NCBI GenBank assembly: GCA_965116355.1
Contig: OZ220679.1
Coordinates: 94,669 to 158,668, forward strand
Length of the DNA stretch: 64,000 nucleotides
Reading direction: 5' to 3'
Origin: Dehalococcoidia bacterium
Lineage (GTDB): Bacteria > Chloroflexota > Dehalococcoidia > Lucifugimonadales > UBA1127
Part shown: positions 1 to 64,000 of the stretch, one piece after another
How positions within the stretch are numbered: the first letter of the stretch is position 1
How the letters are laid out: each line of letters begins with the position of its first letter
Position numbers and translations under genes: made by a program
Notes under the pieces: model-generated
Told to the model about the DNA's origin: nothing
What the model saw: the letters and a program-made list of their open reading frames with translations, nothing else
Databases searched by the model: none

Positions 1-806
1 GCCTCGCTGCGCTCGCGGTTGTGCGTGGCGGGAGTGGTCACGGCGAGCCCGGCGTCGACGGACAGCGTCACGCCCGTTACCCAGCGGGCCTCGTCGCTTG
101 CGAGGTAGAGGTTGGCGTAGCCGATGTCCCAGGCGGTGCCCTCGGTGCCCAGCGGCGCCGTCGTCACGCGCAAGTCCCGCAGCGAGTCAGTCATGCGCAT
201 CTCCATTCGCGGCGTGTAGACCTGCCCCGGCGCGATGGCGTTGACGCGGATGAGGTCTCGGCCGTGGTCGGACGCCATGGTCTGCGTGATGCCGACGATG
301 GCCGTCTTGGACACGGAGTAGGCCAACGGCGAGTGCGCCCGCAGCCCGGCGATGGACGAGAGGTTGGTGATGGCGCCACCGCCGCCCCTGATCATGTGGG
401 GGATTGCCGCGCGGCTTGCCAGCACTATGCTCTTCACGTTGACGTCCATCACCTGGTCCCACTCCTCAATGTCCAGCGAGAGCACGTCGCCGCGCGAGGA
501 GATGCCGACGTTGTTCACGAGGATGTCTAGGCGGCCGTAGCGGTCGACGGCGGCCTGACACATGGCGTAGCAGTCGTCCGAGTTGGTAACGTCGGCGACG
601 AAGACGGACGCGTCGCCGCCCTCCTCGCGGATCATGCGCACGGTGTCCTCGGCGGCCTCCTCGATGATGTCCACGACGAGGACCTTCGCGCCCTCACGGG
701 CGAACAGGACGGACGTGGCCTTCCCGTTGCCGATGCCCTCGGCAATGCTACCGCCGCCCGTCACGACGGCGACCTTTCCTTCCAAGCGTGGTCGTCTCTC
801 AGGCAT
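1..806 (-). CDS. Short-chain dehydrogenase/reductase (SDR) family oxidoreductase; C-terminus cut by window edge
   Basis: Own translation of the minus strand from ATG (804-806) gives MPERRPRLEGKVAVVTGGGSIAEGIG (TGxxxGxG Rossmann motif) and later LAYSVSKTAIVG (YxxxK). A GAGGAGGA Shine-Dalgarno sits at 811-818. Missing from the ORF track only because no stop lies inside the window. Confidence 0.85.
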   Translation of the reverse strand, partial: MPERRPRLEGKVAVVTGGGSIAEGIGNGKATSVLFAREGAKVLVVDIIEEAAEDTVRMIREEGGDASVFVADVTNSDDCYAMCQAAVDRYGRLDILVNNVGISSRGDVLSLDIEEWDQVMDVNVKSIVLASRAAIPHMIRGGGGAITNLSSIAGLRAHSPLAYSVSKTAIVGITQTMASDHGRDLIRVNAIAPGQVYTPRMEMRMTDSLRDLRVTTAPLGTEGTAWDIGYANLYLASDEARWVTGVTLSVDAGLAVTTPATHNRERSE

Positions 807-916
807 GGTGTCCTCCTCAGGGGAGAGTATACCCGATGGGCGAGCGGGGGAGGTGGCCCATTCAAGCCTCGGCCCCTGTTTCCGGTGAAAGCCGGGAGCC
901 AGAGGCGCGGGCGTGG

Positions 917-966
917 CCCCCTTCGAGAACCTCAGGACAGGCTTCGACGGGCTCAGGGCGAACGGT
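917..966 (+). repeat. Mosaic repeat, double module C (CTTCGAGAACCTCAGGACAGG + CTTCGACGGGCTCAGGGCGAACGG)
   Basis: Matches the module-C consensus seen at more than 20 other sites in the window. Intergenic between herA and the SDR gene. Confidence 0.8.
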
Positions 967-1210
967 CGGGGGAGGGGGTGAGCGGGGGGATTCGATTGTG
1001 GATAACGAATCGTAGCTGTAGCGGGGGGTTTCAGCTACGAATTTTGCAAAATTTTTTAAAACGAATCGTAGCTGTCACGGTGTGCCACGGGCATCGCTTG
1101 GGGGCGGGTCCAGCCGCATGCCGGGTAATGGCACGAGGATAGCGTGGGGAAGGAGGGGGCGCAACGGGGCGGTGTCAGGGGAATTGTGGTTTGATTTGGT
1201 TGCGGGCGGG

Positions 1211-1248
1211 GCCGGCCCTGGGGCCGGCGGGCGACTCGCGAGTCGCCC
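1211..1248 (-). terminator. Two adjacent GC-rich hairpins just downstream of the herA stop (possible terminator or repeat hairpin)
   Basis: GCCGGCCC-TG-GGGCCGGC (1211-1228) followed by the perfect 20-nt palindrome GGGCGACTCGCGAGTCGCCC (1229-1248). They lie 27-64 nt after the herA stop. No U-tract, so terminator function is uncertain. Confidence 0.3.
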
Positions 1249-1274
1249 CTACGCAGGGAGTGCGGATGGGGGTG

Positions 1275-3041
1275 TTACCCGAACAGCGGGTCGTCGTCCT
1301 CATCGTCCGTGGCGGGAGGGTTCGTGCTTCGATTTGCCTCAGCACGAACGGGGGCGGGGCGGCGCGAGTTGGGGCGCATGAGGGCGTGGTAGCTGGACTC
1401 CGTGCCGTAGTCGCGGACCTGGACGGCGACGGGGATGGGGACGGCCTCGCCGAAGAAGAGCGCCTGCTGGCGGGAGCGGAGACCGGCGAGCACGGAGCGG
1501 AGCTCGCGGCTGCCGGACGCGCCCGCCATGACCGCGTCGACGTCGCGCTCGTCGTCGAGGAGGCAGCAGACCTTGGTGCCGACCTGGCTGAGCACCTCCG
1601 GGTCGATGGCGCTGGGGCGCTGGTCGACGACGAGGAGCGTGACGTTGTTCTTGCGCATCTCGCGGGCGATGACGCCGAAGGGCGACTGCGAGGCGACGGC
1701 CGGGCTGAGGAAGCGGTGGGCCTCCTCAATGACGATGGTGAGCGGCGTGGTGGCGCGACCCTCCTCCGCGGCGGTCTGGCGCTCCCGGTAGCGGTCGTGG
1801 ATGCGGCGGGTGAGCAGGTTGGCGACGAGCATGTAGGCGAGCACGTCATCGCCGTGGCGGCCGAACTCCAGCACGACGTGCATGCCCCGGTCAAGGTGGT
1901 CCATGATGGCGGCGACGGCGTCGGCGCCCGGCGCATCCGACACGAACGGCAGCCGGGCGACGCGGTTCGTCAGGCGGCGGTGCAGGGTAGCGAGGGCCGC
2001 GCCGTTCACGTTGATGCTCGCGGCGAGCTCGCCGATCTCGTCCGAGCCCTCCAGCCGCAGGAACTCGCGCAGCCAGCGATCGTCGCCGAAGCGGCGGCCG
2101 AGGGCGAAGGCGGCCTCCGCGGCGGCGTCCGAGATGCCGAGGGTCTCGCGGAGGGACATGACGTCGTCGGGGGTGATCTCGCCGTAGCCGATCTCGACGA
2201 GGAAGTCGGGCTGCACCTTCGCGCCGCGGGCCCGCTGCTCGTCGAGGGCGAAGACGGAGACCTCTGAGGGGAAGAGCTGCTTCAGGGACTTCACCCGCCG
2301 TCCGCGCTCCACGTCGCCGCCCTCCCAGCCGTACTCGTTGTGCATGTCAAAGATGAGGAGCGACGACAGGCGGCTCTGGAGCACGCCGATGAGGAGCAGG
2401 CGTGTCAGGAAGCTCTTGCCGGTGCCGCTCTTGCCGAAGACGCCGTTGGAGCGCTGGAGCAGCGTGCGCAGGTCCAGGCAGACGACGGCCTCCATGTCCA
2501 GCGGGGTGCCGACGGCGAAGTTGTCGCCGCCCTCCTCGCCGAAGACCTGTGCGACATCGTACGGCGACGCGCGGGCGGCGCGCGAGAAATGCGCGGGCAC
2601 GGTGCGGGCGGGCGCGATGTCGCCCTCCGCCCCGGCGACGCTCGGGAGCGTGAGGCGCGGGCGGACGACGATGCTGCCGTAGGCGGCGGTGCCCGTCAGC
2701 GCGCGCGACACGAAGGGGTCGTCGAAGGAGGCGGGGGCGCTGCGCAGGCGGGAGTCGGTGCTGGCGAGGCGGACCTCGCTGACCATGCCGAAAAAGCGTC
2801 GCGTCTCGCCCTGGATAACGACATAACTGCCTACTGGGATGTCCTCGACAGACGCGCCCTCGGCGAGGCGCACCTCCACGCCGTCGGTCAGGGAGCCACC
2901 GACTACCGTGCCGAGAAGGGTCTGGACAGCGGAGACGGCAGCTTCCGGCGCGCCCTGGGCTCCGGCTTTCGCCGGAGAAACGGGGGGTTGGGAGCCCTCG
3001 ACGGGCTCTGGGTGAGCGGGGGAGTTGCCGTCCAGCGTCAT
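1275..3041 (-). CDS. herA: HerA-like hexameric ATPase/translocase (DUF87/HerA family)
   Basis: 588-aa ORF. Walker A is GVFGKSGTGKS and Walker B is LTIVIEEAHRF. It also has VVDQRPSAID and an N-terminal HAS-barrel-like segment (GTVVGGSLTDGVEVRL..VGSYVVIQG). ATGA start/stop overlap with the upstream gene at 3038-3041. Confidence 0.85.
   Translation of the reverse strand: MTLDGNSPAHPEPVEGSQPPVSPAKAGAQGAPEAAVSAVQTLLGTVVGGSLTDGVEVRLAEGASVEDIPVGSYVVIQGETRRFFGMVSEVRLASTDSRLRSAPASFDDPFVSRALTGTAAYGSIVVRPRLTLPSVAGAEGDIAPARTVPAHFSRAARASPYDVAQVFGEEGGDNFAVGTPLDMEAVVCLDLRTLLQRSNGVFGKSGTGKSFLTRLLLIGVLQSRLSSLLIFDMHNEYGWEGGDVERGRRVKSLKQLFPSEVSVFALDEQRARGAKVQPDFLVEIGYGEITPDDVMSLRETLGISDAAAEAAFALGRRFGDDRWLREFLRLEGSDEIGELAASINVNGAALATLHRRLTNRVARLPFVSDAPGADAVAAIMDHLDRGMHVVLEFGRHGDDVLAYMLVANLLTRRIHDRYRERQTAAEEGRATTPLTIVIEEAHRFLSPAVASQSPFGVIAREMRKNNVTLLVVDQRPSAIDPEVLSQVGTKVCCLLDDERDVDAVMAGASGSRELRSVLAGLRSRQQALFFGEAVPIPVAVQVRDYGTESSYHALMRPNSRRPAPVRAEANRSTNPPATDDEDDDPLFG
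2953..3022 (+). repeat. Mosaic repeat modules B'+C' embedded in the first ~30 codons of herA
   Basis: CCCTGGGCTCCGGCTTTCGCCGGAGAAACGGGGGG (stem CTCCGGC/GCCGGAG) is followed by CCCTCGACGGGCTCTGGGTGAGCGGGGG. Both resemble intergenic modules B and C. Read on the minus strand they give SPAHPEPVEGSQPPVSPAKAGAQG. Confidence 0.6.
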
Positions 3042-3643
3042 CGGATGCCCCGCAGGATGGCGTTAAGGCGCGGGACGTCGCCGGAGAGCTCCTCGGCGAG
3101 GGCGCGGGCGGCGCGTTCGCGGAAAGCGTCAGCGTCCGGGCGGGCTTCGCATGCGAGACGGACGCTCGCGGCGATGACCTCGTCGATGGCGGGGACGTTG
3201 GCGGTGGTCAGCAGGTGCAGGAAGCCGAGGTCCTCGGTGAAGGCCCGTACCTCGGCGTCGTCGCAGCAGCGGACGAAGGCGTGGATGCGCGGGGGCGCGG
3301 CGGGAAGCCGGTGCACGACGGCGCCCGCGCGCTCGTGGCCGCGGCCATGGCCGACGACGAGGGCCTGCAGGTGCGTTGCGAGGAGCCGCGCGATCTGCGG
3401 GTTGTTGCGGTACACAGACGCCTCGTCGGGCTCGTCAGCGCCGCGGGCCGAGACGCGGCGGCCGGGGTCGAGGGCGGCGGTCGTGACGCTGTAGACGACG
3501 CCGTACACGGCCGGGTCGCCGACGCGCACCAGCGCACCGAGGGGCGGCGCGCCGTAGAGCGCGTAGCACTCAGCGGTGAAGCCGGTTGAGCTGGCCTCCA
3601 CCACCTCGCCGATGCGGGCGTCGGGTTGCGGGGTTGTGGTCAC
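3038..3643 (-). CDS. Stand-alone HAS-barrel-like protein with no ATPase domain, encoded between nurA and herA
   Basis: 201-aa ORF. The N-terminus ARIGEVVEASSTGFTAECYAL..PPLGALVRVGD..VYGVVYSV resembles the HerA N-terminal HAS barrel. No Walker motifs. Its stop overlaps the herA start (ATGA). Confidence 0.55.
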   Translation of the reverse strand: MTTTPQPDARIGEVVEASSTGFTAECYALYGAPPLGALVRVGDPAVYGVVYSVTTAALDPGRRVSARGADEPDEASVYRNNPQIARLLATHLQALVVGHGRGHERAGAVVHRLPAAPPRIHAFVRCCDDAEVRAFTEDLGFLHLLTTANVPAIDEVIAASVRLACEARPDADAFRERAARALAEELSGDVPRLNAILRGIR

Positions 3644-3699
3644 GGGCGAGTCCTTTCAGGGAGTTGGGGCGACCCTCCTTCAAGGGCTGGCGCAGGTCT

Positions 3700-3754
3700 G
3701 TCGGGGTTCCCCTGCCTACGCAGGGGCAGGCTCTGCCTTCGCAGGAACCCCGAC
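3700..3754. repeat. Two-armed palindromic hairpin-A derivative in the nurA/HAS-barrel intergenic region
   Basis: The outer stem pairs GTCGGGGTTCC (3700-3710) with GGAACCCCGAC (3744-3754). Inside are inner hairpins CCCCTGC-CTAC-GCAGGGG and GGCAG-GCT-CTGCC. Confidence 0.8.
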
Positions 3755-3761
3755 ACGACGG

Positions 3762-5039
3762 CTACACCCAGGGGCGGCGCTTCGAGCGTTGCTTCTGGGA
3801 AGTGTACACGGGCAGCCCACGGCCCTCCAAGGCGCGTTCCACCATGTTTCTGAAGGCTTCACGGTCCGCGCCGGTGACGACGGCCTGCTCGTGCGCCTCC
3901 TGGAGCGCGACGGGGTAGCCCGCGCCGCGCCGCGCGTTGTCGACGACGAGGGCGTGCGTGAGCGCCAGCAGCGCCGGGTCGAGGGCGACCCATGCGGGTA
4001 TCTCCACGCGGCCGATCTCCTCGTCGACGTTGACGTAGAAGAAGTGGACGCGGTGCGGGCCGTAGGCGTCGCGGGCGACGGGCGAGCGGCTGGCGAACAC
4101 GGCTGAGCGCTGGCCGGACGCGAGGGTGCGCTCGAAGAGCTCGCGGTCGGTCAGGCCGTGGGCGGCGTCGCAGCGGCGCAGGCCGGGAACGAGGGCGCGG
4201 CAGTGTGCCTGGCAGTGGCCGATGGGATCGAGGTCGCAGAGGGCAAGGCGCAGCAGGTTCACGACCTCCGCGCTGTTGGGCAGGCTGATGTAGGACGCGA
4301 CGGCCACACCCGTTTCCCCTTCGATTTCCCTCAGGGCGAACGGGGGTGGTGTCCTCTCCCCCTGTCCATAGGACGCGTCCCGGATGCGGTCGAGGGCGGC
4401 GAGAAGGCCGTCGTTGAGGAGGCGCTCGCGGACGTAGTCGGGGTAGCGGCCGCGCGGGGGCAGCTCGCCGCCGAGCTCCCACAGGACGAGCGTGCCGTCA
4501 AGGAGGGCGAGGGTGGGGAGGCCGCTGGCGCCGGCGTCCACGGCGTCGGCGAGGGCCGTCGCCTCCTCGACCGTGCGCACGAGGCCCATTAGGGCGCCCT
4601 CGACGGCTTGCCGGGCCGAGGGGGTGTCCGGGTCTTGCAGGAAGAGTTCGGCGTCGGCGGTGCGGAGGCCCGGGTGGCTGAACAGCTCGGCGTCGGGGGC
4701 GTCGCCGTAGGTGAGGCGGCAACCACCGATGTTGATGAGCGCGCACCGCAGAGGCAGGTGGCGGTTGACGTCGATGTGGGAGCCGTCGGTGGCGACGACG
4801 CTGAAGTCGGCAGGCGGCGCGGGCGTGTCGAAGACCGCGCCGGGCGGTTCGACAGCCTCAGCGGGGAGGAAGGCGAGCAGCCCCTGCGCCGCCTCTACGC
4901 GGTCGTTCAGCGTGGCGGCGTCGGCATCGTGCAGGGCGGCGAGGACCGCGCCCGTGCGGCGGTCGCGCGCGGGGCCGAAGTCGGCGGTCGCGATGGCGGC
5001 GTCGATCTGGGCGGCGGTTCGGTAGAGGTCAAGGGCCAT
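3762..5039 (-). CDS. nurA: NurA-domain nuclease
   Basis: 425-aa ORF with NurA-type motifs VVATDGSHIDVNRH, LLDGTLVLW and GYPVALQEAHEQAVV. It sits upstream of and co-directional with herA. Confidence 0.8.
   Translation of the reverse strand: MALDLYRTAAQIDAAIATADFGPARDRRTGAVLAALHDADAATLNDRVEAAQGLLAFLPAEAVEPPGAVFDTPAPPADFSVVATDGSHIDVNRHLPLRCALINIGGCRLTYGDAPDAELFSHPGLRTADAELFLQDPDTPSARQAVEGALMGLVRTVEEATALADAVDAGASGLPTLALLDGTLVLWELGGELPPRGRYPDYVRERLLNDGLLAALDRIRDASYGQGERTPPPFALREIEGETGVAVASYISLPNSAEVVNLLRLALCDLDPIGHCQAHCRALVPGLRRCDAAHGLTDRELFERTLASGQRSAVFASRSPVARDAYGPHRVHFFYVNVDEEIGRVEIPAWVALDPALLALTHALVVDNARRGAGYPVALQEAHEQAVVTGADREAFRNMVERALEGRGLPVYTSQKQRSKRRPWV
4317..4347 (+). repeat. Module C copy inserted in frame inside nurA
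   Basis: CCCCTTCGATTTCCCTCAGGGCGAACGGGGG. On the minus strand it is read as TPPPFALREIEGETG without breaking the ORF. Confidence 0.8.
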
Positions 5040-5059
5040 GGATGCGCCTCCTGATTTCT

Positions 5060-5089
5060 CGTCGTTCCTGCGAAGGCAGGAACCCCGAC
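5060..5089 (-). repeat. Hairpin module A, the only reverse-oriented copy I found; 4 nt downstream of the GIY-YIG stop
   Basis: CGTCGTTCCTGCGAAGGCAGGAACCCCGAC is the reverse complement of the GTCGGGGTTCCTGCC..GCAGGAACGACG consensus. Confidence 0.85.
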
Positions 5090-5093
5090 GCTG

Positions 5094-5402
5094 TTACATC
5101 AATTCTTCATGCAAGTCACGCCAAGAGGGGTTACTCTCCGCAATCAAGCGCAGTTTCCAAGCCCGCTTCCAACGCTTCAAGGCCTTTTCCCGTGAGATTG
5201 CACTCTCCATTGATTCGTGGACTTCGTACCAAACCAAGCTCTTGATGTTGTAGATGTTGGTGTGACCTTCAACAAAGCCCTCTTTGTGCTGCCAAACTCG
5301 TTGGACAAGGTCTGAGGTTACGCCAATGTATATGGCGCCGCCCGGCCTGCTGGCCATGATGTACACACAGGGAATGCGGGGGCGAAAGGAACTCTGTTGC
5401 AT
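5094..5402 (-). CDS. Small GIY-YIG nuclease superfamily protein (UPF0213/COG2827-like)
   Basis: 102-aa ORF containing GAIYIGVTSDLVQRVWQHK...ESAISREKALKRWKRAWKLRLI (GIY..YIG plus the conserved R/E/K helix). G+C is visibly lower than the flanks. Confidence 0.85.
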   Translation of the reverse strand: MQQSSFRPRIPCVYIMASRPGGAIYIGVTSDLVQRVWQHKEGFVEGHTNIYNIKSLVWYEVHESMESAISREKALKRWKRAWKLRLIAESNPSWRDLHEELM

Positions 5403-5428
5403 GGCGTGACTCTACCATGGTGGGGTTT

Positions 5429-5461
5429 GTCGGGGCCCCTGCCTGCGCAGGGGCGACGGGG
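5429..5461 (+). repeat. Hairpin module A variant 27 nt upstream of the GIY-YIG start
   Basis: GTCGGGGCCCCTGCCTGCGCAGGGGCGACGGGG (stem CCCCTGC/GCAGGGG). Confidence 0.8.
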
Positions 5462-5493
5462 ATGGTGCACCTTTTGATGGAAGTTTAGCGGTC

Positions 5494-5528
5494 TGTTGGG
5501 GTTCCTGCCTACGCAGGAACGACGGGGG
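5494..5528 (+). repeat. Hairpin module A overlapping the 3' end of the DUF433 gene
   Basis: GTTGGGGTTCCTGCCTACGCAGGAACGACGGGGGG. It supplies the last codons (..APVPPVVPA*) of the minus-strand ORF. Confidence 0.8.
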
Positions 5529-5745
5529 GCACAGGAGCCTTCAGAGAGTCCGCTACGTACTGCAGTACGGCTCTGACCTTCCACTCTTCGGCGTCGAACC
5601 ATTCTAGATAGTCCTCCACCGTGGCGCCGCTCTCCAAGTTCTCGAAGAGACTTGACACCGGCAACCGGGAGCCCTTGAACACCCAGGCCCCGCTCACCCT
5701 GCCGGGCACACTCTCAACCGCCGGACACTTACTCCAGTCCGTCAT
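5509..5745 (-). CDS. DUF433-domain protein (antitoxin-like HTH family)
   Basis: VESVPGRVSGAWVFKGSRLPVSSLFENLESGATVEDYLEWF matches the DUF433 pattern (G.P.ikGTRipV..i...l..G.s.eei). I prefer the internal ATG at 5743-5745 (MTDWSKC). The track ORF extends to 5787. Confidence 0.65.
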   Translation of the reverse strand: MTDWSKCPAVESVPGRVSGAWVFKGSRLPVSSLFENLESGATVEDYLEWFDAEEWKVRAVLQYVADSLKAPVPPVVPA

Positions 5746-5873
5746 GCCCTCACCCCGTTTTCCGCTGCGAGCCCTTTCTCCATGCACAGCTCATACCGAA
5801 CGGTCCATTACCCTCATTGTCCAGCACCGCTACGTTCTCGTCTATCGGCGCATCCTCGCCCGCATCCCCTGTT

Positions 5874-5904
5874 CTCCTTTTGATTTCCCTCAAGGCGAAC
5901 GGGG
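5874..5904 (+). repeat. Module C copy abutting the stop codon of the DUF429-like gene
   Basis: CTCCTTTTGATTTCCCTCAAGGCGAACGGGG ends 1 nt before the stop at 5905-5907. Confidence 0.75.
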
Positions 5905-6722
5905 CTAGACGAAGATGTATGCCTCAAGATAGTAGGGGAACCGGTGGGCTTGCACTATGCGCTCAGGGTCGGCAATTGCGCGGAAAGTCGCGTCCGCGGC
6001 GATGACACTGTCCAGCGCATCGCCCTGCGCGTCCGCGATTACCCGCTGCCGGACATCGCCGTCGCTGAACGTGACACGGCCCGAGTCCTTCAGCGCGAGC
6101 AGGATGTTCTCCCGTGCCTCGACGCTCCCGCGAGCGTCCTTGTAGGCCCCGTAGAGGCCGGATGCCTTCAGCGTGCTGGCGGGGCACACCTCCATGATCC
6201 ACGGCGCGTCGTCATCGGAGTAGTGGAGCGGCGGGACGTTGACGAGGTTACCGGCAACGAGCGGACGGAGCAGCTCAGTGATGCCGTAGTACGTCTGCCG
6301 GAAGATGCGGAGGTTGTAGGCGGAGAACGGCGCCTTGGCTTCGACATCCGTCCGCCGCCGCAGCTCCTTGCGGCCGGCGAGGTCAACTGCCGTTGCGAGG
6401 CAGCGTTCTCGAAACTCGCTCTCCGTGGCGAAGCGGCCTGGAAATTCGGCCACGAACTCGGCCCAGGACTCGGCGCCGATCAGCTCGCGAGGCAGGCTGA
6501 ACGGAAAGTCGCACCCGAACGCCGCGCTCTCCGAGCCGCCAATGAACGCCCGCAGCGCGGCCAGCGCCTCATCGCGAGCGGGGGAGCACCCGAGGAACTC
6601 GGGCGCGGGCGCGCACGCCTCCACCACGATTCCACGGCGGTAGGGCACGGCCTGCGCGATCCAGATCTTGTTGCCCGCCTGCTTTGCGCCGCTGAAGTCG
6701 ACGCCATAGACGCGGTCCTGCA

Positions 6723-6723
<1 letters not shown>
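5905..6723 (-). CDS. DUF429-like predicted RNase-H-fold nuclease
   Basis: About 272 aa. N-terminal VYGVDFSGAKQAG and C-terminal GDALDSVIAADATF fit my recollection of DUF429. The ATG at 6721-6723 overlaps the selB stop (TGATG). An alternative GTG lies at 6726. Confidence 0.5.
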
Positions 6724-8603
<1,880 letters not shown>

Positions 8604-8734
8604 GCGCGTTCCTTCGCGAGGGGGTGCGTTCAGGATAGCAGAGGGGGCGGATGCGGAGGAGGGGGCTTTCAAGTCTCCGAGCAGGTGGGCATAATGCGCG
8701 GGTGAATCCATGGACAGGACGGAAAATCAACATA

Positions 8735-9529
8735 GTGCAGAAACGTAGAGCCTCCACCATCCCCATGTTGGCATTGCTGGTGATCGCCATGATTGCCTGC
8801 GCAAGAGCAGAGTCAGAGCCGGTAGCCACAGCCGAACCAGTCGATACTCCAACAACTGAGCCCATTGTGGCCGCAACCGCTGAACCCGCAGCTACACCTG
8901 CCCCGGCAAATGCCGCAGTCCCCGCTTCAACCCCACCGCCTGCCCCGATACCCACATCCGAAGACCTGGTGAGAATGGACAACTTCACGAGCATTTCATA
9001 TAGAGCGCATTTCAATATGACCGACGAAAGTCTCACAGAAAGCGGATACCAAATCACTGCCGACGTAGAAGGCTGGACAACTACCGACGCCGAAAGCCAG
9101 ATATTCGCACGAATAGATATGACCAAGCCTGTCGAGCGGTCGCTCGAGGTCTTGACTCACAACAGCTTTAATGTATATCTGCATGACCTCGATGCGGGCA
9201 AATGGTACTTCATACCCGAAAACTCCGATTCGGGGCCGCTGGAAGACATCTTGCAGTTGTATTTCTGGGGTCTGACGTTCTCAGTCCTGCCGACCTCAAG
9301 CTTCAAGCAAAATGCAGATGGATATGTGGCAACCCAAAGAGACCCGTCATTCGGTATGGTAACAGCTTCATACGACCAAACATACACGCTGAGGAGTGTT
9401 GTCTTCAGCAGCACCGAGGGCGAAGAATGGCTCAACGTGAGCTACTTCGACTTGAACAAACCCCATGACATACGCCCCTACCAGAAGGGGGAGGAGCTAC
9501 CAGAAGACTACTGGGAATCCACGAATTGA
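8735..9529 (+). CDS. Secreted lipoprotein of unknown function (low G+C)
   Basis: Signal peptide with lipobox (VQKRRASTIPMLALLVIAMIAC) followed by a Pro/Thr/Ala-rich linker. The start could be GTG 8735 or ATG 8765. G+C is visibly lower than the neighbours. Confidence 0.7.
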   Translation: MQKRRASTIPMLALLVIAMIACARAESEPVATAEPVDTPTTEPIVAATAEPAATPAPANAAVPASTPPPAPIPTSEDLVRMDNFTSISYRAHFNMTDESLTESGYQITADVEGWTTTDAESQIFARIDMTKPVERSLEVLTHNSFNVYLHDLDAGKWYFIPENSDSGPLEDILQLYFWGLTFSVLPTSSFKQNADGYVATQRDPSFGMVTASYDQTYTLRSVVFSSTEGEEWLNVSYFDLNKPHDIRPYQKGEELPEDYWESTN

Positions 9530-9552
9530 ACGCCGTCCACCAGCCTTGACTC

Positions 9553-10851
9553 CTACCACAGCCGCTCGCCGGGGCGCGACGTCTCGCCGGCGTCCGCACC
9601 GGCGAGCCATGGGTCGTCATCCTCGGCGACGATGAGCTTTTCCGAGCGGATGAGGTGGTAGGGGATGTCCGGGGCGAGGGCGGGCAGGTCGATGCCCTCG
9701 TCGAGGCCCTTGGCGGCACGGATCATGAGCTGGCGGAGGCGGATGATGGCGCCGTCGGCGGAGTAGAGGTGCTCGCGGGTGCGGTCGACGATGGGGCCCA
9801 TGCTCTCCGTGACAGCGTAGTCCTGCTCCGGGTTTGGCGATATGCCCGCGATGAGGGTCGTCCGCTGGGCCTCGCGGTCGATGAGGTAGTCGTTGTCGGG
9901 GCGCTTGAGGCGGCGGCGCGGGTCGGCCGGGTCCATCATCGTGTTCTCCGCGTACGTCGATGCGCGCTCGTCGTCGGTGATGGGGCGGTCGACGTTGCAG
10001 CGGATGAAGAAACGCATGCAGTTCTCGTCGTCCATCGGCACGATGAAGAAGGTGCCGCTGGCGCGGCCGGGGCCGGCGATCATGCTGCACACGGGGAAGA
10101 CGTGGCTGGTGATGCGCAGGTGCCGGTGGCCCGCGTCCGTGGGTCGGATGCCGATGAGCCGGAAGCCGTAGTCCGTGTCCTGCACATCAACCTGGGCGAA
10201 CCGGTACCTGGCAAGCAGGTACGAACGCTGGTTGGCGGAGGGCACCCCCGGCCGGTCCGTTTCGTCAGGCTCACGCCCGAAGTCTTCGTGACGCCGGTGC
10301 AGCGTGCCGAGGTGCGACGAGTCTATGTTGCCCTCTATGCTCTGCAGGTAGTTGCAGTAGACGGGGGCCTTCGCGGCCACGACCTGGTCGACGGGGAGGC
10401 GGTTGAACAGGAAGTCCGGCGGCGGCGGTTGCTGCTCCGGCGGACCCATGTACGCCCAGACGACGCCCGCCGACTCGACGGTGGGGTAGGACGTGGCGCG
10501 CACCTTCTCCTTGAAGCGGCTGCCGGGGATGTCCGAGGGCATGTCGACGCAGATGCCGTCGGCGTCGAACTTCCAGCCGTGGTAGATGCACATCAGCCCA
10601 TCGCGGTTCAGCCCGTAGTAGAGCGACGCGCCGCGGTGGGGGCAACGCTCGCCGATTAGGCCGACGCGGCCCTCGCTGTCACGGAAGGCGACGAGGTCCT
10701 CGGCGAGGACCTTGAGGCGCACAGGATCGCCGTCAGGGACGGGGAGGTCGGCGGAGAGCGCGCAGGGGTGCCAGTAGCGGCGCAGCACGCGGCCCATGGG
10801 CGTGCCGGGGCCGGTGCGGCAGATGAGCTCGTTGTCCTCGCGTGTCAGCAT
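9553..10851 (-). CDS. Rieske [2Fe-2S] non-heme-iron oxygenase, alpha-subunit type (paralogue 1)
   Basis: Rieske motif CPHRGASL..CIYHGWKF, and MLTREDNELICRTGPGTPMG at the N-terminus. The start is ATG 10849-10851. The longer track ORF to 11862 reads through the repeat array. Confidence 0.9.
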   Translation of the reverse strand: MLTREDNELICRTGPGTPMGRVLRRYWHPCALSADLPVPDGDPVRLKVLAEDLVAFRDSEGRVGLIGERCPHRGASLYYGLNRDGLMCIYHGWKFDADGICVDMPSDIPGSRFKEKVRATSYPTVESAGVVWAYMGPPEQQPPPPDFLFNRLPVDQVVAAKAPVYCNYLQSIEGNIDSSHLGTLHRRHEDFGREPDETDRPGVPSANQRSYLLARYRFAQVDVQDTDYGFRLIGIRPTDAGHRHLRITSHVFPVCSMIAGPGRASGTFFIVPMDDENCMRFFIRCNVDRPITDDERASTYAENTMMDPADPRRRLKRPDNDYLIDREAQRTTLIAGISPNPEQDYAVTESMGPIVDRTREHLYSADGAIIRLRQLMIRAAKGLDEGIDLPALAPDIPYHLIRSEKLIVAEDDDPWLAGADAGETSRPGERLW

Positions 10852-10948
10852 GGTCGGCTCCCCTTGCGTGCGATGGCGTTCCTCGTAGGGGTGCGTAGGC
10901 GCACAGCATAACAGAGGGCGCGAGCGACGCGGAAGGGCGCGGCGACAG

Positions 10949-11351
10949 CCCCCTTCGAGGGCCTCAGGACAGGCTTCGACAGGCTCAGGACGAACGGGAG
11001 GGATGGGGCGCTGGTGAGCGTCGGGGTTCCTGCCTGCGCAGGAACGACGGGGATGCGGGGCTCGGATTGCGCGAGATGTTGGAGGCGGGCGCCCTGGACA
11101 CCGGCTTCCGCCGGTGAAACGGGGAGGGAGGCGCTTCGACAGGCTCAGGGCGAACGGGAGGGATGGGGTGCTGGCGAGCGTCGGGGTTCCTGCCTGCGCA
11201 GGAACGACGGGGTGCGGGGCTCGGATTGCGCGAGATGTTGGAGGCGGGCGCCCTGGACACCGGCTTCCGTCGGTGAAACGGGGAGGGAGGCGCTTCGACA
11301 GGCCTAGTAGGGGATGAGGGTGCCCGCCTTCGACAGGCTCAGGGCAAACGG
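10949..11351 (+). repeat. Composite mosaic-repeat array with module order C-C-A-X-B-C-A-X-B-(C)-C, including ~160-nt tandem units
   Basis: Hairpin A begins at 11020 and again at 11180, giving a period of 160 nt. The two units are near identical, apart from one 1-nt indel and a few substitutions. Confidence 0.9.
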
Positions 11352-11460
11352 AAGTGGCAATTGCAGCAGCCGTCGGGCCAACCGCCCTTGACCGGCGGGG
11401 CCGGTTGGCACACCATAATCGCCAACGCCGATGGGCAGGGTCGTATCCAGGAGGTCTCCA

Positions 11461-11643
11461 ATGGCGCAGGTAGCCCCCTACCACGACGAGGACGCCCGCA
11501 TCTACCACTTCTACGACGACTGCACGGTGGGCAGCCGGATGATGTGGGACAAGAAGGAGCAGGGCAAGGGCGAAAGGGCGCCGTGCAGCGAGTGCTCGCG
11601 GAGAGCGATGGCGGAGCTGCAAGGGCCGGGGATGCACCCGTAG
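11461..11643 (+). CDS. Small Cys-containing protein (60 aa), possible zinc-ribbon-like
   Basis: AGGAGG lies 6 nt upstream of ATG 11461. Sequence: MAQVAPYHDEDARIYHFYDDCTVGSRMMWDKKEQGKGERAPCSECSRRAMAELQGPGMHP (C..CxxC). Confidence 0.6.
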   Translation: MAQVAPYHDEDARIYHFYDDCTVGSRMMWDKKEQGKGERAPCSECSRRAMAELQGPGMHP

Positions 11644-11794
11644 GGCGGGCAGCAACGCAGCGCATCGCGGCTGACGTTTTCGCGGACCTGTGCCTGACAG
11701 GCAGCGAAAGGCAGGACGGAGTGTCGCCCTGCGAGCAACGCCGGCCGCAAATCGTCGCCACGTGGGAGCAATTTCGCATGTACAGCAATTTGCA

Positions 11795-13474
11795 CTAGTC
11801 GGCGCGAAGAGCAAACACAATAAATCCGTTGTCGGTTGAGGCGCGTCCGTACAAGATGCCATCGACGGCAGTTATTGGTCCGCAAATCCAACTGTATTCA
11901 GCCCGCCAATTCAGACTTCCCGTCGAAGCGTCCAGTGAAGTCAAATCGACATAGGACGGGACATAGACAGTTCCGTTAGACACCGTCAAAGGCAATAGCC
12001 CATGGTTTGAGGTATAGCTCCATTGAGGTTCGCCTGTTTGGGCATCAACGGCGTGAACGGTCAGAGTCTCCCGCGCTTGACCATCGTAGCCGCTGAAGTA
12101 AATGTTTCCATTGGCCGACAGCGGCGTCCGCAGGAATGTATCCCCAGGTCTGTACCGCCAGTTCACGGCCCCGGTTGACAGGTCAATTGAGTAGATCTCA
12201 CCCCATCCCGTTACAACATAAGCGCTATCTCCCTCAATGAGTGGCGTATAGTATGATCCCCCGGGCGTTTCGTACTGCCTGATCAACTCGCCAGACTCGG
12301 GGGCAATGGAATAAAGGTAGTCGGTACTGTTGCCGTACGTGCCAAAGTATATGTAGCCGCTGGACTTCACCGCGTAGGTGTTTATCGACTCGCTCACCCG
12401 ATATTGCCAGTTCAGTATGCCGGTCGAGGCATCCAGGGACACAAGGTAACCTCGTTCGCGGCGTCCGTCTGCTTGACGGCTATTCACGGTGAAGTACACA
12501 CTTCCATCGTACACAGTCACCGGACTGCGCGGGGCTCCGTCCACCTGGTACTCCCAATTCAGCGTACCCTCCCATGCATCAAAGGAACGGACATAATAGG
12601 TGCGGGGCTCTCCCACCGTTGCCACGACGAAGACACTCTCCTTGTCCTTCACTGGATTGAACATCCAGTGCATCCTGTCTTCCAGCCAAAGCTCTTGCCC
12701 ATCTACTTTGTCAAGGGAAAAGAGCCTCGGACCAAAACCTGCGAAGAGCCTCTCGGGGCCCACCGCCACCACGTCGCCGCAATTGGCGCTAGTCGCGGCG
12801 ACATCGGTCGCCCAAATCAAGTCTCCGGGTCCATGAGACACCGCCAACGTCGAGGACGTCTCGACGTAAGCGTGCCTTCTATATTCGTGTCGCAGGGGCC
12901 AGGATAAGTCTATGTAGACCTCAACCAGAGTCTCGAACCTGCGCACCGTGTCCACCTCGACGTAGACGGTCACCGCCTCATAGGCGTCAACCGTACCAAG
13001 GTCGCAAGTGGATAGGTTGCAGTAGCCTCGACTCGAACGGCCAAACGCGGACAAGATCGGTCCGTCGACTTCAAACGTCAGCGACACGCCCTCGGCTGGT
13101 ATCTGTGTCATGTTGGTGACGGTGAACTCGAACTGGAGTCCCTCCCCATCGGGAGCGGGTCCAACGTCACCCTCCAAGGCGACCGACAGTTGCGGTTCAG
13201 GACGCGGGATGGGAGTGGGCGTCGGTGTCGGTGTCGGAACCGGTGTCGGAACCGGTGTGCCTGTCGGGATAGCGGTCGGCGTGGATGTTGGTAAATGCAA
13301 GGGTCCGGGCGTGGGAATACGGGTTGGGAATGGCGTTGGCGTGGGCCGCGCGACCCGGTCCATGACGGCGCTTGGACCATCTCTCTCGTCAGGAGTGCAT
13401 GCACTCAGAACCGCAAACAGGAAGGAGCAGGTCAACACCAACAGAAACAGCGCCGCTCCGACGTGATTCCACAT
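11795..13474 (-). CDS. Lipoprotein with PQQ-like/BamB-like beta-propeller repeats (low G+C)
   Basis: Lipobox FAVLSAC, a Pro/Thr linker, then repeated ..G.L.W.Y.. blades (LNWEYQV, LNWQYRV, VNWRYRP, PQWSYTS, LNWRAEY). GGAGGG lies 7 nt upstream of ATG 13472-13474. Confidence 0.75.
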   Translation of the reverse strand: MWNHVGAALFLLVLTCSFLFAVLSACTPDERDGPSAVMDRVARPTPTPFPTRIPTPGPLHLPTSTPTAIPTGTPVPTPVPTPTPTPTPIPRPEPQLSVALEGDVGPAPDGEGLQFEFTVTNMTQIPAEGVSLTFEVDGPILSAFGRSSRGYCNLSTCDLGTVDAYEAVTVYVEVDTVRRFETLVEVYIDLSWPLRHEYRRHAYVETSSTLAVSHGPGDLIWATDVAATSANCGDVVAVGPERLFAGFGPRLFSLDKVDGQELWLEDRMHWMFNPVKDKESVFVVATVGEPRTYYVRSFDAWEGTLNWEYQVDGAPRSPVTVYDGSVYFTVNSRQADGRRERGYLVSLDASTGILNWQYRVSESINTYAVKSSGYIYFGTYGNSTDYLYSIAPESGELIRQYETPGGSYYTPLIEGDSAYVVTGWGEIYSIDLSTGAVNWRYRPGDTFLRTPLSANGNIYFSGYDGQARETLTVHAVDAQTGEPQWSYTSNHGLLPLTVSNGTVYVPSYVDLTSLDASTGSLNWRAEYSWICGPITAVDGILYGRASTDNGFIVFALRAD

Positions 13475-13762
13475 GCCTTTTCCCTCCATCCCGCCGCATT
13501 CGCATCATGGGGTTGCCAGCTAAACCTCACCACGACGAACATGTCCACAGCGCCTGCTTATCCAGTGGCGCGCCATACCGATAGCACGCGGCGCCTATCC
13601 CTCTCACCCAGCGTTGACGCCGCGAGCCGGATGAGAGTTCCCTTCCGCGATCCGATTTCCGTCAGCTTGTCTACAGCCAACGCCAACGGAACTGCCAGGA
13701 CGGTGTGCCAGCGGCTCTCAATGACGGACTTCGAGGGGCCGGGGATGCACCCGTAGACGCAG

Positions 13763-14653
13763 TCACCCCCGTGCGGCGATGGCCTGATGGCGGGCGAGGA
13801 GCTTTTGGGCGCGCTGCACCACCGGCACGTCGATCATTTTGCCGTCGAGCTCGAAGGAGGCGCGGCCGGCCCTCTCAGCCTCGGCGTTGGCCTCGATGAT
13901 GCGTTTCGCGAGGGCGACCTCTTCCTCGGTTGGGCTGAACGCCTCGTTGAGCACGGGAACCACGCTGGGGTGGATGCACGAGGCGCCCTCCAGCCCGAAC
14001 CGCCTCGCCTTGAGCGCCGCCTCCCGCACGGCGTCCAGGTCCTTGTAGTCGGCCACGGTGCCGAAGATGCCCAGCGCCATCACGCCCGCCGCCTTCGCCG
14101 CGTACACGGACTGCGTCTTCGGGTATAGCAGCGTCTCCCCGTCGGGCTGCATGCCAAGCGACGACGCCAAGTCCTCCGCGCCGATGGTGATGGCGGCGGT
14201 GCGAGGGCTTGCCTTGGCGATCTCGGCGATCTGGAAGAAGGCCTCCGGCGTCTCGATCATGGTGAGGAACGCCGTCGCGCCTACCGGCATTCCGCGCTCC
14301 GCCTCGAGGTCCGACACCAGGTCGTCCAGCAGCCGGACGTGGTCGGGACCGGCGACCTTGGGCAGGGCGAGGGCGGTCACAGCGGGGCACACGCTGGCCT
14401 CGATGTCGGGCACGGCGAGCCGGAGGGGCTGGTTGACGCGCACGAGCACGTCCGCGCCTGTCTGGCCGACCCGCTCGGCGGCCGCCCGCACGCCAGCCCT
14501 CGCCGACGCTTTCTCCGCCAGCGGCACCGAGTCCTCGAGGTCGAGGATGATGCCGTCGGCGCCGCGCTCGTGCGCGCGGGCGAGGTAGCGTTCGACGTTG
14601 GCCGGCACGTATAACAGCGACCGCCATACGGGGAGCACCCGTTCGTAGGTCAT
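13763..14653 (-). CDS. HpcH/HpaI aldolase / citrate-lyase beta (CitE)-like acyl-CoA lyase
   Basis: MTYERVLPVWRSLLYVPAN..GADGIILDLEDSV..MIETPEA..GAEDL are typical CitE-family motifs. ATGA overlap with the upstream CoA-transferase (14650-14653). Confidence 0.85.
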   Translation of the reverse strand: MTYERVLPVWRSLLYVPANVERYLARAHERGADGIILDLEDSVPLAEKASARAGVRAAAERVGQTGADVLVRVNQPLRLAVPDIEASVCPAVTALALPKVAGPDHVRLLDDLVSDLEAERGMPVGATAFLTMIETPEAFFQIAEIAKASPRTAAITIGAEDLASSLGMQPDGETLLYPKTQSVYAAKAAGVMALGIFGTVADYKDLDAVREAALKARRFGLEGASCIHPSVVPVLNEAFSPTEEEVALAKRIIEANAEAERAGRASFELDGKMIDVPVVQRAQKLLARHQAIAARG

Positions 14654-15870
14654 CCGATCACACCTCGCGCTCGCAGATTGGCCAGATCTTCGCTGGAGAC
14701 GCCCGCGCCGCCGAGGACCTCGTCGTTGTGCTGCCCCAGCGTGGGCGCGGGGTAGCGGAACGTGCCCGGCGTCCGCGAGAGGCGCGGGACGACGTTGTGA
14801 ACCGGCACGTTTCCCATGTCGTCGTCCGGCAGGTCGACCACCACCTCTCGCTCGATGACGTGGGGGTCGTCGAGGAACTGGGCGATGTCGTAGACGGGGC
14901 CGGCGGTGACGCCCGCGCCGTTGAGCTCGGCGAGGGCCTCGTCCAGGGTGCGCCGGGCCACCCAGCCGCCGACGATGGCGTCGACCTCGGCCCGGTTGCG
15001 CACCCGCTCGGCGTTGTTGCGGAAGCGCGGGTCGGCGATGGCGTCCTCGCGGCCGACGACCTTGAACACGCGCTCCGCCATCGACTGGATGGAGGCCGAG
15101 AGGGCCACCCACCTGCCGTCGCGTGTGGCGTAGACGTTGCGGGGCGACGCGGTGTTCGATGCGCTGCCGACGCGCTGCTTGATGCTGCCGTCGACGCGGT
15201 AGCCGGCGGCGTCCGCGCCGAGGATGGAGAAGATGGGCTCCAGCAGCGAGAGGTCGATCACCTGCCCCGCGCCGCCCTTTACCTCACGCTCGCGAATCGC
15301 GATGAGGACGGCCATCGCGCCGTAGAGGCCGGCGGCCATGTCGGCGAGCGCCATCGGCGGCAGGACGGGCTCGCGGTCGGCGAAGCCGTTGTGGTCGGCG
15401 AACCCGGACATGGCCTCGACAAGCGTGCCGAACCCCGGCCGCTCGCGGTACGGCCCGGTCTGGCCGAAGCCCGAGACGCGCACGACGATGAGGCCGGGGT
15501 TGTCCTCGTGCAGGGACTCGGGCGACAGCCCCATCTCCTCCAGCCGGCCGGGAATGAAGTTCTCGACGAGGACATCGGCGTCCCTTGCGAGCCGCCGCAC
15601 GAGGGCGAGGCCGTCAGGGTCCCGCAGGTTGACCGATACGCTCTTCTTGTTGCGGCAGTAGGTCTTCCAGTGGGTCTCGACGGAGCTGTCGCCCCATGCG
15701 CGCAGCGGGTCGCCGTTGGGCAGCGCCTCGATCTTGACGACCTCCGCGCCGAAGTCGGCGAGCTGCAGGGTCAGCATGTTCCCGGCAACGAGCCGCGACA
15801 TGTCGAGGACGCGCAGGCCGTCGAGCGGGCCGCGGGCCTCGGGATTGAATTGTCTGGGGTGGATGGGCAT
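14650..15870 (-). CDS. Family III CoA-transferase (CaiB/BaiF type)
   Basis: 406-aa ORF with GPLDGLRVLDMSRLVAGNMLTLQLADFGAEVVKIE as the N-terminal signature. Translationally coupled to the CitE-like gene. Confidence 0.9.
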   Translation of the reverse strand: MPIHPRQFNPEARGPLDGLRVLDMSRLVAGNMLTLQLADFGAEVVKIEALPNGDPLRAWGDSSVETHWKTYCRNKKSVSVNLRDPDGLALVRRLARDADVLVENFIPGRLEEMGLSPESLHEDNPGLIVVRVSGFGQTGPYRERPGFGTLVEAMSGFADHNGFADREPVLPPMALADMAAGLYGAMAVLIAIREREVKGGAGQVIDLSLLEPIFSILGADAAGYRVDGSIKQRVGSASNTASPRNVYATRDGRWVALSASIQSMAERVFKVVGREDAIADPRFRNNAERVRNRAEVDAIVGGWVARRTLDEALAELNGAGVTAGPVYDIAQFLDDPHVIEREVVVDLPDDDMGNVPVHNVVPRLSRTPGTFRYPAPTLGQHNDEVLGGAGVSSEDLANLRARGVIG

Positions 15871-15903
15871 TGCTGTGGGGCTCCTCTCGAGATCGAGCCG
15901 GGG

Positions 15904-16476
15904 CTACCCCGTCCCGCCAAACGCGCGCCGCACCGGCAGTTGGTCGTCACCCTCCACCACGTCGATCTCGAAGGCGTTGTTGAAGGCGGCGACGTAGCGG
16001 TAGAGGCCGACGGTCGCGACCACCATGATCACCCACCGCTCGCCGTGCCTGGCCACCAGCGCGTCGAACAGTGCTTGCTTGACGCGATTCGTGCGGCATA
16101 GCTGACGGCAGAGCTCAATGACGTCGCGCTCGTCATCGTCCAGCTTACTGACATCGCCGCCGGTGCGCGCGGCCTCGATGGCAGCTTCATGCAGGCCAGC
16201 GGCCCGGGCGCTCGTGATGTGCGTCGACCACTGGAAGGGCGCGTCGTCCTCGTAGGCGACGGCGAGGATAGCGAGCTCGTGGAGCGCGTCGCTGACCAAG
16301 CCGTTGCCGTGGGCGTGGTGGACGCTGGACAGGAAGCCCATGGAGAGGCCGGGGCTGTGGAGCATGACGCCGAACGGCCCTCGAACGCGCCCTCGCTCGG
16401 CGGCTATTTCGTCCCACTCGTGCTGTTGCTCCGGCGGCAGCTGGGCCTTATCCGTGATGGGGTTGATGCGTGTCAT
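15904..16476 (-). CDS. Carboxymuconolactone decarboxylase (CMD/AhpD-like) family protein
   Basis: 190 aa from ATG 16474-16476 (MTRINPITDKAQLPPEQQHEWDEI..). Helical CMD-like sequence. The upstream part of the track ORF is low complexity. Confidence 0.6.
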   Translation of the reverse strand: MTRINPITDKAQLPPEQQHEWDEIAAERGRVRGPFGVMLHSPGLSMGFLSSVHHAHGNGLVSDALHELAILAVAYEDDAPFQWSTHITSARAAGLHEAAIEAARTGGDVSKLDDDERDVIELCRQLCRTNRVKQALFDALVARHGERWVIMVVATVGLYRYVAAFNNAFEIDVVEGDDQLPVRRAFGGTG

Positions 16477-16678
16477 GGCTTTCTCCGGTTGGGTGGGAGT
16501 TGCGGCAGCGGCGGGGCGGCTGCCGGCCGTCATTGCCGCCACGGACGCCGAGGCTATACTATACCTGACCTTCCTCCCACGAGCATTCGCGAGCGCCGAG
16601 TCCGACCAGGGATTGACCAGACTGTGTGAGTGCACCAAGACAACTATGAGATTGCAGTCGAATGGGTATAGATTCCGG

Positions 16679-17308
16679 ATGAACAAACGCCTGATCATCA
16701 TTGCGCTCGTCTTGTTTTACGTCACAGTGGTGTTTGGGGGCGCTTCACTGAAAAGCGATTACAGCCACATCGGTCAATATATTAGCGAACTCAATGCCAC
16801 AGGTTCGCCTTGGAGCTGGCAAATCGGCTATTTGGGGTTCTTGCCTCTCGGCCTGCTAGGCCTTGCTTTGCTGGTCACGGTTGCGCGCAGCACACAACTG
16901 ACTGGAATCAGTCTAATCGGTTTGTGGATGCTCGCCGGTGAACCGATCGCTTACCTTGGCTCAGTGCTTGCTCCTTGTGATTTGGGTTGTCCCAGCACCG
17001 GCAGTCTTTCCCAAAATGTCCACAATGTCTTGAGTGTATTCACACTTCTCATGACCACATTGGGGCTGGTGTTTTTGTCCCTCAACAAGAACCTTGCGCC
17101 GCATAGACGAGTCGGGTGGGCAATCCTGGCCGTCGTTTTTGTCACGCTTTACGTGCTGGCGCTGGCGCCGGACCTTGACCCTTGGCGAGGAATGCTGCAG
17201 CGACTGGCTGAGGGGATATTGTACGGATGTCTGTGCCTCATAAGCTGGCAGGTGTTGGCAGCCAAAAACGAAGAACCGTCACTAATTTACAGGCATGACA
17301 ATGGTTGA
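16679..17308 (+). CDS. DUF998-like integral membrane protein (low G+C)
   Basis: MNKRLIIIALVLFYVTVVFGG..YISELNATGSPWSWQIGYLGFLPLGLLGL, with about 6 hydrophobic segments. The start could be 16679 or 16646. Confidence 0.55.
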   Translation: MNKRLIIIALVLFYVTVVFGGASLKSDYSHIGQYISELNATGSPWSWQIGYLGFLPLGLLGLALLVTVARSTQLTGISLIGLWMLAGEPIAYLGSVLAPCDLGCPSTGSLSQNVHNVLSVFTLLMTTLGLVFLSLNKNLAPHRRVGWAILAVVFVTLYVLALAPDLDPWRGMLQRLAEGILYGCLCLISWQVLAAKNEEPSLIYRHDNG

Positions 17309-17353
17309 CTCGGATTCGTACTCAACTCGCCCTGCTCTTCTTATACCAGCGAC

Positions 17354-17785
17354 TCATCCCAACGCCTTCAGAACCAGCGCCCGATAGGCCTCAAGTCCCT
17401 CCGAATCCAGCAGTTCGGTGGCGCTGAACCAGCGCACCTCAGTGTGCTCATCGGGTGCCGCGTTCACGGGCTCCCCCCTCCAAGACAAGATCGTGTACAA
17501 GTGCACGACCGCAGGTTCGACGTCGTCATAGACATGGCCCAGCCAACTTAGCTCAAGCACCTCAATGCCTAACTCCTCACGAGCTTCCCGCCGCAAAGCC
17601 TCTTCAAGAGACTCTCCCTGATTGACATGCCCACCAGGCAGATCCCAGACATCTGGGTAGAATTGTTTCGATGGAGATCGATGAACGAGTAAAACCGTAC
17701 CGTTTCTTACCATGACTCCAGCAACACAGTTCGCCACCAGCGGCCCCCAGTCGTCAGAATCGAAACGCCTGGCGTGAATCGCCAT
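17354..17785 (-). CDS. NUDIX hydrolase
   Basis: Nudix box GGHVNQGESLEEALRREAREELGIEV. Confidence 0.9.
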   Translation of the reverse strand: MAIHARRFDSDDWGPLVANCVAGVMVRNGTVLLVHRSPSKQFYPDVWDLPGGHVNQGESLEEALRREAREELGIEVLELSWLGHVYDDVEPAVVHLYTILSWRGEPVNAAPDEHTEVRWFSATELLDSEGLEAYRALVLKALG

Positions 17786-17812
17786 TTCTTCGAGACTCCT
17801 TTTGCTGCAGCC

Positions 17813-20278
17813 CTACACCAGCGTCACCGGGTCCACGTCCACTGTCCACGTTGGCGGGACGGGCAGCGTCGAGAGGAGCGAGGGCATGTCCGTTGCGGGC
17901 GTTGGCGGGAGGCGGAGGACGATGTGCCAGCGGTAGCGGCCGCGGAGGCGGGCGGTGTAGCCCGGCGCGGGGCCGGCGATCTCGACCTCCGTGAGCCCCT
18001 GCTGCACGAGGGTAAGCTGCAGCTCCGTGGCGAAGCGGCGCGCCTCGCTTGTGCCGTACTCGCGGTTGGTGTGCGAGAAGGAGAAGCGCACGAGGCGGGC
18101 GAAGGGCGGGTTGCGGAGCTCGCGGCGCAGCGCGACTTCGTGCTCATAGAAGGCGTGGTAGTCCTGCCGCGCGCCCGCCTGCACGGCGTAGTGCTCGGGC
18201 GTGTACGTCTGCACCACTACGCGGCCAGGGTCGTCGCCACGGCCCGCGCGGCCGGCCACCTGGCAGAGGAGCTGGAATACGCGCTCGCCCGCGCGGAAGT
18301 CGGGCAGGTAGAGGCCAAGGTCGGCGAGGACGACGCCGACGAGGGTGACATTCGGCAGGTGGAGGCCCTGCGCGACCATCTGCGTGCCGACGAGCACCTG
18401 GGCGTCGCCTCGGGAGAAGCGCTCCATGAGCTCGCGGTGGGCGTCGCGCTCGCGAGCGGCGTCGCGGTCCCAGCGGAGGACGCGCGCGCCCGTTGTCCGC
18501 TCGACCTCCTGCGCCACACGCTGCGTGCCAATGCCGAGGTAGCGGATGTGCGGGCTGTGGCAGCGGGGGCACGCGCCGCCAATCCGGTAGCGCCGCCCGC
18601 AGTGGTGGCACACCAGCCGCTCGCCCTCCGCGTGGTACGTGAGCGCCGTCGAGCAACTGCGGCAATGGAGGACGTGCCCGCAGTCCCGGCACTGCACAGT
18701 CCCCGCCGAGCCGCGGCGGTTCAGGAAGAGGATGGCCTGCCGCCCGCGCTCCAGCGTCTCCGAGAGGGCATCGCTGAGGGCGCGGCTGAAGATGCTGCGG
18801 ACGCCCTCCTTCAGCTCTTCCCGCATGTCGACGACCTCAACGTCGGCGAGGGGCGACGCCTCGGGGCCGCGCGGGCCGGGCCGGAGGCGGTCATGGAGCT
18901 CGAGGAGGCCGACGCGGTTGCGCTCGACAGCGTGGTATGTGGCGACGTCGGGCGTCGCGCTGCCGAGGACGACGGCCGCGCCCGTCAGCCGCCCAAGGGT
19001 GACGGCCGTCGAGCGGGCGTGGTAGCGGGGAGCCATGTCCGACTGCTTGTACGTCCACTCGTGCTCCTCGTCCAGGATGACGAGACCGAGGTCCGGCATG
19101 GGCGCGAAGATGGCGCTTCGGGTGCCGAGGAGCACGTCAAAGGCGCCCTCGCGGACGCGCCACCACGTATCGTAGTGCTGGCCGGGCGTGAGGCCGCTGT
19201 GCAGCAGTCCGACGCGACCGGGAAAGCGCGCCTGCAGCCTCGCGACGAGCTGCGGCGTCAGCGATATCTCGGGCGCGAGCAGCATCCCGCGCTTGCCCGC
19301 GGCGATGCACTCGGCGAGGGCGCGCAGGTAGACCTCCGTCTTGCCGCTGCCGGTGGGCCCGTGCAGCAGGAAGGCCTCGTGCCGGCCCTCCCGCACGCTC
19401 CCGGCGATGCGCTCGACGGCGTCCGACTGCTCGGCGGTCAGCGACAGCGGGGCCTCGCGGTGCGGCGTGTACGCCTCCAGCGGGTCGCGCACACGCCGTG
19501 TCTGCTCGAGCTCGAGCAACCCGTAGCCGAGGAGCCGGCGAACGGTGTCGGCTCCGAACTCCTTTCGGGCCTGTGCGGCGTCCAGCGTCTCCTCCAACAG
19601 CACCTGCTGCAGCAGCGCGAGGCGCCGCGACGCGGGCGGGAAGGTGCCCGCAGCCACGTGCGCCTCATCGACGGTCACCTTGAGGCGCAGGCGTTGCGAG
19701 AACGCGGGCCGCGCCGCTTGCCGCGACAGCTCCCAGCCCTCGGCGACGAGCCCGGCGCGCGCGAGGCGTCGGGCGGCACGAACGGAGGCCGCGCCCAGGG
19801 AGCGTTCGAGCGCGTCCTGCGACACGCGGCCCCGGCGCGCCAGAAACTCCAGCACGCGGGAGTCGGCGGGGGTCGTGGCAACGAGCTCGGTCGGCTGTGG
19901 AGCGGGGGTGGACAGGCTGAAGTGGCGGATGAGGCGGCGGCGGAAGTCCTGCGGGAGCATAACGGCGGCGGCCTCGTAAAGCGTGCAGCGGGTCTCGCGG
20001 CTGAGCCACCATGCGAGATCGAGCTGGTGCGGCGCGAGGACCGGCTCGGGGTGCTGGGCGGCGACGACGGGGCGTATGCCCTGCACTTCGGTGGTGTCGG
20101 AGAGGGCGAAGACCACACCGCCAACGCGGCGCGACAGCAGGGGGACGAGGACGGGCTGGCCGGGGTGCAGGCGCACGCCGTCCGGGATGGCGTACGTGAA
20201 GGTTCGCTCCGGGCCTACCGCGGCGTCGACGGCAATCTCAGCGTAGCGGGCTTCGTGCCGCTCCCACTGCGCAGCCAT
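17813..20278 (-). CDS. priA: Primosomal protein N' (replication-restart helicase PriA)
   Basis: 821 aa. Walker A is LLHGPTGSGKTEVY and the DEEH box is ILDEEHEWTYKQ. The Cys-rich zinc region is CRDCGHVLHCRSCSTALTYH..CHHCG..CPRCHS. Confidence 0.92.
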   Translation of the reverse strand: MAAQWERHEARYAEIAVDAAVGPERTFTYAIPDGVRLHPGQPVLVPLLSRRVGGVVFALSDTTEVQGIRPVVAAQHPEPVLAPHQLDLAWWLSRETRCTLYEAAAVMLPQDFRRRLIRHFSLSTPAPQPTELVATTPADSRVLEFLARRGRVSQDALERSLGAASVRAARRLARAGLVAEGWELSRQAARPAFSQRLRLKVTVDEAHVAAGTFPPASRRLALLQQVLLEETLDAAQARKEFGADTVRRLLGYGLLELEQTRRVRDPLEAYTPHREAPLSLTAEQSDAVERIAGSVREGRHEAFLLHGPTGSGKTEVYLRALAECIAAGKRGMLLAPEISLTPQLVARLQARFPGRVGLLHSGLTPGQHYDTWWRVREGAFDVLLGTRSAIFAPMPDLGLVILDEEHEWTYKQSDMAPRYHARSTAVTLGRLTGAAVVLGSATPDVATYHAVERNRVGLLELHDRLRPGPRGPEASPLADVEVVDMREELKEGVRSIFSRALSDALSETLERGRQAILFLNRRGSAGTVQCRDCGHVLHCRSCSTALTYHAEGERLVCHHCGRRYRIGGACPRCHSPHIRYLGIGTQRVAQEVERTTGARVLRWDRDAARERDAHRELMERFSRGDAQVLVGTQMVAQGLHLPNVTLVGVVLADLGLYLPDFRAGERVFQLLCQVAGRAGRGDDPGRVVVQTYTPEHYAVQAGARQDYHAFYEHEVALRRELRNPPFARLVRFSFSHTNREYGTSEARRFATELQLTLVQQGLTEVEIAGPAPGYTARLRGRYRWHIVLRLPPTPATDMPSLLSTLPVPPTWTVDVDPVTLV

Positions 20279-20322
20279 AGGGCATCACCTGTGGACCGGC
20301 CGCGCGGCGAAGGGCCGGGAAA

Positions 20323-21042
20323 TCAGGACCGCTTCTCTTCAGCGTCGGTGGCAGCTTCCTCTTCCGAGGGTGCAGCTTCGGGTTCGGGCTCTGGCTCGGA
20401 TTCAGGAGCTTCGGCCTCTGCGTCAGGAGCCTCAGCCTCCGGCTCGTCTGCAGGAGCGTCCTCGGCAGCGGACTCCGCTTCGGCGACGGGCTCTTCCTCG
20501 GCGGTGTCGTCGGCAGCTTCATCGACAGTGGCGGCGGCTTCAGCGACGTCGGTCTCGGCGTCAGTTGCTTCGGCGTCGGCTTCTTCCGCCGTGATCTCCT
20601 CGACGATCTCCTCTTCGGCCTCAGCCTCAGCTTCAGCGGCGAGGGCTGCGGCGGCGGCGGCCGCGGCAGCGGCGGGGCTCGCCTTCAGCCACGCGGGAAG
20701 GTTGGTCTGTTCCTTGATGCGGGCTGCGCGCCCGGAGCGCTGCCGGAGGTAGTAGAGCTTGGCGCGGCGCACCTTGCCGTAGCGCTGCACCTGCACTGAC
20801 TCGATGTGCGGCGAGTAAAGGGGGAACGTGCGCTCGACGCCGAAGCCCCGGGTGACGCGGCGGACCGTGAAGCAGGCCGCCGCGCTCTTGCCGCCGACGC
20901 GCCGGATGACGACGCCCTGGAAGGGCTGAGTGCGCGTGCGCTCGCCCTCGCGGACCTTGTAGTTGACCTGGACGGTGTCCCCGGCTCGGAATTCCGGGAT
21001 GTTCGGGTTCTTCGTGACCTCTACGAGGTGGTGGGCGTCCAT
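20323..21042 (-). CDS. rplS: Ribosomal protein bL19 with a ~120-aa Ala/Glu/Asp/Pro-rich C-terminal extension
   Basis: The N-terminal ~117 aa are canonical L19 ([56 protein letters not shown]). They are followed by [21 protein letters not shown]...[18 protein letters not shown]. Confidence 0.9.
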
Positions 21043-21117
21043 GCGGGTCCTCTTGGCAATGTCAGATTAGGTACAACCAGACAATGGTACACGATACGGG
21101 CGACGGTGGGCAACGGT

Positions 21118-21167
21118 CGTTGCGGGCGCAACGGGCGTTGCTGCGGGCGCAATGGGCGTTGCGGGCT
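21118..21167. repeat. Short tandem repeat (~2.5 copies of GTTGC(TGC)GGGCGCAAYGGGC) between vapC and rplS
   Basis: The repeat runs GTTGCGGGCGCAACGGGC, then GTTGCTGCGGGCGCAATGGGC, then GTTGCGGGCTG. Each unit can form a GCAAC/GTTGC mini-hairpin. Confidence 0.6.
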
Positions 21168-21168
21168 G

Positions 21169-21555
21169 TTATGCGCGGCGGGTGACGGCGGCGAGATCCT
21201 TGTCGAAGGTTATGATGCCGCGGACACCCCTGCGCTGACACGACGCCAAGTGGCACAAGTCCCGGGCCTCCAAGGTGGGGTGCTCGTCCTTGAGCTGTCG
21301 GGCCAGCGTCACGTCGTCCGATTCCAAGGGCCAGACTTCAACATCCACGCTCTCTATGAGCGTGAGAGCGTCGTCAAAGTTCCTGAGTCGTCCCGTGGAA
21401 GAGTAGACGTGCAGCAACTCTTGCAGCACCTCCGCAGATGTCCCAAGGGCCGCGCCTGTTTCCCTGGCTTCAATGAAGAACTGCCGAGCTTCCGCTTTCA
21501 GTGGGTGCGGCTGGCCCACAGCGTACATGAAGACGTTGGCGTCAACAAAAATCAC
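21169..21555 (-). CDS. vapC: PIN-domain toxin (VapC-like)
   Basis: MIFVDANVFMYA.. gives the N-terminal acidic residue, with ..EVLQELLH.. and ..ITFDKDL further on. 4-nt overlap with the upstream antitoxin gene. Confidence 0.85.
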   Translation of the reverse strand: MIFVDANVFMYAVGQPHPLKAEARQFFIEARETGAALGTSAEVLQELLHVYSSTGRLRNFDDALTLIESVDVEVWPLESDDVTLARQLKDEHPTLEARDLCHLASCQRRGVRGIITFDKDLAAVTRRA

Positions 21556-21833
21556 GACCTAAGGGCGTCCCGCAACTGGTCTTCTAACATCGTCCGCTTC
21601 ACTTCTTCCCAGTCCGGCTCCGGTTCAGCGTCCGGCCCATACCGGGCATCAATGCGCCTGAAGAAGTCCCTGAGGTCTTCCACTGAATGCAACCTTGCAG
21701 ACTTCCGCATCTCTTCCACCCTTTGGTGCGCAGCAGCCCGCATCCACGCGCTAAAGGTCATACCCTCTTTGCGGGCTTGCGACAGAAACTGCGCGCGGTC
21801 TTCATCTGGAATGATCAACTGCACCCGGGCCAT
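21552..21833 (-). CDS. Ribbon-helix-helix antitoxin (VapB/CopG-like)
   Basis: MARVQLIIPDEDRAQFLSQARKEGMTFSAWMRAAAHQRV has an RHH pattern. Start at ATG 21831-21833. Overlaps the vapC start. Confidence 0.75.
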   Translation of the reverse strand: MARVQLIIPDEDRAQFLSQARKEGMTFSAWMRAAAHQRVEEMRKSARLHSVEDLRDFFRRIDARYGPDAEPEPDWEEVKRTMLEDQLRDALRS

Positions 21834-21942
21834 TGCCAACCCTTTCCAAGAATGTGTATTCACTATACACACTTCCAACTGCCACGTCAATCCGTTCAAG
21901 GGGGTAGGATGCGCAGGGGTGAAACTCACGCCTCAGCGGGAA

Positions 21943-24540
21943 TTAAACCCTCGACACCTGCACGGGCATGATGTGGAGGCCGGGGACGCGCAGCATGGGG
22001 TCGTCGTCCGGGGACTGGTCGAGGGCGGTGGCGAGCTCGCCGAAGAGGACCGTGGCCGAGACTACGCCGCGCAGCGGGCCCGTGGTGCGCACGAGGCCGC
22101 GGATGCGGTGGCCGTTCGCCCCAACGTCGATGACATCGCCGGGGGCGACGCCCAGCGCAGCGGCGTCGTCGGGGTGAAGCTCGAGCGCGTCCTCGCGGCG
22201 GATGGCGTTCTTGCCGTTGCTGCGCACCACCTCGACCTCGCCTACCGGCAGCGAGAGAACGCGGCCGGGTGCGAAGAGGAAGCCTGCGCTGTCGGTAGCC
22301 CGAGCGGGCATCGGCGCGAGCGGCGCCAGTTCGGTGCGCTTCGGCATCGTCCATGGCAGCTGCACGCCACCCGCGTCGAGGGCGTCGTCGGTGGCGGCGG
22401 CGTAGGCGGGAACCGCGTCGCGGATGGCCTGCAACGTCTCCGACGGATGTCCGCCGAAGCCGTCCGCGCCCATACGGCGCGCCAACTGCGTGAGTACGGC
22501 GTCGGCAGGGCGGGCCTCGCCCTTGGGCTCGATGGCGGCGCGGCGGCGCAGCACCCAGCGATCAAGGCTGGTCACGACGCCGTCCTCCTCGGCGAAGGAC
22601 GTCATCGGCAGCAGCACGTCGGCGGCCTCGGTGAGCTCGGAGGGGAACATGGCCTGCACGACGAGGAATTCCGTGTGCGTCAGCGTGTGGACGGCCTCCG
22701 GCGTGAAGAGCGCGCTGTCTCCGAGGACCATCGCGGCCTTGACGCCGCCCTGCGCGATGGCCTCAAGCGACCGCGCCGCGCTCAGGCCGTCGTCACCGGG
22801 CGTGCAGTCCACGTCGAGGGCGCCCTGGCCGGCCGCGCCGGGGCGCAGCGGGAAGAGGCCGCCGGCGGGCACCCCGACGTTGCCCGTCGCGAGGGCGAGA
22901 TTGATGAGGGCATCGGTGACGGGGGCGCGCTCGTCTTGGGCGACGTTGTCCAGCGCGTAGACGATGGCGGCGCTGCCCGCCCCCGCGAAGGCCCGGGCCG
23001 CAGCCGCGATCCTGTCGGCGGCGACGCCCGTTGCGGACGCGACGGCGTCAATGGCGTAGCCCGCAAGCGACTCGCGCAGGGCGTCGAGGCCGCCGGAGCG
23101 CTCGGCGATGAAGGCGTCGTCCTGCAGGCCCTCGTCGAGTATGACGCGGAGCATGCCGCCAATGAGCGCGCGCTCGGTGCCGGGGTAGGGCCGCAGCCAC
23201 AGGTCGGCGTAGCGTGAGAGCTCGACCTCGCGGGTGTCGATGACGATGAGCTTTCCGCCCGCCTTGTGGGCCTTCTTGATGGGGATGGCGGCGACGTTGT
23301 GTTCCTCTGTGACATTGGCGTTGACGACGAGGACGCAGCCCGCGCTCTCCAGCTCGGCCAGGGTGCCCGTCGCGGCGGGTGTGCCGAGGCGGCGGGCGAG
23401 CGGCTCGACGAGCTCCGGACGGTGGTCGCCGGAGAGGTCAACATTGCTCGCGCCCATGACCTCGCGCGCGAACTTGCCCGCGAGGAATGCCTGCTGGTTT
23501 GTGGCCCTCGGCGTCAGGAAGAGCGAGAAGGCGCCGCCCTTGTAGTCGGGCAGCCGCGACGCGATGACCTCGAGGGCCTGGTCCCACGTCGCCTCGACCA
23601 GCTCACCGTGCCGGCGCAGCATCGGCGTCCGGAGCCGGTTGCGGCTGTTGACGAACTCGTTGCCGAACTTGCCCATGTAGCAGAGCTGCCCGGTGTTGAC
23701 GGGCGACTCCCAGTCGCCGATGGAACGGATGACGCGGCCGCGACGGTCTACCTCCAGGTTGACCTGGCAGCCGACGGGGCAGTGGGTGCACGTGGTCTTG
23801 ACCGTTTCGACGGCCTTGTCCCACTTGTGGTCGCGCTCAACCAGCGCGCCAACGGGGCAGACGTCGATGCACGCTCCGCAGAACTCGCAGCCGGACTCGA
23901 GCAGCGACATGCCCTGCGACGTGCCGACGAGCACGGTGCCGGAGCGTTCGATCATCGCGATGGCGTCGTCGCCGCGCATCTCTTCGCAGACGCGGACGCA
24001 GCGCGCGCAGACGATGCAGAGGTTGTAGTCGCGGTCGTAGAAGGGGTCGCCGGTCTCCACCTGCAGGTTGCGGTAGTTGTAGGCCAGCGGCGACTCCATG
24101 TTGACGTTGACGTAACGCACCGTGTCCTTGAGCTCGCACCGCTCATTCTTGGGGCAGACGACGCAGCGGTCCAGGACGCGGACGTGGCGGAGGCAGATGT
24201 CCTGCGGCCCGCACAGCTCTATGCGGTGGCAGGTCAGGCAGCCGTGGGGGTGCTCCGAGAGCAGCAGCTCCATGACGCTCTCCCGCAGCCCGCGGATCTC
24301 CTGCCCCAGCGAGCTCACCACCATGCCGTCGGCGACGGGCAGCGTACAGGACGCGGGGGTGCCCCGTCCGCCCTCCACCTCGACGCAGCACATGCGGCAC
24401 GCGCCGTAGGGCTTCATGCCCGGCCAGTAGCACAGGTACGGGATGTACACGTTGTTGTCGATAGCCGCTTGCAGCACGGTCTGCCCCGGCTTGGCCTCGA
24501 CCTCAACGCCGTCTATGGTGAGCTTGATGGGCTCCGTCAT
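21943..24540 (-). CDS. NuoG/Nqo3-like Fe-S and molybdopterin-oxidoreductase-fold subunit (FdsA-like architecture, no Cys/Sec Mo ligand evident)
   Basis: N-terminal 2Fe-2S (CRMCCVEV), His-ligated 4Fe-4S (HPHGCLTCH), 2x ferredoxin-type clusters, and an MopB N-terminal cluster CTHCPVGCQV..LCYMGKFG. At the position of FdhF CCARVUHGPS it reads NVDLSGDHRPELV. Confidence 0.8.
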   Translation of the reverse strand: MTEPIKLTIDGVEVEAKPGQTVLQAAIDNNVYIPYLCYWPGMKPYGACRMCCVEVEGGRGTPASCTLPVADGMVVSSLGQEIRGLRESVMELLLSEHPHGCLTCHRIELCGPQDICLRHVRVLDRCVVCPKNERCELKDTVRYVNVNMESPLAYNYRNLQVETGDPFYDRDYNLCIVCARCVRVCEEMRGDDAIAMIERSGTVLVGTSQGMSLLESGCEFCGACIDVCPVGALVERDHKWDKAVETVKTTCTHCPVGCQVNLEVDRRGRVIRSIGDWESPVNTGQLCYMGKFGNEFVNSRNRLRTPMLRRHGELVEATWDQALEVIASRLPDYKGGAFSLFLTPRATNQQAFLAGKFAREVMGASNVDLSGDHRPELVEPLARRLGTPAATGTLAELESAGCVLVVNANVTEEHNVAAIPIKKAHKAGGKLIVIDTREVELSRYADLWLRPYPGTERALIGGMLRVILDEGLQDDAFIAERSGGLDALRESLAGYAIDAVASATGVAADRIAAAARAFAGAGSAAIVYALDNVAQDERAPVTDALINLALATGNVGVPAGGLFPLRPGAAGQGALDVDCTPGDDGLSAARSLEAIAQGGVKAAMVLGDSALFTPEAVHTLTHTEFLVVQAMFPSELTEAADVLLPMTSFAEEDGVVTSLDRWVLRRRAAIEPKGEARPADAVLTQLARRMGADGFGGHPSETLQAIRDAVPAYAAATDDALDAGGVQLPWTMPKRTELAPLAPMPARATDSAGFLFAPGRVLSLPVGEVEVVRSNGKNAIRREDALELHPDDAAALGVAPGDVIDVGANGHRIRGLVRTTGPLRGVVSATVLFGELATALDQSPDDDPMLRVPGLHIMPVQVSRV

Positions 24541-24572
24541 TCGCTTGGCCCCTGTCTCCTATCGTTTGGCGG

Positions 24573-26339
24573 CTACGCGGTCGACTTTGTAGCCGCCTCT
24601 TCCTCGACGTACCAGCCGGACACGGCCTCAGGCGACGTGCGCGTGGGGCGGTGGAAGCGGGCGGTGCAGCTCCCCGTCGGGCACCGGCCCTCCTCCAGGT
24701 GGACGCGGAAGTCCTCCTCGAAGTGCTGCAGCGACGATCTGATGGGGTTGAAGCCGAGCTGCCCGTGCCCACACAGCGACCCCATGCCCATGGTCTTGCC
24801 GATGGTGCGCATCAGGTCGAGGTCCTCGGGGCGCCCGGCGTTCGAGGCGATGCGCTCCAGCGTGTCCAGCAGGTGCGTCATGCCGAGCCGGCACGGGAAG
24901 CACTTGCCGCACGACTCGTACTGGCAGAAGGCGACCATGTTCCATGCGAGGTCGACGGCGCACACGTCCTCGGACGCAACGATGATGCCGCCGGAGCCGA
25001 GGATTGCGCCCGCCTGCGACATCAGCTCGTAGTCGAGCGTAATCTCGAGGCTGTCGGGCCCAAGCACGCCGCCGAGGGGGCCGCCGGTCTGCAGCAGCTT
25101 CACGGGCCCGCCCGTCGCGACGCCGCCAGCAATGTCGTTCACCACCTGGCCCAGGGTCAGGCCGAAGGGCACCTCATACATGCCGGGGTAGTTCACGTTG
25201 CCGGTGAGGCACAGGATGGCGGTGCCCTTGCTGCGCTCGTAGCCGATGCCGGAGAACCACTCGCCGCCGAGCCGGACCAGCTCCGGCGCGTAGGCGACGG
25301 TTTTCACGTTGTTGATGTTGCTCGGGTTGCCCCAGACGCCGGCCTGCGCCGGGAAGGGCGGCCGGAAGCGCGGCATGGAGCGCTTGCCCTCGATGGCCTC
25401 CATCAGCGCCGTCTCCTCGCCCGCTACGTAGGAGTCGCCCGTCAGCGCGACCTCCATGTCGAAGGAGAAGCCGGAGCCGAGGATGTCCTGGCCGAGCAAC
25501 CCCTGCTCGTACGCCTGCTTGATGGCCTCCTTGGCGCGGTCGATAGGGCCGTCGTGGCCGTGGCGGATGAAGATGTAGCCGTAGTTGGCGCCCGTCGCGC
25601 GGCCGGCGATGATCGTGCCCTCGACAACAGTGTGGGGGTCGCTCTCGATGAGGCCCTTGTCGTTGTAGGCGCCGGGGTCGCCCTCCTCGCAGTTGACCAG
25701 CACGTACTTGTTGGGGCGGTTGGAGCCCTGCAGGAAGCCCCACTTGACGCCCGTGGGGAAGGCCGCGCCGCCGCGCCCGCGCAGGCCGGAGGCCTTCACC
25801 TCCTCGATCAGCTCGTCCTGCGACATCTCCGACAGCGCCTTGGCGAGCCCGCCGTAGCCGCCAGCCGCAAGGTACTCGCGGATGTCACCGGGGTCGACCG
25901 CGCCGCAATTGCGCGTCGCGATGCGAACCTGCAGCTTCCACTGCTCGCCGTCCTCGATGCGCGGGACGCCGTCAACACTCCCGTCGCCGAGGGTGCCGAG
26001 GACCTCGCCAGCGTTACGCCACTGGCCGGATGCTGCCGCGTCGAGGATGGCGGGGACCTGCTGCGGGGTCACGTTGCAGTAGAAGACGCGCGGCCCGCCG
26101 GGGGCCTGCACGTCGACGAGGGGCTCGGCGTAGCAGAAGCCGATGCAGCCGACCTCCTGCACCGCGGCGTCCAGCCCGCGCGAGGCGGCCTCGGCGCGGA
26201 GGGCGTCCAGCACGGCGAATGCGCCGGCGGCGTGCCCGCACAGCGCGACGCCGACGCGGATGCGCGTCCTGCTCTCGAGCGCGTCAACGTGGGCGCGCGC
26301 CGCATCCTGGATGGTCTGGAAGCGCTCGGCCACGGTCAT
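24573..26339 (-). CDS. NuoF-like NADH-binding flavoprotein subunit with an N-terminal thioredoxin-like domain
   Basis: GLRGRGGAAFPTGVKW (FMN site) and ESCGKCFPCRLG (N3 cluster). Start at ATG 26337-26339, overlapping the nuoE-like stop (ATGA). The track ORF's 85-aa Arg-rich extension is rejected. Confidence 0.88.
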   Translation of the reverse strand: MTVAERFQTIQDAARAHVDALESRTRIRVGVALCGHAAGAFAVLDALRAEAASRGLDAAVQEVGCIGFCYAEPLVDVQAPGGPRVFYCNVTPQQVPAILDAAASGQWRNAGEVLGTLGDGSVDGVPRIEDGEQWKLQVRIATRNCGAVDPGDIREYLAAGGYGGLAKALSEMSQDELIEEVKASGLRGRGGAAFPTGVKWGFLQGSNRPNKYVLVNCEEGDPGAYNDKGLIESDPHTVVEGTIIAGRATGANYGYIFIRHGHDGPIDRAKEAIKQAYEQGLLGQDILGSGFSFDMEVALTGDSYVAGEETALMEAIEGKRSMPRFRPPFPAQAGVWGNPSNINNVKTVAYAPELVRLGGEWFSGIGYERSKGTAILCLTGNVNYPGMYEVPFGLTLGQVVNDIAGGVATGGPVKLLQTGGPLGGVLGPDSLEITLDYELMSQAGAILGSGGIIVASEDVCAVDLAWNMVAFCQYESCGKCFPCRLGMTHLLDTLERIASNAGRPEDLDLMRTIGKTMGMGSLCGHGQLGFNPIRSSLQHFEEDFRVHLEEGRCPTGSCTARFHRPTRTSPEAVSGWYVEEEAATKSTA

Positions 26340-26830
26340 CGCGAGTGGCCTCCGTTTCCGCCTGCCGAGCGGAGCCCGGCCAGCATGGCGTCGACGGAGC
26401 CGGCGTTGGCGCGGCCGTACAGGTGATGGTCGGCGGAAACGACGGGCGCCAGACCGCACGCGCCGAGGCAGGTGTTGTATCGGAGCGTGACGGCGCCGTC
26501 GGGCGTGTCGCCCTCGCCGCTGAGGCCGAGGGCATCGTGGACGCGCTCGAGCAATCGCTGCGCGCCCATCAGGTGGCACGTCGGGCCCCAGCACACCTCG
26601 ACCGTGTGCGCGCCGGGGGGAGTGAAGCGGAAGTTGGGGTAGAAGGAGGCGACGGCCCAGACGTCGTTGGGCGTCACGCTCTGGCGAGAAGCCACCTCCT
26701 CGATGGCCTCCTGCGGTATCCAGCCAAGCTCGTCCTCGATGGCAAGAAGGGACGAGAGCACGGTAACGGTGGGCTGCGATTGTTCCGTGACGGCCCGGAC
26801 GATGCGGGCTCGCAGGGCGTCGTCTGTCAC
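26336..26830 (-). CDS. NuoE-like thioredoxin-like [2Fe-2S] ferredoxin subunit
   Basis: VEVCWGPTCHLMGA...YNTCLGACGLAPV is the NuoE cluster motif (C..C...C..C). Confidence 0.88.
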   Translation of the reverse strand: MTDDALRARIVRAVTEQSQPTVTVLSSLLAIEDELGWIPQEAIEEVASRQSVTPNDVWAVASFYPNFRFTPPGAHTVEVCWGPTCHLMGAQRLLERVHDALGLSGEGDTPDGAVTLRYNTCLGACGLAPVVSADHHLYGRANAGSVDAMLAGLRSAGGNGGHSR

Positions 26831-26950
26831 GTGGCCCCCTTCGCTGCGCCGGCCGCAGACTGCGTGAAGTTTATCACGGAGGGGGTGGGACTGCCAGAGC
26901 CCCCGCTTGCGCGCCCGTGCACCCTACGGCATGATGAGGCGGAACCTGAA

Positions 26951-28030
26951 ATGACGGAGGCTGTGATGCCTGAACCCAAGGTGTTTGTGTTTGCGCCCGC
27001 TGACTCGGACAGCTTGCAAGAGCTGGAGGCGGCGGGCTGCTCGTTGACGCTGGGGAGCGCGAACTGGAGCGATCCGACGGGAGACTCGACGGAGAGGCTG
27101 GCGGAGATGGCCTCAGGGGCGGACGCGCTCGCCGGCACGTCCATCAAGGGGGCGAAGATCTCGCGGGAGGTGCTGACGGCGTCGGAAGGGCTGCGCATCG
27201 TGGCGAAGTACACCGTCGGCGTGGACGAGATCGACATCGACGCGGCGACGGAGCTGGGCATCCTGGTCACGCACGCGCCCACGGAGGCCAACTGGGGCGG
27301 CGTCGCGGAGACGACCATCACCAAGATGCTGACGCTGCTCAAGAACACCCGCGAGCGTGACGCCCACCTGAAGGCGGGCGAGCCCTGGCGCAGCGAGGCC
27401 CTCACCGGCGTCCACCTTGGCTACCGCGCGGAGGACGGGCACGAGGGCATTGTGCTGGGTCTGATTGGGCTGGGGCGCATCGGCACGCGGGTAGCCAAGC
27501 TGATGGCGCCGTGGGGCATGCGCATCGTCGCGCACGACCCGTACGTTCCCGACGAGCACTTCGCCGAGCTCGGCGTCGAGCGGCTGGCGCTGGACGACCT
27601 GCTGCGGCAGTCCGACGTCGTCAGCCTGCACGTCATCCTGACGCGGGAAACGCACCACATGATCAGCACGCGGGAGCTGGGGTTGATGAAGCTGACGGCG
27701 GTGCTCATCAACACCTCGCGCGGGCCGGCCGTCGACGAGCCGGCGCTGATCGAGGCGCTGAACGCGAAGACCATCGCAGGCGCGGGGCTGGACGTCTTCG
27801 AGGTGGAGCCGCTGCCGGTGGACAGCCCGCTGCGCTCGATGGGGGAGAGCGTGCTGCTCTCGCCGCACATGTCGTCGCACAACATCGGCGGGGGCATCGG
27901 GCCGGGCATCAAGTGGGGGACGGCGGACGTGCTGCACGCGTTGCGGGGCGAGGAGCCGGAGCACGTCTACAACGCGGAGGCGCTCCCAGCCTGGCGTGAG
28001 CGGTTCCTGGGGCGGCCGCTGATCTCGTAG
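26951..28030 (+). CDS. D-isomer-specific 2-hydroxyacid dehydrogenase family protein
   Basis: GLIGLGRIGTRVAKL (NAD fold), INTSRGPAVDEPALIEAL, AGLDVFEVEP and SPHMSSH. The start could be ATG 26951 or 26966. Confidence 0.88.
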   Translation: MTEAVMPEPKVFVFAPADSDSLQELEAAGCSLTLGSANWSDPTGDSTERLAEMASGADALAGTSIKGAKISREVLTASEGLRIVAKYTVGVDEIDIDAATELGILVTHAPTEANWGGVAETTITKMLTLLKNTRERDAHLKAGEPWRSEALTGVHLGYRAEDGHEGIVLGLIGLGRIGTRVAKLMAPWGMRIVAHDPYVPDEHFAELGVERLALDDLLRQSDVVSLHVILTRETHHMISTRELGLMKLTAVLINTSRGPAVDEPALIEALNAKTIAGAGLDVFEVEPLPVDSPLRSMGESVLLSPHMSSHNIGGGIGPGIKWGTADVLHALRGEEPEHVYNAEALPAWRERFLGRPLIS

Positions 28031-28058
28031 GGTTAGGCGCAAAGGAAAAGCGGCAGAC

Positions 28059-28466
28059 TTAGCGCAGCCCGGCCAGCGCTTCCTGCGGCGTGACCGCCGG
28101 TATCGGCGACCGCGCGTAGTCGGAGACGTTTCGGGTCACGATGCGTGTGGCCCCACAGGCCCGTGCAGCGGCAACCTGCATCGCGTCCTCGAAGTCGGCC
28201 ATTGGGAGGCTCGCGGCATAGCGGATTGCCTCGGTGCCCGTTGTGGTCACCGGCACAAAGCGGATCAGTTCGAGGATGAACTCGCGGGCCTCGTCCCTGC
28301 CAATGACCGGAGACGCAATGTAGTGGAGGTTGGATATGGAGTGCCATGCGACGTTCGCAGCCTCAACCCCTTGCTGAATCTTCTCAAGGAGTTCCTCCGT
28401 TGAATCTGCGTAGGGTTCTCTGTCAAGGGCAAGGTCTAGCAACACATCCGTGTCTATGAGCATCAT
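28059..28466 (-). CDS. vapC: PIN-domain toxin (VapC-like), second copy
   Basis: MMLIDTDVLLDLALDRE...VTRNVSDY has a PIN pattern. 4-nt overlap with the upstream antitoxin. Confidence 0.85.
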   Translation of the reverse strand: MMLIDTDVLLDLALDREPYADSTEELLEKIQQGVEAANVAWHSISNLHYIASPVIGRDEAREFILELIRFVPVTTTGTEAIRYAASLPMADFEDAMQVAAARACGATRIVTRNVSDYARSPIPAVTPQEALAGLR

Positions 28467-28690
28467 CGGACGTACTTCTTAACCAACGCTTCGTAAAGAG
28501 GGTCGCCATGCCGCTCCGCCAGCTTGAACTTGCCCCTCCACTTCTTCGCAAAGGACTCGGTCTGCTCCCCGGCAACCTCCCGGAGTGACTGCTCAATCAC
28601 CGCCGAAAGTGACATGCCCCGCTCGCGGGCATAGCGCTTGGCAGCCGGGACCAACTCCGCGTCCACCGTGATCGTGAGTTTCTGCTTCAT
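28463..28690 (-). CDS. RHH-type antitoxin (DUF6364-like)
   Basis: MKQKLTITVDAELVPAAKRYARERGMSLSAVIEQSLREV. I prefer ATG 28690. The track ORF starts at 28729. Confidence 0.7.
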   Translation of the reverse strand: MKQKLTITVDAELVPAAKRYARERGMSLSAVIEQSLREVAGEQTESFAKKWRGKFKLAERHGDPLYEALVKKYVR

Positions 28691-28756
28691 GGGACGCCTG
28701 CCCTCCACGTCGTATACGTATTCCATCACTCAGTATACGTATTCATCGCAGTAGTA

Positions 28757-30050
28757 TCAAGATGCCGCCGCACTTGCCGGCAAACGTGGCGGCTTTGCCG
28801 CCAACATGAGTGCGCCGGCCATCGCCCATCCCGCCGCGATGATGAGAAACGCCAGCGTGTACGAGTCCTGCAGGTCGAAGAGGAAGGCGATGAACAGCGG
28901 GCTCGCCGCACCGGACGCCGTCATGAAGGGCCGGAGCACGCCGTTTATGGCGCCGAGGTGCAGCCGGCCGAAGTAGTCGGCGACGATGACCCCCATCAGC
29001 GTGATGTACGCGCCGATGGTCAGGCCGTGCAGGCCGGAGGCGATGAGCATCGAGGTCTGGCCGCCCACGTTCAGGATCAGCAGGACGGTGCCCGCGGTCA
29101 GGATGAGCTGCGGGCCGATGAGGTAGCGCAGAGGTACCCGCTCGGCCAGCAGGCCCCAGACGGGGCGGAAGCTCACGGAGCCGACGGCGAAGGCCGTCGC
29201 GCTAAGGGCCGCGACGGACTCGGGGATTCCGCTGTCCTGGTAGAACGGCACGAGGTTGGCGTGGAACCCGCCAATCCCGATGCCCACCAGCATGAACGCG
29301 GCGACTATGAGCCAGAAGGAGAGTGTTCGGACACTCTCGCGCACAGTCAGCCCGCCGGCGGCGATGGTGCGGGGCAGGCTCGCAGGTTGCGGTCCTTCGA
29401 CTCGCTCAGAGCTTTCCGGCGAGTCTCCATCCGGTAACTGGCCGATGTCCTCGGGACGCGTGCGCACCAGGAAGGAGAGGGGGATGAGCACGCAGAGCGC
29501 CACAATGCCCAGGACAAACCACGCCATGCGCCAGTCGGAGGCGTCGATGAGGGCCTGCAGGGAGACAGGGTAGAGCATGGGCCCCAGGCCGGGCCCCATC
29601 GCGGCGATGCCGAGCACGCGGCCCCGCTTTCGCACGAACCACTTGGGCAGAGATAGTCATCGAGAGCGCAAAGCCGCCGGTGATCTGCGCGATGCCGCCG
29701 GAGACGCCAAAGAGCAGGTAGAACTGCCACAGACTGTCGATGTAACGCAGCCCTATGAGTGAGACGCCGAGCAGCACGGCGGAGAAGAGCATCAGGCGCA
29801 TGGGGCCTCTGCGGGTGTCCTGCATCGGCCCGACGATGGGGGCCAGCGCGCCGCCCACGAGCATCTGGAACGTCAGCGCGCCGTAGAAGGCGGCCCTCGA
29901 CCACTCCAGATCCTCGGTCATCGGCCGCACGAACACGCTCGCGCCCCAGACGCCGACGCCCGTCGAGAACGACCCGGCGATGATGGCGACGCCCAGCAGG
30001 ACCCAGCCGTAGTACAGCTTTGGGAGACGCAGGCCCAGCCTATTCATCAT
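28757..30050 (-). pseudogene. MFS transporter, tandem paralogue 1, split by one +1 frameshift near 29650
   Basis: The N-terminal half (ORF 29406..30050) reads to ..GGIAQITGGFALSMTI, then loses frame. The C-terminal half (ORF 28757..29635) resumes at ..RKRGRVLGIAAMGPG. Paralogue 2 reads ..RVILPKWFVRRRGRV at this spot. Removing one T from ATCTCTGCC restores MTILPKWF. Confidence 0.6.
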
Positions 30051-30089
30051 GCGCCGGACTATAGCACGAATAGTGGCGTGCCCCGCCTC

Positions 30090-31496
30090 CTACCTAGCAG
30101 GTTCCGGCGCAGCGCCGCCGGGGGCACGCTCGGGGCCGGGTTGGCGCCGGGGAGGGGCGGCCAGCAGCATGAGGCAGCCGGCGACGACCCATGCTGACGC
30201 GATGATGAGGAACGCCGTAGTGTACGAGTCCTGCAAGTCGAAGAGGAAGGCTATCAGGACAGGGCTCATCGCCCCCGCGGCTGTGATGAACGGCCGCATG
30301 ACACCGTTGATGGCGCCCAAGTGCGATCGGCCGAAGTAGTCGGCGACGAGCAGTCCCTGCAGCGTGATGAACGCGCCGATGGTCAGGCCGTGCAGGGCCG
30401 CGGCGATGAGCATGGAGGTCTGCCCGCCGACGTTGAGGATGAGCAGCACCGTCCCGGCGCTGAGGACAAGCTGCGGGCCAATGAGCCATCGGACAGACAC
30501 GCGCTCCGCAAGCAGGCCCCACACAGGGCGCAGGGCGACGGAGGCGATCGCGAAGGCTGTCCCGCTCAACGCGGCAACCTGTGCCGCCAAGCCGATGTCC
30601 TGGAAGTACGTCACAAGGTTGGCGTGGAAGCCGCCCATCCCGAGGCCCACCAGCATGAACGCGCCAACGATGAGCCAGAACGCCATCGTCCTGAGGCCCT
30701 CGCGGACCGTCAGCCCTTCCACCTCGCGCGTCGGGCGGGCGGGCGGCGGCGATGTTGGCGGTCGCCCTTCGACAGGCTCCGGGCGTCAACGGGTAAGGCG
30801 GCGGGAGTCAGCGACGAACGGGGAGCGGGGCTGCATTGGCTTGCACGGGCGGCGGGTCGTCCGGCTTGTCGCCGTCGGGCAGCAGGCCCATGTCCTCGGG
30901 CCGCGTGCGCACCATGAATGACACGGGCACCAGGATGCACAGCGCGGCCAGCCCCAGCGCGAACCACGCCTCGCGCCAGTCGAAGAGATCTATGAGGGCC
31001 TGGATGGAGATGGGGAAGAGCATGGGGCCGAGGCCCGGACCCATGGCGGCCAGCCCCAAAACGCGGCCACGTCTCCGTACGAACCACTTGGGCAGAATCA
31101 CCCGGGTGAGCGCGTTGATGCCGGATACCTGCGCGATGCCACCGAAGAGGCCAAAGAGCAGGTAGAACTGCCACAGGCTGTCCACCCACCGCGTCAGCAT
31201 CAGCGAGACGCCCAGCAGCACCGCGGACATCAGCATCAGCCGCCGCGGGCCGTTGCGCGTGTCCTGAATCGGGCCGACGATGGGCGCCAGCGCACCCCGC
31301 CACGAGCGTACGGACGGTCAGAGCGCCGAAGTAGCTGCGCCCGCGACCACCCGAGCGCCTCCGTCATCGGCCGCGCCATGACGCTCGCTCCCCAGACGCC
31401 CGCGCCCGTCGAGAACGAGCCGGCGATCATGGCGACGGCGAGGAGCACCCAGCCGTAATAGATGGTCGGGAATCGGAAGCCCTTGCGCTCGTTCAT
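30090..31496 (-). pseudogene. MFS transporter, tandem paralogue 2, with two frame changes near the N-terminus and a repeat-module insertion in the central loop
   Basis: It comprises three ORF pieces (31236..31505, 30808..31236, 30090..30722) in three different frames. Frame changes fall at ~31335 and ~31293. A module C copy at 30764-30793 lies between pieces 2 and 3, with stops in both relevant frames. Confidence 0.75.
30764..30793 (+). repeat. Module C copy inside the MFS paralogue-2 central loop
   Basis: GCCCTTCGACAGGCTCCGGGCGTCAACGGG. Relative to paralogue 1, the loop here is about 75 nt longer. Confidence 0.7.
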
Positions 31497-31750
31497 AGGG
31501 CGCAACTATAGCAGGAACCGTGCTGGGGGGATATTCGCCGGCGTCATGTCAGAGGACGCCTCTGCATCACCATTGTGCATGGTGGACATTGGGAATCGCA
31601 GTTGGACCGGCGCCTCCGCAATACCAAATGAAGCGGGAATGCAGCATCCACCCATTCTTGTGCCTGTTGCCACCCCTACTCTCAAGCACAGGTTGACTCT
31701 GCGCCAACTATGGAAAGGGCCTCCAATGGCAAGTTCAGGCCGCGCAGTCC

Positions 31751-31996
31751 GTGCCCCTGGTTCTGGAGCCGTGGCCGGAAGGCGGATTCACCGTCACCTC
31801 GCCGCTCGTCCCTGAGCTCATCACGGAGGGGGATACGCTGGAAGAGGCGTTGGCCAACGTTCAGGACGCCTGGGAAGCAGCCGTAGAGTTGTATGAGGAC
31901 TTGGGCCGTTCGCTGCCGGCGGAGCTGTTCGTGGATGGCGAGTCCGGCGCGGTCACCATGTACCTGCCGTATCCAGCGCTCTCCGCGCCAGCGTGA
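31751..31996 (+). CDS. hicB: HicB-like antitoxin (UPF0150 fold)
   Basis: EPWPEGGFTVTSPLVPELITEGDTLEEALANVQDAWEAAVELYEDLG. GTG start at 31751, which is the first start after an in-frame stop. Its stop overlaps the hicA GTG (GTGA). Confidence 0.75.
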   Translation: MPLVLEPWPEGGFTVTSPLVPELITEGDTLEEALANVQDAWEAAVELYEDLGRSLPAELFVDGESGAVTMYLPYPALSAPA

Positions 31997-32205
31997 GGTA
32001 CCGCGAGTTCGCCCGCAGGCTCACGGAAATGGGCTGCACAGAACTGGCTCGCAGGGGAGGCGGTTCGCACAGGAAGTGGCTTAACCCCGCTGCCAACAGA
32101 AGCGGGACGATTCCCGACTGGGGCGGCAAGGACCTGAACCAAAGAACCATCCGCTCAGCTTTGCGACAACTGGGGATTGACCCCCGTGAGTTCTTCCGCC
32201 CCTAG
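31993..32205 (+). CDS. hicA: HicA-like mRNA interferase toxin
   Basis: YREFARRLTEMGCTELARRGGGSHRKWLNP..GTIPDWGGKDLNQRTIRSALRQLGI matches the HicA pattern (GSH..w..p....t.P.H.gkdl..gt...Il.q.g). Confidence 0.8.
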   Translation: MRYREFARRLTEMGCTELARRGGGSHRKWLNPAANRSGTIPDWGGKDLNQRTIRSALRQLGIDPREFFRP

Positions 32206-32261
32206 ACTGTCGGCTTTTGCCTTCCCACACGAATCCTGTTGCCCACTCAATTATGGGGCAA

Positions 32262-33656
32262 TCACGTCCTTACCACTCCCAAGCGGAGGTCACGGAGTCC
32301 TTGATGACGGGCTCCGGCAGATCGCCGGTGACGGGGTGGCCGTAGTCCGAGAGGAGCAGCCGGGCGGCCTTGCGGCCCGAAGCGCACGCTGTAGTTGGTG
32401 CCGCGATCCTCAGGGTAGATCTGCGTGGTGTTGGCCAGATAGAGGGACGGGATCGGCGTGCGGTGCGGCGGGATGCCCCTGGCGTAGCCCGTCCGGTTGA
32501 CCGGCTGCGCCGCGTCTTCGCGGTGGTAGTAGCTGGCCTTGATCCAGCTCTCGTCGAAGTCCGGGTTCAGCCGGCGCAGGTGGGGCACGTATTCGGCCAG
32601 CAGCTCCTCGTGGGACAGCGAGTAGAGGCGGTCCTCCCGGTCGAGGTAGTTTGACAGGTAGACCAGGTGGCTGCCGCCGTAATGCTCGGGCGGCACGAAG
32701 TTGGTGTGCTCGATGACGGCGAGGAAGGGGATGCTCCGGTCCGCGATGTTGAGCCAGTACGCGGGCGTCAGCGAGCGGTCGAGCTCCAGCACTATGAGCA
32801 CCGCCGCCAGATACGTGGTGCTCGTCAAGGTCTCGCGGTAGGACTCCGGCAGATCCGGGGCCAGCGCGGCCATGATGCGCGAGGGGGTCGTCGACAGGAC
32901 GGCATCGTAGCGGCGGACGGCTGCGGGCTCGCCGGGCAGCCGCACCTCGAGGCCCACGGCGCGCCCCTCCTCGACGACGACGCGCGCCACCTCGGCGGAG
33001 GTGTGCACCGCGCCGCCCATCGCGCGGACGCGCTCGCCCAGCGTGTCGAAGACCTCGCCAAAGCTGCCCATGGGGTAGCCGAGGCTCTCGCCGCCGAGGC
33101 TGCGGCCGCGTGACGCCAGGCGGAGCGCAATCTTCCCCCAGAACCACGTCATGCCGACCTGGTCGTAGTAGCGGCCAAATTTGCCCCGCAACAGCGGTTC
33201 CCACACTGCCTGGTAGGCGCGGCGGCCCACCCATCGGGGCAGCCACTCGTTGGCGGTCACGTCTTCCAGCGACCGCCAGCTCCGGCGTCGGCGCAGCGCC
33301 AGCGTCACGAGGCCGAGGCGCATGCGGTCCGGCAGGCTGATGGCACTGAACTTCATCAGGTCGGTGGGGGTAGTGAAGGGCCAGATGCGCTCCCGGTGGA
33401 AGAGGCCGACCTTCGAGGGGATCCATGCCAGCTTGCCGCCCAGGCCGAGCTCGTGGATGAGCCAGACCATGTCGGTGTCACTGGTGAAGAGGTGGTGGTA
33501 GCCGCGCTCCAGCCGTCCGCCGCCGACGTCGAAGGTGGACGCCTGCCCGCCGAGGAACGGGGCGCGCTCGAAGACCTCCGCGTCGTGGCCCTGCCGCAGG
33601 AGCTCGAAGGCGGCGGCGAGGCCCGCGGCCCCCCCGCCAATCACGCCAACCCTCAC
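32262..33656 (-). CDS. FAD-dependent oxidoreductase (amine-oxidase/phytoene-desaturase fold) with an apparent +1 frameshift ~35 codons before the end
   Basis: VRVGVIGGGAAGLAAAFELLRQGHDAEVFERAPFLGGQ is the dinucleotide-binding motif, and the GTG start overlaps the upstream stop (GTGA). After ..GTNYSVRFG the alternative frame reads RKAARLLLSDYGHPVTGDLPEPVIKDSVTSAWEW* (stop at 32270). That looks more native than the Pro/Arg-rich tail of the track ORF. Confidence 0.8.
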   Translation of the reverse strand: MRVGVIGGGAAGLAAAFELLRQGHDAEVFERAPFLGGQASTFDVGGGRLERGYHHLFTSDTDMVWLIHELGLGGKLAWIPSKVGLFHRERIWPFTTPTDLMKFSAISLPDRMRLGLVTLALRRRRSWRSLEDVTANEWLPRWVGRRAYQAVWEPLLRGKFGRYYDQVGMTWFWGKIALRLASRGRSLGGESLGYPMGSFGEVFDTLGERVRAMGGAVHTSAEVARVVVEEGRAVGLEVRLPGEPAAVRRYDAVLSTTPSRIMAALAPDLPESYRETLTSTTYLAAVLIVLELDRSLTPAYWLNIADRSIPFLAVIEHTNFVPPEHYGGSHLVYLSNYLDREDRLYSLSHEELLAEYVPHLRRLNPDFDESWIKASYYHREDAAQPVNRTGYARGIPPHRTPIPSLYLANTTQIYPEDRGTNYSVRFGPQGRPAAPLGLRPPRHRRSAGARHQGLRDLRLGVVRT

Positions 33657-34726
33657 GCCGTGCCAGCCTCGCCGGCGGCGGACGGGCGCTCGTCCCCCTC
33701 CCGGCTCGACCGCGCCAGCTCCGTCAGCGAGTGATTGCTGAGCCAAGCGTAGCCGATGCCAATGAAGGTCACCGGCACCAGCAGCGACGCGTGCACAACG
33801 AGCACGTACGCCGACGCCACGGAGACGTCGACGGCGAAGTAGACGAGCGTCGCCTGCGCGAAGAACTCGAAGGGGCCGATGCCGCCACCGCCCGACGGGA
33901 CGATGGTGCCGAGGTTGGAAGCGGCCGTCGTCAGAATGAGCACGCCTATGAGCTTCCAGATAGAGAAGTAGTCGTCCAGGCCAAATCCCAGCGCGATGAT
34001 GAGGAACAGGCTGGCCTCGAACGTCCAAACCGGGATGGAGAGCACGACGATCTTGCTGAGGCGGCCCGGTTCGCGCAATGCGGATAGCCCTTCCAGGAAG
34101 CGCGACGAGAGGAAGCCGACGAGGGGCCGGACCCGCGCCGGCAGGTATATGAGCGCGCGCTCCATGAATCGCTCGACGCGCTGCGGCCAGACCGCCATGG
34201 AGACCAGGAGGAAGGCGAAGGAGAAGAAGGGGATGCTGAGCATCATCGTGAGGAGCAGCCACGGGACCCGGGTCTGCTCGCCCAGGTACCGGAACAGGTC
34301 CACGGGCGGGATGAAGATCGCGACCACGCCCACCAGCAGCAGCAGCGCCATTCCGTCGGACACCCGCTCGATGAGGATGGTGGCGAGGGCCGTGGTCTTG
34401 GAAACTCCCTCGCGGATGTTCAGGAAGTAGGAGCGCACCAGCTCTCCGAGCCGGACGGGGAGAATGTTGTTCGCGGCGTAGCCCACGATCACGACGGGCC
34501 ACAGCCTCGACACGCGGTAGTCGCCCATCGGCGACAGGATGATTCTCCACCGGATGGTCCGCCACAGGAGCGACGCCAGATACATCAGTACGGCGGGGAT
34601 GATGTAGAGGTAGTTGGCGGACTTGAAGGCTTCCCAGATCTCGTCCGCCTCGGCGCGCCACAGGAAGATGGCCAGAAAGAACACACTCAGGACAAGACCA
34701 ATAAAAAACCGTTTAGACAAAAGCAA
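33653..34726 (-). CDS. Flippase-like / lysylphosphatidylglycerol-synthase TM-region (UPF0104) family membrane protein
   Basis: 357 aa with about 8 TM segments. ANNILPVRLGELVR.. and ..PSGGGGIGPFE are motifs typical of the family. Confidence 0.7.
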   Translation of the reverse strand: MLLSKRFFIGLVLSVFFLAIFLWRAEADEIWEAFKSANYLYIIPAVLMYLASLLWRTIRWRIILSPMGDYRVSRLWPVVIVGYAANNILPVRLGELVRSYFLNIREGVSKTTALATILIERVSDGMALLLLVGVVAIFIPPVDLFRYLGEQTRVPWLLLTMMLSIPFFSFAFLLVSMAVWPQRVERFMERALIYLPARVRPLVGFLSSRFLEGLSALREPGRLSKIVVLSIPVWTFEASLFLIIALGFGLDDYFSIWKLIGVLILTTAASNLGTIVPSGGGGIGPFEFFAQATLVYFAVDVSVASAYVLVVHASLLVPVTFIGIGYAWLSNHSLTELARSSREGDERPSAAGEAGTA

Positions 34727-34825
34727 CGGGCGTTCTCTCCGGAGAGGATGTCCAGACGGACGTGACCTTCACCCCTATTCGTCTACCCCAAGTATAGAAG
34801 CCCAGTTGAGACACAAGCAACGGGG

Positions 34826-37042
34826 CTAGCCGGGGTCGCGGGCGCCCAATTGCAGCAAATCATCGGAGTAGTACAGGAATGCGTCCTCGGAGCCGAGCGG
34901 CGTCTCGAACTCCCGGAAGAGCCAGTACCGGAAGGCGCTCTGCCAGGCGTCGCGGTCCCAGAGGCCGTTCCACGCCGCCTCCGGCGTCAGGTTGCGGTAG
35001 CTCTCCGGGAACCACCAGCGATGCTTGTAGCGCATGACCTGGGTGAAACCCGCGTCGCGAAGGCCCTCGCCGGCAAGCTCCTCGTTGTTGACGTGGACGA
35101 GGACGACGCCGCCGTTCGGGTTGACCGGCTGCCGGGGGCTCGCGTACGTCGGGTAGCCGACGGAGTCGTAGTGGCGGAGGTACCACGCCCACGGCCACGC
35201 AAAGCCGCTGTGCCCGTCGATGCTGATCGGAATGGACTCGCCCTCGCCGGTCTGTTGGGAACGGCGCTCCACGTCCCGCAGGATGTTGACGAGATCCGGG
35301 GCACTCATGGTGTAGACCAGCATCTCCGTCGGCGTCTCGCCGTTGTGGTACGCGGCCGTCCACCCGGCGCGGACGCCGAGCGCCAACAGCACAACAGCGA
35401 GGGCCAGCGCGGCGAGACCCATGCCCTGCCGCGTGCCGATGCGCGTCGCGAAGTAGAACACGCCGGCCACGGCGCCGAAGAGGAGGAACAGCAGTCCCCA
35501 GACGCGCAGGAACGCGACCACGTCGATGACGCTGGGCGAATCGTAGAAGAGCACGCGGTAGGCGAGCAAGAGGGAGAGGGCAGTCAGCGGAAACGCCAGC
35601 CACGCACCCTCCCGCACAACGCTTCGCCACGGCGCCGACTCCACGAGCCGACCAATGACGAAGCCGCCGAGGAGCGTGCCCGGCAGCATGACGTGCGTCA
35701 GCAGCCACGGCATCTTCTCCGCCGCGAGGGTGAAGACCACGAAATTGACGACGCCCCAGAAGATGAGGAAGGCCACGAACAACGAGGGTGAGGCGAAGGC
35801 GCCGCGGTTGTGCTCGCGGCGTGGCGTCGCCCACACGACGTCGAGCGGGGCGAGACCGCCCCCGCGGAGCCAGTACCACGCGGCGGCGCCGACGGCGGCG
35901 GCCGCCACGAGGAACTCGTAGTTGCTGCCGATGACGAAGTAGTAGTACCAGGGCTGCCCGCCCCGGCCCACGTCCTGCTGGGCAAGCCAGTAGCCGAGGC
36001 TCTGCCACACGCCCGTCGCAACGCCTGCGGGGCTGCTGAGGAAGCTGGTGAACAGCAGCACGTAGATGAACCAGAAGATACCCGCGCACAGCAGCCATCG
36101 ACGCCAGTCCCACATGAGGCCAAGGGCGACGCCAATGGCGGCGAACACGACGGTCACGACGACGGCCACGTACTGCCCACCGTCAAGCGGCAGGCCGACG
36201 CGCCCGGCGCTCGGGTCGTCGTTGAGGAGGGTGATGCCCAGCGGCCCCTGCACGACGGCCGTCGCGGCGGCGGCCATCGGGAGGCTCAGCGTGAACAGCA
36301 CCAGCAGTATGGCCGAGGGGGCGCTGATCTCGGAGAGCTTCAGCCGGCCGAACAGCACGTCGCGGGCGTCGCCGAGGGACAGGAAGGCAAGGAAGGCCCC
36401 GATGGAGAAGAGGGTGATATAGACGGTCTCCTTGGTGGCAAAGGCGAGGGCCAGCAGTCCCGCCGCGATGTAGAGGCTCGCGGGCTGCCGGTCGCGCATG
36501 TAGCGCCACACGACGATGACCAGCCCGAGGGTCAGCACCGCGACGAGGATGTCGTTGCGGGCGAAGCGGCTGAAGTACAGCAGCGTCGGGGAAAAGGCCA
36601 GCAGGACGCCGGCGCTCATCGCGCCCACGCGGCCCAGCCAGTCGCGCAGGAGCCAGGGCAGCGCGACGAGGGCCGTGCCGGCGAGGGCGTAGGCGATGCG
36701 GGCCGTCGCGTCGTTGTCGCCGAATAGGAAGAAGACGAGCGCGTTCAGGTGGAACTGCAGGGGGCCGTGCAGCAGCGGGTCGTGATCGTAGCCGCGGCCG
36801 TCAATGATGTACCAGCTGTAGAGGGCGTGCAGGCTCTCGTCGTGGTGCATGGCGCGGTCGCCCAGCTCCCACACGCGCATGGCGAGCGCGACGAGCACGA
36901 GGCCGACGTAGAAGGCGAGCTCCCACCGGAAGGTCAGCCACGGGGGAGACAACCTCTGCGCGGGGGGTGGGCCATCGGGCGGCGGGCCGCCGGGGGGCGG
37001 CTGCTGGAAGGCCGAGGGGTGGTAGGCGATGGGGTTACGCAT
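34826..37042 (-). CDS. GT-C-fold membrane glycosyltransferase-like protein (TIGR03663/ArnT-PMT-like)
   Basis: 738 aa, polytopic. Contains MHHDESLHALYSW.. and ..FSRFARNDILV. Overlaps the upstream YYY gene by 8 nt. Confidence 0.6.
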   Translation of the reverse strand: MRNPIAYHPSAFQQPPPGGPPPDGPPPAQRLSPPWLTFRWELAFYVGLVLVALAMRVWELGDRAMHHDESLHALYSWYIIDGRGYDHDPLLHGPLQFHLNALVFFLFGDNDATARIAYALAGTALVALPWLLRDWLGRVGAMSAGVLLAFSPTLLYFSRFARNDILVAVLTLGLVIVVWRYMRDRQPASLYIAAGLLALAFATKETVYITLFSIGAFLAFLSLGDARDVLFGRLKLSEISAPSAILLVLFTLSLPMAAAATAVVQGPLGITLLNDDPSAGRVGLPLDGGQYVAVVVTVVFAAIGVALGLMWDWRRWLLCAGIFWFIYVLLFTSFLSSPAGVATGVWQSLGYWLAQQDVGRGGQPWYYYFVIGSNYEFLVAAAAVGAAAWYWLRGGGLAPLDVVWATPRREHNRGAFASPSLFVAFLIFWGVVNFVVFTLAAEKMPWLLTHVMLPGTLLGGFVIGRLVESAPWRSVVREGAWLAFPLTALSLLLAYRVLFYDSPSVIDVVAFLRVWGLLFLLFGAVAGVFYFATRIGTRQGMGLAALALAVVLLALGVRAGWTAAYHNGETPTEMLVYTMSAPDLVNILRDVERRSQQTGEGESIPISIDGHSGFAWPWAWYLRHYDSVGYPTYASPRQPVNPNGGVVLVHVNNEELAGEGLRDAGFTQVMRYKHRWWFPESYRNLTPEAAWNGLWDRDAWQSAFRYWLFREFETPLGSEDAFLYYSDDLLQLGARDPG

Positions 37043-39413
37043 CGCCGGTTACCTCGTAGACCCGCACGTCGCCGTGGGCGAAGGCGGGCGAGAGGACGGG
37101 GGCGAGATGGTCGAGGCTGTCGACGGCGTACTTGCCGCGCTCCCGGGGGCCGAGGACGACGTAGCGGACGCCGTAGCGCTCGATGACGGCCTCGGCGGCA
37201 GCGGCGTCCTGCGCGCTGTACAGGGCGGCGACGGCCTCCGCGCGGCCGGTCTGCGGCTCGGAGGAGCCGCGCCACTGGAGCTCGTGGCCGGGCCAGTTCA
37301 GGGGCGAGGGCAGGCCGGTGAACGAGGCCACGCGCCCGAAGGTCGAGTAGTCGTCGCCCACGGCCTCGACGATGACGTCGCCGGCCTCGGCGTTGTCGCG
37401 CAGCCACTCGATGGCCGCGTGCTCGCCCGGATCCTGCTCGCGCAGGAAGGCCGTCGCGTCGAGGGTGTACTGGCTGCCGGAGGTTGCGTTCACTGTCAGC
37501 GTCATCCCCGCGGGAAGATAGAAGGCGCCCACAGCCAAGGCGGCGAAGCCGAGCGCTGCAGCCACACCCGCCCGGCGCAGCCACAGACCGCCTTGCAGGG
37601 CGCTCCGTATTCCAAAGTATAGGGTCAGGGGCGCGGCTACAGCAAGAACGGCCCACGCCTGATAGTAGAGCTTGAACACCGTGTTCATCCGGTTGCCGAA
37701 GAAATCGACAACGTAGTAGAGCTCCGGCCCCAACACAAGAGCGACACCCATTGCCGCCGCGCCGAGGACGAAGGCGAGGGCGGCGTCGCCCGCCCGCACT
37801 GTCGACGCGAGCAGCCACGCCAGCGCCAGCGAGAGGGGCAGCGCGACCCAGAGGCGGTCGGCGAGCTCCGCCGTCTCGCCGGTCACGAGCACGGGGCCAA
37901 GCCAGAGCACGAACGGCGCGAGGCCGAGGGCGGCCGCGATGAGGACGGGGCGATTACCCTTCGACAAGCTCAGGGCGAACGGGGGTGGGGCACTCAAGAG
38001 GAGCGGGGGTGGCGATAGGGTCAGGGCGAACGGCTTATCCGGCGCTCGCGAACGAAGGGACAGCGCAACGGCGGCAACCGGCAGGGCAAACACGCCCCAC
38101 ACGATGAGGAAGTGCAGCAACGACGTCCCCGGCGTCGTCACCAGAGCAACCCCCTTCACCTGCCCCGCAAGGGAGCCGGCGTAGTAGGGCAGGTAAGGCA
38201 CGATGCCGAGGAACAGCAGCGCACCGGCGATGCCCGCGGCCCACGCGACCGGACGTCTCTCGCCGTCGCGGGCGGCGCGGTAGGCGCGGAGCACTGCCGC
38301 ACCGGCGCCGATGGCGAGGAATACCGGCAGGTCCCATGCGTTGATGAACCCCAGTGCCCCCAATGACAGTCCCATCGCGAGCACGAAGGGCCAGCGCCGC
38401 CGCCACCATTCACCTTCGAGCGGGGTCTCGTCTGTGAGGAGGACGTAGGTGAAGGCCATGAACAGCAGGACGAAGGGGATGGACATAACATGCGGATGCA
38501 GGTCTCCGAGGAACCAGCTGAAGAAGGGGTACTCGTGGATGGTCGGGTCCAGGCTGAGCCCCTCGACGACGGTGTCGATGACGCGGCTGGAGCGCCACCA
38601 CCACCAGTGGTCGGACGGGAAGAAGGAGGCGCCGGCGGCGGGGGCATCGAGGCCCTTGATGCCGACGAATTCCCAGAAGCCCTGTGCGCCGATGCCCCAA
38701 GCGCGGAAAAGCTCGAACACGCCCTCCAGGTTGCCGAGGAAGCCCAACATCAGCGCGCCCAGCAGGCCGACGCCGAAGCCCGTCAGCAGCGTCGCGCCGA
38801 GGCGGACGGCGACGGTCGTGACGAGGCTGACGACGCCCATCGCGGCCATCGCGGGCAGCAGGGCGAGGGCGAGGTTGTAGACGTAGCCAGAGGGGATATC
38901 GGCAAGCACGCCGGGCAGGCCCATCGTCAGGTAGCCGAAGTAGTAGTAGCTGATGCCGTGGCCGGAGAGCCACGGGTCGCCCGGCGGGAACGCGGTCGCG
39001 ATCATGGAGGCGTTGAGGAAGGCGAAGTCCATTGGCTGCTCGGTGTGCAGGATGCCGGGCATGCCGGCGCGCATCAGCGCCCAGAGCGCGAATACCGCGA
39101 GGAACACGGCCTCCGTCGCCAGCAACAGCCGCCACTCGCGGCGGACGAAGGCCACCAGCTCCGGCCACATCCGCCGGGCGAGGACGGCCGCCGCGACGGC
39201 CAGTGCGACGACAACGAGGGCGGCGGTCGCGCGGGGGCCGAGGGGGACGTGGGCGCTGCCCAGCCACCACACGGGGAGCGCGAGCATCAGCATGCCGAGG
39301 GGCTTCGCGAAGCCGAAGCCGCGGTCGCGGAGGGCGGGGAACAGGGCGTAGGCGGCGGGGAAGGCCAGCAGGCCCAGCGCCTCGATGGTGAGGAGCCACA
39401 GGACGGCGTTCAT
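37035..39413 (-). CDS. DUF2298 / 'Chlor_Arch_YYY' family integral membrane protein
   Basis: 792 aa and highly hydrophobic. The hallmark is GISYYYFGYL (YYYxG motif). Confidence 0.75.
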   Translation of the reverse strand: MNAVLWLLTIEALGLLAFPAAYALFPALRDRGFGFAKPLGMLMLALPVWWLGSAHVPLGPRATAALVVVALAVAAAVLARRMWPELVAFVRREWRLLLATEAVFLAVFALWALMRAGMPGILHTEQPMDFAFLNASMIATAFPPGDPWLSGHGISYYYFGYLTMGLPGVLADIPSGYVYNLALALLPAMAAMGVVSLVTTVAVRLGATLLTGFGVGLLGALMLGFLGNLEGVFELFRAWGIGAQGFWEFVGIKGLDAPAAGASFFPSDHWWWWRSSRVIDTVVEGLSLDPTIHEYPFFSWFLGDLHPHVMSIPFVLLFMAFTYVLLTDETPLEGEWWRRRWPFVLAMGLSLGALGFINAWDLPVFLAIGAGAAVLRAYRAARDGERRPVAWAAGIAGALLFLGIVPYLPYYAGSLAGQVKGVALVTTPGTSLLHFLIVWGVFALPVAAVALSLRSRAPDKPFALTLSPPPLLLSAPPPFALSLSKGNRPVLIAAALGLAPFVLWLGPVLVTGETAELADRLWVALPLSLALAWLLASTVRAGDAALAFVLGAAAMGVALVLGPELYYVVDFFGNRMNTVFKLYYQAWAVLAVAAPLTLYFGIRSALQGGLWLRRAGVAAALGFAALAVGAFYLPAGMTLTVNATSGSQYTLDATAFLREQDPGEHAAIEWLRDNAEAGDVIVEAVGDDYSTFGRVASFTGLPSPLNWPGHELQWRGSSEPQTGRAEAVAALYSAQDAAAAEAVIERYGVRYVVLGPRERGKYAVDSLDHLAPVLSPAFAHGDVRVYEVTGDA
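37957..38033 (+). repeat. Two module C copies embedded in frame in the YYY gene
   Basis: CCCTTCGACAAGCTCAGGGCGAACGGGGG (37957-37985) and GATAGGGTCAGGGCGAACGG (38015-38033). On the minus strand they read ..PFALTLSPPPLLLSAPPPFALSLSKG.. Confidence 0.8.
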
Positions 39414-39474
39414 GTTCCCATTATGACGGCGCGGATGAAAGATTTGGCTAGTTACAGTTCAATCCGTTCGTGAA

Positions 39475-39522
39475 CCCTTCGACAGGCTCCTTCGACAAGC
39501 TCAGGACGGGGTCAGGGCGAAC
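39475..39522 (+). repeat. Mosaic repeat, multi-C copy between ftsY and the YYY gene
   Basis: CCCTTCGACAGGCTCCTTCGACAAGCTCAGGACGGGGTCAGGGCGAACGG. Confidence 0.8.
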
Positions 39523-39528
39523 GGACTC

Positions 39529-40467
39529 TTAGCGGCCGGCGCCAAAGAGGGCTTCCACGTACTCCTCCGGCGCGAAGGGGGAGAGGTCATCCATGCCCTC
39601 GCCGGTGCCGACGAAGCGGACGGGGAGGCGAAGCTCGCGGGCGATGGCCAGGACGACGCCGCCCTTCGCCGTGCCGTCCAGCTTGGTCAGCACGATGCCC
39701 GTGCAGCCGACGGCCTGCGTGAACTCCTTCGCCTGCGCGAGGCCGTTCTGGCCGGTGGTGGCGTCCAGCACCAGCAGCACCTCGTGCGGCGCGGCGTCGT
39801 CCACGCGGCCGAGGACGCGGCCAATCTTCTTCATCTCTTCCATCAGGTTGCTCTTGGTGTGCAACCGGCCCGCCGTGTCGACGATGAGCACGTCTGCGTT
39901 GCGGGCGCGTGCGGCCTGCATGGCGTCGAAGGCGACGGCGGCGGGGTCGCCGCCCTGCTGGTGCGCGATGACGTCGGCGCCGGCGCGCTCGCCCCAGTGC
40001 TGGAGCTGCTCGATGGCGGCGGCGCGGAAGGTGTCGGCGGCGGCGAGGACGACGCGCTTGCCCTCGGCGCGGAAGAGGGCGGCGAGCTTGGCGATGCTGG
40101 TCGTCTTGCCCGCGCCGTTGACGCCGACGACGAGCACCACGAGGGGCTTGTGCCCGCCAGCCCCGTTCCCGGCGCCCTCGACGGCGTTGAGCACCTCGAG
40201 GATGTCCGCCTTGAGGGCGTCGAAGACCTCCTCGGCGGAGCGGGCGCCGCGGGAGCGGTCGCGGGCGCGGTCCAGCAACTCCATCGCGAGGCCGACGCCG
40301 ACGTCGGCCTCGATGAGCAGCTCCTCCGCCTCGTCCCACACGTCCTCACCTGCGCCGCCTCGGACGACGAGGTCCTTCAGGCGGCCAAAGAACGTCGAGC
40401 GGCTGCGCTCGAGACCGCGCTCCGCCTCATCCTTGCCGCCTTTGCGATTCAAGAAGCCAAAGGGCAT
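39529..40467 (-). CDS. ftsY: Signal recognition particle receptor FtsY
   Basis: [36 protein letters not shown] and [11 protein letters not shown] are the SRP-GTPase G1-G4 motifs. Confidence 0.92.
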
Positions 40468-40494
40468 TGGGCGCCTGTTCCTCCGAGTGTGCGG

Positions 40495-41715
40495 CTAACC
40501 GAATATGCGGGGGACGGCCTCGCCGATGCCGTAGGACAACGCCGCCCCAACGGAGCCGATGATGAGCACCTCCAAGCCCTGCACCCACGGCGACTTCCGC
40601 ACGAGCCGCCCCTTCCACATGCCGAGCGCGTAGAGGCCGGAAAGCGTTACCCCGACGGACACCGGGATGGCCGTCGCGACGTCCAGGAAGAAGTACGGAA
40701 GGATGGGAATCATGGCGGCAACCACAAAGGCCCCGCCCATCGTCAGGGCGTCCTTGATTGGGTTGGAGGTGATCTCCGGGCTGATGCCCAGCTCCTTCTC
40801 CAGGAGCGTCCGGAGCCACAGGTCCTTGTCCTCGGACACCTTGTCGGCGAGGCCGCGGGCCTCGCGGAGGCTCAGGCCCTCGCGCTGGTATAACGAGACG
40901 AGCTCGGCGAGCTCCTCGGCCGGGTGCTCCTCCAGCTCGCGCGCCTCCTTCTCGATCTCCGCCCGCTGTAAGTCCTGCTCGGCGCGGGAGCCGAGGAAGG
41001 CGCCGGTGGCCATCGAGATCATGCCGGCGAGGGCGCCCGCAAGCCCGGCAACCAGCACGAAGGACGCGTTGTCGCCGGTGACTGCAGCGGCGACGGCGGT
41101 GACCAATGCCAGCGTGCTGACGAGCCCGTCCTGCGCGCCGAATACCACCTCGCGGATGCGGGCGGAGGCGGCGATGCGCCACCGCTCGGTGTCGACCTCT
41201 TCCGTGCTGGCCCAGGACTGCCTGTCGATGAAGGGCTCGGCGGCCTCGTTCCTCGCGACCGCCTCGGCCTGCTGGACCTGCGCCGGCGTGGGTTGGGCGA
41301 GGGCCTGCTCGGAGAGCTTGCTCTCCAGGTCGTTCAGGCTCTTCTCGAACATCTGGAGGTGGTGCTGCTCGCGGTCCATGGCCATGCGGAAGGTGTCGGC
41401 GGCGTCGCGGCGTCCCTCGTCGAGGGCGGCCTGGATCATCTGGGGGTAGACGCGGGCGGCCTCCTCGGCCTCGCCAGCGATGACGCTGCGGAGGTTGTCG
41501 GCCGTCGACTTGACGTCGCCGGCGACGCGCAGGTGGTTAATGCCGTGGATGTTCTCGGCGCCCGCGACCTCCTGGAAGATCTGCGCGATCTCCGGGTGGC
41601 CCTCGATGAGGGCCTGCTGCGCGAAGGCCTGGTACTTCACGTTGGCGACGGACTCCGTGACGATGGCGTTCCAGAGGTTTCTGTCCGTCCTGCTGAGGGA
41701 GCTTCCGGTTGTCAT
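40495..41715 (-). CDS. Ferritin-like (erythrin) domain fused to a VIT1/CCC1 iron/manganese transporter (MbfA-like)
   Basis: The N-terminal part has [31 protein letters not shown] (di-iron four-helix pattern). The C-terminal part has [15 protein letters not shown].. plus 5 TM segments. Start at ATG 41713-41715. Confidence 0.75.
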
Positions 41716-41798
41716 GTCCTTCCCCCTTGTGCCCCATTCCCGGGGCGGGCCGAGGCGTTCCGTTGCGGCTTGCAGGTCACAAGCCCGCCGCAACCATT

Positions 41799-42629
41799 CT
41801 ATCCTTCCGCGACCTCAATGAGCACGCGGCAGTGGTCACTGGGGCCCCAGTCTTCGGGGCTGTTGAGGGCGTGGACGGTGAGGCTTTCGTGGAAACCGCG
41901 TGAGGCGAAGACGTAGTCGAGCTGTAGCTCGGCGTTCTCAAGCTTTCTGTGCAAGGCGAACGTGGGCACGTTCTTACTGTCCGTGGGCAATGAAACGGGC
42001 CAAGGGTCAGCCTGACGCCCGTTAGGATATTGAGGGCCAACGAAGGACATGTATATAGCATCCATGCGGTCGAAGACCGTCCGATAACGAGCCTCCCAAT
42101 ACTTGCTCCCTCCGTCGCCAAAGCCGTGAAAAATGTTGAGGTCGCCAGCGGCGATGATGCGGTGTCCCTTCTGCCTACCCATGAGACCGGACAAATCCGA
42201 GATGAGCCGATGTGCAGAGTTGTCTGCCATGATCCACTCACCAGTTCCCTTGAGGGCTCGTGTCCACTGGCTATACATGGAGCACACAATAAACGGCTCA
42301 CCCGACGGCGGCGTCACCCATGCCGCCTCCAGGGTACCGGGGCGGGTGACGGCGAACTCGCCCCACTCGGCGTCAACGAGAGGCTTGGCCTCGATCCAAT
42401 CGACCTTAACGCGGTCGGAAAGGCGAACGACGGCAGCACGCCACCTGACAGGTTTGAAGCCTGCAGGGCCGGGAGTGTGAAAGGGGACCTCGCTGTGCCA
42501 GACGCTATAGCGGACGCCCTCCGGCGGGGCCGTAGCCTCCTGAAGCAGCGCGACGTCTGCGTCCATTGCGAGCAACTGCGCCCAAGGCTCGGTTCGTTGG
42601 GCGATGTTCCAACTAACGATCTTAGTCAC
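41799..42629 (-). CDS. Endonuclease/exonuclease/phosphatase (EEP) family protein, paralogue 1
   Basis: IVSWNIAQR, ALLQEA, AAGDLN and WGPSDHCRVLIEV. I prefer GTG 42629, which has GGAGG 5 nt upstream. The track start (TTG) is at 42641. Confidence 0.75.
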   Translation of the reverse strand: MTKIVSWNIAQRTEPWAQLLAMDADVALLQEATAPPEGVRYSVWHSEVPFHTPGPAGFKPVRWRAAVVRLSDRVKVDWIEAKPLVDAEWGEFAVTRPGTLEAAWVTPPSGEPFIVCSMYSQWTRALKGTGEWIMADNSAHRLISDLSGLMGRQKGHRIIAAGDLNIFHGFGDGGSKYWEARYRTVFDRMDAIYMSFVGPQYPNGRQADPWPVSLPTDSKNVPTFALHRKLENAELQLDYVFASRGFHESLTVHALNSPEDWGPSDHCRVLIEVAEG

Positions 42630-42656
42630 AGTCTCCTCCAAGTGGCTGGGATTACC

Positions 42657-43331
42657 CTATCTCTCCGCGACCTCAATGTGCACGCGGCAGTGGTCACTGG
42701 GGCCCCAGTCCTCAGGGTTGTTGAGGGCGTGGACGGTGAGGCGGTGGGCGATGCTGCGGGACGCGAAGACGTAGTCAAGTTGCAACTCCGCGTCACTCGG
42801 CGTTTGTCGGTGTGGCTTGCTGTAGAAGGTCGGCGAGTGGGGACCGATTAGGGGCAAGCCCATGCGCATCATGTCGGCAAAGACTGTTGTGTCGCTGTCC
42901 CACCACGTCGTCAGGTCGCCGCCGACGATGTAGGGCAGGTTGACGCCGCAATGCTGCTGCATTTCCAGCAACAGTTTGGGTAGATCGGGAGACGTTCTGT
43001 GGGAGGCTTCAGCGGAAACAACCCCAAGCCTCTCGCCTTCCGCCGTCGTGACTGTGGCGACCGATGGGATGCAAATGTCGGAGGGGGCGACCGACGCCCT
43101 AAGGTCAGGCAGTGAAACCCGCTCGACCGTGACCCTGCCGGAGATGCCAACAACAGCTTCAGAGCAAGACCGCGGCCACGGGCCGGGTCCCACGTCGAGC
43201 TTTTCGGCCACATCATCGGGCGGCGTGCAGGCCTCCTGCAAGAGGGCGATGTCAACGTCGCTGTGATGCTCGCAAAGGAAATGCCAGCTTGCCCGCAAGC
43301 GCTGCATGTTCCAGCAGAGGATGTTTACCAT
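42657..43331 (-). CDS. EEP family protein, paralogue 2
   Basis: ILCWNMQR, ALLQEA, VGGDLT and WGPSDHCRVHIEV. The last ~28 codons are ~93% identical at the DNA level to paralogue 1. Confidence 0.75.
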   Translation of the reverse strand: MVNILCWNMQRLRASWHFLCEHHSDVDIALLQEACTPPDDVAEKLDVGPGPWPRSCSEAVVGISGRVTVERVSLPDLRASVAPSDICIPSVATVTTAEGERLGVVSAEASHRTSPDLPKLLLEMQQHCGVNLPYIVGGDLTTWWDSDTTVFADMMRMGLPLIGPHSPTFYSKPHRQTPSDAELQLDYVFASRSIAHRLTVHALNNPEDWGPSDHCRVHIEVAER

Positions 43332-43390
43332 CAGACTTCAGTGGGCAGCAATTCGACACATGCCTCCCAAGCTGCCGCTGTCCTCCGCCC

Positions 43391-43750
43391 CTACTCCTCG
43401 TGTTGGGTGGTGACGCTGTCTTTGCGGGTTACGGTGATGTGGGCGAAGTCGTGCTCGCCGTCCGCGCCGTGCCAGTGCTTCTCGCCGCCGGGCGAGAAGA
43501 TGACGTCGCCGGGCTCGAGCTCGACCTGCTCGGACTCCGTCGCGAAGACGCCTTTGCCATGGGTGACGATGAGGAGCTGGTCGCTGGTGTGGGTGTGGAA
43601 CTTGTTGCGCACGCCGTGCCCGAAGCCGACGACCGACGCGTTGAAGTCGGTGCTGTCGGGCGCGAGGGGCTGGCGGTAGACGTCCTCACTGGTGAACAGC
43701 GGGGATGCCGCGGACTCCTTGGGGACCTCGCTGATTTTGGACTTCTTCAT
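43391..43750 (-). CDS. Cupin-domain protein
   Basis: FHTHTSDQLLIVTHGKG...PGDVIFSPGGEKHWHGA are the two cupin motifs. Start at ATG 43748-43750, with GGAGGA upstream. Confidence 0.85.
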   Translation of the reverse strand: MKKSKISEVPKESAASPLFTSEDVYRQPLAPDSTDFNASVVGFGHGVRNKFHTHTSDQLLIVTHGKGVFATESEQVELEPGDVIFSPGGEKHWHGADGEHDFAHITVTRKDSVTTQHEE

Positions 43751-43783
43751 GGTGTCCTCCTTTGTGTTTTCAGGGGCGCATCC

Positions 43784-43817
43784 GTCGGGGTTCCTGCCTT
43801 CGCAGGAACGACGGGGG
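43784..43817 (+). repeat. Hairpin module A, solitary copy
   Basis: GTCGGGGTTCCTGCCTTCGCAGGAACGACGGGGG, between the SDR and cupin genes. Confidence 0.85.
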
Positions 43818-43821
43818 TGGG

Positions 43822-44568
43822 CTAGCGCATCAGGCCGCCGCCGTCGCAGATGATGCTCTGGCCGCTGATCATCGCGGCGTCGTCGCTGGCCATGAAGGCG
43901 ATGAGGGCGGCGAGGTGCTCCGGGTAGACGCGCTGCTTGATCGCCTGGTTCTGCATCGTGCGGTTGAAGGTCTCCTCGTCGGAGTGGGCCATGGTGCCGG
44001 GCGTGGCGACCTGGCCGGGCATGACGGCGTTCACGGTGATGCCGTCGGCGCCGGCCTCCTTGCACAGCGTCCACGTGAGGCCCTGGATGGCGCCCTTGCT
44101 GGCGGTGTAGGGGAACTGGCCCGGCGCGCCCGCGAAGGTGGTCCGCGACGCGACGTTGATGATGCGCCCGTTGCCGCTCTCCTTGATGTACGGGTACGCG
44201 GCGCGGGTGGTGTGGACGTAGCCCATGTAGTTCACCTGCATGAACCGCTCGACGTCCTCCGTCTTCCAGTCCATGAAGTGGACGCGCGGCGACAGCAGGC
44301 CCGCGTTGTTGACGAGGATGTTGATGCCGCCGAAGCGCCCGGCGACCTCCCCCATCACCTGGGCGAGCTGCTCCTCGTTGGTTGTGTCACAGACCCACGC
44401 CTGGGCCTCGCCGCCCGACGACGCGATGGCCGCGACGGTGTCGTCGCAGTCCTTGATGTCGAGGGCGGCGACCTTCACGCCCTCCTCGCCGAGCCTGAGC
44501 GCGGCGGCGGCGCCCATGCCGCCATGCGCGCCGGTGACCACGGCCACTCTTCCCTGAAGACCCCTCAT
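43822..44568 (-). CDS. SDR family oxidoreductase
   Basis: VAVVTGAHGGMGAA (TGxxxGxG), NNAG, and YTASKGAIQGL (YxxxK). Confidence 0.9.
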   Translation of the reverse strand: MRGLQGRVAVVTGAHGGMGAAAALRLGEEGVKVAALDIKDCDDTVAAIASSGGEAQAWVCDTTNEEQLAQVMGEVAGRFGGINILVNNAGLLSPRVHFMDWKTEDVERFMQVNYMGYVHTTRAAYPYIKESGNGRIINVASRTTFAGAPGQFPYTASKGAIQGLTWTLCKEAGADGITVNAVMPGQVATPGTMAHSDEETFNRTMQNQAIKQRVYPEHLAALIAFMASDDAAMISGQSIICDGGGLMR

Positions 44569-44628
44569 GCGTACTGTTCCTCCCGGTTTGGTCTAGCTTG
44601 CCTTGATTGTCATTCGCCCATTCCCTAG

Positions 44629-44822
44629 CCTTTCGACAGGCTCAGGGCGAACGGGTTTCCCCCATTCTAACCTTCCCCCAAGAGAGAGGAAGGGACTTGG
44701 GCGCCGCTCCGTTTGGCGGGGTTCCTGCCTGCGCAGGAACGACGGGAGGCGTTCGCCCTTCGATTTCCCTCAGGGTGAACGGGGCCGGTTTGTTGGGGTA
44801 CCTGCCTCCGCAGGAACGACGG
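44629..44822 (+). repeat. Composite mosaic repeat C-A-C-A
   Basis: Module C at 44629-44655, A at 44716-44746, C at 44756-44784, A at 44782-44822. The last A supplies the 3' end of the PNPOx-like ORF. Confidence 0.85.
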
Positions 44823-45336
44823 AGCGGCGAGGCGGCTTGTAGGCCGTGCCTCGCTGCTCCGGTGTCCGCTGGTCTATGTACTCCAGCATCGGGACGCCGT
44901 AGCCGCAGCTGGTGACTGTGCTGTCGACGGCGACCTCGATGACCTGCCGCTTGCGGAGGCCGATGGACTCGTCGGCGCTGTGCTCCAAGAGCATTGGCGC
45001 GAGGGGCGACTCGTCGAGGGGCGTCACCGTCGCTTTGCCGAACAGGCGGACGACGGCCGCGTTCTCCTGCTCGAAGGAGCAGACCATCAGCGTCATCGGC
45101 CCGCCGGCGTTCGCGTGCCGTGCGGTCTCGTTGCCGCTGCCGCCGAAGTCGAGGTAGGCGACGCGGTTGGGGCCGAGCACGTGCAGCGGCACGCCGCCCT
45201 TGGGCGACAGGTTGACCGGCCCGACGCCCTCCGGCCCCTCGCCGAGGGACGGGTCTGCGCTCGCCACGAAGAAGAGGTGCGCGTTGCGGATGAGCTCCGC
45301 CTGTTCGCCGGTGATGGCACGGAAATACGTCGCCAT
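44770..45336 (-). CDS. Pyridoxamine 5'-phosphate oxidase-like FMN-binding family protein
   Basis: AELIRNAHLFFVASAD..VNLSPKGG..YLDFGGSGNETARH fits the PNPOx-like split-barrel family. The C-terminal ..RRSVVPAEAGTPTNRPRSP is encoded by repeat module A. Confidence 0.65.
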   Translation of the reverse strand: MATYFRAITGEQAELIRNAHLFFVASADPSLGEGPEGVGPVNLSPKGGVPLHVLGPNRVAYLDFGGSGNETARHANAGGPMTLMVCSFEQENAAVVRLFGKATVTPLDESPLAPMLLEHSADESIGLRKRQVIEVAVDSTVTSCGYGVPMLEYIDQRTPEQRGTAYKPPRRSVVPAEAGTPTNRPRSP

Positions 45337-45357
45337 GGTGCGCCTCCTCCATGCGCG

Positions 45358-45408
45358 GCCCTTCGAGAGCCTCAGGACATGCCCTTCGACAAGCTCAGGG
45401 CGAACGGG
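45358..45408 (+). repeat. Mosaic repeat, double module C
   Basis: GCCCTTCGAGAGCCTCAGGACATGCCCTTCGACAAGCTCAGGGCGAACGGG. Confidence 0.85.
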
Positions 45409-45491
45409 CGCGCAGGTCCGCTAAACCGCGGTTCCGCGGGGCCATGATAGCAACGGGTCTCGGGAGCGTCCACAGCGCGGGAGCCGGTCGC

Positions 45492-46295
45492 CTATGCGCG
45501 CCGCGCCCTTCCAATGAGCGCCAGGAACGCCATCGTCATGCTCACACTGCCGACCAGCGCAATGGCGCCGAACCCGAGGAGGATGTCGGTCCACACCCAG
45601 CCCTCGGTGACCAGGGAGCGCAGACCATCGAGAAGGTAGGTGACGGGATTGTAGGTTGCGATGGCCTGCAGCCAGCCGGTCATCGCCTCCAACGGCACAA
45701 AGATGGTTGTCAGGAATATGAACGGGAAGAAGAGCAGGAAGCTCACGTTGACGGCCGCGGGGTTGCCCGTCTTGAGGGCAATTGCGTACGGGAACCCCGT
45801 GAAGGCCAGTCCCCAGGCGCCGGCCATAGCCATGAACAGGAGGATGCCAAGGATGCCGCTTTCAAAGCGCACGCCGACGGCGTATCCGAGGATGAGCACC
45901 GGGATAGTCAGGGCGACCACCAGCGCGATGTCAGCCACCATGAGGCCCAGCAACAGCGAAAACCGGCTAACCGGCGTCAACGCGAGCCGGTCAAAGTAGC
46001 CGGTCTGGATGTCCGTCACGAGGGTGATGGCGCGGGAAATGCCGGTGACGGCGAAGATGATGGCAACGGGAAGCTGGAATGCCTTGAAGTCAAGCCCGGG
46101 TATCTCCTCCGCAAGGTCCTGCAGCGCGCCGATGTTCACGGCGAAGAAGAAAATGGGGATGACCAGCGCCGGGTAGACGGCCTCGGGGTCGCGAGGGACA
46201 GAGCGCAGCGCGCGGCCGGCGACGGACATAACGTCGCGGTGGAAGCCGGCGTGCCGGGCACGGACCTCGGTTGGGGCTGGTGCGCTAGTCGCCAT
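45492..46295 (-). CDS. ABC-2 type transporter permease (DrrB-like)
   Basis: 267 aa with 6 hydrophobic segments. 11-nt overlap with the upstream ATPase gene. Confidence 0.8.
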   Translation of the reverse strand: MATSAPAPTEVRARHAGFHRDVMSVAGRALRSVPRDPEAVYPALVIPIFFFAVNIGALQDLAEEIPGLDFKAFQLPVAIIFAVTGISRAITLVTDIQTGYFDRLALTPVSRFSLLLGLMVADIALVVALTIPVLILGYAVGVRFESGILGILLFMAMAGAWGLAFTGFPYAIALKTGNPAAVNVSFLLFFPFIFLTTIFVPLEAMTGWLQAIATYNPVTYLLDGLRSLVTEGWVWTDILLGFGAIALVGSVSMTMAFLALIGRARRA

Positions 46296-47256
46296 CTGCT
46301 TGCTCCTCCGTGCCTACCTCTTCAAAGCGCTCGCCCGTGACGCTGAGGAAGACGTCGTCAAGGGTCGGCGTGTGCATGCGTATCTCGCGCAGCTCAACGC
46401 CGTTCCGGTTCAAGGCCAGCGCGACGGGGCCGATCTGCGCGGAGCCGTTCGTGACACGCACGACGACCTCATTGCCGTAGACGTCCACCTGCTCGATGGA
46501 CGGCAGCGCGCCGACGGCGAGCCGGGCCTCCTCGGCGTCGCCGTCCACCTGCGCGATGATCACATCGGCGCCCATCGAGCGCTTGAGCTCGGCGGGCGTG
46601 CCCTCGGCGGCGAGGACGCCCTGGTTGATGATGCCGACGCGGTCGGCGAGCTGGTCGGCTTCCTCCAGGTACTGCGTCGTCAGGAAGATGGTGACGCCCA
46701 GCTCCTTGTTGACGCGGCGGACCTCCTCCCACACGCGGGAGCGGCTGATCGGGTCGAGGCCGGTCGTTGGCTCGTCGAGGAAGAGGACCTCGGGGTTGTG
46801 GATGAGCGCAGCGGCGAGGTCCAAGCGGCGCTTCATTCCGCCGGAGTAAGTGCTGATAAAGCGCGACATGGCATCGCCGATGTCCACCAGCGAGGCCAGC
46901 TCGTCGACGCGGCGGCGGACCTGGCGCCCCGTCAGGCCGTACAGGAAGCCCTGCAGGCGAAGGAACTCGATGCCCGTCTGCTTTGGGTCGAGGGCGGTGT
47001 CCTGGAGGGCGGCACCGATGCGCAGGCGAATCTCCTTCGCGTCGGACACGAGCTCACGGCCGACGACCCACGCCTGGCCGGCAGTCGGCAGCAGCAGCGT
47101 GATGAGCATGCGCACGAGCGTCGTCTTGCCGGCGCCGTTGGGGCCGAGAAAGCCGTAAATCTCACCCTTGCCGATGTCGAGGTCGACGCCGTTGACGGCC
47201 TTGACCTCGCCAAAAGAGCGAGAGATTCCGGACGCATAGATAGCCCAATCGTTCAA
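46285..47256 (-). CDS. ABC transporter ATP-binding protein (DrrA-like)
   Basis: [12 protein letters not shown] (Walker A), YSGGMKRRL (signature) and [11 protein letters not shown] (Walker B). The start is uncertain: I chose TTG 47256, and the track ORF starts at 47331. Confidence 0.85.
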
Positions 47257-47380
47257 TGCGGTAACTTCCAAAGGTGAGGTTAACCGTGACCTTTCCAGTG
47301 TACGGAGAGGCGTCAGGCAGGCGCAAGGCAATACACGGAATCACGACATTCCAAGAGGGAATGGAGCGGCCGGCGGCGCG

Positions 47381-47779
47381 CTACCGGTAGGTCAGCAGCT
47401 CCTCCAGCCGGGCTACGAAACGGGCCACGTGTGCGAGCGAGTCACGGACGTAGGGGCGCTCGAGCCAGCTCTCATAGAAGTTGGTGTGGAGGCTGCTTGC
47501 CAACTGGAATTGCATCCGCGCTTCGGGGGCCTTGAGCTCGTCAACCAGGCGGTTGACCACGCGGAACAGGTCTCGAACGCTCTCGTGTTGCCAGCCGCGC
47601 TCTTCGGCGACCGCCTTCACGATGGTGACTGCCGCGCCCCAGCCGTGGCCGGAGGCCTCTCCCAGTTCACCTCTATCGAACTCTTCCGCGGCTGCGGCCA
47701 GGTACTTTCGGCTCTGGTCGAGATAGATGGTCTGCGCCGACATGACGTAGCCGTCCCTGGTCAAGTATCTGCTCTCCAT
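47381..47779 (-). CDS. PaREP1/PaREP8-like four-helix protein (copy 1)
   Basis: ..GELGEASGHGWGAAVTIVKAVAEERGW.H.S.RDLF..V..L......LHTNFYESWL. The family call is from memory of the Pfam PaREP1 pattern. GAGGAG lies 9 nt upstream of ATG 47779. An alternative start is at 47743. Confidence 0.55.
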   Translation of the reverse strand: MESRYLTRDGYVMSAQTIYLDQSRKYLAAAAEEFDRGELGEASGHGWGAAVTIVKAVAEERGWQHESVRDLFRVVNRLVDELKAPEARMQFQLASSLHTNFYESWLERPYVRDSLAHVARFVARLEELLTYR

Positions 47780-47928
47780 ATCCGGTGGCTCCTCAATGGG
47801 AGTCCAGCATTCACGTATTCAATATAGCGCAAATCACGGGCGTGGGAAAGGGAGCAGGCCCAAATCTGCGGCGATTGGCGGGGGAATTGGTGGGCGCGGG
47901 GTTGTCGACGGCGGGAGCGGGGACGCGG

Positions 47929-48291
47929 CTACTGCGATTGCAACAGTCCTTCCACACGATTGACCAACTCCGTCACCTGACCCAGCGACCGCTCAACGGC
48001 GTCGCGCTCCAACCAGCCCTCGTAGAAGTTCCTGTGGAGCCCGCTGGCGGTCTGAAAGAGCATGGGCAAGTCCATGTCGCCGGTCTCCGCCGCAAGCTGG
48101 TTGACGGCGAGGAACAAGTCCCGGTGGGCATCGTGCGTCAGGTCACGCTCATCCGCAGCGGCCTTGACCATTTCCGCCACAGCTCCCCAACCCTTCTCGG
48201 AGGCTTGGCACAGGTCGCCCCTGGCAAGCTCCTCACCGGCTTGGGTGAGGTAGGTCCGGCTTTGACTACGATAGAAGGACCGGGTTGTCAT
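47929..48291 (-). CDS. PaREP1/PaREP8-like four-helix protein (copy 2)
   Basis: MTTRSFYRSQSRTYLTQAGEELARGDLCQASEKGWGAVAEMVKAAADERDL.H..HRDLF....LHRNFYEGWL. Confidence 0.55.
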   Translation of the reverse strand: MTTRSFYRSQSRTYLTQAGEELARGDLCQASEKGWGAVAEMVKAAADERDLTHDAHRDLFLAVNQLAAETGDMDLPMLFQTASGLHRNFYEGWLERDAVERSLGQVTELVNRVEGLLQSQ

Positions 48292-48395
48292 CGGGCGTGG
48301 CTCCGTTAAGACTTGGACAACGCAAGTCCATTCTAGCAAACGTACCGACGTGCCGCCAATGAAGGCGGCATCTTTCGACCGCTACGCGTTTTCAG

Positions 48396-49712
48396 TCAGG
48401 ACGTCGTGTTCTCTATGCCGGGGTGGACGACGAAGGCCTTGCGCAGCTCCTCCGTGGCCTCCAGCCAGTCGGCGTCGCGGGGCAGGATGACGCCGCCGGA
48501 GCGCACCTGGTAGAGCTCGGGGTTGTCGACGGCGGGAGCGGGGACGCCCTCCTGCAGGGAGCGGGCGGCGTTGATGAGCCGCTGGCGCGTCTTGATGATC
48601 ATGCCGTCGCTGGTGCCGAGCCGCTCGCGGGTGCGGTCGACGATGGGGTCCATACTCTCAGTGATGGCCTGGTCCTGCATGTGGATGCCGGCGATGCCCG
48701 TGAAGCTCTTGTTGCGCTGGGCATCGCGGTCGATGTAGTAGTCGTTGGCCTTGTTGGCCTCGAAGCGGTGGCGCTCCAGCCAGCCGGTGCCGTCGGGGAG
48801 CTTGCCTCGCGCGCCGCCGAGGCCCACGAGCGGGTTGCCGTTGACGTCCCTGCGGGCCATGGAGCTGTTGGTGTTGCGGATGGACATGCTGGTGAACATC
48901 GTGTGGTTGTCGTCGACGGGCACCCAGCAGCGCACGCCGATCTTCTCGCCGAGGCGGCCCTCCGGCGGGATGGTGTAGAAGGGCATCATGAACTGGGCGA
49001 TGCGCCAGTAGTAGGTGTCGTCCTCCGCCGGGCGGTAGGCGCCGTACATGGTGCCGTAGTCCGTCTCGACGATCTTGTAGTGGGGCGCCTTCTCGCGCTG
49101 GTTGTAGTAATCGAAGGTGCCGGGCAGGACGTCGTCCGCGGCCACCTTCCCGAGGTGCAGGAAGGTCAGGTGGGCGGTGTCGATGTCGCCCTCCATCGCC
49201 TGCACCCAGTTGCACTCGCGGAGGCCGGCGGAGTTGGAGTCGACGCTCTCCTCCATCATGTTGGGCTCGATGTCCGGCAGCGGCGGCAGGACCTCGCGCG
49301 GGCCCATGTAGGCCCAGATCATGCCGTTGCGCTCGGCCATCCTGTAAGCCTTGATCTTGACCTTGTCCTTGAAGTTGGACTCGGCGGGCTCCGAGGGCAT
49401 GTCGACGCAATCGCCGTTCACGTCGAACTTCCAGCCGTGATAGACACAGCGGATGCCGCACTCCTCGTTTCGGCCGAAGAAGAGGCTCGCGCGGCGGTGG
49501 GGGCAGTAGTTGTCGATGAGGCCGAGCTCGCCGTTGGTGTCACGGAAGGCGATGAGGTCCTCGCCCAGCAGGCGCAGGCGGACGGGGTCGCTGTCGGGCC
49601 CGGGCAGCTCGGTGGAGAGCAGCGCGGGGATCCAGTACTCGCGCAGAAGGTCGCCCATCGGCGTGCCGGGGCCGACGCGCGTGAGGGTCTCGTTGTCGTG
49701 CTGTGAGAGCAT
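48396..49712 (-). CDS. Rieske [2Fe-2S] non-heme-iron oxygenase, alpha-subunit type (paralogue 2)
   Basis: CPHRRASL..CVYHGWKF. The N-terminus MLSQHDNETLTRVGPGTPMG parallels paralogue 1. Confidence 0.9.
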   Translation of the reverse strand: MLSQHDNETLTRVGPGTPMGDLLREYWIPALLSTELPGPDSDPVRLRLLGEDLIAFRDTNGELGLIDNYCPHRRASLFFGRNEECGIRCVYHGWKFDVNGDCVDMPSEPAESNFKDKVKIKAYRMAERNGMIWAYMGPREVLPPLPDIEPNMMEESVDSNSAGLRECNWVQAMEGDIDTAHLTFLHLGKVAADDVLPGTFDYYNQREKAPHYKIVETDYGTMYGAYRPAEDDTYYWRIAQFMMPFYTIPPEGRLGEKIGVRCWVPVDDNHTMFTSMSIRNTNSSMARRDVNGNPLVGLGGARGKLPDGTGWLERHRFEANKANDYYIDRDAQRNKSFTGIAGIHMQDQAITESMDPIVDRTRERLGTSDGMIIKTRQRLINAARSLQEGVPAPAVDNPELYQVRSGGVILPRDADWLEATEELRKAFVVHPGIENTTS

Positions 49713-49812
49713 TCGCTCCTCCTTCGAGGCGTGTTGCTAGCAGTCTAGGAAGCGAGCGTGGGCGCGTCAAGGACGGCGTGGCAGGAGGTAGGGGGTCAGG
49801 GCGCGGGGGCGG

Positions 49813-50005
49813 CCCTTCGACAGGCTCAGGGCGAACAGGGAAGGTAACAGTGGCCCTAAGGCGGGCATCCTGGATGCCCGCCTTCGCGGGAATGACGGTG
49901 GTGGTGGTCCTGGGTACCGGCTTCCGCCGGTGAAACGAGAGAAGGCGAGGGCAGGCTCCTTCGACAGGGCTCAGGACGGGGTCAAGACGGGATCAGGGCG
50001 AACGG
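49813..50005 (+). repeat. Composite mosaic repeat C-A'-B-C-C
   Basis: Module C at 49813-49839. Variant hairpin GGCGGGCATCC-TG-GATGCCCGCC..CGCGGGAATGACGG. Module B is GGTACCGGCTTCCGCCGGTGAAACGAG. A double C runs to 50005. Confidence 0.8.
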
Positions 50006-50059
50006 ATTGCGCTTGCCCGCACATTGGCGGCGTGCTAGCCTCGCCGCGAGGAGGACGCC

Positions 50060-50440
50060 ATGACTGTGTACACGTACGACCACATGCACCTGCGCAGCCG
50101 GGACCCGATGGCGACGGCGCGCTATTTCGAGACGATGTTCGGGGCCGAGGTGCTCGAGTCCGTGCAGTCCGATGGGCAGCCGCGGGTGGACCTCGACCTG
50201 AACGGCCTCACCATCTTCATCGCGCGGGCCGGGGACAACGTGCCGGAGGGGCCCAGCGAGCCCTACACGGGCCTCGACCACTTCGGCCTGCGAGTGGACG
50301 ACATCTTCACGGCGGCTGAGGAGCTGAAGGCCAAGGGCGCCGAGTTCTCGACGGAGCCGTTCCAACTGCGGCCGGGGGTCAAGATTGCCTTCGTGAAGGC
50401 GCCGGGGAACATCCGCATCGAGCTGCTTGAGCGGGGGTAG
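50060..50440 (+). CDS. Glyoxalase/bleomycin-resistance/dioxygenase (VOC) family protein
   Basis: 126 aa. YDHMHLRSRD..YFETMFGAEV...GLDHFGLRVDD...IRIELLE is the VOC beta-alpha-beta-beta-beta pattern. Confidence 0.8.
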   Translation: MTVYTYDHMHLRSRDPMATARYFETMFGAEVLESVQSDGQPRVDLDLNGLTIFIARAGDNVPEGPSEPYTGLDHFGLRVDDIFTAAEELKAKGAEFSTEPFQLRPGVKIAFVKAPGNIRIELLERG

Positions 50441-50462
50441 GCGGCTGCGCGCTGCCGTTCAC

Positions 50463-50858
50463 CCCCTTCGAGAGCCTCAGGACAGGCCCTTCGTCAGGCT
50501 CAGGACAGGCTTCGATTTCCCTCAGGGCGAATGGGGGGCGGGCGTCGCTCCGTTTGTCGGGGTTCCTGCCTGCGCAGGAACGACGGGGGTGGGGCCCCTG
50601 GACACCGGCTTCCGCCGGTGAAACGAGGGGAGGCGGGGGCGGCCCTTCGACATGCCCAGTGCGAACGGGAGGTCGGACGTCGCTCCGTTTGTCGGGGTTC
50701 CTGCCTGCGCAGGAACGACGGGGGCGGGGCCCCTGGACACCGGCTTCCGCCGGTGAAACGAGGGGAGGCGGGGGCGGCCCTTCGACATGCCCAGTGCGAA
50801 CGGGAGGTCGGGCGTCGCTCCGTTTGTCGGGGTTCCTGCCTGCGCAGGAACGACGGGG
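50463..50858 (+). repeat. Composite mosaic-repeat array C-C-C then (A-B-C)x2 then A, with a 135-nt tandem period
   Basis: GTCGCTCCGTTTGTCGGGGTTCCTGCC starts at 50544, 50679 and 50814. Units 1 and 2 differ at 2 of 135 positions. The array ends exactly at the stop codon (50859-50861) of the FtsX-type permease. Confidence 0.92.
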
Positions 50859-53800
50859 TTACTCGTAGCGGAGGGCTTCCGCGGGGGAGACGTCGGCGGC
50901 CTGGCGGGCGGGGAGGAACGTCGTCAGCAGGGAGAAGACGTAGGCGCCGGCGGCGATCAGGAGAATCTTGGCCAGCGGCAATGAGAATCGGAGGTCCGGC
51001 TCATCCTCCCGCAGCTCGAAGATGAGGTTGACGGAGGAGACAAGACCGAGCCCCAAGCCCACCCCGATGCCCAGCAGGGCGATGAAGGACGATTCCGCGA
51101 GGAAGCTCAGGTTCACCATGCCGCGGGAGAAGCCAATCGCGCGGAGCACGCCGATCTCGTGGCGGCGCTCGACGACGGCGCGGGCGCTGATGACGCCGAG
51201 CGCGGCGATGCCCACCACGAGGCCGAGCGACATGAAGCCGATGAGCAGGTTGAAGAGCGCGCGGTTCGATTCCTGCGCGCTCTCGACTGTCTCGATCACG
51301 TCTATGGTCTCAATGCCGTGCTGGAAGAAGGCCGACTCGATGATGTTGGCGCCGTTCTCGGCGTCGTCGCTCACGTTGAAGAAGAACTGCGTCGCGTCCG
51401 CCTCGCGGCCAAGGGTTTGCTCGGACGTGTAGAAGCCGACGGGAATTGGTCCGCTGGAGGCAAAGGTGTCCAGCACCGCGATCACGGTCAGGTCCACCGA
51501 CTCTCCAACCTCAAGGTCCCTGACCGTCACCGCCACTGGGTCCATGACCTCATCTTCCAGGTAGAAGTCAGGCACGCCTTCCAGTGTGAACCGGTTGAAC
51601 TCCTGCTGGAACGCAAAGTTGTTCCTGGTTGGCACAAGGAGTGAATTAACAACGGCCAGGCCGGGATTGGCCCGCAACGCCTCCCAGACGGCCCTGGCGT
51701 CCGCCTCGCCGTCGACGGTGTACTCAGGGGTGGTCAGGGCGATTGTGAACCTGTTAGTCGCCAGGAAGGCGTCGTCGACGCCGACGATGACGGTGTCCGC
51801 GTAGTCGCCGTCTGTGTCGGACGTCAGCCGGCCGTCGGCCTGGAAGACGGCGTGGAACGTGCCCACCGAGGGCCTGCCGTCAACGCGCTCGACGATGTCC
51901 AAGTCCGGGTTGGCCTCGACGACCGCCTGGACGTCGGCGACGGGGTTGAGGTCGCTGCGGGCGTAGCCGATGACCTCGTAGCCGCCGCCGAGCCGCTCCT
52001 GGTTCTCGAAGAGGTTGTCGAAGGCGTCGAGGAGCGTCGCCATGAGCGTGACGGAGAAGATGACGATGGCGAACATGGCCAACGACAGGCCCGTGCGGTA
52101 GCCAAAGCGGAGGGGGTAGGACACCGCGGACTTGACCACCGGCGAGAAGCGCCTGATCCGCCCAAGGGTGTTGGTCATCAGTCCCAGCACGAGGGGCGAG
52201 TTGTTGATGGTCACCAGCACCGCCCCGGTAACGAGCATGACGCCGGAGGCGAAGAAGGAACTAAAGTCCTCATTCCACTCGCCGCCCCTGATCGCGTTCA
52301 TCGTGCCGTGGGGGATGAGCCAGTAGGCCACCAGGAGAATGCCGACCACCGTGAAGGTCCATCGCTGGGATGCTCCAAGGGAACGCGCCACCATGCCGGA
52401 CCCGAGGATGGTCAGGGAGACCCCGAGGCCGAAGCTCGTGAGGTGGTTGCCGTTCCACCCCGCCATGAGGAGCAACAGGCCAATGACCGCAACGGCAACG
52501 GCCTGAATCATGGCTCGAATGCGGGACCGGGTCACGGCAGCTTCAGGCAGGTCCCGAATGGCCTGCACGATGTTGAGCCGGCTGATTCGGCGCGAGGACA
52601 TGTAGACCGTGACGAACGTGAGCACGGAGCCGACCAGGAAGGATACAAGGAAGCTGACGGGCTGCGCGTGCGGCGTAAGGCTGAAGTCCCCCGGGGCCCC
52701 TTGCTCGAATATCGAGGCGACACCCTCGACGAGGAGCATTCCCAGCCCGATGCCGATGGCTGCGCCGATGAACGCGGAGCCGACTCCGTAGATGGAGCCC
52801 TCGACCGTGAACATCCGCACCAGGTGGTGACGCTGCATGCCGATGGCTCGCGACATGCCCATTTCGGTCTTCCGCTCGGCGGCCAGCATGGAGAAGATGA
52901 GGAAGATCAGCAGCAGCCCGACGCCGATGGAGAACAGGCCGAATGTGGTGAAGAAGGAGACGAAGAGGCTTCCCACCGCATTGGCCGTGTCCAGGACATC
53001 CTGCTTGATGGGAATGATCTCCAGGCCCTGGCCCTCAATCTCTTCGTGGAACTCGTATCGGTCGACGATGGTCTGGCTCAGTTCAACGCCCGCGGTGGCG
53101 TCGCCGGCGTTGGAGATCAGCAGCGAGGAGAGCTCGCCGGGCCGGTCGAGCAGCGCCTGTACGTTGCCGAGGGACATCATCAGGATGACGTCCGTGCCCG
53201 TCCCGCTGAAATAGGAATCTTCAACAATGCCGCCAATCGCGATGGGGGTGGGGGCTCCCGGCCCGAAGAACACGTTGAGCGTGCCGCCGACAGCCACCTC
53301 GAGCTCGTCCGCGCCGTCGCGGGTGATGTAGGCGGTGTTGTCCGTGAGGCCCGCAAGATCGACGGGGTTGCCATCCTCGTCAAAGAGCTCCTCAAAGCTC
53401 TCCGCGCGAGTCGAATGCAGTCCCGCCAGCAGCGCGCCGGACTCGAACTGCCGGCTGTCGGGGTTGATGACGGCGACGTCCTCGGTCAGGGCGGGCAGCA
53501 CACCGTCGACGTCCGGGTCGGCGTCAAGGGCCGCCTCCAGCGCGAGGACGCTGTCGGCGGAGAAGCCCTTCGGCAGCTCGCGGCCCTCCCACAGCTCCGA
53601 GTCCTCGTCGACGACTACGAACTCGTCGAGGGAGCGGAGGGACTCGGTGGCGACGCGCTTGATGCTGTACGAAACGGAGTCGCCGACGGTGAAGGCGCTG
53701 GAGATGATGGCCGTCGCAAGCATGAGGCCCGTGAGGATGAGGAGGCTCTGGCCCGGACGGCGGCGGGCGTTCCGGACGGCCATGCGCACGAGGATGGGGT

Positions 53801-53900
53801 TGCGGAGCCTGACAAAGAGCAGGAAGGCCATTGCGAAAGCGAAGATGACGGCCAACACCGCCGCGATGTTTTCGATGGGCGCCCCAAATAGCTCGTCCAT
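50859..53900 (-). CDS. ABC transporter permease with duplicated FtsX domains (MacB-like)
   Basis: 1013 aa. Two blocks of 4 TM segments are separated by large extracytoplasmic regions. The start lies 4 nt after the ATPase stop. Confidence 0.85.
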   Translation of the reverse strand: MDELFGAPIENIAAVLAVIFAFAMAFLLFVRLRNPILVRMAVRNARRRPGQSLLILTGLMLATAIISSAFTVGDSVSYSIKRVATESLRSLDEFVVVDEDSELWEGRELPKGFSADSVLALEAALDADPDVDGVLPALTEDVAVINPDSRQFESGALLAGLHSTRAESFEELFDEDGNPVDLAGLTDNTAYITRDGADELEVAVGGTLNVFFGPGAPTPIAIGGIVEDSYFSGTGTDVILMMSLGNVQALLDRPGELSSLLISNAGDATAGVELSQTIVDRYEFHEEIEGQGLEIIPIKQDVLDTANAVGSLFVSFFTTFGLFSIGVGLLLIFLIFSMLAAERKTEMGMSRAIGMQRHHLVRMFTVEGSIYGVGSAFIGAAIGIGLGMLLVEGVASIFEQGAPGDFSLTPHAQPVSFLVSFLVGSVLTFVTVYMSSRRISRLNIVQAIRDLPEAAVTRSRIRAMIQAVAVAVIGLLLLMAGWNGNHLTSFGLGVSLTILGSGMVARSLGASQRWTFTVVGILLVAYWLIPHGTMNAIRGGEWNEDFSSFFASGVMLVTGAVLVTINNSPLVLGLMTNTLGRIRRFSPVVKSAVSYPLRFGYRTGLSLAMFAIVIFSVTLMATLLDAFDNLFENQERLGGGYEVIGYARSDLNPVADVQAVVEANPDLDIVERVDGRPSVGTFHAVFQADGRLTSDTDGDYADTVIVGVDDAFLATNRFTIALTTPEYTVDGEADARAVWEALRANPGLAVVNSLLVPTRNNFAFQQEFNRFTLEGVPDFYLEDEVMDPVAVTVRDLEVGESVDLTVIAVLDTFASSGPIPVGFYTSEQTLGREADATQFFFNVSDDAENGANIIESAFFQHGIETIDVIETVESAQESNRALFNLLIGFMSLGLVVGIAALGVISARAVVERRHEIGVLRAIGFSRGMVNLSFLAESSFIALLGIGVGLGLGLVSSVNLIFELREDEPDLRFSLPLAKILLIAAGAYVFSLLTTFLPARQAADVSPAEALRYE

Positions 53901-53904
53901 GGGT

Positions 53905-54612
53905 CTACGCCGTGCCCGTTCCGTGGTCGACGATGAGGCCGTCGATCATTCGGACGGTCCGGTGCGACAACTCGGCCACGGCGTCCGAGTGGGTGATGAT
54001 GACGAAGGTGTTGTTGAGCTCGCGGTTCAGGCGGGTGAGGAGGCCCATCACCTCCGCGGCGGTCTCGCTGTCGAGGTTGCCCGTCGGCTCGTCCGCCCAG
54101 ACGATCTCGGGCTGGTTCACGAGGGCGCGGGCGATGGTGACGCGCTGCTGCTGCCCGCCGGACATCTGGGCGGGGTAGTGGTCCGCACGGTCGGAGAGGC
54201 CCACGAGGTCGAGGGCGGTGCGGGCCTTCTCCCGCGACTCCTTCGGCGGAAAGCCGGAGATGAGCAGCGGCATCTCCACGTTCTCCAGGGCGGTGAGGAC
54301 GGGCAACAGGTTGAAGGCCTGGAAGATGTAGCCCATCTTGGTTGCTCGAAAGCGGGTCTTCTCCGAGTCCTTCATCTGCGACAGGTCGGAACCGCCGATG
54401 GTGACCGTGCCGGAGTCAACGTCGTCGAGACCGGAGAGGCAGTTGAGGAGGGTGGTCTTGCCGCCTCCGCTGGGGCCCATGATGGCGACCATCTCGCCTC
54501 GGGCGATGTCGAGACTCACGCCCTTGAGGACGTGGACCTGCAACTCGCCCGAGCCGTAGGTCTTGTGCACGTCCCTGGCGACGACGACTGGAGCTTCCCC
54601 GTTCGTGACCAT
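53905..54612 (-). CDS. ABC transporter ATP-binding protein (LolD/MacB-type)
   Basis: GPSGGGKTTLLN, MSGGQQQRVTIARAL, VWADEPTGNLD and ITHS. Confidence 0.9.
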   Translation of the reverse strand: MVTNGEAPVVVARDVHKTYGSGELQVHVLKGVSLDIARGEMVAIMGPSGGGKTTLLNCLSGLDDVDSGTVTIGGSDLSQMKDSEKTRFRATKMGYIFQAFNLLPVLTALENVEMPLLISGFPPKESREKARTALDLVGLSDRADHYPAQMSGGQQQRVTIARALVNQPEIVWADEPTGNLDSETAAEVMGLLTRLNRELNNTFVIITHSDAVAELSHRTVRMIDGLIVDHGTGTA

Positions 54613-54659
54613 AGAACTCCCTCGGATGCTTACTCCATGAGCAATGATTCATTGGTAAG

Positions 54660-54736
54660 TGGTGCCCCCAGCGGGGATCGAACCCGCGATCTCCACCTTG
54701 AAAGGGTGGCGTCCTAGGCCGCTAGACCATGGGGGC
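54660..54736 (-). tRNA. tRNA-Glu (anticodon UUC), CCA encoded
   Basis: The reverse complement is GCCCCCATGGTCTAGCGGCCTAGGACGCCACCCTTTCAAGGTGGAGATCGCGGGTTCGATCCCCGCTGGGGGCACCA. It folds with a 7-bp acceptor stem, an anticodon stem CCACC/GGTGG around the loop CTTTCAA, and a T-arm GCGGG-TTCGATC-CCCGC. Confidence 0.93.
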
Positions 54737-54810
54737 ATTCCAGTGCGCCGAAGGGCGGGCACAAAGCCGCCGCGCAATCGGCAAGCGCTCTAGTCTCATT
54801 ATCGGACTCG

Positions 54811-55842
54811 CTACGGATACAGCGCAAGCGTCTCGAGGCCCATCGACTCCGGGAGCCCGAACATGAGGTTCATGTTCTGCACGGCCTGCCCCGCGGCGCC
54901 CTTGACGAGGTTGTCGATGGCGCTTACCACCGTGAGCCGGTCCGTCCGCGGGTCTATGGCGGGGTAGACGAGGCAGTCGTTGTTGCCGAGGGTGTGCTTG
55001 GTGTGCGGCGGCTGGTCGACGACCTTGACGAAAGGCTCGCCGCGATAGAAGTCGCGGTAGACCTCGAAGAGGGCGGCGGCGGCGGCGGCGCCGCCGTCGG
55101 GCAGCGCGCCGGGGTTGAGGTCGGCGTAGCAGCTGCTGAGAATGCCGCGCGTCATGGGGATCAGGTGCGGCAGGAAAGTGACGCGGGGGTCCTTTCCGTC
55201 CAAGCCAAGCTCCTGGGTGATCTCCGGCAGGTGGCGGTGGCCGTCGATGGAGTAGGCGCGAACACTCTCGTTGACCTCGGAGTAGTGGGTGCTCAGGGCG
55301 AGCCCGCGGCCCGCGCCGGAGACGCCGGACTTGCCGTCGACGACGACGTTGGGCTCGATGATGCCGGCCTTGACGGCGGGGGCGAGGGCGAGGACGGCGC
55401 CGGTGGGGTAGCAGCCCGGGTTCGCGACGAGGCCCGCCGCGGCGACCTCGTCACGGTGGAGCTCGGTCAAGCCGTAGACGGCGTCTTCGAGGAGCTCGGG
55501 GAACGGGTGCTGCACGCTGTACCAGGACTCGTACTCCGGCAGGTTCTTCAGGCGGAAGTCGGCGCTGATGTCGACGACCTTGACGCCCTGCTTGTAGAAG
55601 GGGCCGCACGCCTCCGCGCTGGCCTTGTGGGGCAGGGCGGAGAAGACGATGTCGACGCTCTCCTCGATCTCCTCGGTGATGGGGAGGTCCGTGGCCGCGA
55701 GGTGGGGGAACACCTCGGCGAGCCGCTGGCCCGCAGCGCTGCGGCCGGTGACGGAGACCATCTCGGCCTCCGGGTGGTGCGCGAGAATGCGCGCGAGCTC
55801 ACTGCCCGCGTAGCCGGTAACGTTCAGAATGCCTACCTTCAT
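54811..55842 (-). CDS. argC: N-acetyl-gamma-glutamyl-phosphate reductase
   Basis: MKVGILNVTGYAGSELARIL and the active-site NPGCYPTG. 343 aa. Confidence 0.92.
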   Translation of the reverse strand: MKVGILNVTGYAGSELARILAHHPEAEMVSVTGRSAAGQRLAEVFPHLAATDLPITEEIEESVDIVFSALPHKASAEACGPFYKQGVKVVDISADFRLKNLPEYESWYSVQHPFPELLEDAVYGLTELHRDEVAAAGLVANPGCYPTGAVLALAPAVKAGIIEPNVVVDGKSGVSGAGRGLALSTHYSEVNESVRAYSIDGHRHLPEITQELGLDGKDPRVTFLPHLIPMTRGILSSCYADLNPGALPDGGAAAAAALFEVYRDFYRGEPFVKVVDQPPHTKHTLGNNDCLVYPAIDPRTDRLTVVSAIDNLVKGAAGQAVQNMNLMFGLPESMGLETLALYP

Positions 55843-55878
55843 GGGTCCTCTCCAAATGCCTTTGTTGCCGTTTACAGC

Positions 55879-56238
55879 TTAACCCCGCGCCAGCAGTTCT
55901 TCCAACTTCTCCACGAAGCGTGAAATGTCCTGCAAATGGGAAGCTATATCCCACGATGCAAGCTGCCCCTCATAAAAGTTTGTATGCAACTCCCCTGCCA
56001 CCTGAAAGAGTTCCAAGTATTCGGCAACACCCTCTTCCGACACCAGCCGCCGAATCGAATCATAAAGCTGGTTGTGACGACTGTGGCTCCATCCCCTGGC
56101 GTCTGCCACTGCCTTCAATATCTGTGACGCCGCCCCCCATCCCTTTTCCGACGCTTGTCGAAGGTCATTGCGGGAAAGCTCCTCAAAAGCCTGGTCAAGG
56201 AAAACGCGGCTTTGCAACCGGTATTCGGCCTGGGTCAT
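55879..56238 (-). CDS. PaREP1/PaREP8-like four-helix protein (copy 3)
   Basis: MTQAEYRLQSRVFLDQAFEELSRNDLRQASEKGWGAASQILKAVADARGWSHSRHNQLY....LHTNFYEGQL. Confidence 0.55.
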   Translation of the reverse strand: MTQAEYRLQSRVFLDQAFEELSRNDLRQASEKGWGAASQILKAVADARGWSHSRHNQLYDSIRRLVSEEGVAEYLELFQVAGELHTNFYEGQLASWDIASHLQDISRFVEKLEELLARG

Positions 56239-56241
56239 AGC

Positions 56242-56670
56242 TCATGCTTGCCCAGAATACGGCTGATCAGGTTCTTCCCGGACAGAGTGCGGGAGCACCG
56301 GCCCCCCCACCGCCAACATCCGGTCCAGCGTGGCCATGAACTCGTTTACCCTTTTCAGGCTGTGCTCAACGTCCATGTCCGCGTACATGCCATCAAACGG
56401 GGCGGTGCGCAGGTGCCCGGCGGCAGCGAACAACTTGTGCAAGTCTCGCTCCGAGGACTCGCGCGTCAGCCTGCTTACCAAGTTGTACGTCGCCCACGGC
56501 TCCGCAGCGTCCGCCGGCGTCCAGCCCCAGGCATGGGCGATGGCATGCACTTTGTGCGACGCGGCTTCCCACCCCTTGTCCGCAGCGGCCTGCAACTCGC
56601 CGGCTGCAAGGGCGGACTTGGCCTCCGCGAGGCGGGTACGGCTGAGTTCGTCATGTGGTGTGTGGGACAC
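56242..56670 (-). CDS. Divergent PaREP1-like protein (copy 4), 3 nt upstream of copy 3
   Basis: A GTG start at 56670 has AAGGAG 6 nt upstream. MSHTPHDELSRTRLAEAKSALAAGELQAAADKGWEAASHKVHAIAHAWGW aligns position for position with copy 3 up to KGW. It lacks the LHxNFYE motif (it has HLRTAPFDGMY). Confidence 0.5.
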   Translation of the reverse strand: MSHTPHDELSRTRLAEAKSALAAGELQAAADKGWEAASHKVHAIAHAWGWTPADAAEPWATYNLVSRLTRESSERDLHKLFAAAGHLRTAPFDGMYADMDVEHSLKRVNEFMATLDRMLAVGGPVLPHSVREEPDQPYSGQA

Positions 56671-56769
56671 GGTGCGCTCCTTCAACTTCGAGCGGCTAGG
56701 GGTAGGGGATATCGTTGCCGAGCACTTTCGAGTATAGGGCGGGACGGGGGTGGCGGCAACGGACGAACT

Positions 56770-58005
56770 CTAGCCCGTTCGCTTCAGGAGCATGCGGTAG
56801 ACCTGCAGGAGGGCCATGACTACGGCGCGGCGCTTTACGAGGGGGCGGTCCGGCGGGAAGCGCATCACCGTGCTCTCGACGGCGCCGTTCATCGCGACGC
56901 CCGCGAAGACCGTGCCGGCGGGGATGCCGTCCTGGGGGCCGGGGCCGGCGACGCCCGTGATGCCGATGCCGACGTCGGCTTCGAGGGCGTCGCGCACCGC
57001 CTCGGCCATTGCGCAGGCCACCTCGGCGCTGACGACGCCGTGCTCCTCGATGAGCGTTGGCGCGACGCCGGCGATGGACTTGACCTCCGTCGCGTAGGTG
57101 ACGAGGCTGCCGCGGAAGTAGCGCGACGCGCCGGGGACGTCGGTGACGGTGCTGGCGAGGAGGCCGCCGGTGCACGACTCCATCGCGGCGAGGGTCAGGC
57201 CGCGCTCGGTCAGCAGCGCGCCGACGCGCTCCTCAGGCGTCTCGTCGTCGACGCCCCAGATGGCGAAGTCCAGGGCCTCGCGGATCTCGGCCTCCATGGG
57301 CGCGATGAGGTCGAGCGCCTCCTCCTGCGACGCGGCGCGGGCGATGATGCGGAGGTGGATGCCGTCCTGCCGCGCATAGATGCCGAGGTAGGGGTTCTCC
57401 CGGCCGAAGAGCTCGCTGACGTACTCGCCGACGGCGGCCTCGCCGAGGCCGATGGTCTTGAAGGTGCGGGACATAATGACGGTGCCCTGCGCGCGCTCCT
57501 TGAGCCTCGGGGCCGCCTGCTGCGCCCACATCAGCACCATTTCTCCCGGCACGCCCGGCATGGCGATGATGATCTTCCCGTCCTTCTCTGCCCACCAGCC
57601 GGGCGCGGTGCCGCGCGGGTTGGGGAGCACGGTGACAGAAGGGATGACGCCGGCCTGCTTCTTGTTGGTCTCCGGCATCTCCTGCCCGCGGTTGCGAAAG
57701 TTCCGCTCCATGGCGGCGATGAGGTCCGGGTCCAGCGTGATGGTCTCGCCGAAGCACTCCGCGATGGCCTCTCGCGTGAGGTCGTCCTTGGTGGGGCCGA
57801 GGCCGCCGGTGCAGATGATCACGTCGGAGCGGGACAGGCACTTGTGGAGCATGTCCACCATGTCGGCCATCTCGTCGCCCATGATGGTGACGGTGTGGAG
57901 GTCTACGCCGAGGGCGGGGAGCCCCGCGGCGATGTGGGCGGAGTTGGTGTCGACGGTCTCCCCCATGAGGAGCTCCGTGCCAAAGGCGAGTATCTCAGCG
58001 CGCAT
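56770..58005 (-). CDS. cinA: CinA-family protein (MoCF-biosynthesis-like N-domain plus PncC-type NMN amidohydrolase C-domain)
   Basis: MRAEILAFGTELLMGETVDTNS, CTGGLGPTKDDLT and AAMESCTGGLLAS..GITGVAGP. Start at ATG 58003-58005. Confidence 0.9.
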   Translation of the reverse strand: MRAEILAFGTELLMGETVDTNSAHIAAGLPALGVDLHTVTIMGDEMADMVDMLHKCLSRSDVIICTGGLGPTKDDLTREAIAECFGETITLDPDLIAAMERNFRNRGQEMPETNKKQAGVIPSVTVLPNPRGTAPGWWAEKDGKIIIAMPGVPGEMVLMWAQQAAPRLKERAQGTVIMSRTFKTIGLGEAAVGEYVSELFGRENPYLGIYARQDGIHLRIIARAASQEEALDLIAPMEAEIREALDFAIWGVDDETPEERVGALLTERGLTLAAMESCTGGLLASTVTDVPGASRYFRGSLVTYATEVKSIAGVAPTLIEEHGVVSAEVACAMAEAVRDALEADVGIGITGVAGPGPQDGIPAGTVFAGVAMNGAVESTVMRFPPDRPLVKRRAVVMALLQVYRMLLKRTG

Positions 58006-58367
58006 TCGGGAATCCCCCCAGAGCGCCGGCAACGATGCGCCGGCGACGAATGCGCTGAGTATAGGGGAGCAGGGCGGCGAGGGGGAAGGGAGTGGATGAG
58101 GATGCCGCCGCCCCAACTCTACCCTATATCGAGTGCGGGGCTGGCCTTGCCTCCTTGAAGGAAATAGGGACAACGGCTTCGTTTTGTTCGTCTTTTGCCA
58201 TTGCGTGATTCGTTTCCTTTCCCTACGATTTCCGGTCTCGCCAAATAGCCGCCAGGGATTCGTTTCGGCGCGAAAAAAAATCGAATCGATTGCATGTCCG
58301 TCGCTGGAAAAACTCCCCCTGATACGGATCCGGCTTCGAGAACGGCTCGGGCCTGCGGCACGGGCCA

Positions 58368-58778
58368 TTAAGACCGATAGCGGCGCTGGACCGCCAACAT
58401 GCGGGTGAGCTCCCGGAACGACTCGTTGATGAGCTGGTAGTTGCGATTGGGGCGGCGGATGAGGTGACTGATGACGACGCGAAAGGCGGCGATGTCCTCG
58501 GCGCAGTCCGTCAGGTCGCGGGAGTCGTCAAGAAACTCGAGATCATCCGGGGGTAAGAGGCGGGAATAGAAGCCGTGCGTGCGGGCGTTCTGGTTGCCGG
58601 GCTGCCCGCCGCGCTTCCTACGCTCGGGTTCCTCCGCAGGTTCCGGCTCGGGCTCGACGTCATCGAGGTCGTCATCGAGGGCATCGAGGGCCTTGGCTTT
58701 GCGGTAGTCCTGGTAGTTGTGGGCGGCGCGGATCATGTCGGTCATTTCCTTGAGGATGTCGGTTTGGGGTTCCTCCAT
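58368..58778 (-). CDS. Acidic hypothetical protein with a GxPGNxNAxxHGxYS motif
   Basis: AAGGAGGA precedes ATG 58776-58778. The 136-aa product contains RKRGGQPGNQNARTHGFYSR. Confidence 0.6.
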   Translation of the reverse strand: MEEPQTDILKEMTDMIRAAHNYQDYRKAKALDALDDDLDDVEPEPEPAEEPERRKRGGQPGNQNARTHGFYSRLLPPDDLEFLDDSRDLTDCAEDIAAFRVVISHLIRRPNRNYQLINESFRELTRMLAVQRRYRS

Positions 58779-58888
58779 GGCGGTCCTCCTTGTGAGTGGT
58801 GTTCGAGGAGGGTAGCGCCGGGGCGGGAGAGTGCGCGCGGGGGTGGTGTCAGGGGTGGAGGGATGCCGGTGTGCAGGCCGGCGGGCGG

Positions 58889-58946
58889 CCACAAGGGCCG
58901 CCCCTACGGGGGGCGCGTGGGTTCCCGCCTGCGCGGGAACGACGGG
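58889..58946 (+). repeat. GC hairpin (GGGCGGCC-ACAA-GGCCGCCC) plus a hairpin-A variant
   Basis: GTGGGTTCCCGCCTGCGCGGGAACGACGGG at 58917-58946 (stem TTCCCGC/GCGGGAA). Confidence 0.7.
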
Positions 58947-58972
58947 AGTGGGGCGTGGGAGTGGGGCGGGAG

Positions 58973-59962
58973 TTATGGGGCCGGCGTTGCCTCCGCCTCT
59001 GCCTCTTCTACGTGGGGTGGGTCGTCTACGAGGCGCTCAAGGGTCTCGAACCAGGGGGCGTCGACGAGGAGGAGGAAGGGCTGGCCCTCGGCACGGGCGT
59101 AGTAGCGGTCGCCTTCGGGCGTGGGGTCGCCTATCTCCAGGACGCTCTCCCAGTTGCCCTGCTCGATGCCCTCGGGGGGCAGGTACTCGACGATGACGAC
59201 CGCGCGCGGTTCGAGGAGGCCGTACTTGGCGAGGTCGTCGATGTGGTCGGCGTCGATGCCGATGAACTCCGGGCCGCCCAGCAAGGGCAGGATCTCGTTC
59301 CAGCGATCCTCGTCAATGGGGTCACGCTCGGGGTTGGCCCACCGCCAGCCCTCCGGCTCGGTCACGAAGTCGGACGTCACCTCGCCCTTGGTCACGCCGA
59401 GGTAGAGGATACGGCTGGGGTCCAGCTTGTAGAACCACTGGGGATAGGGGGGCTCGAATGCCAGACGGCGGAGCACCTGGCCCCAGATCGACTCAATGAC
59501 GTAGAGGTTGTCATCATCACGCTGGTAGGCGTAATAGCCGGAGCCGTCGGGCGTCAGCTTGCCCAGGTACAGCTGCATCGAGCGGCCGCCGCTGAGGCCG
59601 AGGTCCAGCACGGTCGTCGGCGGGTCGAGGCCGTAGGTCTTGTAGTTCTCGATCTCCTCGGCCAGCACGCGGCGCACGCGGGGGCCGCTGAGCACCAGCG
59701 TCACACCGCCCCAGCGGGCCAGGTCGACGGGCGGCTGCTTCTCGCCGTCGAAAAACCAGCCCTGGCCTTCGCGGTAAGCAAAGGCCTCCTGCGTGTCCTC
59801 GGTCTTGACGGAGATGAGCTGGATGTCGTTTTCCTCGACCTTGTAGAACCAGAAGTCGTCGGACGGCTCTCTCGCCTCTTCCCTGCCGCTGAAGACGAAG
59901 AACCAGAGCCCGGCGAAAATCACCAGGACAGCGATGAGTGCGGCCGTTACGGTAGTGTTCAT
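58973..59962 (-). CDS. DUF4340-like membrane-anchored protein (accessory to a GldG-type ABC system)
   Basis: N-terminal TM anchor MNTTVTAALIAVLVIFAGLWFFVF. It sits immediately downstream of the GldG-like gene, which is the usual DUF4340 context. Confidence 0.55.
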   Translation of the reverse strand: MNTTVTAALIAVLVIFAGLWFFVFSGREEAREPSDDFWFYKVEENDIQLISVKTEDTQEAFAYREGQGWFFDGEKQPPVDLARWGGVTLVLSGPRVRRVLAEEIENYKTYGLDPPTTVLDLGLSGGRSMQLYLGKLTPDGSGYYAYQRDDDNLYVIESIWGQVLRRLAFEPPYPQWFYKLDPSRILYLGVTKGEVTSDFVTEPEGWRWANPERDPIDEDRWNEILPLLGGPEFIGIDADHIDDLAKYGLLEPRAVVIVEYLPPEGIEQGNWESVLEIGDPTPEGDRYYARAEGQPFLLLVDAPWFETLERLVDDPPHVEEAEAEATPAP

Positions 59963-60001
59963 CCTCGGCGGAGCTCCGTCATGTCGTCATGGTCTCCCGA
60001 A

Positions 60002-61678
60002 TCACCGGCGGCGCCACCACACGGCTATGCTGGCGAGGCCCACCGCCGCGGGGAGCAGGAACCAGCTTGAGAAGCGGATGAAATCGAACTCCTGCCTGGT
60101 CACCACCAGCTCGCGGAAGGCGAAGGCCTTGGGCCGGATGGAGATCAGGTTGTAGTCCTCCGCCACGTAGTTGATCGTGTTCAGGAAGAAGTCGAGGTTG
60201 GTGGAGTAGCCGGCGTAGCGGTTGGCGGCGAAGTCCGAGTCGGCAAAGATGGCGATGGTCGTCGGCTTGCGCGTGCCCTCCTCCGAGATGCACTCACGCG
60301 AGCGGCCGTTGATGCTGATCACCGTGTCGATCTCCTCGCCGACTACGCCGCAGGCGTGGACGACGACGCCGAGGGCGTGGGGGCCGATGAGGTCGCCGGC
60401 CTCCGGGTTGAACTCATTGCGCTCGGGGTCGGCCGTCGACCAACTCAGGAAGGACGTGGTGGCCAGCGGGACGTACTCCACCCAGGGCGGCAGCTTCTCC
60501 GGCTCGACGGTGATCTCGATGGGCGTGGCGTGCGTGAATAGGGCGGTGTCCAGGTCGTTCGTAATGGTGGTCGCGCGGTTGTACTGGCCGCTCTGGATCA
60601 GCGGGCTGCGCTCGTCACCGAAGAGCGAGCTGTTGGCGTCCACGATCGTCTGGTCACCGAGGCCGATGCCCCACGGCTCCAGCAGGGCGCGGAAGCTGTT
60701 GGGCACGGGCGGGTCGACGAGGAAGACGGCCCGGCCGCCGGCCCTCAGCCATGCGTCGTAGGCGGCGTCCTCCTGGAGGGACATGTTCCGGGACGGGCCA
60801 GGGAACACCAGGACCGCAGCGTCCGGCGGGACGGCGCCGACCTGCGCCAGGTTCAGCGTGTCCACCGCGTAGCTGTCGGACAGCACGCCCTGGGCCGCCC
60901 GGGCAAAGCCCTGCCTGTTCTGTGGGTCCGGGTTGATGGAGTCCTTCTCCCCGTGCCCCGTGACAAAGTAGACCTTCTTCTGCTGGGTGCCCGTGACGAT
61001 GAGCATCATGCTCGTCAGGTCTTGCTCGGAGAGGGGCGGAACCGTGAGCACGACGGCGTTCCCGGTGTTCCTCGACTGGAACACGATGGAGGGGAACTCG
61101 GAGAGCCCGTACAGCTCGGCGCGCGAGGGGTCGGCCTCGGGGTCGACGAACTCGTAGCTGAAGCGCTGGCTGGAGCGCCGCTCGAACTCGAACAGCAGGT
61201 CGTCGGCGAGCTGCCGGTTCGTCTCGTGGGCGGCGATGCCGGGGACGAAGAAGGCGGTTGCATGCACGTCCTCGATGAGGTCGTCCAGCACCTGCACGGT
61301 CTGGAGGGACAGGGAGAACTGCTTGGAAGCGGTCAGGTCGGCCCTCGCCACGTTGTTGTAGCTGATGAAGTTGGCAAACACGATGATGCCGGTGAAGGCC
61401 ACGATCATGAGGATGGCGTTGATGGCGAACCTGCCACGCTGACCGGAGAGCGCCTCGCGAATGTTCACCGTCGAGAACAGCGCGGCCACGACGAGGATGA
61501 CCGCGCCGGCGATCATCAGGTACAGGCCGGTGTTGTGGAGGTCTTCCGTCCAGAGCCAGAGGGCAAAGCCGCCGAGCAGCGCCACGCCGCCGATGATGGC
61601 GAGCAGCAACGCCGCCGCCGACAGGATACCCTTGGTCCGCTCCCAGAAACTCATGCGCTGGAGATCCTGCTCTGCCAT
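60002..61678 (-). CDS. GldG-like ABC-transporter auxiliary component
   Basis: N- and C-terminal TM segments flank a large extracytoplasmic domain. ATG 61676-61678 has GGTGGAG upstream and starts 1 nt after the permease stop. The track ORF starts at 61702. Confidence 0.65.
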   Translation of the reverse strand: MAEQDLQRMSFWERTKGILSAAALLLAIIGGVALLGGFALWLWTEDLHNTGLYLMIAGAVILVVAALFSTVNIREALSGQRGRFAINAILMIVAFTGIIVFANFISYNNVARADLTASKQFSLSLQTVQVLDDLIEDVHATAFFVPGIAAHETNRQLADDLLFEFERRSSQRFSYEFVDPEADPSRAELYGLSEFPSIVFQSRNTGNAVVLTVPPLSEQDLTSMMLIVTGTQQKKVYFVTGHGEKDSINPDPQNRQGFARAAQGVLSDSYAVDTLNLAQVGAVPPDAAVLVFPGPSRNMSLQEDAAYDAWLRAGGRAVFLVDPPVPNSFRALLEPWGIGLGDQTIVDANSSLFGDERSPLIQSGQYNRATTITNDLDTALFTHATPIEITVEPEKLPPWVEYVPLATTSFLSWSTADPERNEFNPEAGDLIGPHALGVVVHACGVVGEEIDTVISINGRSRECISEEGTRKPTTIAIFADSDFAANRYAGYSTNLDFFLNTINYVAEDYNLISIRPKAFAFRELVVTRQEFDFIRFSSWFLLPAAVGLASIAVWWRRR

Positions 61679-61679
61679 G

Positions 61680-62462
61680 TTATCTCCACCGCCTTGATTC
61701 AACGTTGCGGATGGTCAGGAAGAGGAAGAAGGCCATCACGCTGAAGTAGTACACCACGTTGTTGGTGTCCAGGATGCCACGGGAGAAGTCCTCAAAGTGG
61801 CCGCTCAGGGAGACGCCCTCCAGCACCTGCGCGGCGAGGCCGGAGGTGATGTCGGCGGCCTGCTGGGTGAGCAGCATGAGCAGCAGCACGCCGAAGCTCA
61901 CGATGGCGGCGACGACCTGGTTGCTGGTCAGGGACGACGCAAGCATGCCGATGGACAGGCTCGCGCCGCCAAAGAGGAAGATGCCCAGGTAGCCGGTGAG
62001 GAGCGGGCCAAAGTCCGGGTCGCCGTACAGGAAGAGCATGATCGAGTAGAAGAGGGTGAGGACCAGCGTCGCGAACAGTATGGCGAGGACGGCGGCGAAC
62101 TTGCCCAGCACGATCTCGTAGTCGCGGATGGGCGAGGTCATCAGGAGCTCGAGGGTGCCGAGCTTCTGCTCCTCGGCGAGGAGGCGCATAGTGATGGCGG
62201 GCGCCCACAGGATGAAGACCGTGGTGCTGGGCTCCAGCCACCCGCGGATGCTCGCCTCCGGGAAGGGGACGCTGATGCTGGTGACGAAGAGGTAGCCGGT
62301 GATGGCAAGGAACACACCGCCGATGATGTAGGCCATCGGCGAGGTGAAGTAGGTCTTGGACTCCTTCCAGAAAATGGCGAACGTGTTTCGCCACGTGGAT
62401 GCCAAATATGTTTTGACGCCGCCCGGGGTAACCCTGGGCATCGATACAGTTGGTCGGTTCAA
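61680..62462 (-). CDS. ABC-2 family permease (GldF-like)
   Basis: 260 aa with 6 TM segments. The TTG at 62462 overlaps the ATPase stop. An alternative ATG lies at 62441. Confidence 0.8.
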   Translation of the reverse strand: MNRPTVSMPRVTPGGVKTYLASTWRNTFAIFWKESKTYFTSPMAYIIGGVFLAITGYLFVTSISVPFPEASIRGWLEPSTTVFILWAPAITMRLLAEEQKLGTLELLMTSPIRDYEIVLGKFAAVLAILFATLVLTLFYSIMLFLYGDPDFGPLLTGYLGIFLFGGASLSIGMLASSLTSNQVVAAIVSFGVLLLMLLTQQAADITSGLAAQVLEGVSLSGHFEDFSRGILDTNNVVYYFSVMAFFLFLTIRNVESRRWR

Positions 62463-63421
62463 CGGGCTGAGGCCTCCTCATCGTCGGCGGTAGTCAGTTC
62501 CAGGAATATCTCCTCAAGGCTCATGGGCACGACACTGAGCTGCAGCAGCCCCCAGCCGTGCATAACCACCATTTCCGCTATCTTTTCACGCAGGTCGTTG
62601 CCGGAGGGCGACTCGATGGTGTAGCGCGGGCCCGTGGCCGTGTCGATGTAGCGGGCGCTGGTCACGCCCTCGAGGGCGCGGAGCTCGCGAATCACGTCGG
62701 CGCTGGGGCCGCGGATCTCGGCCTGCACCTGCTCGGTGCCGCGGAGGCGGACGGCGAGGTTGTCCGGCGTGTCCTCGGCGACCAGGATGCCCTCGTTGAT
62801 GATCAGCACGCGCTCGCAGACGGCGCTGACCTCCGGCAGGATGTGCGTGCTGAGCAGCAGGGTCTGCTCCCGGCCGAGCTCCTTGATGAGCTCCCGCGTC
62901 TCCACCACCTGAATCGGGTCGATGCCGACGGTGGGCTCGTCGAGGATGAGCACCTCGGGCTCGTGCAGGATGGCCTGGGCGAGCCCCGTGCGCTGCCGGT
63001 ACCCCTTCGAGAGCTTGTGGATGAGGGACTTGCGGTAGTCGCCCAGCTTCACCCGCTCGATGGCGACGTCGATGCGCTTCTGGAGGTAGGGGCCGCGCAT
63101 GCCGCGGATGGTGCCGAGGAACTGCAGGTAGTCCTCTACGGTCATGTCCGTGTAGAGGGGGACGGTCTCCGGCAGGTAGCCGATGTGACGGCGCGCATCG
63201 AGGGAGCCGGTCATGGTGTCGTAGCCGGCGATGCTCGCCGAGCCCGTCGAGGGCGGCAGGTAGCCGGTGAGGATGCGCATCGTGGTCGTCTTACCGGAGC
63301 CGTTGGGCCCCAGGAAGCCGACGACCTCGCCCTTCTCGACGTGGAAGGAAATGTTGTCCACGGCAAGGTGTTCGCCGTAGTACTTCGTGAGGTCATTGAC
63401 CTCAATCATGGTGTCCGGCAT
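62459..63421 (-). CDS. ABC transporter ATP-binding protein (GldA-like)
   Basis: GFLGPNGSGKTTT, LSKGYRQRTGLAQAI and LILDEPTVGID. Confidence 0.9.
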   Translation of the reverse strand: MPDTMIEVNDLTKYYGEHLAVDNISFHVEKGEVVGFLGPNGSGKTTTMRILTGYLPPSTGSASIAGYDTMTGSLDARRHIGYLPETVPLYTDMTVEDYLQFLGTIRGMRGPYLQKRIDVAIERVKLGDYRKSLIHKLSKGYRQRTGLAQAILHEPEVLILDEPTVGIDPIQVVETRELIKELGREQTLLLSTHILPEVSAVCERVLIINEGILVAEDTPDNLAVRLRGTEQVQAEIRGPSADVIRELRALEGVTSARYIDTATGPRYTIESPSGNDLREKIAEMVVMHGWGLLQLSVVPMSLEEIFLELTTADDEEASAR

Positions 63422-63529
63422 GCCCGCCCCTGTGTCTCAATGTTGCGAACCCGCGTTCACCGTTCGCGCACAACTCTTTAGTATACAGATACAACCCAAA
63501 GCTATCCACCACTCAGGCGCCGCGTCTCA

Positions 63530-64000
63530 TTACGAAACGGAAATCGGGAAGCGCAGCGTGTCCACCTGCTCCCACTTCAGACGGAAGATTTCCGCCCCGT
63601 CCGGCACCTCAAAGACCATCCACCCGGTGATGTTGAAGTCCTGGGGGAGGTCCGATGGCCCCCAGAGGAACGGCAGGTGCGGACTCAACGCAACCGGGGG
63701 CTCGTCCAGCTTCACACGGCGCTCGTACGGGTCGACGGGGAGGGCCTGCTCACGCTCCGTGCCCTCCAGCACGCCCGACTCCTCGCCGATGTTGATGGAG
63801 AGGATGCCCGAGCGGATGTTCCAGATGGTCATCCGCGCGGCGACGAAGTGGTGTCCGTCCTGCGCGGGCCCGACGTTGTAGTACTCGCCGTCCGTATCCT
63901 GATATATGACGCCACCGACTTCGGTCAGGTCGGCGACATTCATCGTGATGCCGCGCCCTCCCAGGGTGACGCTCGTTGGCTGGTCATCGCCGCATGCGGC
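63530..64000 (-). CDS. DUF4352-like lipoprotein, N-terminus outside the window
   Basis: The reading frame stays open to the window edge: ..AACGDDQPTSVTLGGRGITMNVADL (a lipobox-like AAC|G). The C-terminal ..ITGWMVFEVPDGAEIFRLKW fits a DUF4352 immunoglobulin-like pattern. Confidence 0.5.
   Translation of the reverse strand, partial: AACGDDQPTSVTLGGRGITMNVADLTEVGGVIYQDTDGEYYNVGPAQDGHHFVAARMTIWNIRSGILSINIGEESGVLEGTEREQALPVDPYERRVKLDEPPVALSPHLPFLWGPSDLPQDFNITGWMVFEVPDGAEIFRLKWEQVDTLRFPISVS

Follow-up and report, generated by a model that had tools for sequence, protein, structure and literature searches.

NurA-HerA is the model helicase-nuclease for DNA-end resection in archaea, and several anti-phage systems have lately turned out to be built around HerA rings; in each of these machines the HAS-barrel face is the platform on which partners dock. 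To our knowledge, the partner enzyme docks on this face in every solved HerA complex. A ring collar made by the same barrel superfamily is the N-terminal beta-barrel crown of the F1-ATPase alpha and beta subunits (the 'AS' in HAS barrel), which holds a hexameric P-loop motor together; there the barrel is invariably part of the ATPase subunit itself, whereas the locus analysed here appears to encode a free copy beside the fused one.

The NurA-HerA pair of Deinococcus radiodurans and the nurA-hepA pair of Thermus are, like the present locus, bacterial and chromosomal, with nurA upstream of herA in a neighbourhood devoted to functions other than DNA metabolism (PMC9960219, PMC5448004). The shared plan consists of a HerA with a HAS barrel, a RecA-like ATPase and a helix bundle, and of a NurA that docks on the HAS-barrel face (PMC9960219) and has been credited, as an 'assembly organizer', with selecting the HerA hexamer (PMC5715905). 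Both are two-gene systems, and the stop codon of Thermus nurA directly overlaps the start of hepA (PMC5448004), whereas here a predicted barrel protein of 201 aa is inserted between the two genes and coupled to herA. The archaeal HerA-NurA(-Mre11-Rad50) machinery of Sulfolobus and Thermococcus follows the same logic of a hexameric motor and a dimeric RNase H-like nuclease; compared with it, the present locus is bacterial, has the extra free barrel and a Cys cluster in NurA, and shows no Mre11/Rad50 (SbcCD) cluster among its conserved neighbours in 46 loci. In anti-phage HerA complexes (Sir2-HerA/Nezha, HerA-DUF4297 and TdpAB), too, a partner protein is recruited to the HAS face of a HerA hexamer; these partners are patchily distributed effector enzymes (Sir2, DUF4297 and TdpB), whereas here the additional protein is a putative barrel paralogue in a syntenic locus.

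As the earlier note on this DNA had supposed, the searchable literature holds no three-component nurA/barrel/herA version, and the protein, named Mid in this study for its position between NurA and HerA, suggests that a DNA-end-processing machine described to date as a complex of two proteins has a third, undescribed subunit. A docking platform that exists throughout a phylum as a free copy and is translated together with the motor would serve as a natural experiment bearing on HerA ring assembly, on the adaptation of a six-fold ring to a two-fold partner and on the gating of activity. It would also provide a function hypothesis and a partner for a large family that lacks annotation and numbers over 1000 clusters at 50% identity, whose hosts, Dehalococcoidia and SAR202, are abundant, poorly characterised environmental bacteria.

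Organization of the locus

The three-ORF arrangement and ATGA coupling described in the earlier note are confirmed by coordinates and junction sequence: nurA, mid and herA lie in this order as co-directional minus-strand ORFs of the window, the 64,000-nt stretch of DNA analysed here (Table 1). At the mid/herA junction (...ATC CGA TGA CGC...) the Mid TGA overlaps the HerA ATG, an arrangement that couples mid translationally to herA. An AAAGGA Shine-Dalgarno-like motif is located approximately 7 nt 5' of the Mid start codon. The spacer between nurA and mid, whose length in related loci lies between -4 and ~200 nt, contains a 7-bp hairpin (CCCCTGC-GTAG-GCAGGGG), and no terminator-like site was found in positions 900-6000.

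Table 1. Positions of the genes, predicted domains and motifs of the nurA-mid-herA locus in the window.
Feature	Position (nt)	Strand	Description
nurA	3762-5039	-	425 aa, NurA-family nuclease
nurA-mid spacer	3644-3761	-	118 nt, read from sequence
mid	3038-3643	-	201 aa, GTG start, family without annotation
Mid, predicted HAS-barrel domain (residues ~9-100)	3344-3619	-	Predicted secondary structure and weak Pfam matches in relatives
Mid, predicted linker and helical domain (residues ~105-201)	3041-3331	-	Model; no family assignment
ATGA overlap, Mid stop/HerA start	3038-3041	-	Read from sequence
herA	1275-3041	-	588 aa, HerA-type ATPase with its own HAS barrel
HerA Walker A, GKSGTGKS (aa 203-210)	2412-2435	-	Invariant across 28 orthologues
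HerA Walker B, IVIEE (aa ~434-440)	~1722-1742	-	Ends E439/E440; invariant across 28 orthologues

NurA and HerA

The identification of NurA holds, with the Pfam NurA model (PF09376) matching above its cutoff over the whole domain (E = 4.3e-21, 76 bits versus a cutoff of 21, profile 2-254 of 254), and homologues of the window protein carry the same annotation. Family alignments reveal invariant D85-G86-S87, E159 and D181-G182, helices extend the protein at its N-terminus (aa 5-50), and four Cys residues (C268, C276, C280 and C290) form a conserved cluster. Its AF2 model (pLDDT 83.9) matches PIWI domains, RNase HI and TM1739 (given as a 'putative nuclease with RNase H-like fold') with low TM-scores of 0.24-0.34. 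Archaeal and Deinococcus NurA structures are not among its best 50 fold matches, and by sequence it matches nothing in the PDB, solved NurA proteins included. The protein represents a divergent NurA lineage, with a modelled RNase H-like/PIWI-like fold and conserved acidic catalytic residues (D85, E159 and D181).

Pfam also bears out HerA, both for the ATPase (DUF87, 1.2e-21, 78.3 bits versus a cutoff of 23.2) and for the HAS barrel (2e-9, 37.8 bits versus a cutoff of 25.2, aa 44-100); since the latter match is above its cutoff, HerA keeps a barrel of its own, as had been claimed. Invariant residues are G203, K204, G206, G208, K209, E439, E440 and D473-Q474-R475, and the catalytic motifs of both NurA and HerA are intact. 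The window HerA finds only distant matches among solved HerAs (best 63 bits), with the archaeal proteins of Sulfolobus (4D2I) and Thermococcus (9X1M) among the best and no match to D. radiodurans HerA at E<=1e-3. NCBIfam equivalog models for characterised HerAs, whether of archaeal repair or anti-phage type, score far below their cutoffs (NF042943, 84.6 bits versus 800; NF040937, 66.6 versus 800), and judging from its sequence the protein is a HerA-family member and not an equivalog of any curated type.

Predicted fold and family of Mid

The claim that Mid resembles the HAS barrel is upheld by its predicted fold and by its relatives, but the window copy itself lacks a significant sequence match. 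It matches nothing in Pfam (E<=1), PADLOC or NCBIfam; BLASTP finds no significant similarity to the neighbouring HerA, a collinear alignment to HerA 36-197 is not significant either, and profile-profile comparison gives a probability of 0.9%. Among 43 relatives, 13 match the Pfam HAS-barrel (PF09378) weakly (best 8.6e-6), and one family member (P0085) narrowly exceeds the threshold (26.2 bits versus a cutoff of 25.2) over the near-full profile (residues 13-105, profile 1-89 of 90). The AlphaFold (AF2) model of Mid is confident (pLDDT 92.8), and the best 50 Foldseek matches in the PDB are all HerA chains (probability 1.00, best E = 2.3e-6), which runs counter to the possibility that the protein has neither a HAS-barrel match nor such a fold. 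The best structural matches are the N-terminal regions of HerA from Sulfolobus (4D2I) and Thermococcus (9X1M; E = 2e-6), and the Sir2-HerA, HerA-DUF4297 and TdpAB complexes are also found among them. Because of the predicted fold and the weak matches in relatives, the barrel is assigned to Mid, which is best modelled as a stand-alone HAS-barrel-fold protein without ATPase motifs; Walker A is absent from the window copy and from all 43 family members examined.

The earlier note had described Mid as a HAS-barrel cap only. The barrel (residues ~9-100) and the lack of Walker motifs agree with this description, but about half of Mid (~105-201) is modelled as a separate helical domain. In the AF2 model, barrel strands at 10-17, 21-26, 38-41, 46-57 and 88-100, with a conserved basic loop (DPGRRVxARG) at 59-68, are followed by a conserved linker motif (LPxxPPRIHAFV, 113-124) and by helices at 129-135, 141-147, 153-166, 171-185 and 190-200. 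The C-terminal half has no Pfam match in the window copy or its relatives. A word-indexed search found 221 Mid homologues and an exhaustive HMMER search 1067 clusters at 50% identity, with a uniform length of ~200 aa and with 12 invariant and 24 near-invariant positions. Every taxon-named member is from Chloroflexota, and no copies were found in phage or plasmid collections.

Conservation of gene order and neighbourhood

Gene order was surveyed in 46 species, with NurA counted if it lay within 6 kb. The herA gene lies directly 3' of mid in 44 of these, the exceptions being one locus cut by a contig end and one other (L045), and a 4-bp stop/start overlap joins mid and herA in 27 of the 40 loci in which both ORFs could be delimited. 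NurA was found upstream in 28 of the 46 species and not within 6 kb in the remaining 18. Because herA follows mid so consistently and NurA is nearby less often, Mid-HerA is the tightest pair and the conserved core, and the full trio is widespread; three divergent Chloroflexota lineages (L047, L049 and L050) have nurA-mid-herA with overlaps at both junctions, those between mid and herA being 4-8 bp. Far from being a variable insertion, mid is the most constant partner of herA.

The locus is chromosomal and vertically inherited, in a housekeeping context. The genes conserved around it are selB, a DUF429-like gene, panC and those for electron-transfer flavoproteins; the order relative to selB holds across 27 loci, and the identities of Mid, HerA and NurA track that of SelB (r = 0.96-0.97), with NurA identity also co-varying with that of Mid (r = 0.97). 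Of the flanking genes named previously, GIY-YIG and DUF433 are real Pfam matches, and the 273-aa neighbour is DUF429-like only through its family, in which 4 of 7 orthologues match (best 4e-7). A candidate Pfam assignment of this neighbour as Mre11_C was rejected as sub-threshold noise (15 bits versus 27). The GIY-YIG and DUF433 genes lie within a low-GC insertion of ~850 nt found only in this window. PADLOC has no match for NurA, Mid or the flanking genes and only generic HerA models for HerA, and it identified no cognate effector partner, such as Sir2, DUF4297 or TdpB, of the known HerA anti-phage systems (Sir2-HerA, HerA-DUF4297, TdpAB and MADS). Given this private insertion, the housekeeping neighbours, the lack of phage or plasmid copies and the PADLOC result for NurA and Mid, the 'defence-island flavour' attributed to the locus is not borne out.

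Potential roles of Mid

The best explanation, to which we assign a probability of roughly 0.55, is that Mid serves a Chloroflexota-specific NurA-HerA DNA-processing machine as a dedicated accessory subunit, made in roughly equimolar amounts and with HerA as its main partner; this reading rests on the fold, the linkage to herA, the conservation, the housekeeping context and the intact NurA and HerA motifs. Any physical contact, the stoichiometry and the role in DNA-end resection are inferred, the last by extrapolation, as no characterised pair is close to the window HerA and NurA. The Mid barrel would make the same kind of barrel-barrel ring contacts as the HerA barrels, an analogy since Mid lacks significant similarity to the neighbouring HerA barrel, and Mid would be placed at the HAS face of the hexamer, either on it or alongside, probably forming a second collar or six peripheral copies. 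The C-terminal helical domain would offer a new surface that could reconcile the C2 symmetry of the NurA dimer with the C6 symmetry of the ring or, alternatively, control ring assembly and activation; the adaptor role is not readable from linkage alone because of the 18 species in which NurA is not close by. A more specific and tentative version is a three-component resection motor (HerA6:Mid6:NurA2), in which the free barrel adds another six-fold collar to the HerA ring, moves or gates the nuclease docking site and couples ring assembly to partner loading. We know of no described counterpart of such an architecture among HerA/FtsK-type translocases, all of which carry the barrel as part of the ATPase. 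In the subclade with nurA unlinked, other partners might join the same Mid-HerA core. Against a subunit role, the HerA barrel is complete by Pfam, leaving nothing obvious for Mid to supply, and L045 has Mid without a downstream HerA.

It is also conceivable, although unlikely, that Mid is a negative regulator or decoy that binds the NurA dimer or caps individual HerA protomers and has to be displaced by a DNA end or a damage signal before the machine becomes active. Mid is predicted to share its fold with the HerA surface on which NurA usually docks, and the acidic HAS face of bacterial HerA (PMC9960219) is a possible contact for its basic loop; furthermore, as HerA already has a barrel, a second one is more easily a competitor than a structural necessity. 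However, the tightest linkage and the translational coupling of mid are with herA and not with nurA, and equimolar co-synthesis with the motor suits a structural subunit better than an inhibitor. Somewhat less likely still, Mid-HerA may be an autonomous two-protein DNA translocase that acts independently of NurA in DNA transfer or uptake, segregation or another repair step, with the adjacency of nurA reflecting ancestral synteny. The loci without a nearby NurA, the intact Mid-HerA pair in varied housekeeping contexts and the roles of Thermus HepA beyond NurA-linked repair (PMC5448004; see also PMC5365140) are consistent with this idea, but the divergent lineages that keep all three genes with overlaps at both junctions, and the co-variation of NurA with Mid, argue against it.

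A HerA-centred anti-phage system with NurA as effector nuclease and Mid as sensor or adaptor is very improbable. Anti-phage HerA models of PADLOC/NCBIfam do match the window HerA at low scores (3e-31; 84.6 bits versus a cutoff of 800), the fold matches of Mid include three anti-phage complexes, and a GIY-YIG gene is nearby; however, the latter belongs to the window-specific insertion, NurA and Mid have no PADLOC match, the selB synteny is stable and the identities track SelB, phage or plasmid copies were not found, and restriction of the taxon-named members to Chloroflexota is the reverse of the scattered distribution that defence genes usually show. Finally, the extension of the fold alignments over 130-150 columns, into the HerA N-terminal part beyond the barrel, and the collinear but non-significant alignment to HerA could suggest that Mid derives from a duplicated herA, is in decay and lacks a function of its own, but this is effectively refuted by its uniform length, its invariant and near-invariant residues, its conserved stop/start coupling and the many clusters of its family.

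Gene arrangement in the window

The NurA nuclease and the hexameric ATPase motor HerA are already known as a system; the conserved, putative subunit added to them here, Mid (the 201-aa protein encoded between nurA and herA), is not. Open reading frames, Pfam matches and a direct reading of the junction confirmed the coordinates, the gene order and the mid-herA coupling claimed in the earlier note (Table). Profile searches likewise bore out the identities proposed for NurA and HerA, with Pfam matches above cutoffs for both, and HerA has its own HAS barrel, the N-terminal domain of HerA proteins. At the junction (...CGATGACG...), the mid TGA stop overlaps the herA ATG, and an AAAGGA motif precedes the GTG start of mid, both by direct reading. 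No terminator-like sites were found within positions 900-6000 of the window. The 118-nt spacer between nurA and mid contains a 7-bp GC-rich hairpin (CCCCTGC-GTAG-GCAGGGG) without a trailing T tract. In Thermus, the nurA stop directly overlaps the hepA start, making this a two-gene system (PMC5448004), whereas in the window mid lies between nurA and herA, and it is the mid stop that overlaps the start of the motor gene. Neither a stand-alone HAS-barrel partner nor a three-component NurA-HerA system was found in full-text searches of literature outside subscription journals, in line with the earlier note, which knew of no described three-component version. According to one paper, most HAS-barrel/DUF87 proteins of bacteria have yet to be described (PMC8136920).

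Table. Positions of genes and other features in the window
Feature	Position	Strand	Description
herA	1275-3041	minus	588 aa; Pfam DUF87 (1.2e-21) and own HAS barrel (2e-9), both above gathering cutoffs
mid	3038-3643	minus	201 aa, GTG start; ORF between nurA and herA
Hairpin	~3700-3717	minus	nurA-mid spacer
nurA	3762-5039	minus	425 aa; Pfam NurA (E = 4.3e-21), full-length profile, above gathering cutoff
NurA Cys cluster	4170-4238		residues 268-290
NurA N-terminal extension	4890-5027		residues 5-50
Low-GC segment	5040-5889		between the DUF429-like gene and nurA
GIY-YIG gene	5094-5402	minus	102 aa; within the low-GC segment
DUF433 gene	5509-5787	minus	within the low-GC segment
DUF429-like gene	5905-6726	minus	273 aa; in the nearest clades, conserved with selB on one side and nurA on the other; start overlaps selB stop (6723-6726)

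Sequence and predicted fold of Mid

Even with E ≤ 1 allowed, Mid matched nothing in Pfam, PADLOC or NCBIfam. BLASTP detected no significant similarity between Mid and the adjoining HerA, profile-profile alignment (hhalign) gave a probability of 0.9%, and a permissive trimmed hhalign run placed Mid residues 3-177 collinear with HerA residues 36-197 at a non-significant level (E = 0.06, probability 0.9%). Because there is no significant similarity between the two proteins, a recent duplication is not claimed. Sequence and profile searches of the PDB returned nothing useful; a single match to IF-2 (E = 0.025) was dismissed.

An AlphaFold model of Mid was obtained from a 43-sequence alignment (pLDDT 92.8, pTM 0.87), and the best 50 Foldseek matches of this model in the PDB were all HerA chains (probability 1.00, best E = 2.3e-6, 130-150 columns aligned), including Sulfolobus 4D2I, Thermococcus HerA-NurA 9X1M, HerA-DUF4297, D. 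radiodurans HerA, TdpA and Sir2-HerA. The Pfam HAS-barrel profile matched weakly in 13 of the 43 Mid relatives, and in the homologue P0085 it scored above its cutoff with the whole model spanned (residues 13-105 against profile positions 1-89 of 90). On the basis of the model, the HerA-only Foldseek matches and the HAS-barrel matches in relatives, Mid residues ~9-100 are predicted to be a complete HAS barrel. According to the alignment and the model, residues ~105-201 comprise an invariant-rich linker (LPxxPPRIHAFV) and a helix bundle without family assignment. The HAS-barrel resemblance noticed earlier for the 201-aa protein therefore stands for the predicted fold but not, in the window copy, for the sequence (BLASTP, hhalign, Pfam), while the reported lack of Walker motifs agrees with the absence of Walker A from all 43 family members.

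Conservation of gene order

Related loci from 46 species were collected by scanning one genome per species with a 15-sequence Mid alignment; two peptide patterns were used, and the count of 46 is a lower bound that may lean toward Dehalococcoidia. By tblastn, 44 of the 46 loci have a herA in the orientation of mid that begins less than 500 nt after it; of the exceptions, L043 stops at a contig edge and L045 is truly without herA. Both ORFs could be delimited in 40 loci, and in 27 of these the mid stop and the herA start share the 4-bp overlap. A co-oriented nurA lies upstream of mid in 28 of the 46 loci (within 400 nt in 20, and with 0.5-3 kb of other genes between in eight). In the 18 loci without upstream NurA, the neighbours of Mid-HerA are panC, electron-transfer flavoprotein genes, CoA-transferase-like, proton-pyrophosphatase-like and GNAT-like genes and a Fur-like regulator, and no substitute nuclease adjoins the pair. 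Three divergent Chloroflexota lineages have NurA-Mid-HerA as called genes, overlapping at both junctions. Based on the survey and these lineages, the nurA-mid-herA trio is widespread in Chloroflexota and probably ancestral in the phylum, and Mid-HerA is a unit almost never broken; the middle gene was neither absent nor variable.

Other patterns were seen around these genes. In 27 of the loci, selB, then the DUF429-like gene or an unknown gene of 163 aa, and then nurA form a stable syntenic block, and loci without nurA near mid-herA are without selB as well. This shared absence suggests that, in one Dehalococcoidia subclade, a single rearrangement separated selB-nurA from mid-herA. At L045 (5938-6654), no herA follows mid for 6 kb; the next gene is convergent instead, and NurA lies 1.6 kb upstream. 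A ~250-aa protein starting MQNRYVGDVGDFGKLGLLR… (cluster c17) is encoded between herA and panC in L038 (8474-9232) and four other loci; it had no match in Pfam, and its five loci are without an adjoining NurA.

Features of HerA and NurA

HerA has invariant Walker A (GKSGTGKS, residues 203-210), Walker B (…IVIEE, E439/E440) and DQR motifs. Its score falls far under the NCBIfam equivalog cutoffs, and its matches to solved HerAs are distant only (best 63 bits), D. radiodurans HerA not being retrieved. The apparent integrity of the HerA domains rests on the Pfam matches and these conserved motifs. In family alignments, NurA has invariant DGS, E159 and DG motifs; a sequence search of the PDB gave no match, and TM-scores of the predicted model (pLDDT 83.9) to the PIWI, RNase H and TM1739 folds that it resembles are modest. 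Since matches to solved proteins are distant or absent and the motifs are invariant, the pair is, judging by sequence, a divergent bacterial NurA-HerA lineage with its catalytic motifs intact.

This NurA family also shares a conserved Cys cluster, spaced C268-x7-C276-x3-C280-x9-C290, and has His residues adjacent to it. Three of the Cys residues (C268, C280, C290) never vary, and at least 90% of sequences have C276. The cluster may bind zinc or an iron-sulfur centre; archaeal NurA is not known to have such a site. In addition, a three-helix N-terminal extension is predicted outside the Pfam NurA domain (residues 80-388), and the C-terminal tail is conserved and basic (…YTSxKxRSKRxxWV). Both are candidate partner-binding elements.

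Potential role of Mid

Published work places NurA on the HAS-barrel face of HerA hexamers, in archaea as well as in Deinococcus (PMC9960219), and the form of HerA selected when NurA binds is the hexameric one (PMC5715905). We infer, with a probability of about 0.55, that Mid is a HerA-associated subunit of the NurA-HerA machine. As a free paralogue of the docking domain, translated together with the motor and retained throughout the history of the phylum, Mid would most likely be bound to HerA as an accessory subunit, on or near the HAS face. Its helical domain may give NurA a new docking surface, or one through which assembly is controlled. A specific collar or adaptor geometry can be proposed only tentatively. 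An unlikely alternative is that Mid acts on the NurA-HerA interaction as a decoy or inhibitor. It is quite unlikely that Mid and HerA constitute an autonomous translocase independent of NurA.

Genomic context and inheritance

The defence-island flavour that the earlier note ascribed to the locus came from its GIY-YIG, DUF433 and DUF429-like neighbours. The first two lie in a ~850-nt segment of 56-60% GC, compared to ~70% around it. In alignments to the closest relatives, homology ends at window position 5889 and resumes at 5040 (848 nt versus 42 nt in locus L002), and none of the 46 loci has DUF433 and GIY-YIG genes beside nurA. Given the homology break, the lower GC and this absence, the segment is an insertion private to the window, with the appearance of a small cassette that is mobile or was acquired horizontally. 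The neighbours conserved on the upstream side are housekeeping ones: selB and, in the nearest clades, the 273-aa protein. Four of seven orthologues of the latter matched DUF429 (best 4e-7), a predicted RNase H-like nuclease family, so "DUF429-like" was correct at the family level.

For each of Mid, HerA and NurA, sequence identity to the window protein follows that of SelB (Pearson 0.96-0.97). Mid had no match among 72,556 plasmids and 50,697 phage records, and the single match of HerA was to an archaeal plasmid at 26% identity; neither protein gave anything relevant. PADLOC returned generic HerA models only. These results are evidence for a housekeeping, vertically inherited nurA-mid-herA locus and, together with the private insertion, make a defence system very improbable.

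The Mid family

A word-indexed search retrieved 221 Mid homologues, nearly all of ~200 aa, and HMMER, run exhaustively against 1.84 billion representatives, retrieved 1067 Mid clusters (50% identity) at E ≤ 1e-3 and 266 at E ≤ 1e-30. The best 150 of the 1067 clusters are all stand-alone proteins, none fused to an ATPase. The Mid alignment has 12 invariant and 24 near-invariant positions; E13, R62, R63, R67, P117, P118, H121, F123 and R192 are among the conserved residues. The mid gene is a real, selected gene, and the chance that its product is a decaying duplicate is negligible. Longer members, considered as possible natural (Rosetta-stone) fusions, proved to carry N-terminal extensions or inserts or, in homologue P0325, to be a frameshifted join of NurA and Mid; no genuine fusion was among them. 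All taxon-named members are from Chloroflexota, Dehalococcoidia or SAR202, including the divergent branch reached from the homologue P0386.

Follow-up and report, generated by a model that had tools for sequence, protein, structure and literature searches.

An SsnA-like GIY-YIG nuclease gene bracketed by inverted CGTC-tagged hairpins, very probably an Ssn/SRM cassette, in a high-GC, Chloroflexota-like lineage

The Ssn proteins were described by Chenal et al. in 2025 (Nat Commun, PMC11893778) as GIY-YIG nucleases of about 94 amino acids (cd10448) that bind hairpins solely as single-stranded DNA. Four homologues from Neisseria and Wolbachia were found to cleave strand-specifically a few nucleotides 5' of the hairpin, and mutations of Y6, Y17 and E64 in the 94-aa SsnA of N. 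meningitidis abolished cleavage. The activity of Neisseria SsnA was also lost when the palindrome was altered and the structure kept. The ssn genes are typically flanked by their repeat (NTS-ssnA-NTS), a layout which the authors likened to IS200 and RAYT-REP, and they raised the hypothesis that the hairpin-ssn unit is mobilised. For the Ssn-related motif (SRM), they compiled a degenerate string manually from 29 genomes and published it as HGTCWYN(0-2)YYVSBRHN(0-5)WNVSBRGN(0-2)RNCYNB. New specificities were named by the same authors as the main need for single-stranded DNA tools.

Twelve years earlier, CGTC-tagged REPs had been described by Di Nocera et al. (BMC Genomics 2013, PMC3733652), who equated the Neisseria repeat dRS3 with their family CGTC-1 and reported no dedicated transposase for these elements. 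In CGTC-1 repeats the CGTC tag sits at one end, the stem has 8 bp with near-invariant A-T at its first two positions, the loop has 4 nt, and a short tail with CCA is left unpaired. They lie in intergenic DNA, often after genes, and are sometimes intragenic; Chloroflexi are given in that paper only under GTAG repeats. The Ssn/SRM paper of 2025 does not cite this work, and the two literatures describe the same repeats. A third point of comparison is the RAYT/REP system (REPtron, REPIN; IS200/IS605), in which a single-copy, vertically persistent HUH/Y1 transposase gene lies between inverted, abundant hairpins with a GTAG tag, acts strand-specifically on the hairpin as single-stranded DNA and is accompanied by composite BIME arrays.

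The ssn-type gene studied here lies in a 64-kb window, by which the whole stretch of DNA analysed is meant (Table 1). It encodes a protein whose sole domain is GIY-YIG (Pfam PF01541, E=6.7e-15, residues 12-84) and which, with 102 residues, falls within the limit of <150 residues for single-domain Ssn proteins. Compared with N. meningitidis SsnA, there is an N-terminal extension of 8 residues (94+8=102), whereas the spacing of Y14, Y25 and E72 (11 and 47 residues) is identical to that of Y6, Y17 and E64, with the SsnA numbering taken from PMC11893778. Two alignments of 23 and 44 sequences (A1 and A2) showed Y25 and E72 to be invariant in both and Y14 to be invariant in A1 and conserved to at least 90% in A2; the predicted catalytic set is invariant or nearly so throughout and intact in the window protein.

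An AlphaFold2 model of the protein (pLDDT 87) has the GIY-YIG fold, and its best PDB matches were UPF0213 BH0048, Slx1 and the UvrC N-terminal domain. Slx1 and the UPF0213 proteins (YhbQ/BH0048-type) are the closest solved folds and share the GIY-YIG core (Foldseek probability 1.0, TM about 0.5), and Slx1 prefers structured DNA. However, they belong to other subfamilies, are 20-30% identical in sequence and have no known association with genomic hairpin repeats. A sequence search of the PDB gave only marginal UvrC and UPF0213 matches and no close solved structure, and no NCBIfam model matched the protein. GIY-YIG homing endonucleases of the I-TevI type have a separate DNA-binding domain and reside in introns, inteins or phage intergenic sites; such an enzyme was ruled out because the window protein is a single domain of 102 aa encoded at a chromosomal intergenic site between a 273-aa gene (with DUF433) and nurA.

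Table 1. Positions of the ssn-type gene, its neighbour and the hairpin copies in the window
Feature	Position	Strand	Remarks
ssn-type gene	5094..5402 incl. stop codon	minus	ATG at 5402, stop at 5094-5096; 102-aa single-domain GIY-YIG nuclease, predicted catalytic Y14, Y25, R35, H39, E72
DUF433 gene	5509-5787		adjoins ssn-type gene
Downstream hairpin (SRM/NTS-like)	5060..5089	plus	CGTC-GTTCCTGC-GAAG-GCAGGAAC-CCCGAC; 4 nt past ssn stop
Proximal upstream hairpin	5429..5458	minus (coding strand, CGTC-sense)	CGTC-GCCCCTGC-GCAG-GCAGGGGC-CCCGAC; 26 nt before ATG
Distal upstream hairpin	5495..5524	minus (CGTC-sense)	loop contains TAG stop of DUF433 gene
Conserved spacer between upstream hairpin and ATG	5403..5428	minus	AAACCCCACCATGGTAGAGTCACGCC; similar spacer AGACCCCTTATGGTAGAGTGGCGCC in relative L001
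Degenerate/nested hairpin copies	3708..3727 (region about 3700-3760)	minus	downstream of nurA
Two hairpin copies	11026..11205 (cores 11026-11045, 11186-11205)	minus	inside 159-nt composite tandem repeat
Intergenic hairpin copy	43790..43809	minus	
Two hairpin copies	44721..44817 (cores 44721-44740, 44798-44817)	minus	
Hairpin copy with canonical A-T stem start	49870..49897	minus	CGTCATTCCCGCGAAGGCGGGCATCCAG; ATTCC...CCAG
Three hairpin copies	50562..50851 (cores 50562-50581, 50697-50716, 50832-50851)	minus	135-nt composite tandem array, convergent genes on either side
Intergenic hairpin copy	58921..58940	minus	CCCGC/GCGGG stem

In the window repeat, the CGTC tag is joined to a stem of 8 bp with a loop of 4 nt, and the tail is rich in C (CGTC-GTTCCTGC-GNAG-GCAGGAAC), a layout shared with the Neisseria NTS (CGTCATTCCCGCGMAVGCGGGAATCYRG). 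A search of the window with GGTTCCTGCCTNCGCAGGAACGAC, allowing up to 3 mismatches, identified 11 copies (10 on the plus strand and 1 on the minus strand) versus 0.00 expected from 100 shuffles, and a looser stem-loop search identified 14. Thirteen of these have one orientation, and the single reversed copy, the only one with its CGTC-sense on the plus strand, is the hairpin after the GIY-YIG stop, as the first-pass annotation had claimed. Folded as single-stranded DNA, the repeats are stable, with energies between -8.5 and -11.9 kcal/mol and z-scores between -2.4 and -4.9; the downstream hairpin of the gene reaches -11.9 kcal/mol (z=-4.9). Almost every gene of the window is read from the minus strand, so that the 13:1 bias places the CGTC-sense of the hairpins on the coding strand of their neighbours. 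As to a possible replication-strand cause of the bias, G prevails on the plus strand (skew +0.06), while the genes lie on the minus strand. Such a strong one-strand bias sets the window apart from the published Ssn/SRM loci, and as a rule for the whole family it was ruled out by mixed orientations at other loci.

Around the gene itself, the downstream hairpin is complementary over 30 nt to the distal (93%) and the proximal (83%) upstream copy, the CGTC tags point outward, and hairpins lie at <500 bp on both sides. The proposed bracketing of the gene by inverted copies of this genomic repeat was thereby borne out, and the gap to the nearer upstream copy, given as 27 nt, was corrected to 26 nt. 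The resemblance to a RAYT locus that had been proposed holds for the flanking inverted hairpins, as well as for the composite BIME-like arrays and the single-copy, vertically persistent gene, and a strand-specific action on the hairpin as single-stranded DNA would be predicted from the homologues. It does not extend to the enzyme, which is a GIY-YIG hydrolase in place of an HUH/Y1 transposase, nor to the tag, which is CGTC and not GTAG.

The stem of the proximal upstream hairpin is a fully compensatory variant, in which GCCCCTGC/GCAGGGGC replaces GTTCCTGC/GCAGGAAC, and the related contig L001 has the canonical GTTCCTGC copy at this place. The copies flanking ssn do not match the strict SRM string, as they have G at the W (A/T) position after CGTC and T/A at a compensatory V/B stem pair. 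Their stems start with G-T and have the core CCTGC/GCAGG or CCCTGC/GCAGGG, which is just outside the string. The copy at 49870-49897 is the only one in the window that matches, and it does so exactly. Given that the published string was compiled manually from 29 genomes, the mismatch makes the repeat a variant of the motif and is no ground for excluding it. A similar picture emerged from the comparison with CGTC-1 REPs: tag, stem, loop, unpaired tail and the intergenic location are shared, but the main family of the window has G-T at the first two stem positions and a CCC tail, and the A-T start with CCA was found in the copy 49870-49897 alone. The window repeats also differ from the REPs of PMC3733652 in that they bracket a nuclease gene, while no dedicated enzyme was described there.

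Other functions of the hairpins were considered as well. The spacer before the ATG may hold a -10-like TAGAGT, but a scan for the sigma-70 consensus found no promoter site. No T-tract terminator or consensus terminator site was found either, and an Rfam search yielded no family, the sole match (mir-351, E=0.74) being a chance one. Terminators, promoters and known RNAs were ruled out on these grounds.

The association of such hairpins with the gene was followed in 82 homologues (55-86% identical) from several phyla. A scan of genome contigs gave 80 homologues, with 55-71% identity to the window protein, in Dehalococcoidia, Proteobacteria, Binatia and Nitrospirales. Tagged hairpins were found within 250 nt of the gene in 72 of the 82, on both sides in 54 and in outward-inverted arrangement in 48 (59%), whereas random segments of the same loci had hairpins on both sides in 1.0% and outward-inverted ones in 0.3%. 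With the strict SRM string, at least one SRM was present within 500 bp in 46 of 76 loci and on both sides in 27 of 76. The locus L024 has the exact Neisseria NTS on both sides of its ssn homologue, and the window protein is 57-70% identical to homologues flanked by strict SRMs, L024 included, which speaks indirectly for its membership of the Ssn family. The stems differ from genome to genome and match within one locus. Inverted-hairpin bracketing is thus a property of the protein family, beyond the window locus alone.

These data also bear on the possibility that the hairpins are ordinary intergenic REP-like or terminator-like elements which happen to lie beside an unrelated housekeeping GIY-YIG gene. 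The 14 hairpins in 64 kb would fit this, as would the fact that all others are intergenic and often lie just after stop codons. However, hairpin density near the ssn homologues is about 9x that elsewhere in the same loci (4.0 versus 0.43 per kb), outward-inverted pairs are far above the level of random segments, the only reversed copy of the window adjoins the ssn stop, T-tract terminators are lacking, and direct binding and cleavage of the hairpin were demonstrated for homologues (PMC11893778). A mere neighbourhood of the two is therefore highly improbable. The locus is instead very probably an Ssn/SRM cassette, formed by an Ssn-family (SsnA-like) GIY-YIG nuclease and its cognate hairpin repeats. 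The likeness covers protein length (about 95-102 aa), the lone GIY-YIG domain and its catalytic Tyr/Tyr/Glu spacing, a repeat-flanked gene (NTS-ssnA-NTS) and the same repeat scattered in intergenic DNA; the host is unlike, as it is high-GC and Chloroflexota-like, a phylum unmentioned in PMC11893778. The repeat is an SRM, equivalent to the Neisseria NTS/dRS3 and to CGTC-tagged REPs. As the flanked layout and the IS200/RAYT-REP analogy are already contained in PMC11893778, the reading of the first-pass annotation was correct but not new, and the locus is a rediscovery of the system described in 2025 and no new kind of element.

In five related contigs (L001, L082, L083, L084 and L086), ssn is found at the same site between the 273-aa gene and nurA with 75-86% identity, and the downstream hairpin is kept at the equivalent position in all five. 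The upstream hairpin has the opposite orientation in L086 and is degenerate in L082-L084, so that an inverted pair is no strict requirement. The G+C content of the gene is 0.51 compared with about 0.69 in the pooled flanks, 0.73 in nurA on one side and 0.67 in the 273-aa gene beyond DUF433. This confirms the lower G+C that had been noticed, but not the view that it points to acquisition or mobility: 80 of 83 homologues are poorer in G+C than their surroundings (median difference -0.10), so that low G+C is a family-wide trait of ssn, and the synteny in five relatives leaves a recent acquisition unsupported. Recent acquisition as the cause of the low G+C was ruled out by these two results, and the gene is vertically persistent at one locus in this lineage.

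The same contigs provide evidence on the neighbouring DUF433 gene, which had been suggested to form an antitoxin-nuclease pair with the GIY-YIG gene, later split by hairpin insertions. The two genes are indeed adjacent and co-oriented, with only hairpin-bearing DNA between them. At the orthologous junctions, however, none of the five syntenic relatives has DUF433, and in L001, L082, L083 and L086 ssn directly follows a 272-aa gene. A tblastn search with the DUF433 protein gave no match in 81 loci, namely 80 genome loci with ssn homologues and L001. Such a pair is hence extremely improbable, and the suggestion was abandoned.

A different question is whether the Ssn/SRM cassette is at the same time a present or recent mobile element, a GIY-YIG analogue of the REPtron or IS200 whose nuclease also spreads the solo hairpins in the way proposed for RAYTs and their REPs/REPINs, as likewise considered by Chenal et al. 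This explanation is biochemically compatible with an Ssn/SRM cassette and adds a claim of propagation. The outward inverted tags resemble transposon ends and the layout is family-wide, while 55-70% identity across distant phyla and low G+C in 80 of 83 homologues fit horizontal spread. Several copies occur in some genomes (L004/L005, L029, L046 and L068), truncated 5' fragments of ssn end at hairpins, and no dedicated transposase was found for CGTC-tagged REPs (PMC3733652). On the other hand, the one syntenic site shared by the window and five related contigs speaks for vertical inheritance, and tblastn found no second ssn copy in the 64-kb window. L004 and L005 are homologous well past the hairpins, over about 1.6 kb at 75%, which points to segmental duplication and not to cassette transposition; this pair was therefore ruled out as evidence for transposition. 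No target-site duplications were seen, and neither strand transfer nor transposition is known from GIY-YIG enzymes, which hydrolyse DNA. Altogether, present or recent mobility of the unit appears unlikely.

For the Ssn/SRM cassette, a course of action can be proposed from the characterised homologues. Single-stranded DNA could arise at the replication fork, from incoming transforming or conjugating DNA and during recombination and repair. The monomeric protein would then bind the hairpin only where it is folded from the CGTC-sense strand, probably reading the sequence of the stem, the tag and the C that directly follows the palindrome. The GIY-YIG site (Y14, Y25, R35, H39 and E72 with Mg2+) is predicted to make its cut at a distance of a few nucleotides on the 5' side of the CGTC tag, and double-stranded DNA, RNA and the complementary strand would presumably not be substrates. 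The earlier suggestion of an enzyme nicking the hairpin in its single-stranded form agrees with the experiments on the four Neisseria and Wolbachia homologues (PMC11893778). With the tags of the cassette pointing outward, cuts are predicted immediately beyond either end of the gene and on opposite strands, and for the remaining 13 copies of the window the minus strand would be the one cleaved. Since Neisseria SsnA is inactive on changed palindromes and the window stem differs, the specificity must putatively have co-evolved with the repeat. By analogy with Neisseria, the cellular role may be a control of recombination with repeat-carrying single-stranded DNA.

A further-reaching thought is that Ssn might be the missing dedicated enzyme of the whole CGTC-tagged REP superfamily, which both cuts the hairpins and generates or maintains them. 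The system would then be a vertically persistent replicator of the REPIN-RAYT kind that works with a hydrolytic nuclease, and hairpins might arise or be maintained by nicking of single-stranded DNA followed by host repair or template switching. This idea is speculative, and we would give it only a small chance of being right.

Where genes of this type are named at all, 'GIY-YIG nuclease family protein' is their sole label; the product of the window gene can now be named an Ssn-type site-specific single-stranded DNA endonuclease. The most conspicuous hairpin repeat of the genome can be named as the cognate motif of ssn, and the Ssn/SRM pairing is extended to a high-GC, Chloroflexota-like lineage. 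Because the hairpin of the window lies outside the published search string, motif-based surveys are expected to undercount such systems. The locus also offers a candidate pair of enzyme and site with a different stem specificity, which is relevant to single-stranded DNA tools. If the replicator idea were true, the Chloroflexota-like lineage, with compensatory stem changes at an orthologous site and a strict strand bias of solo copies, would be a useful natural experiment.

On the coding strand, ssn is preceded by the distal and proximal upstream hairpins and a 26-nt spacer before the ATG, and its TAA stop is followed after 4 nt by the downstream hairpin in opposite orientation. The repeat unit, read on the CGTC strand, is CGTC-GTTCCTGC-GNAG-GCAGGAAC-CCCGAC; tag and loop measure 4 nt each, the stem pairs over 8 bp and the tail is C-rich. 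A 24-nt pattern of this hairpin was matched 11 times in the window versus 0.00 expected from shuffles, and as single-stranded DNA the copies adopt stable folds (-8.5 to -11.9 kcal/mol). A looser stem-loop search of the window identified 14 copies, 13 of them in one orientation; the sole reversed one is the copy after the ssn stop. The first-pass annotation, which had described inverted hairpins around a GIY-YIG gene with a uniquely reversed downstream copy, was confirmed in both respects. Because nearly all genes of the window lie on the minus strand, the orientation bias places the tagged strand on the coding strand of the neighbours. At 5509-5528, the DUF433 ORF terminates within the distal upstream hairpin, whose stem and loop encode its final residues (PVVPA) and TAG stop, and thus the C-terminus of this gene came from the repeat. 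Directly after the nurA stop (3700-3760), a degenerate and apparently nested hairpin pair was observed, one copy of which mixes a reversed-orientation 5' flank with a forward-orientation loop.

Positions of ssn, its hairpins and other repeat and composition features in the window
Feature	Position	Strand or sense	Description
ssn	5094..5402	minus	ORF, 102 aa; Pfam GIY-YIG sole match, E=6.7e-15, residues 12-84
Distal upstream hairpin	5495-5524	minus	93% complementary to 5060-5089 over 30 nt
Proximal upstream hairpin	5429-5458	minus	83% complementary to 5060-5089
Downstream hairpin	5060-5089	reversed relative to the two upstream copies	4 nt after ssn stop
Near-Neisseria hairpin copy	49870-49897		CGTCATTCCCGCGAAGGCGGGCATCCAG; almost the Neisseria sequence
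Second hairpin family	2953-2982, 11092-11121, 11251-11280, 49908-49937, 50596-50625, 50731-50760	all minus	CGTTTCNCCGGCGRAAGCCGGNGNCCAGGG; CGTT tag, not CGTC
Third repeat module	4318-4343 (inside nurA), 5877-5902, 44757-44782, 50509-50534	all minus	CCGTTCGCCCTGAGGGAAATCGAAGG; 4 copies
Composite tandem array	10973-11303		159-nt unit, 2.1 copies
Composite tandem array	50523-50858		135-nt unit, 2.5 copies; between convergent genes
Low-GC island	55879-56238		119-aa PaREP1-family gene; GC 0.54, Pfam E=3.4e-17
Low-GC island	8651-9529		~0.9 kb; GC 0.53; no Pfam match

The layout of the window hairpin is the same as that of the CGTC-tagged REPs described by Di Nocera et al. 2013 (PMC3733652). In the CGTC-1 family of that study, equated there with Neisseria dRS3, the stem has 8 bp, the loop 4 nt and the tail reads CCA; the CGTC-tagged repeats are said to "apparently lack a dedicated transposase". 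Chenal et al. (Nat Commun 2025, PMC11893778) later defined the Neisseria repeat as NTS (CGTCATTCCCGCGMAVGCGGGAATCYRG) and found NTS-like Ssn-related motifs (SRM) bordering homologues of a single gene, ssnA. Its product, SsnA, belongs to CDD family cd10448 and has 94 aa, with GIY-YIG as the only domain. According to this study, SRMs lie on at least one side of 71% and on both sides of 42% of ssnA homologues, and 81% of genomes with >200 SRMs encode such a homologue. Purified SsnA bound NTS in single-stranded form alone, was specific for the NTS strand, and cut a few nucleotides upstream of the repeat; cutting was abolished by Y6A, Y17A and E64A. Three more homologues (N. elongata, N. wadsworthii, Wolbachia) cut beside their own repeats, and in N. 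meningitidis SsnA reduced transformation by NTS-bearing DNA. In the discussion, NTS-ssnA-NTS was likened to an insertion sequence and compared with IS200/IS605 transposases and REP/BIME (PMC11893778).

The window Ssn has the size and single domain of this system, an 8-residue N-terminal extension accounting for the length gap (94+8=102). Its Y14, Y25 and E72 show spacings of 11 and 47, identical to those of Y6, Y17 and E64 in N. meningitidis SsnA. When 23 and 44 members of the family were aligned, these residues, as well as R35, H39 and N91, proved invariant or almost so; the active site is intact. An AlphaFold2 model (pLDDT 87, pTM 0.80) gave UPF0213 BH0048, Slx1 and the UvrC N-terminal domain as top PDB matches. 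Repeats of NTS architecture lie on both sides of ssn. The published degenerate SRM string is satisfied in the window only by the near-Neisseria copy; the ssn-flanking copies fail it, the main family carrying G in place of W and a T/A pair in place of V/B. From size and domain, catalytic residues, fold, flanking repeats and SRM string, the locus is very probably an Ssn/SRM member whose hairpin is a sequence variant. That the window Ssn has the corresponding specific activity is likely by analogy, with somewhat less confidence.

A protein search with Ssn returned >5,000 relatives; the 120 listed all contain the GIY-YIG domain only and almost all have 93-107 aa (range 88-118). Scanning representative genomes yielded 80 ssn loci (55-71% identity) in Dehalococcoidia, Alpha-, Beta-, Gamma- and Deltaproteobacteria, Binatia and Nitrospirales. 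When 150 nt upstream were compared with 150 nt downstream of each homologue, the best inverted repeat in this set was repeatedly a 25-30-nt tagged hairpin, CGTC...CCAG before and CTGG...GACG after the gene, with stems that vary between genomes (ATTCCTGC, ATTCCCGC, ATTCCGGC, ACCCCGGC, GTCCCTGC and others) but agree within a locus. With a generic detector (GTC tag plus 7-9-bp stem) applied to 82 genes with sufficient flanking sequence, a tagged hairpin was found <=250 nt from the gene in 72, on both sides in 54 and outward-inverted in 48, whereas among 290-nt segments drawn at random from these loci, 1.0% had both-side hairpins and 0.3% outward-inverted ones. Hairpin density was 4.0 per kb adjoining the gene versus 0.43 per kb elsewhere in these loci. 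The published SRM string detected at least one SRM in 46/76 homologous loci and both sides in 27/76, near the published values, and one locus (L024, 57% identity) carries the exact Neisseria NTS on both sides.

The low GC of ssn (0.51) relative to nurA on one side (0.73), the 273-aa gene beyond DUF433 (0.67) and the pooled flanks (~0.69) had been read as a sign of acquisition or mobility. The difference itself holds; however, ssn GC is below the flanks in 80/83 homologues (median difference -0.10), and low GC is thus a family property. In five related metagenomic contigs (Ssn identity 75-86%), ssn occupies the equivalent position after a homologue of the 273-aa gene, itself preceded by selB on L001, L082 and L086, and before nurA in L001, L082 and L084, the relatives with enough downstream sequence to compare. 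The gene has persisted vertically in the host lineage, in which respect it resembles RAYTs. The downstream hairpin is conserved in 5/5 relatives. The upstream one has its canonical form in L001, while in the window a stem variant with full compensation takes its place; L082-L084 have degenerate versions, and in L086 it is flipped. In L086, a close relative, the upstream hairpin (1850-1940) thus points the same way as the downstream one and the two form a direct pair, and the inverted bracket is therefore not strictly conserved. In L082 (2576-3900), the downstream hairpin is closely followed by a gene for a protein with an rve integrase domain; a second copy of the hairpin and a duplicated 5' fragment of nurA are found with it, and the region around the hairpin may serve as an insertion target. 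As an alternative, DUF433 and ssn had been proposed to form an antitoxin-nuclease pair. This was rejected, as DUF433 and the extra hairpin are absent from the five relatives and confined to the window, and a tblastn search using the DUF433 protein gave no match in the 80 genome loci or L001.

Other repeats also occur in the window. The CGTT-tagged family has 6 copies versus 0 expected. One of them is read in frame in herA, in the part encoding the N-terminus (residues ...PPVSPAKAGAQG...); the ATG of herA overlaps the preceding gene's stop. A third-module copy lies in frame within nurA (...PPFALREIEGE...); nurA of L082 has different modules at the equivalent site and an apparent frame change, pointing to a putative surface loop as a hot spot for insertions. 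Each unit of the composite arrays, which resemble BIMEs, combines an SRM hairpin, a CGTT-tagged hairpin and one further module. The plus strand is G-rich throughout (GC skew +0.04 to +0.09 in each 8-kb block), even though almost all genes lie on the minus strand.

As to activity and cellular role, we infer from homology that Ssn would recognise the hairpin folded by the CGTC-sense strand while the DNA is single-stranded, and would then hydrolyse that strand a few nucleotides to the 5' side of the tag. At the 13 other window copies the predicted cut falls on the minus strand; since the two cassette tags face outward, the predicted cuts bracket ssn on opposite strands. Beyond cutting, Ssn may be the propagating enzyme of CGTC-type REPs, as the outward tags, its similarity across phyla, genomes with multiple ssn copies and ssn fragments terminating at hairpins would suggest. 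However, ssn is syntenic among relatives, the homology of L004 and L005, two loci of one Dehalococcoidia genome, reaches past the hairpins, and no strand-transfer chemistry is known for GIY-YIG enzymes. These two loci share ~1.6 kb at 75% identity, indicating a segmental duplication; both show half-repeat runs (CCGTCATTCCCCCC..., 5' arm only) around ssn (9750-10650 in each) and, downstream, truncated copies of about the first 90 nt of ssn ending at an inverted hairpin. The RAYT-like bracket around a hairpin-acting nuclease, rightly recognised in the first-pass annotation, was as such already published in 2025 (PMC11893778), and the window Ssn would by analogy act likewise; new here are the lineage and a hairpin variant outside that paper.

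Follow-up and report, generated by a model that had tools for sequence, protein, structure and literature searches.

The 64,000-nucleotide stretch of Dehalococcoidia DNA that was analyzed, called the window below, carries two small genes (pair 1) between a Rieske-type oxygenase gene and the gene of an ABC transporter ATPase:

48396–49712, minus strand: flanking Rieske-type oxygenase gene (ORF), the conserved left border of a variable site
47929–48291, minus strand: p1B, 120-aa PaREP1-family (HEPN-fold) protein with complete signature
47381–47743, minus strand: p1A, 120-aa PaREP1-family protein; the ORF was listed as 47381–47779, with ATG 47779 as an alternative start
46285–47238, minus strand: flanking ABC transporter ATPase gene (ORF), conserved, right-hand border of the variable site

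The original prediction had described two co-directional small paralogues at this place. Both ORFs are indeed located on the minus strand at these coordinates, and their products are 50% identical over 117 amino acids (BLASTP, E = 2e-36). The p1B gene starts with an ATG and possesses a GGAG 8 nt upstream of it; the ribosome-binding context GGAGCCAC is common to both genes. The true start of p1A is most likely the ATG at position 47743, which would give a protein of 120 amino acids, because all six orthologues in the genus (6/6) are exactly 120 amino acids long and the upstream in-frame ATG is missing in the nearest relative. Across the genus the Rieske oxygenase is 85–93% and the ABC ATPase 73–91% identical at the amino acid level, and the Pfam domains Rieske/LigXa_C and ABC_tran were recorded on the respective orthologues of the related locus L111.

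The family of the two proteins was determined using the Pfam model PF05942 (PaREP1). This search revealed scores of 59.4 bits for p1A and 75.4 bits for p1B, both far over the gathering cut-off of 24.4 bits. The same domain is carried by 72 of 72 database homologues, and phmmer matched the family to 2jpu/2q00. The AlphaFold2 model of p1B (pLDDT 96, pTM 0.90) exhibited five helices. In a Foldseek search with this model 2q00_A, a PaREP1 protein from Sulfolobus, ranked first (TM 0.81, rmsd 1.9, 28% identity). It was followed by the HEPN structures 2hsb (0.88), 1wol, 1ufb, 1o3u and the HEPN domain of sacsin, and HepT (7bxo/6m6u) was also among the matches. Judged by its 50% identity to p1B, p1A probably shares the HEPN-type fold. 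Thus, HMM match, structure model and fold search all agree with the earlier assignment to PaREP1/PaREP8 and with the proposed relation to HEPN. The HEPN model PF05168 matched within pair 1 only p1A, with 16.4 bits and hence below its cut-off of 22, and a comparison of the family profile with the genome's own HEPN protein by hhalign revealed no significant similarity. The link between PaREP1 and HEPN rests on fold, Pfam clan and published analysis. Very probably, p1A and p1B belong to PaREP1/PaREP8, a branch of the HEPN fold, and do not constitute a module.

The shared motifs given in the original prediction (..ASEKGWGA.. and LH.NFYE.W) are present in p1A and p1B and represent the family signature. 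All 11 signature residues are kept in p1B (S31, E32, K33, W35, R49, H53, H56, H86, N88, Y90 and E91). Three of them are lost in p1A (E32G, K33H, H56V), which retains the sequence LHTNFYESW. The histidine H86 is conserved in 117 of 126 sequences including p1A and p1B. No arginine is found 4–6 residues before H86, so that the HEPN motif Rx4-6H is missing at its canonical place, where the last core helix begins. A spacing R49-x6-H56 occurs in the loop between helices 2 and 3, a position that differs from that of the canonical motif, and H56 is a valine in p1A. For the HEPN-T(Parep1/8) group retention of the histidine, loss of the arginine and the occurrence of tandem repeats have been described (Anantharaman et al. 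2013, PMC3710099).

The two proteins were compared with three known groups. Like PaREP1/PaREP8 from Sulfolobus solfataricus (PF05942; 2q00/2jpu), they are helical proteins of about 120 amino acids with a HEPN fold and an HMM score above the cut-off. They also share the conserved histidine of the L-H motif without an arginine 4–6 residues before it, and the occurrence in multiple, often tandem copies without an MNT partner. In contrast to the thermophilic crenarchaeal representatives they come from a bacterium of the Dehalococcoidia and have relatives in Acidimicrobiia. The bacterial subfamily possesses an extra conserved loop motif, R-G-W-x-H-x-x-H, which distinguishes it from 2q00, and the bacterial genes at hand lack an RHH fusion. 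With the MNT-HEPN (HepT-MntA) type II/VII toxin-antitoxin systems and classical HEPN proteins (PF05168, DUF86) they have in common the fold, the small size, the stand-alone form and a probably dimeric state. Unlike HepT-MntA, they have no adjacent nucleotidyltransferase and no Rx4-6H at the canonical position. PaREP1/8 HEPN proteins are not linked to MNT in the literature either (PMC3632139). The third group comprises lineage-specific HEPN expansions, which have been connected with conflict and immunity for Swt1-type proteins in Daphnia and for PaREP1/8 in Caenorhabditis (PMC3710099). Features shared with these expansions are the multitude of diverged paralogues in each genome, a patchy distribution, rapid turnover and locally duplicated tandem arrays; here, however, the copies are prokaryotic, chromosomal and scattered among metabolic genes, and a role in immunity is conjectural.

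Relatives differ in what they carry between the Rieske oxygenase and ABC ATPase genes. The site is empty in genomes G006 and G010. In five congeners (G001, G004, G005, G008 and G009) it contains p1A alone, and in G012 a remnant of 26 amino acids is all that is left of p1A. On L116, a metagenome contig, a gene of the p1B type stands alone, and in L111 a degenerate copy X lies next to a p1B orthologue. The p1A orthologues at this site, found in the five congeners and in G003, exhibit 70–97% amino acid identity; on the short contig of G003 no second PaREP1 copy was detected beside p1A. None of the 12 genomes representing the genus has a p1B orthologue (best match 56%), and the combination of p1B and p1A recurs in no relative. 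At least six occupancy states exist at one chromosomal site among close relatives, so that gain, loss and replacement can be read directly, as in a clean experiment of nature. The site thereby supplies well-defined intact and degraded PaREP1 variants suited to biochemical work. Since p1A is located directly upstream of the ABC ATPase gene in seven genomes, a local functional tie between the two is conceivable; we give it a small chance.

The following features were located between and around the two genes:

48515–48547, no strand assigned: 33-nt direct repeat, copy 1, in the 3' part of the Rieske oxygenase coding sequence, encoding VPAPAVDNPE
48330–48359, minus strand: promoter-like site upstream of p1B, TTGGCG-18-TAGAAT with TG extension (consensus match only)
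47894–47926, no strand assigned: 33-nt direct repeat, copy 2, starting at the p1B stop codon, at the joint of the p1B and p1A segments
47821–47848, minus strand: promoter-like site upstream of p1A, TTCCCA-16-TATATT (consensus match only)

Pair 1 does not display the tight or overlapping layout of an operon. p1B and p1A are separated by a spacer of 185 nt, or of 149 nt with 47779 as the p1A start, and a promoter-like site of its own precedes each gene. Two such sites were observed in the region compared to 0.3 expected in shuffled sequences, and the -10 element upstream of p1A is conserved as TATAGT in G003. These sites suggest that p1A and p1B are transcribed separately. Copy 1 of the repeat is conserved within the Rieske gene of relatives, and copy 2 is absent in all relatives examined. 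Homology with G003 begins exactly past copy 2. The repeat is nearly perfect and therefore recent. An explanation of the repeat as a duplicated 3' end of the Rieske gene was rejected, as the similarity stops after approximately 48 nt. To the left of p1A the nearest relative carries unrelated DNA which this genome lacks.

The whole genome contains seven PaREP1 copies in the form of two pairs, two single genes and one frameshifted copy. The second pair lies within the window:

56242–56685, minus strand: p2B, divergent PaREP1-like gene located upstream of p2A at a distance of 3 nt, with 22.5 bits against PF05942 and thus below the cut-off
55879–56238, minus strand: p2A, canonical PaREP1 gene

Pair 2 was found within the genus in G003 only. 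Its p2B protein can be aligned to the family and has lost most signature residues. The number of four family members in the 64-kb window given in the original prediction is therefore correct. The statement that they always occur in pairs does not hold, as three of the seven genomic copies stand single, and of 80 related loci 51 hold one copy, 18 two, 8 three and 3 four copies.

We conclude, with a probability of roughly 0.75, that pair 1 represents two diverged, separately transcribed PaREP1 paralogues which were brought together recently and by chance and do not form a two-gene unit. The Rieske–ABC ATPase site would be a variable spot that relatives fill with nothing, with p1A, with p1B or with other combinations. 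Illegitimate recombination, marked by the 33-nt repeated filler, would have placed a gene of the p1B type beside a resident gene of the p1A type.

Four other explanations have to be considered. The first assumes heterodimers of neighbouring paralogues, in which a subunit with a degraded signature would regulate or retarget its intact partner. Pair 1, with p1B intact and p1A devoid of E32, K33 and H56, would fit this model only loosely. Such heteromeric cooperation is conceivable in view of naturally occurring two-domain fusions and of intact copies adjoining incomplete ones. In this genome the full set of 11 signature residues is kept only by p1B and p2A, and each adjoins an incomplete copy; likewise, the degenerate X adjoins the p1B orthologue in L111. 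Two PaREP1 domains in one chain were found in 18 of the best 150 family representatives, several of them with a degenerate N-terminal and a canonical C-terminal half, and the AlphaFold2 model of one such protein predicts two packed five-helix domains (pLDDT 89.5, pTM 0.73). On the other hand, no partner could be detected for the majority of canonical copies in relatives, even with a relaxed HMM search. The p1A orthologues with the same three substitutions stand alone at the site in G004 and G008 and, as far as its short contig extends, in G003. For pair 1 itself the separate promoter-like sites and the recent, accidental-looking joint argue against cooperation. We therefore consider this model unlikely. 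Equally unlikely is its general form, according to which bacterial PaREP1 arrays would be self-contained HEPN modules made of an intact and a degraded paralogue, adjacent or fused, that assemble into an asymmetric dimer, and we are just as doubtful that the degraded half serves as a built-in regulator, "pseudo-antitoxin" or specificity subunit. If it were true, turnover and recombination at fixed spots such as the Rieske–ABC site would shuffle partners, and the near-identical copies in co-resident Chloroflexota and Actinomycetota would reflect repertoire exchange within one microbiome.

The original prediction had suggested an obligate two-component module which moves as a unit, possibly a non-canonical toxin-antitoxin or defence pair. 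The genes are indeed adjacent and co-directional, two such pairs are present in one window, their third-codon-position G+C is below that of the flanks, and HEPN domains are known as the toxins of MNT-HEPN systems (PMC2701414). Nevertheless, in relatives each of the two genes is found at this site without the other, their combination recurs in none of them, and p1A and p1B belong to different supported clades in a tree of 126 sequences, where their common ancestor takes in 25 of the 126 sequences from many genomes. The predominance of single loci, the arrays of up to three or four copies and the 185-nt spacer (149 nt from 47779) with separate promoter-like sites point in the same direction, although pair 2 has a gap of only 3 nt. 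All-against-all clustering of ORFs of at least 70 amino acids from the 80 loci retrieved only PaREP1 and its antisense shadow frame as recurrent genes. The nearest called neighbours of PaREP1 genes are diverse, mostly metabolic and of mixed orientation, and do not resemble defence islands. No MNT gene was found near the PaREP1 copies: PF01909 matched at genome positions 1829648 and 1552636 only, and the genome's sole MNT-HEPN pair is located at 1829648–1830305. The defence models of PADLOC-DB 2.0 gave only matches at chance level (E 0.0024 or worse), PHROGs and NCBIfam yielded nothing significant, and no Rfam family was matched. Inverted repeats of at least 14 nt were absent from 47200–48800, no attC-like integron cassette was recognized there, and the flanks of the seven copies had neither a shared element nor a terminal repeat. 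With no fixed partner, no MNT gene nearby and no PADLOC match, a toxin-antitoxin or defence pair is not supported. The prediction itself had named single paralogues lacking a conserved partner as the finding that would speak against it. Because exactly such paralogues occur, we regard the obligate two-component module as refuted, or at best as highly improbable.

An origin of pair 1 by tandem duplication in situ with subsequent divergence appears to be no less improbable. Adjacent copies in the majority of related arrays are most closely related to one another (64–95% identity), and the ribosome-binding context common to p1A and p1B would fit this explanation. However, p1A and p1B share only 50% identity and, apart from their different supported clades, each has closer relatives in other genomes. 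Haplotypes with p1A only and with p1B only exist at the same site, and the joint repeat is recent while the protein divergence is old. Finally, decaying or spurious ORFs without function, as might be suspected from the frameshifted genomic copy and from the remnant in G012, have a negligible probability in view of dN/dS values of 0.04–0.17 for p1A orthologues and 0.11 for p1B versus its L111 orthologue, orthologues free of indels and all exactly 120 amino acids long, retained signature motifs and a confident fold prediction. The genes p1A and p1B are under purifying selection and functional.

Composition and distribution of the genes were also analyzed. The G+C content of pair 1 is 62–63% compared to 66.6% for the genome, which corresponds to the 16th–21st percentile of 360-bp windows. 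The lower G+C stated in the original prediction is therefore only partly borne out for pair 1. The contrast is clearer at the third codon position, with 0.79–0.82 for pair 1 (0.5th–21st percentile) versus 0.90–0.96 for the flanking genes. The p1A gene evolves faster than its surroundings (orthologues 70–78% identical versus 85–99% for the flanks). Within Chloroflexota the family was detected in 21 of 401 genomes and 9 of 216 genera, with 1–11 copies per genome in that sample. It is present in 8 of 12 congeners (3–12 copies), and up to 24 copies were found in one genome of the same order. The identity between PaREP1 proteins of Dehalococcoidia and Acidimicrobiia reaches 73–74%. The pattern fits accessory, horizontally moving genes, because they evolve faster than the flanks, are low in third-position G+C, are patchily distributed and are near-identical across phyla. 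Consequently, the accessory and mobile part of the original prediction remains, backed also by presence and absence at the site, and its two-component part has to be given up on account of the singles and the missing conserved partner.

The family of five-helix proteins of about 120 amino acids to which p1A and p1B belong has expanded patchily and to multiple copies in Dehalococcoidia and certain other bacteria. Each of the two proteins would most likely act as a dimer, the usual state of HEPN domains. The cleft of this dimer would be lined by conserved polar residues, namely S-E-K of helix 2, the R-G-W-x-H-x-x-H loop and H-x-N-F-Y-E of helix 4, and it may bind or cleave RNA or a nucleotide. 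RNase activity is not assured, because Rx4-6H is absent from its usual place. The accessory, fast-evolving and horizontally moving behaviour would favour a role in conflict over housekeeping. A role as RNA-targeting proteins in genetic conflict, be it defence or selfish persistence, is a tentative suggestion to which we would give clearly less than even odds.

The locus provides bacterial additions to a known family rather than a novel type of system. PaREP1/8 is portrayed in the literature as essentially crenarchaeal and restricted to thermophiles, and our literature search retrieved no experimental work on it. It is among the few large HEPN branches without a known partner, activity or phenotype. 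The genes described here add evidence for a large mesophilic bacterial expansion of PaREP1/8. More than 588 family loci were counted in one scan of species-representative genomes, and the family comprises approximately 2,500 clusters at 50% identity. The Actinomycetota with near-identical copies include Ca. Spongiisocius, whose name suggests an association with sponges.

Two open reading frames were found on the minus strand within positions 47381–48291, which confirmed the co-directional paralogues of the original prediction:

47929–48291, minus strand: p1B, upstream gene, 120 aa, ATG 8 nt 3' of GGAG
47381–47779, minus strand: p1A as listed (132 aa), downstream gene, likely true start ATG 47743

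The two proteins of this pair 1 are 50% identical (117 residues, E=2e-36). All six p1A orthologues in the genus comprise exactly 120 aa, and in the nearest relative, G003, a 1-nt difference shifts the upstream ATG of p1A out of frame. Judged from these comparisons, p1A almost certainly starts at ATG 47743.

The Pfam PaREP1 model PF05942 matched p1A with 59.4 bits and p1B with 75.4 bits (cut-off 24.4); the match of p1A to the HEPN model PF05168 was sub-threshold. A sequence search for solved structures yielded 2jpu/2q00, a PaREP1-family protein of Sulfolobus solfataricus, as the sole match. An AlphaFold2 model of p1B, calculated from an alignment of 28 sequences, revealed five helices (pLDDT 96.2, pTM 0.90). 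Its first structural match was 2q00 (TM 0.81, rmsd 1.9 Å), followed by the classical HEPN domains of AF0298 (2hsb, TM 0.88), ST0689 (1wol), TT1696 (1ufb), TM0613 (1o3u) and sacsin (3o10); HepT of the MntA-HepT system was also among the matches. Thus, the genes of pair 1 are real, and their predicted assignment to the HEPN-related PaREP1 family is correct. PaREP1/8 proteins have been portrayed as archaeal proteins that are nearly confined to thermophiles, have expanded in Crenarchaeota and show no link to MNT; they retain the His of the HEPN motif and have lost its Arg, with genes lying "in tandem repeats" (PMC3710099, PMC3632139, PMC2701414). In contrast, the host of pair 1 is a Dehalococcoidia bacterium. 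Our literature search found no experimental work on PaREP1/8.

Conservation was counted over 126 bacterial PaREP1 members (p1B numbering). Conserved were Q29-A-S-E-K-G-W-G-A-A38, K43, E69, L85-H-x-N-F-Y-E91 and the loop motif R49-G-W-x-H53-x-x-H56 (R49 in 118, H53 in 122 and H56 in 117 members). This loop motif occurs in the bacterial members but is absent from 2q00. The canonical HEPN motif Rx4-6H is lacking, with no Arg 4–6 residues before H86, and the R49...H56 spacing sits elsewhere in the fold. Within this genome all eleven signature residues are kept only by p1B and by p2A of the second pair in the window. p1A carries the substitutions E32G, K33H and H56V; QASEKGW is still present in its orthologues of three congeners (G001, G005, G009). 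The signature is strongly degraded in p2B, the neighbour of p2A, in the single copy at genome position 2177369 and in X, an additional copy in the closely related locus L111.

The host genome (one contig, 2.59 Mb, 66.6% G+C) contains seven PaREP1 copies, four of them as the two pairs in the window. The remaining copies are:

genome 1244507: single PaREP1 gene
genome 2177369: single PaREP1 gene
genome C1:1837031–1837390, minus strand, outside the window: PaREP1 copy with the full signature and a frameshift directly before ASEKGW, either a pseudogene or an assembly error

Of 80 related loci, 51 carry a single copy in the array at the matched gene; 18 arrays hold two copies, eight hold three and three hold four, and every array was co-directional. 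With single genes in the host genome and at 51 of these loci, the family does not occur always in pairs, as had been claimed. Clustering of all ORFs of the 80 loci revealed no recurrent neighbour family; the closest called neighbours were varied and mainly metabolic. Within most arrays the neighbouring copies are mutual closest relatives (64–95% identity), a sequence signature of local tandem duplication. The sole canonical MNT-HEPN pair of the genome (C1:1829648–1830305, outside the window) lies at a position unrelated to the PaREP1 copies.

The gene order in the genus is glyoxalase, Rieske oxygenase, a variable slot and ABC ATPase. The slot was occupied as follows:

G006 and G010: empty
G001, G004, G005, G008 and G009: p1A orthologue alone
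G012: p1A remnant of 26 aa
L116 (metagenome contig): p1B type alone, 83% aa
L111: X and a p1B orthologue (91%)
host genome: p1B and p1A
G003: p1A (96.7% aa), flanked to the left by unrelated DNA
L112 (G003:C109) 247–2069, left of p1A in G003: response-regulator gene and Gly/Ser-rich lipoprotein gene

Neither of the latter two genes was found in the host genome; consequently, the site has been rearranged in G003 too. No p1B orthologue was detected among the 12 representative genomes of the genus (top match 56%). In a tree of the 126 members, p1A and p1B fall into separate supported clades (0.998; 0.93/0.89), and their last common node comprises 25 sequences from many genomes. Slot states, the missing p1B orthologue and the separate clades together indicate that pair 1 consists of two old lineages brought side by side. 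By the differing clades and the slot occupancy in relatives, pair 1 is neither a unit nor a recent duplication. The predicted two-component module is thus refuted by single copies, by the lack of a recurrent neighbour family and by this origin of the pair.

A 33-nt direct repeat (32/33 identical; extended, about 45/49) was found in two copies:

48515–48547: repeat copy within the Rieske gene, in its 3' coding portion
47894–47926: repeat copy beginning at the p1B stop codon

The latter copy is missing in each relative examined, and homology to G003 begins exactly after it. A duplicated Rieske gene end was ruled out because the similarity stops past the repeat. By its sequence, copy 47894–47926 is probably a short templated filler, copied over a distance of 621 bp into a joint made by illegitimate recombination. 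Two sigma-70-like sites were seen, compared with 0.3 expected in shuffles:

TTGGCG-18-TAGAAT: p1B site, whose end lies 39 nt ahead of the p1B start
TTCCCA-16-TATATT: p1A site, before p1A

G003 retains the -10 of p1A, and the remaining genome copies show A+T-rich -10-like hexamers 30–45 nt upstream. Pair 1 looks like two separate transcription units.

Pair 2 (55879–56685; L113 1917–2717) shows a different arrangement, in which 3 nt separate divergent p2B from canonical p2A downstream of it. Among the other congeners it is present only in G003, at the same place adjoining argC. Since argC is 98% identical between both genomes but p2A only 60% and p2B 73%, pair 2 has undergone very fast change or replacement.

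Pairwise dN/dS was 0.04–0.17 among p1A orthologues and 0.11 between p1B and its L111 orthologue, with zero indels; both genes are under purifying selection. p1A changes faster than the flanking genes, its orthologues being 70–78% identical (ABC ATPase 87–90%, Rieske protein 85–91%, glyoxalase 94–99%). Of the lower G+C predicted for the PaREP1 genes, the third-position values stood (0.61–0.82 versus 0.90–0.96 in the flanks; 0.5th–21st percentile of long ORFs); overall G+C is only modestly low in pair 1 (62–63%; p2A 54%, genome 66.6%). PaREP1 occurs in 8 of 12 congeners with 3–12 copies each, is mostly missing from the family's other genera (a single match) and climbs to 18–24 copies in certain genomes of the order. 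A Chloroflexota sample contained it in 21 of 401 genomes and 9 of 216 genera. Nearly all closest loci belong to Dehalococcoidia bacterium MAGs, the others to SAR202, Tepidiformaceae, Acidimicrobiia and Candidatus Spongiisocius/Spongiisociaceae (Actinomycetota); several source bins presumably derive from sponge metagenomes. A single peptide pattern recovered >588 confirmed loci in species-representative genomes, and when 1.84 billion representative proteins were searched with a profile, 2,510 clusters matched at E≤1e-3, while the limit E≤1e-10 left 1,335. Dehalococcoidia and Ca. Spongiisocius/Acidimicrobiia proteins share up to 73–74% identity (L020/L021, L035/L043). This equals within-genus orthologues and suggests recent horizontal transfer across phyla. 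Purifying selection, fast change, composition, patchiness and cross-phylum similarity are, at the sequence level, the behaviour of accessory, conflict-type genes. PADLOC, PHROGs and NCBIfam models gave no match and no defence-island context was found, which counts against this reading.

We tentatively propose that each gene encodes a small cytoplasmic HEPN-fold protein which would dimerise. The polar cleft of the dimer, formed by helix 2 (S-E-K), the R-G-W-x-H-x-x-H loop and helix 4 (H-x-N-F-Y-E), would bind, and perhaps cleave, RNA or a nucleotide ligand. As dispensable elements that are exchanged horizontally and duplicate locally, the genes would persist and may take part in genetic conflict. 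For the RNA-targeting conflict role we estimate a probability of about 0.35. HEPN domains generally act as dimers (PMC3710099), which makes heterodimers among the paralogues plausible. That neighbouring paralogues cooperate as heteromers is nevertheless improbable. Some indirect support for such cooperation comes from natural two-domain proteins. Among the best 150 PaREP1 representatives of a larger set, 18 chains contain two PaREP1 domains, of which about 14 seem to be true in-frame fusions (P0073–P0077, P0099, P0101, P0143, P0147, P0181, P0202, P0211, P0212, P0216); in several the N-half is degraded and the C-half canonical. The AF2 model of P0077 exhibits two five-helix domains (pLDDT 89.5, pTM 0.73). 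Against an obligate partnership, however, most canonical copies in relatives lack a partner even by relaxed search, p1A carrying these substitutions is the only copy at the site in G004, in G008 and in G003, where the short contig yielded no second copy, and separate transcription of the pair 1 genes seems likely. Independent, partnerless proteins are the preferred reading, the known habit of a known family (multi-copy, tandem, partnerless) whose bacterial host range is under-described. At four related loci canonical PaREP1 genes directly adjoin genes for small helical proteins of a second, related family (..D-A-A-E-K-A-W-C-A.., ..L-H-G-[DE]-C-F-Y..; L010 5341–5721 and 5922–6296; L015 3141–3964; L016 3157–3961; L019 4584–4964), which may be the other PaREP-type subfamily.

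Follow-up and report, generated by a model that had tools for sequence, protein, structure and literature searches.

A 30-nucleotide direct repeat at a lineage-specific PaREP1 tandem in a Dehalococcoidia bacterium

Genes and repeat at the locus

The locus lies within the window, the whole stretch of 64,000 nucleotides that was analysed, which spans positions 94669-158668 of the genome. A gene coding for a LigXa-type Rieske oxygenase is followed by two small genes of the PaREP1 family, c2 and then c1, and these by genes coding for an ABC ATPase and an ABC-2 permease (Table 1). The gene identities given by the first-pass annotation were confirmed by Pfam, with PF05942 in both small genes and the Rieske and LigXa_C domains in the oxygenase. 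The PF05942 bit scores of 75.4 (c2) and 59.4 (c1) exceed the curated cut-off of 24.4, which makes both proteins members of the family, and c2 also matches its solved structure (PDB 2Q00/2JPU, E=7e-4). The two proteins share 50% amino acid identity. The true start of c1 is likely the ATG at 47743, giving a protein of 120 aa, as the upstream ATG is out of frame in the congener G003. For the description of ancestry, A-type designates the G003/L068 lineage (oxygenase, terminator and c1) and B-type the L060/L061 lineage (oxygenase, hairpin and c2).

Table 1. Features of the locus, listed in the order in which its genes are read; positions are those of the window
Feature	Position	Strand	Evidence or remark
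Rieske oxygenase, LigXa-type, 438 aa	48396..49712	-	Pfam Rieske 1.9e-18, LigXa_C 2.4e-34
30-mer copy 1	48518..48547	-	within the Rieske oxygenase CDS, codons G389-E399, GVPAPAVDNPE; proposed source copy
A-to-B switch interval at the very end of the oxygenase	48414..48452	-	informative sites
Post-oxygenase spacer, 25 nt	48371..48395	-	homologous to relatives; L005 homology runs to 48371
Segment: oxygenase and 25 nt spacer	down to 48371	-	homologous to all relatives
Segment: c2 cassette (hairpin, promoter, gene)	48370-47927	-	48369-47924 matches L060 4923-5368 at 88.8%
Hairpin TGCCGCC-TTCATT-GGCGGCA, 5' edge of the c2 cassette	48351..48370	-	common to L060
Predicted c2 promoter (TTGGCG, 18 nt, extended -10 TG-n-TAGAAT)	48330..48359	-	conserved in L060 and L061
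PaREP1 c2, 120 aa, B-type cassette	47929..48291	-	PF05942 4.4e-21
30-mer copy 2	47897..47926	-	patch between the c2 cassette 3' end and the c1 upstream spacer; homologous to oxygenase copy 1
Segment: c1 spacer, then c1	from 47897 downward	-	homologous to G003 contig C109 and L068
c1 upstream spacer	47780..47896	-	homologous to the oxygenase-to-c1 spacer of relatives, from just past their terminator
Predicted c1 promoter	47821-47848	-	within the c1 upstream spacer
PaREP1 c1, type widespread in the genus	47381..47779	-	PF05942 4.1e-16
Approximate homologous-recombination breakpoint, ABC ATPase 5' part, A- to B-type	47100..47200	-	windows, informative sites
ABC ATPase	46285-47331	-	gene calls and Pfam
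ABC-2 permease	45492-46295	-	gene calls and Pfam

The sequence CGGGGTTGTCGACGGCGGGAGCGGGGACGC has two exact matches on the + strand of the window, one inside the oxygenase gene (copy 1) and the other starting 2 nt (CC) past the TAG stop codon of c2 at 47929-47931 (copy 2). The identity extends over exactly 30 nt, the flanking bases differing on either side, and the copies are spaced 621 bp apart, with 591 nt between them. The repeat, its placement in the oxygenase gene and 2 nt from the c2 stop, and the 621-bp interval holding a PaREP1-like gene and the oxygenase 3' end had all been reported at the first pass and were borne out. So was the judgment that chance would very unlikely produce such a repeat: the window has no third site with up to three mismatches, 100 shuffles gave none, and the entire 2,591,952-bp single-contig genome harbors these two copies only, against a chance expectation of none. 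Every sub-word of at least 16 nt is likewise confined to the same two sites genome-wide, and a generic repeat was rejected on these grounds. Allowing seven mismatches adds chance-level matches and the equivalent site of an oxygenase paralogue (68% identical), which differs at 4 positions. Copy 1 is kept at the same oxygenase position in all orthologues (0-7 mismatches) and is identical in G003 and L068/L069. The first-pass annotation had also suggested looking for the 30-mer beside other PaREP1-like genes; it adjoins none of the other five matches in the genome.

A variable slot and a mosaic locus

The locus was compared with 18 related loci, from 11 congeners and 7 metagenomic or other sources. 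Of the 12 other species genomes in the genus, 11 have a full-length orthologue of the oxygenase, with 80-96% amino acid identity, and the space between the oxygenase and the ABC genes contains zero, one or two PaREP1 genes depending on the lineage. These belong to three types, c1, c2 and X, sharing about 40-50% identity. Five congeners (G004, G008, G009, G001 and G005) have a single PaREP1 gene at this place, whose product is 70-78% identical to c1 and only 52-56% to c2, and c1 alone is also found in L063, L064, L065 and L068. A recent tandem duplication of the oxygenase tail and a PaREP1 gene was rejected, c1 and c2 being 50% identical in amino acids versus 70-78% among c1 orthologues. In G006 and G010 the ABC genes directly follow the oxygenase, so that orthologous loci devoid of PaREP1 genes, which the first pass had proposed to look for, do exist; G012 keeps a c1 remnant of 26 aa. 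No close relative of c2 was found in the 12 congeners, where the best match (56%) corresponds to the c1 orthologues. c2-type proteins were identified in a large protein collection, in L060 (91% amino acid and 89% nucleotide identity) and in L061 (83% amino acid identity). The gene order is oxygenase, X, c2-type and ABC in L060, and oxygenase, c2-type and ABC in L061. L068/L069 (GCA_028874895.1 and a matching metagenome scaffold) have the order oxygenase, c1 and ABC, and harbor the identical 30-mer once, inside the oxygenase. The tandem of c2 and c1 was found in this genome only among the compared loci, and a second 30-mer is absent from every related locus, even when 7-8 mismatches are allowed. 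From these comparisons, the spacer between the oxygenase and the ABC genes is a slot for alternative PaREP1 (HEPN-T) genes, each with a predicted promoter, that differ by lineage. The same spacer has been hit independently in other lineages, by the X cassette in L060 and in G003, where a histidine kinase gene abuts the oxygenase.

Every base of the locus can be assigned to a segment of recognisable origin, with none left over (Table 1). Novel DNA begins at 48370/48371, 25 nt past the oxygenase stop codon, copy 1 ending 122 nt before that stop. Homology to L060 stops at 47924 and homology to G003 and L068 begins at 47897. The borders show short overlaps only, of 2-3 nt (GC or GCG) between c2 and the 30-mer and of 1 nt (G) between the 30-mer and the spacer. 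Of the 591 nt between the repeats, 147 are native, namely the last 122 nt of the oxygenase including its stop codon and the 25 nt spacer, and these are collinear with all orthologues, including those of genomes without PaREP1. L068/L069, among the closest relatives, represent the empty site, in which a single 30-mer within the oxygenase is followed by the stop codon, a terminator hairpin, the spacer and c1; G003 agrees with them on its c1 side (right half). In G003 and L068, the c1 spacer follows on the 3' arm of the hairpin that serves as oxygenase terminator, and the same arrangement is found in the five congeners with a single PaREP1 gene (alignment A1). In the genome studied here, the hairpin of the c2 cassette occupies the place of that terminator. 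Compared with the empty site, it has lost the terminator together with about 10 nt and gained the 30-mer and 444 nt of c2 cassette. The reading made at the first pass is supported in part: the occurrence of PaREP1 genes in tandem is specific to this lineage, and the novel joint coincides exactly with copy 2. The joint of c2, 30-mer and c1 is known from one assembly: exact-protein look-ups of c2 and the oxygenase yielded no independent contig with it, the scan of species genomes gave only the single 30-mer copy of G003, and scans of two JGI metagenomes found none.

The ancestry of the locus, read from informative sites that distinguish the A-type from the L060 lineage and from sliding windows, is alternating. 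Between 49680 and 48452 the oxygenase is of A-type (about 55 A sites versus 5 B), and its last two informative sites (48414 and 48399) are B, the sites in its tail reading A, B, A, A, B, B. The c2 gene is B-type. Copy 2 carries the A allele at both informative positions: it matches the resident A-type allele and has 2 mismatches to L060 and 4 to L061. The c1 spacer, c1 and roughly the first 130 nt of the ABC gene are A-type, with 93-97% identity in the coding and downstream part (c1 is 92.7% identical to that of G003 at the nucleotide level). From about 47100 on, the ABC and ABC-2 genes are B-type, diverging by ~10% from L060 and by 20-29% from L068, a change of topology that pairwise identities confirmed. 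The order along the locus is therefore A, B, 30-mer (A allele), A, B, with copy 2 exactly at the B-to-A switch, and this is the sole switch without supporting homology. A breakpoint at the 30-mer within the oxygenase was rejected, since none was apparent in the sliding window and the A-to-B switch lies 66-104 nt further on.

Origin of the second copy

A short tract identical to nearby sequence thus lies exactly at the junction of segments of different origin. Templated (filler) insertions at illegitimate joints are known from microhomology-mediated template switching and from homology-facilitated illegitimate recombination in naturally transformable bacteria. We lean, by a modest preference, towards copy 2 being such a templated patch of 30 nt, at an illegitimate joint between the A-type and B-type lineages. 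In the line leading to this genome, A-type and B-type DNA, as a chromosome or a fragment, would have recombined at the slot. Homologous recombination would have resolved one end of the exchange, within the final ~55 nt of the oxygenase or else within the 5' part of the ABC gene, and the other end, lacking homology, would have been joined illegitimately. There, a 3' end may have primed briefly on the nearby oxygenase, copied 30 nt and then switched to the spacer upstream of c1, leaving c2 and c1 in tandem and the terminator with about 10 nt lost. As no Ku gene is present in the genome, a replicative or microhomology-mediated switch seems more likely than Ku-dependent end joining. Either c1 or c2 may be the newcomer cassette; each direction would need one illegitimate joint and one further homologous exchange. 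The argument for a template switch is one of geometry, and the microhomologies at the borders, though compatible with it, are too short to carry statistical weight. At least two recombination events must be assumed for the alternating ancestry, whichever lineage was the donor.

The locus resembles known templated filler joints in that the novel joint is occupied precisely by a short tract with an identical counterpart a few hundred bp off, the borders overlap by 1-3 nt, one side is anchored by homology, and recipient DNA (the terminator) was lost. It differs in being a natural case known from comparative genomics only, and Ku/LigD end joining is not the route. The scar is an event of a known class, an illegitimate joint with templated filler, and its novelty is low. 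Two further ideas were tried and rejected. A likeness of the ancestral terminator or spacer to the 30-mer, which might have guided gene conversion, is no better than in random windows (a fraction of 0.45 of these reached an equal or higher score for L068, and of 0.72 for G003). A 30-mer-like tract after the X gene of L060, considered as a common 3' feature of PaREP1 genes, lies in the top 2% of random windows, which is not significant given that about 35 flanks were inspected.

The main competitor, possible but clearly less favoured, is that the 30-mer remains from a longer duplication that was later cut by a deletion of about 190 bp comprising a second oxygenase tail and terminator. A fragment or circle carrying the 3' part of the oxygenase from the 30-mer on would have integrated beside c2, by Campbell-type or by homology-facilitated illegitimate recombination, giving an intermediate with the order c2, 30-mer, oxygenase tail, terminator, spacer and c1. 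Such a source would account for the A-type allele of copy 2, contiguous with the A-type block to its right, and in A-type genomes the 30-mer indeed lies only about 190 nt upstream of the c1 spacer on the same molecule. Moreover, CGCCCACCA after copy 2 and AGCTCTACCA after copy 1 are alike at 7 of 10 positions and could have guided the deletion. This route nevertheless takes one step more, a deletion with an end precisely where the 30-nt identity stops, and no trace of an oxygenase tail or terminator is left after copy 2. Its intermediate was not found among the 18 related loci. For the templated patch, likewise, neither an intermediate nor a sister strain sharing the joint came to light. A far smaller chance is given to the joint existing in no cell, as a consensus assembled from co-occurring A-type and B-type strains. 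The alternation of A and B over about 4 kb does resemble strain switching in metagenome assembly, and no independent contig with the joint was found. Strain switching is however possible only inside shared sequence and could not create the two novel junctions (TAGCC to the 30-mer, and the 30-mer to CGCCCACC), which occur in neither parental arrangement and need spanning reads.

The first-pass annotation had interpreted the repeat as a target-site or att-type duplication, created when a small PaREP1 cassette inserted at the end of the oxygenase gene, and this is contradicted by the empty site and by the 147 native nt. The exact direct repeats do bracket a unit with a lineage-specific gene, and one repeat falls within the 3' portion of a gene, as in att duplications of integrative elements, and the X cassette of L060 and the histidine kinase gene of G003 testify to independent hits on the same spacer. 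The empty site however places the insertion point after the oxygenase stop codon and not at the 30-mer, which argues against both kinds of duplication, and the tail of the gene between the repeats is largely native, its informative sites not being uniformly foreign, where foreign DNA would be expected. No displaced oxygenase 3' end follows copy 2, its place being taken by the upstream spacer of c1, and where c2-type cassettes occupy this slot in L060 and L061, there is no second 30-mer (up to 8 mismatches). The 591-nt unit encodes only c2 and has no terminal inverted repeats, and neither the upstream sequence of the c2 cassette nor the 30-mer recurs elsewhere in the genome. No recombinase gene lies in or near the unit, the nearest tyrosine recombinase being about 59 kb away (PF00589 matches at genome positions 83,245 and 221,976, the locus at about 142,600). 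We therefore regard a mobile cassette flanked by its target-site duplication or att core as very improbable. A bolder version is hardly more credible. In it, an unrecognised recombination machinery would pass PaREP1/HEPN-T cassettes with their promoters between Chloroflexota lineages that live together, and the spacer would serve these cassettes as a dedicated hot spot of integration with the terminator hairpin at its centre. The 30-nt copy of the neighbouring gene would then be a by-product of strand transfer by that machinery instead of a one-off accident. Finally, selection or gene conversion could keep copy 2 identical as a functional element, such as a regulatory or Rho-loading site, rich in C, that lies between the two PaREP1 genes; copy 2 replaces the terminator of the relatives, and its mRNA strand is very C-rich. 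No genome but this one has it, it matches no Rfam family and lacks a counterpart at other PaREP1 pairs, and its predicted RNA fold is no more stable than that of shuffled sequence (z = +0.67), which leaves this reading little credit. Copy 2 is probably a 30-nt patch without function.

The PaREP1 family and the significance of the slot

The PaREP1/8 proteins constitute the HEPN-T family, which retains the H and lacks the R of the Rx4-6H motif, occurs as tandem repeats and is listed as archaeal (PMC3710099). In Pyrobaculum genomes, PaREP1 genes are tied to strain-specific insertions and deletions (PMC3558965). The two proteins described here are similarly small four-helix proteins in which the H is kept and the R is missing (LHRNFYE and LHTNFYE), and they share the tandem occurrence and the link to strain-specific insertions and deletions. 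In contrast to the archaeal family as described, they belong to the Chloroflexota, with 7 matches in this genome, and occupy a conserved slot beside a Rieske oxygenase, where alternative alleles are only about 50% identical.

The 30-nt direct repeats could mediate a deletion of 621 bp removing c2, which is predicted to replace the last 40 residues of the oxygenase by an unrelated tail of 29 residues, giving a product of 426 aa. As a scar of recombination, the locus would show cleanly, in a natural case and at base resolution, how illegitimate recombination puts two alleles of a gene in tandem and leaves a templated patch. The scar alone is a small matter; of more interest is a by-product of the analysis, the variable PaREP1 slot in Chloroflexota. 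The slot combines fast turnover, three cassette types and mosaic flanking genes, a pattern typically seen with genes of conflict or defence and where lineages that occur together recombine often.

The variable PaREP1 slot

The spacer between the LigXa-type Rieske oxygenase gene and the ABC transporter genes is a variable slot, in which the number of PaREP1 genes is 0, 1 or 2 when the window is compared with related loci (L005, L006-L011, L013, L060, L061, L063-L065 and L068). Three types of PaREP1 gene occur there, each with its own predicted promoter: c1 and c2, which share 50% identity, and X, which matches c2 at about 40% in tblastn. The pattern resembles that of a gene involved in conflict or defence whose allelic cassettes turn over. 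Concerning the extent of c1, its true start is probably the internal ATG; the resulting protein of 120 aa matches c2 and most homologues in length. In G003 (MAG Chloroflexota bacterium RHO3_bin_79), the closest species genome, the reading frame of c1 does not include the upstream ATG.

Coordinates of the features discussed
Feature	Location	Remark
Variable slot	window 47381-48370	oxygenase-ABC transporter spacer
c1 start region	window 47743-47779	long ORF (132 aa) vs internal ATG at 47743
Second tandem PaREP1 pair	window 55915-56220 and 56353-56649	
Second PaREP1-oxygenase locus	G000:C1:1837043-1837324 and 1839672-1840997	also in G004, G012, G001, G009 and G003
G003 regions	L004 (contig C43) 1-1204; L045 (contig C109) 1-1350	
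Hairpin/REP-like modules	window 44600-44850, 49800-49950, 50500-50860, others	
Module in oxygenase-to-c2 spacer	L061 540-640	one copy
NYN-domain gene	L060 7413-8249	
Place equivalent to NYN gene	window 45337-45491	no NYN-domain gene

Other PaREP1 loci and flanking elements

A second tandem pair of PaREP1 genes is present in the window, of which one scores 61.9 bits, clearly over the Pfam cut-off (24.4), and the other 22.4 bits, slightly under it and thus a degenerate copy. PaREP1 genes are also paired with a different oxygenase paralogue, about 2 kb away, at a second conserved locus of the same genome (G000) and of congeners, so that the PaREP1-oxygenase neighbourhood recurs. The LigXa-type oxygenase has at least 42 scored matches in each genome of the genus (G000 and its congeners), a sign that its paralogue family is very large.

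In G003, the oxygenase stop is followed after 25 nt by the end of a histidine kinase gene (HAMP-HisKA-HATPase_c) in convergent orientation, and the terminator, c1 and the ABC genes lie on a separate contig, where an ORF of 335 aa that carries no annotation precedes them. Either the same terminator has been disrupted a second time, independently, or the arrangement comes from a misjoin at the level of the contig. Intergenic repeat modules of hairpin and REP-like form (families D1, D2, D4, D9 and D13) are abundant in the window, and one copy occupies the oxygenase-to-c2 spacer of L061. In L060, an NYN-domain gene lies between the ABC-2 permease and a PNPOx-like gene.

Mosaic ancestry of the region

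By comparison with L068, L045 (G003) and L060, ancestry is mosaic across window positions 45600-49700. For the oxygenase and for the c1 block, the nearest sequences are those of G003/L068; for c2, the ABC-2 gene and the remainder of the ABC ATPase gene, they are those of L060, with breakpoints at about 48414-48452 and 47100-47200. Such a mosaic points to frequent homologous recombination among co-occurring lineages.
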